Source of the DNA: Candidatus Lloydbacteria bacterium RIFCSPHIGHO2_02_FULL_50_18
GTDB lineage: Bacteria > Patescibacteriota > Minisyncoccia > Phycocordibacterales > UBA6899
Assembly (NCBI GenBank): GCA_001821395.1
Contig: MHLM01000009.1
Span: 1-5,670, forward strand
Length of the DNA stretch: 5,670 nucleotides
Reading direction: 5' to 3'
A program made the position numbers and the translations under genes. Below, piece after piece: positions 1-5,670 of the stretch. The stretch's first letter is position 1, and each line of letters begins with the position of its first letter. The notes below the pieces were generated by a model, which worked only from the letters and a program-made list of their open reading frames with translations, did no database searches and had not been told where the DNA came from.

Positions 1-2
1 TT

Positions 3-785
3 ACGCTTTCACGCATCCCCGGTGTCGGTGCAAAGGCAATAGCGACATCGTCGGTGACGGTAGGTATCGCCCTCGATGATTTCAGTGGAGTTGAAGGAGA
101 GATGGATACAATGGCCACGGGTATGGTACTTACCTTCGTCAATCTCAAGTATCAGGATTTGAGTGCGCATATCGTGGGTTCAACCATCGACCTTACGGGG
201 GGCGCATCAGGGGAGGTTGTTTCACTCTTCGATCTTGACCCCGAGAACTTCGATGTCCGTTATCTGGCAAATCGTCCAATGAATTTTGGAGGACAGTCGC
301 TCATAAATGTGAAAGCAATGATGTCGTCCTTGGGGAAGTGGTCACTTGACGAGAACGGCGCGTTGGTCGTTGAGAGTGTTTCGGCGAAAACGATCACGGC
401 GACTGAGAAGTTTCAAGTGGGAACGCCCACCAATCGTATCGGTGTTACTCTCTACGATGAGACTGACGGAAATCCTTATTGTGTGAAAGTGCTTGCCGGC
501 GTTCTCACGAGTATTTTTGGTGAGTGCGGTGCCGTGAATGCGGGTACTCCGTCAGGTAGTTCGAACGAGGGGAGTGCTCCCACCGTATCAGATACCATAG
601 ATTTCCCTCCGGATGATACCTCAACGGAGACTACAACGGTTGCCGATACCACGAATGATACGCCGATCATTCCGTTAACTGACTCGGTATTGTCCAAAAA
701 AATAACGACTGACCAATTGTCCGCTGAACCAATCATAACCCAGGATACTGTCGTCCCCCCTGACTCCACACTTCTAATTCAGTAG
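3..785 (+). CDS. Hypothetical protein, 5'-partial (frame open to window start; first in-window start codon is GTG at 54). Two Cys 16 residues apart (PYC...GEC) followed by a Thr/Asp/Pro/Ser-rich low-complexity C-terminal tail; possible secreted/surface or pilin-like protein.
   Basis: 243-codon open frame with no stop back to position 3; codon usage resembles secD/secF (ctc/atc/gtc/ttc-rich); stop TAG at 783-785; no family recognised by eye; antisense ORF 476..769 overlaps the low-complexity tail and is probably artefactual. Confidence 0.5.
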   Translation, partial: TLSRIPGVGAKAIATSSVTVGIALDDFSGVEGEMDTMATGMVLTFVNLKYQDLSAHIVGSTIDLTGGASGEVVSLFDLDPENFDVRYLANRPMNFGGQSLINVKAMMSSLGKWSLDENGALVVESVSAKTITATEKFQVGTPTNRIGVTLYDETDGNPYCVKVLAGVLTSIFGECGAVNAGTPSGSSNEGSAPTVSDTIDFPPDDTSTETTTVADTTNDTPIIPLTDSVLSKKITTDQLSAEPIITQDTVVPPDSTLLIQ

Positions 786-831
786 CGCAAGATTTCCCAC
801 GTGGTTCCGAACAGTGGTTGGTTTGGTATTG

Positions 832-876
832 TTCACTCTTCAAATTTCACTCTTGCCATCTTTTTATGAAGAGTGA
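832..876. promoter_or_regulatory. Direct repeat ttcactctt (832-840 and 846-854, 14-bp period) plus an inverted copy aagagtga (869-876) that can pair with either direct copy (8-bp stem, 14-nt T-rich loop); candidate operator or RNA hairpin in the ORF1-secD spacer.
   Basis: Exact 9-nt direct repeat and 8/9 inverted copy read directly from the sequence. Confidence 0.25.
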
Positions 877-930
877 TAGGGAAATGAAAGTCTTAGTCCC
901 TTGACCTTTTTAGTTGAATAATGTCGCGGC

Positions 931-955
931 AAAGCTCATGCCCCCATGAGCTTTA
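931..955 (+). terminator. Perfect 10-bp hairpin aaagctcatg / cccc / catgagcttt followed by an A/T-rich run; possible weak intrinsic terminator for the upstream ORF, or an attenuator.
   Basis: Perfect inverted repeat 931-940 / 945-954 with a 4-nt loop. The stem is only 40% GC and the U-tract is interrupted (cttt-ac-ttatatat), so terminator function is uncertain. Confidence 0.3.
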
Positions 956-1153
956 CTTATATATAGAGTACCCCTATTCGCCATACGAGTGAGTGAGATG
1001 AGTGCGTCTGCACCCTCGTCTCCGAGCGAGCGACCTAATTTGGTTTATAAAATGGAAGTACTCCTGTGGTGTGGCGCAAAAAAGCACCATTTAACGGCGG
1101 TCACATGGTGACGAATGAACATTGCGCTCATTGCGCGTTCGTGTTGAGCGCGC

Positions 1154-1182
1154 TTGCTCTTCGGTTTGATTGTGCTTATAAT
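1154..1182 (+). promoter_or_regulatory. Putative sigma70-type secD promoter: -35 TTGCTC (1154-1159), 17-bp spacer, -10 TATAAT (1177-1182). The predicted transcription start at ~1189 is only ~3 nt upstream of the ATG at 1192.
   Basis: Perfect -10 hexamer at optimal spacing from a 4/6 -35 match; sits immediately upstream of the conserved SecD N-terminus. Confidence 0.4.
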
Positions 1183-1191
1183 CCCCATATT

Positions 1192-2598
1192 ATGTGGAGA
1201 AAACGATTCATCGCCCTCATGCTGCTCTTGGCAGGTTTCGGCGTCGGCTATTTTATTTATATTGGTCAATATCAGCCCGATAATGCATTCGCAAAGTTCC
1301 CGTTCAAGTACGGACTCGACATCCAGGGGGGTACGCAACTTGTCTATCAAGCGGACACCTCGAAGGTCGCCGTGGAGGAAGTGCGACAGACAATGGATGC
1401 GCTCCGTGACGTCATCGAACGCCGAGTCAATCTCTTTGGCGTATCCGAGCCGGTCATCCAGACCGAGGTTGCAAATTCGCTTTCGGGTACACCTGCGCAG
1501 CGTCTCATCGTTGAGCTTCCGGGCGTGACCGACATCAAGAAAGCGGTCGAACTTATCGGGCAGACTCCTTTGCTTGAATTCAAGGTCGAGCGTCCCGATG
1601 GTGAGGAAAAGACAGCAATTCAGGCAGCATACACAAAAGCACAGGAGTTGCTGAAATCCCCCGAGCTTACCGAGGAGCTAAAGCAGTCCATCATTGCAAG
1701 CGACCCATTGCTTCAGCAGGATCCCAACTACGTGAATACATTGCTGAACGGTTCGAAGCTTCAAAAAGCGTCGCTCATTTTTGATTCTCGCACGAATGAA
1801 CCGAAGGTCCTTTTGACCTTCACCGAAGAGGGAAGACAAATGTTCGCGCAACTCACAAAAGAGAATGTCGGAAAAACGGTCGCTATCTATCTTGATGGCG
1901 CGCCTATCTCCACTCCGGTCGTTCGCGAGGCTATCCTCGACGGCAACGCCGAGATATCGGGCAACTTCAAGATCACCGATGCTCGTGAGCTTGTTGGGCG
2001 ACTCAATTCCGGTGCTCTCCCTGTGCCCATTAGTCTGCTCTCCACACAGACCGTTGGCGCGACTCTCGGTGCGAGCGCGCTCCATTCCGGCGTGAAAGCG
2101 GGACTCTTCGGCATCATCATCGTCGCGATCTTTCTTTTGTTCTGGTACCGTGTTCCGGGACTGGTCGCAACAGTTGCACTCTCGATCTATATCGCGATCA
2201 TGCTCATGATATTCAAGCTCATTCCCGTTACACTCACTGCCGCGGGTATCGCAGGATTCATTCTTTCCATCGGCATGGCGGTGGATGCGAACATCCTCAT
2301 CTTTGAGCGCATGAAAGAAGAGCTCAAGAAGGGGAAAGACATCAGCGATGCGATGCACGACGGATTTGCCCGCGCGTGGCTTTCGATCCGTGACTCGAAC
2401 ATTTCCTCGATGATCTCTGCGATCATTCTCTTCTGGTTCGGAACGTCTCTGGTCAAGGGATTCGCACTGACGCTGGGTATTGGAGTCGTCGTCTCACTCT
2501 TCTCTGCGATCACGGTGACGCGCACCTTCCTGCTCGCTCTTGGAACGCGTGGTAACGGAAAGGTCGTGAAGTTCTTATTCGGCAATGGCCTTAAGTAA
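1192..2598 (+). CDS. secD: Protein-export membrane protein SecD, 468 aa from ATG 1192. The open frame extends upstream to ATG 1066 (510 aa), but that 42-aa extension is Cys/His-rich and unlike SecD.
   Basis: N-terminus MWRKRFIALMLLLAGFGVGYFIY (positive residues then a TM helix), followed by GLDIQGGTQLVYQAD, LPGVTDIKKAVELIGQTPLLEFK and the C-terminal TM bundle GIAGFILSIGMAVDANILIFERMKEELKKGK...AIILFWFG, all characteristic SecD motifs. Stop TAA 2596-2598. Confidence 0.9.
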   Translation: MWRKRFIALMLLLAGFGVGYFIYIGQYQPDNAFAKFPFKYGLDIQGGTQLVYQADTSKVAVEEVRQTMDALRDVIERRVNLFGVSEPVIQTEVANSLSGTPAQRLIVELPGVTDIKKAVELIGQTPLLEFKVERPDGEEKTAIQAAYTKAQELLKSPELTEELKQSIIASDPLLQQDPNYVNTLLNGSKLQKASLIFDSRTNEPKVLLTFTEEGRQMFAQLTKENVGKTVAIYLDGAPISTPVVREAILDGNAEISGNFKITDARELVGRLNSGALPVPISLLSTQTVGATLGASALHSGVKAGLFGIIIVAIFLLFWYRVPGLVATVALSIYIAIMLMIFKLIPVTLTAAGIAGFILSIGMAVDANILIFERMKEELKKGKDISDAMHDGFARAWLSIRDSNISSMISAIILFWFGTSLVKGFALTLGIGVVVSLFSAITVTRTFLLALGTRGNGKVVKFLFGNGLK

Positions 2599-2604
2599 AA
2601 ACAT

Positions 2605-3528
2605 ATGTTTATCATTAAACACAAGTATTTCTTTTTCTCTCTCTCGATCTTGCTCGTGCTTTCGTCGCTTTTCTCCATCGCGTTCTTCCATCCTTGGAAT
2701 TTCGGGATCGAGTTCACGGGAGGGTCGTTGCTTGAAGTCGGATACCCCAACGGCAGACCGGATGCAGGGGCATTGAAAGAGAAGCTCGCAACGCTTAATT
2801 GGGTCGGCACGCAAGTGCAGGAAACTGGAGCAGATGGTTTCCTGGTGCGCACAAAAGATCTGAGTGAGCCGGAGCGTCAACAGTTGATGTCTGTCGTTTC
2901 GGATAATGGCGGAACAACGATCGAAGAACGTCGCTTCAACTCGATCGGTCCGACGGTCGGAAATGAGTTGCGTACTAAGGCCGGCTGGGCGATCCTTTGC
3001 GTCATTCTCGCTATCGTTCTGTACATCGCATTCGCATTTCGCGGCGTATCCCACCCTATCTCATCATGGACATACGGAATTGTCGCTATCGTTGCGCTCG
3101 TGCACGACGTACTGATCCCGACGGGTATTTACGTTGCACTTGGCCACTATTACATCGATGTGCAGATTGATGTGCTGTTCGTCACCGCGATCTTGACCAT
3201 TCTCGGCTTCTCCGTGCATGACACGATCGTTGTGTTCGACCGCACGCGTGAGAATCTTAAGCTGCGCACATGGAAGGAATTCAGCGTAACCGTTGGTCAT
3301 TCGATCGAGCAGACGTTCGCCCGCTCTATCAATACGTCGATGACGGTGCTCCTCGTTATTCTTGCTCTCTATTTCGTTGGGGGAGAGACAACGAAGAATT
3401 TTGCACTGATCCTTGCTATCGGCGTCATTGCCGGTACCTATTCATCGATCTTCGTCGCTTCACCGCTTCTAGTTGCCGTCGAAGAATGGCAGCGTAAAAA
3501 GGAGGCAAAACATTCGAAGAAAAAGTAG
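2605..3528 (+). CDS. secF: Protein-export membrane protein SecF (307 aa)
   Basis: Starts 6 nt after the secD stop. Motifs GIEFTGGSLLEVGY, FSVHDTIVVFDRTRENLKL and LYFVGGETTKNFALILAIGVIAGTYSSIFVASPLL are typical of SecF. Stop TAG 3526-3528. Confidence 0.9.
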   Translation: MFIIKHKYFFFSLSILLVLSSLFSIAFFHPWNFGIEFTGGSLLEVGYPNGRPDAGALKEKLATLNWVGTQVQETGADGFLVRTKDLSEPERQQLMSVVSDNGGTTIEERRFNSIGPTVGNELRTKAGWAILCVILAIVLYIAFAFRGVSHPISSWTYGIVAIVALVHDVLIPTGIYVALGHYYIDVQIDVLFVTAILTILGFSVHDTIVVFDRTRENLKLRTWKEFSVTVGHSIEQTFARSINTSMTVLLVILALYFVGGETTKNFALILAIGVIAGTYSSIFVASPLLVAVEEWQRKKEAKHSKKK

Positions 3529-3542
3529 TTGTTTTATCTAAC

Positions 3543-3569
3543 AAAAACGCCCCTGTGGGCGTTTTTGTT
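3543..3569 (+). terminator. Rho-independent, potentially bidirectional terminator after secF: aaaaacgccc / ctgt / gggcgttttt, then gtt.
   Basis: 10-bp stem with a GC core (acgccc/gggcgt), 4-nt loop, flanking A-tract and T-tract; lies 15 nt after the secF stop. Confidence 0.7.
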
Positions 3570-3582
3570 CATGCGAAAGAAT

Positions 3583-3611
3583 TTGACTTTTCGTTATATT
3601 AAGAGTATAAT
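3583..3611 (+). promoter_or_regulatory. Near-consensus sigma70 promoter: -35 TTGACT (3583-3588), 17-bp spacer, -10 TATAAT (3606-3611). Predicted transcription start ~3618.
   Basis: 5/6 match at -35, 6/6 at -10, optimal spacing; sits directly after the secF terminator and 29 nt before the ATG at 3640. Confidence 0.6.
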
Positions 3612-3639
3612 AGAGTAGTAATAGATTAAACAAAAAATC

Positions 3640-3858
3640 ATGTCTATGGAATCACCAACTGCAGAATTTCAGTTTCCCGAGAGTAGTGTAAATATCTCAT
3701 CGGCGGTGGAAGTGCTGAAGAGGGCTGAGCAGGGTGAGGCGACGCGTGAGGAGATAAATGAGACCATTGGGACCCTCCGCGATCTCCAGAATCAGGGTAT
3801 CACCGAGCAGGCTCTCCAGATCGCCATCACTCGACTCATTGCTGCGCGCGGAGAATAA
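3640..3858 (+). CDS. Orphan small ORF, 72 aa, acidic, predicted helical (MSMESPTAEF...ITRLIAARGE). Function unknown; could alternatively be a non-coding RNA.
   Basis: ATG..TAA open frame bracketed exactly by a consensus promoter and a strong terminator. No Shine-Dalgarno (aaacaaaaaatcATG). Codon usage in the 3' half resembles secDF. No recognisable family. Confidence 0.4.
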   Translation: MSMESPTAEFQFPESSVNISSAVEVLKRAEQGEATREEINETIGTLRDLQNQGITEQALQIAITRLIAARGE

Positions 3859-3890
3859 ACGTTTTTTTAATATTATCCTCTCAAGAATGA

Positions 3891-3927
3891 AACAACCCCC
3901 CGAGCATTGCTCCGGGGTTGTTTATTT
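3891..3927 (+). terminator. Strong intrinsic terminator: aacaaccccccgagc / att / gctccggggttgtt, followed by tattta.
   Basis: About 14-bp GC-rich stem with a small internal loop and a T-rich 3' tail; lies 33 nt after the small-ORF stop. Confidence 0.7.
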
Positions 3928-4008
3928 ATCGATATTCTCGTTCCAATTTCTAGAATAAAGCTCTTTCGTCCACAGTTTATACACATAAGTGGGAATATCC
4001 ATAGCTAT

Positions 4009-4028
4009 CCACATATCTCGCTATGTGG
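4009..4028. promoter_or_regulatory. Perfect 7-bp palindrome ccacata-N6-tatgtgg centred ~30 bp upstream of the rrn -35; candidate regulator site.
   Basis: Inverted repeat read directly from the sequence; a direct repeat tatcca (3996-4001 and 4006-4011) lies adjacent. Confidence 0.2.
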
Positions 4029-4047
4029 TTGAGCCACCAATTTCCCC

Positions 4048-4075
4048 TTGACCGAAGAAAGTCGGCATGTATAAT
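4048..4075 (+). promoter_or_regulatory. rRNA operon promoter: -35 TTGACC (4048-4053), 16-bp spacer, -10 TATAAT (4070-4075), then a GC-rich discriminator GGCCAG typical of stringently controlled rrn promoters.
   Basis: Near-consensus hexamers ~270 nt upstream of the 16S 5' end; the discriminator resembles E. coli rrnB P1 TATAATGCGCC. Confidence 0.6.
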
Positions 4076-4135
4076 GGCCAGTACGTTCCTTAGATGAGCT
4101 GAAATATCAAGAATATCAAGGTGATTCACGGGGGG

Positions 4136-4170
4136 AACGGTACGGTCTTTGAGAAGCCGTTTTTAATTTG
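4136..4170 (+). promoter_or_regulatory. rrn leader element: boxA-like GGTCTTTGAGAA (4144-4155) embedded in a hairpin (aacgg...ccgtt) followed by TTTTTAATTT; putative antitermination (Nus) site within a terminator-like structure.
   Basis: Resembles the E. coli boxA GCTCTTTAACAA (8/12 positions); the hairpin is followed by a T-tract in the 16S leader. Confidence 0.3.
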
Positions 4171-4341
4171 GTCTGACGCCTAGAAGGGCCTCAGATGAAA
4201 TTTAAAACTATATAGTGTGTTACATACTTGTGTAAATTTTAAGACAAGACGAAATTTATACGAGTGAAATAATCAAGTTATGCAAGTTTTCAGAAATGAA
4301 ACAGCGAAAGATACAGTGTTTTCTTTTGTCTCGTTTCACTT

Positions 4342-5670
<1,329 letters not shown>

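Follow-up and report, generated by a model that had tools for sequence, protein, structure and literature searches.

A lineage-restricted small protein gene, probably transcribed as a unit of its own, between secF and the 16S rRNA gene in Candidatus Lloydbacteria

Between secF and the 16S rRNA gene of a Candidatus Lloydbacteria genome lies a very short ORF that is flanked by strong expression signals and is not preceded by a Shine–Dalgarno (SD) sequence. The question raised by this locus is whether it is a small protein gene or whether its transcript is a structured non-coding RNA in which the ORF is incidental. The earlier note left this choice open, and its arguments for an RNA were the strong promoter and terminator, the tiny size of the gene, the missing SD sequence and the adjoining rRNA gene. 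The analysis reported here indicates, with a probability of roughly 0.9, that this region contains one gene with transcription of its own, which encodes a real small protein. The combination of strong signals with neither an SD sequence nor a family had made the element look suspicious; on this reading it is an ordinary lineage-restricted small-protein gene, and nothing in it points toward a new kind of mechanism.

Transcription signals and neighbouring genes

The window, that is, the whole stretch of 5,670 nt that was analysed, contains genes for SecD (approximately 1192–2598) and SecF (2605–3528), both identified with Pfam, and a bacterial 16S rRNA gene at 4342–5670, identified with Rfam. 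The small gene sits between the terminator of secF and the promoter of the 16S rRNA gene (TTGACC, 16 nt spacer, TATAAT; 4048–4075), with a distance of 190 bp from the small gene to this downstream promoter. The features of the unit are as follows.

3540–3569, + strand: intrinsic terminator of secF, a perfect 13 bp hairpin (AACAAAAACGCCCC-TGTG-GGGCGTTTTTGTT)
3583–3611, + strand: sigma-70-type promoter, with −35 element TTGACT (3583–3588), 17 nt spacer and −10 element TATAAT (3606–3611)
3618–3645, + strand: predicted 5′ leader of ~27 nt, A/U-rich, unstructured and without an SD sequence
3646–3858, + strand: coding sequence of the small gene including the stop codon, for a 70 aa acidic protein (MESPTAEFQFPESSVNISS...RLIAARGE)
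3885–3927, + strand: intrinsic terminator of the small gene, with an A-U-extended, GC-rich stem (3893–3921) followed by TTTATTTAT

The promoter had been described as near-perfect, and 11 of 12 consensus positions were indeed matched (TTGACA/TATAAT, with a spacing of 16–18 nt as criterion). Only two matches of at least 11/12 were present in the window, this promoter and that of the 16S rRNA gene, while in composition-preserving shuffles such matches averaged 0.07 per window and never exceeded one. Of the 15 loci of the gene family described below, 14 had a −10 element, TA(T/C)A(A/C)T, at the equivalent place, in most cases together with a TG extension and a −35 element of TTGAC or TTGCG. Transcription is predicted to start near 3618, and the quality of the promoter suggests that the product is probably made in quantity.

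Both flanking terminators proposed previously were recovered. The secF hairpin had a predicted folding energy of −18.6 kcal/mol (z=−4.9), with none of 200 shuffles folding as well, and an equivalent hairpin was present 3′ of secF in a relative (L001). As this terminator lies between them, the small gene is separate from the secDF transcript. The downstream hairpin (−20.7 kcal/mol, z=−4.1) was overlooked on the + strand by a simple terminator scan because of a bulge. A hairpin occurred at the same position in relatives with different stem sequences, and compensatory pairs were observed as AU to GC exchanges at alignment columns 292/315 and CG to AU exchanges at columns 295/312. Scoring of the minus strand likewise classed this segment as terminator-like (CCCCGGAGCAATGCTCGGGG then GGTTGTTTCA), although on that strand there is no convergent gene to need it. 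The transcript would thus run from ~3618 to ~3927, and the earlier description as a self-contained transcription unit holds for this window.

The term 'rRNA operon', used in the earlier note for the downstream neighbour, did not hold. Only the 16S rRNA gene lies downstream; on a longer contig (L011:5147–14663), no 23S rRNA gene was found within ~8 kb of the 16S rRNA gene, which was followed by a tRNA gene (8236–8309) and protein genes only. The rRNA genes therefore appear to be unlinked in this organism, and the term to be a misnomer.

Conserved non-coding blocks were observed at 3950–4047, between the terminator of the small gene and the 16S promoter.

3977–3985: perfect DnaA-box-like TTATACACA, contained in the conserved block GAGAATAA-G-T-TTTC-TCCACAG-TTATAC-CA
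4005–4013: conserved block CTATCCACA
Abutting the −35 element of the 16S promoter: invariant block TGTGGTTGAGCCA..AATTTCCCC

These blocks may represent rRNA promoter regulation or UP-element-like sequence; DnaA boxes were not significantly enriched across the window (6 matches versus 3.7 expected). At the other end of the window, the left-edge ORF (54–785; L012:1–7140) encodes the C-terminus of a very large NosD/beta-helix-repeat protein, whose length in the NCBI assembly is 3,778 aa or more; relatives have other genes at that position. A TATAAT box (1177–1182, within 1154–1194 of the window) lies 9 nt 5′ of the secD ATG at 1192, and the secD transcript seems to have almost no leader. A block near the secD start, TAATCCCC(A/C)TATTATGTGGAG, is kept in L002, L008, L012 and L017, and gene callers differ over this start, with products of 459, 468 or 510 aa.

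Coding capacity of the transcript

The 72-codon ORF reported previously is present at 3640–3858, with an in-frame ATG at 3640 that adds two residues. This upstream ATG was found only in the window and L006. The start common to all relatives is the ATG at 3646 (MESP...), which gives a protein of 70 rather than 72 aa.

Evidence for coding was obtained from four distinct syntenic DNA versions of the locus, compared over the 213 nt coding region. Variable columns were distributed as 14, 9 and 53 over codon positions 1, 2 and 3, and dN/dS was 0.046–0.118 in five of the six pairs; in the sixth (window versus L001), synonymous sites were saturated, with a pS of 0.77 and a pN of 0.059. Across pairs, pS ranged from 0.46 to 0.77, near saturation, versus 0.06–0.13 for pN. 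The reading frame was intact in these four close DNA versions and in the 15 family loci, while the other five frames (two on the + strand and three on the − strand) had two to seven stops each in all four versions. Amino acid conservation persisted where the DNA was saturated, and the family extends down to ~35–40 % identity. The low dN/dS (0.05–0.12), the third-position bias and the protein conservation together show that this is a protein-coding gene under purifying selection, and the coding signature for which homologues were to be checked is thus present.

An RNA signature was looked for in the same sequences. Under the alternative explanation, the ORF would be incidental to a structured non-coding transcript. 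With RNAalifold, 63 pairs could be drawn across the alignment of the four orthologous transcripts. However, the covariation term was +0.38 kcal/mol, the pairs inside the ORF were mostly invariant or broken, the few varying ones included non-pairing cells, and clean compensatory changes were confined to the terminator hairpin. Furthermore, the minimum free energy of the whole transcript was no better than that of shuffles (z=−0.7), and the 16S rRNA gene was the sole Rfam match in the window, even at E≤1. Together with the codon-patterned substitutions and the conservation of amino acids over saturated DNA, these results make a structured RNA extremely improbable. Of the two products envisaged by the earlier note, the protein stands and the structured RNA falls away.

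The lack of an SD sequence was observed as described, with no GGAG, GAGG or AGGA within 40 nt upstream of the start of the small gene, but it does not count against coding. The 16S rRNA of this organism has the 3′ end ...GGAUCAAUUCCAAUUU, without CCUCC. Contig L011 holds the whole 16S rRNA gene, the same gene whose 5′ part is present at 4342–5670 of the window, and its 3′ end is GTAACAAGGCACGGGTAGCGGAAGCTGCTCGTGGATCAATTCCAATTT; at L011:6680–6697 the gene ends in ...GGATCAATTCCAATTT, with ATTCC in place of the anti-SD core CCTCC. The usual bacterial 16S tail, as in Escherichia coli, is GGATCACCTCCTT, and at this position the organism has GGATCAATTCC, so that the CCUCC core is lost. SD-like motifs at a functional distance were rare, being found at few of ~25 gene starts on this and related contigs, and several of these starts, including that of secD, lie 10–11 nt after a TATAAT box and are leaderless-like. 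According to Tsurumaki et al. (2022, RNA 28:1041, PMC9297842), only 48 % of Parcubacteria have an anti-SD motif. As the 16S rRNA is without an anti-SD and most genes are without an SD sequence, the missing motif is uninformative about coding; the SD-less start is a property of the genome and not of the small gene. In anti-SD-less Parcubacteria, a missing SD sequence is therefore unusable as evidence against coding.

The leader itself fits SD-independent initiation, as it is short, rich in A and U, and unstructured (3618–3660: −3.1 kcal/mol, z=−0.35). SD-less leaders of 26–40 nt with the same A/U-rich character were present at all 15 family loci. Several of them contained a GATTA-like motif, which was not universal. 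An alternative anti-SD pairing, through GGAAU or AAUUG complementary to the altered 16S tail, was considered and rejected, with nothing consistent found in the leaders; the GGAAU immediately after the ATG merely reflects Met-Glu-Ser codons.

The protein product and its family

The product is acidic, with a pI of 4.5 and a GRAVY of −0.4, and has no signal peptide and no hydrophobic segment. AlphaFold2, applied to shallow alignments of 4–14 sequences, placed helices at residues 18–28, 34–49 and 55–69 (mean pLDDT 78.6, range 77–79; pTM 0.60), in agreement with the acidic, helix-prone peptide that had been described. In this prediction, the N-terminal tail is disordered and the remainder of the chain forms a compact bundle of three helices. 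The tail carries a conserved acidic-aromatic motif, E-F-Q-F-P-E, which takes the form EFQFPE, QYPH or QYPY across the family, and conserved polar positions of the bundle are N16, E36, N38, Q48, N49 and R68. Tryptic peptides expected from the product include AEQGEATR, EEINETIGTLR and DLQNQGITEQALQIAITR.

The previous description of the product as having no recognisable family was true of curated libraries, with no member above threshold in Pfam, NCBIfam, PADLOC or PHROGs when all family members were searched, and in particular no match above threshold to a small-protein family in Pfam or NCBIfam. It is not a singleton, however, as syntenic homologues and a hypothetical-protein annotation exist. 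Translated from the ATG at 3646, the product shows 100 % identity to the NCBI hypothetical protein A2845_04175 (P0001) of Candidatus Lloydbacteria RIFCSPHIGHO2_01_FULL, and 89 % identity to UY09_C0039G0001 of the Parcubacteria group GW2011_GWA2_47_8, where the order of secD, secF, small gene and 16S rRNA gene is the same. Both are the same gene, and the sources give neither a function nor a family name for them. In all, the protein search gave three versions other than that of the window, with 84–89 % protein identity and all with the same secD-secF context, which makes up the four DNA versions compared above. An exhaustive profile search of 1.84 billion representative proteins yielded a family of 13 clusters (clustered at 50 % identity) at E≤0.001, seven of them at E≤1e-10; one of the 13, a 302 aa repeat protein, was left out as uninformative. 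Family members are 67–114 aa in length with a pI of 4.1–5.4 and share the core VNIS-A-EVL-RAE-G ... EEINE-IKTLQ-LQN-G ... TL-RLIAARG. Among species-representative genomes, one for each of 185,579 species, a scan with an alignment of 10 closer sequences detected two loci, both in Candidatus Lloydbacteria, and a metagenome scan added six more loci. Named sources of the family were only Candidatus Lloydbacteria or 'Parcubacteria group' assemblies. As far as these searches reach, no members occur outside Candidatus Lloydbacteria and its closest relatives (Parcubacteria, CPR). Lloydbacteria are uncultured bacteria known from groundwater metagenomes, and the identity to A2845_04175 places the window in such a CPR bacterium. 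The gene is thus already annotated as a hypothetical protein, and the family is small, uncurated and lineage-restricted. With ~13 clusters and no Pfam entry, it could become a new domain of unknown function.

Several sub-threshold similarities were considered and rejected. The Pfam family RNA_pol_Rpb2_2 (PF04561) reached 16.5 bits versus a gathering threshold of 21.7 (E=0.007) in 2 of 15 members. For a FIVAR/protein A-type bundle, FIVAR gave E=0.05 in two members and a PDB profile search E=0.12 at best, with nothing from Foldseek. The N-terminus of the product has what we take to be a superficial resemblance to the RNA polymerase omega subunit, but RpoZ/RNA_pol_Rpb6 (PF01192) had no Pfam or NCBIfam match at E≤1 in 15 members. 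Among anti-phage defence models (PADLOC), KwaB alone appeared, for 1 of 14 members (E=0.013).

Syntenic copies, for which a search in relatives had been proposed, were found. Of 15 distinct family loci, 13 have the small gene close behind secD-secF in the same orientation, a count that includes L006 and L008, in which a DUF6159 gene intervenes; the exceptions are L020 and L022. This association with secF reaches down to ~45–50 % protein identity. It is wider than the association with the 16S rRNA gene, which follows the small gene in the window subclade and the P0010 subclade (L001, L008, L016 and L030/L031) and was not found downstream of it in L017, L021–L025, L028 and L029, where 0.6–1.8 kb was searched depending on the contig. 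The same contigs encode SecF proteins that are 70–77 % identical over their full length and 87–90 % over the C-terminal part. As the source organisms are closely related, synteny is weak evidence for a function connected with SecDF.

Variation around the locus was also observed. The intervening DUF6159 gene (L006:4021–4932 and L008:3305–4216) encodes a 303 aa membrane protein, and the promoter of the small gene overlaps the end of its coding region. One relative has a 124 aa gene with the Pfam domain 23S_rRNA_IVP between secD and secF (L017:4137–4511). In sister clades, a second small ORF for an Ala-rich acidic protein of 71–90 aa lies 10–55 nt 3′ of the family gene, at the following positions.

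L017:5952–6194, second small ORF
L023:633–875, second small ORF
L024:684–938, second small ORF
L025:969–1241, second small ORF
L022:944–1159, second small ORF
L016:6362–6451, second small ORF

Three of five copies end in W-D-x-x-E/D-Q-x-R-R-G-F-N, and no Pfam match was obtained. This ORF is absent from the clade of the window, where the terminator occupies its place. A 157 aa Arg/Pro-rich ORF in L016 looks spurious. Three members of the family (P0009, P0015 and P0017; L017:5574–5918, L025:624–932) have an N-terminal extension of 25–45 residues with EAEGKC-x-HG-x5-7-C-x2-C in place of the acidic-aromatic tail motif, and this C-x-H-x7-C-x2-C segment may form a small metal-binding knuckle.

Possible functions and comparison with known systems

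In the proposed mechanism, the gene would be transcribed from the near-consensus sigma-70 promoter at 3583–3611, starting at ~3618 and ending at the terminator at 3885–3927. It would be insulated by the secF terminator on one side and by its own terminator, ahead of the 16S promoter, on the other. Translation would begin at the ATG at 3646, possibly also at 3640, without an SD interaction, as for most genes of the organism. The product would be soluble, consist of a three-helix module plus a flexible tail with the acidic-aromatic motif, and serve as a small adaptor or regulator through binding to another protein. Such binding is the most likely mode of action that we infer, and it is reached by exclusion: nothing in the protein looks catalytic, and its charge does not suit nucleic acid binding.

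The binding partner might belong to the Sec system, with the product acting as a soluble accessory at the cytoplasmic face of SecDF, SecYEG or SecA. The recurrent position behind secD-secF, its persistence at low identity, the wider reach of the secF than the 16S association and the putative N-terminal knuckle of some members are consistent with such a role. The C-terminus of SecA has a small zinc knuckle, of which that of the family is loosely reminiscent. However, at every locus the gene is served by a promoter of its own, and in the window the secF terminator precedes it, so that it is not expected to be co-transcribed with secDF. The DUF6159 gene in L006 and L008, the two members located elsewhere, the close relationship of the organisms and the absence of the family from all other secDF-bearing bacteria also speak against it, and a Sec accessory is a possible but unlikely role. 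A fuller version of this proposal, by analogy, would make the family a highly expressed, soluble, Lloydbacteria-specific SecDF/Sec partner, working with the second Ala-rich acidic protein in sister clades and with some members docking on the translocon or the ribosome by a SecA-zinc-finger-like N-terminal metal knuckle; this more elaborate picture is decidedly unlikely. The near-constant place downstream of secDF, the consensus promoter and the strong purifying selection make the gene a reasonable candidate for studies of Sec translocation and small proteins in CPR bacteria.

A link to the ribosome or its rRNA, either in ribosome biogenesis or in initiation on anti-SD-less ribosomes, is suggested by the 16S promoter downstream of the gene, by the loci in which a 16S rRNA gene also follows and by the lack of an anti-SD in the organism. 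An acidic protein is unlike rRNA-binding proteins, however, and there is a terminator between the gene and the rRNA promoter, while in several loci no 16S rRNA gene was found downstream. Moreover, about half of Parcubacteria have lost the anti-SD (PMC9297842) and the family occurs in Lloydbacteria only. In view of the acidity of the protein and of a family distribution far narrower than that of anti-SD loss, this link is less likely than that to SecDF, and it is regarded as highly improbable.

An origin as a remnant of, or acquisition from, a phage or mobile element has next to no probability, as the weak match to phrog_9139, a family of unknown function (E=4e-4 in 2 of 14 members), and the small, orphan, fast-evolving character of the gene are set against a tblastn search of 50,697 phage genomes with no hit, no relative in 2.9 million viral contigs, no structural match in BFVD at E≤0.001, no flanking repeats or integrase and a stable chromosomal place between housekeeping genes.

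A chromosomal small protein that binds another protein, as preferred here, can be compared with three known systems. In its predicted structure, the product had no Foldseek match at E≤0.001, and the closest fold class is that of generic three-helix-bundle binding modules (protein A/FIVAR-type, BAG domains, spectrin repeats and designed mini-binders). Among small proteins of the Sec system, YajC (PF02699) is encoded upstream of secD and has one transmembrane helix. The present gene resembles it in encoding a small protein beside secDF, but lies downstream, has its own promoter and encodes no hydrophobic segment. YajC was rejected as an identity for the product, with no Pfam match at E≤1 and with the wrong topology for a hydrophilic, acidic protein. 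The third comparison is with SD-independent and leaderless expression in anti-SD-less Parcubacteria (PMC9297842), a study that covers the rRNA trait and not the small gene. With a predicted leader of ~27 nt the small gene is not leaderless, in which it differs from the apparently almost leaderless secD. The likeness lies in a 16S rRNA without CCUCC and in the missing SD sequence of the small gene and of most of its neighbours.
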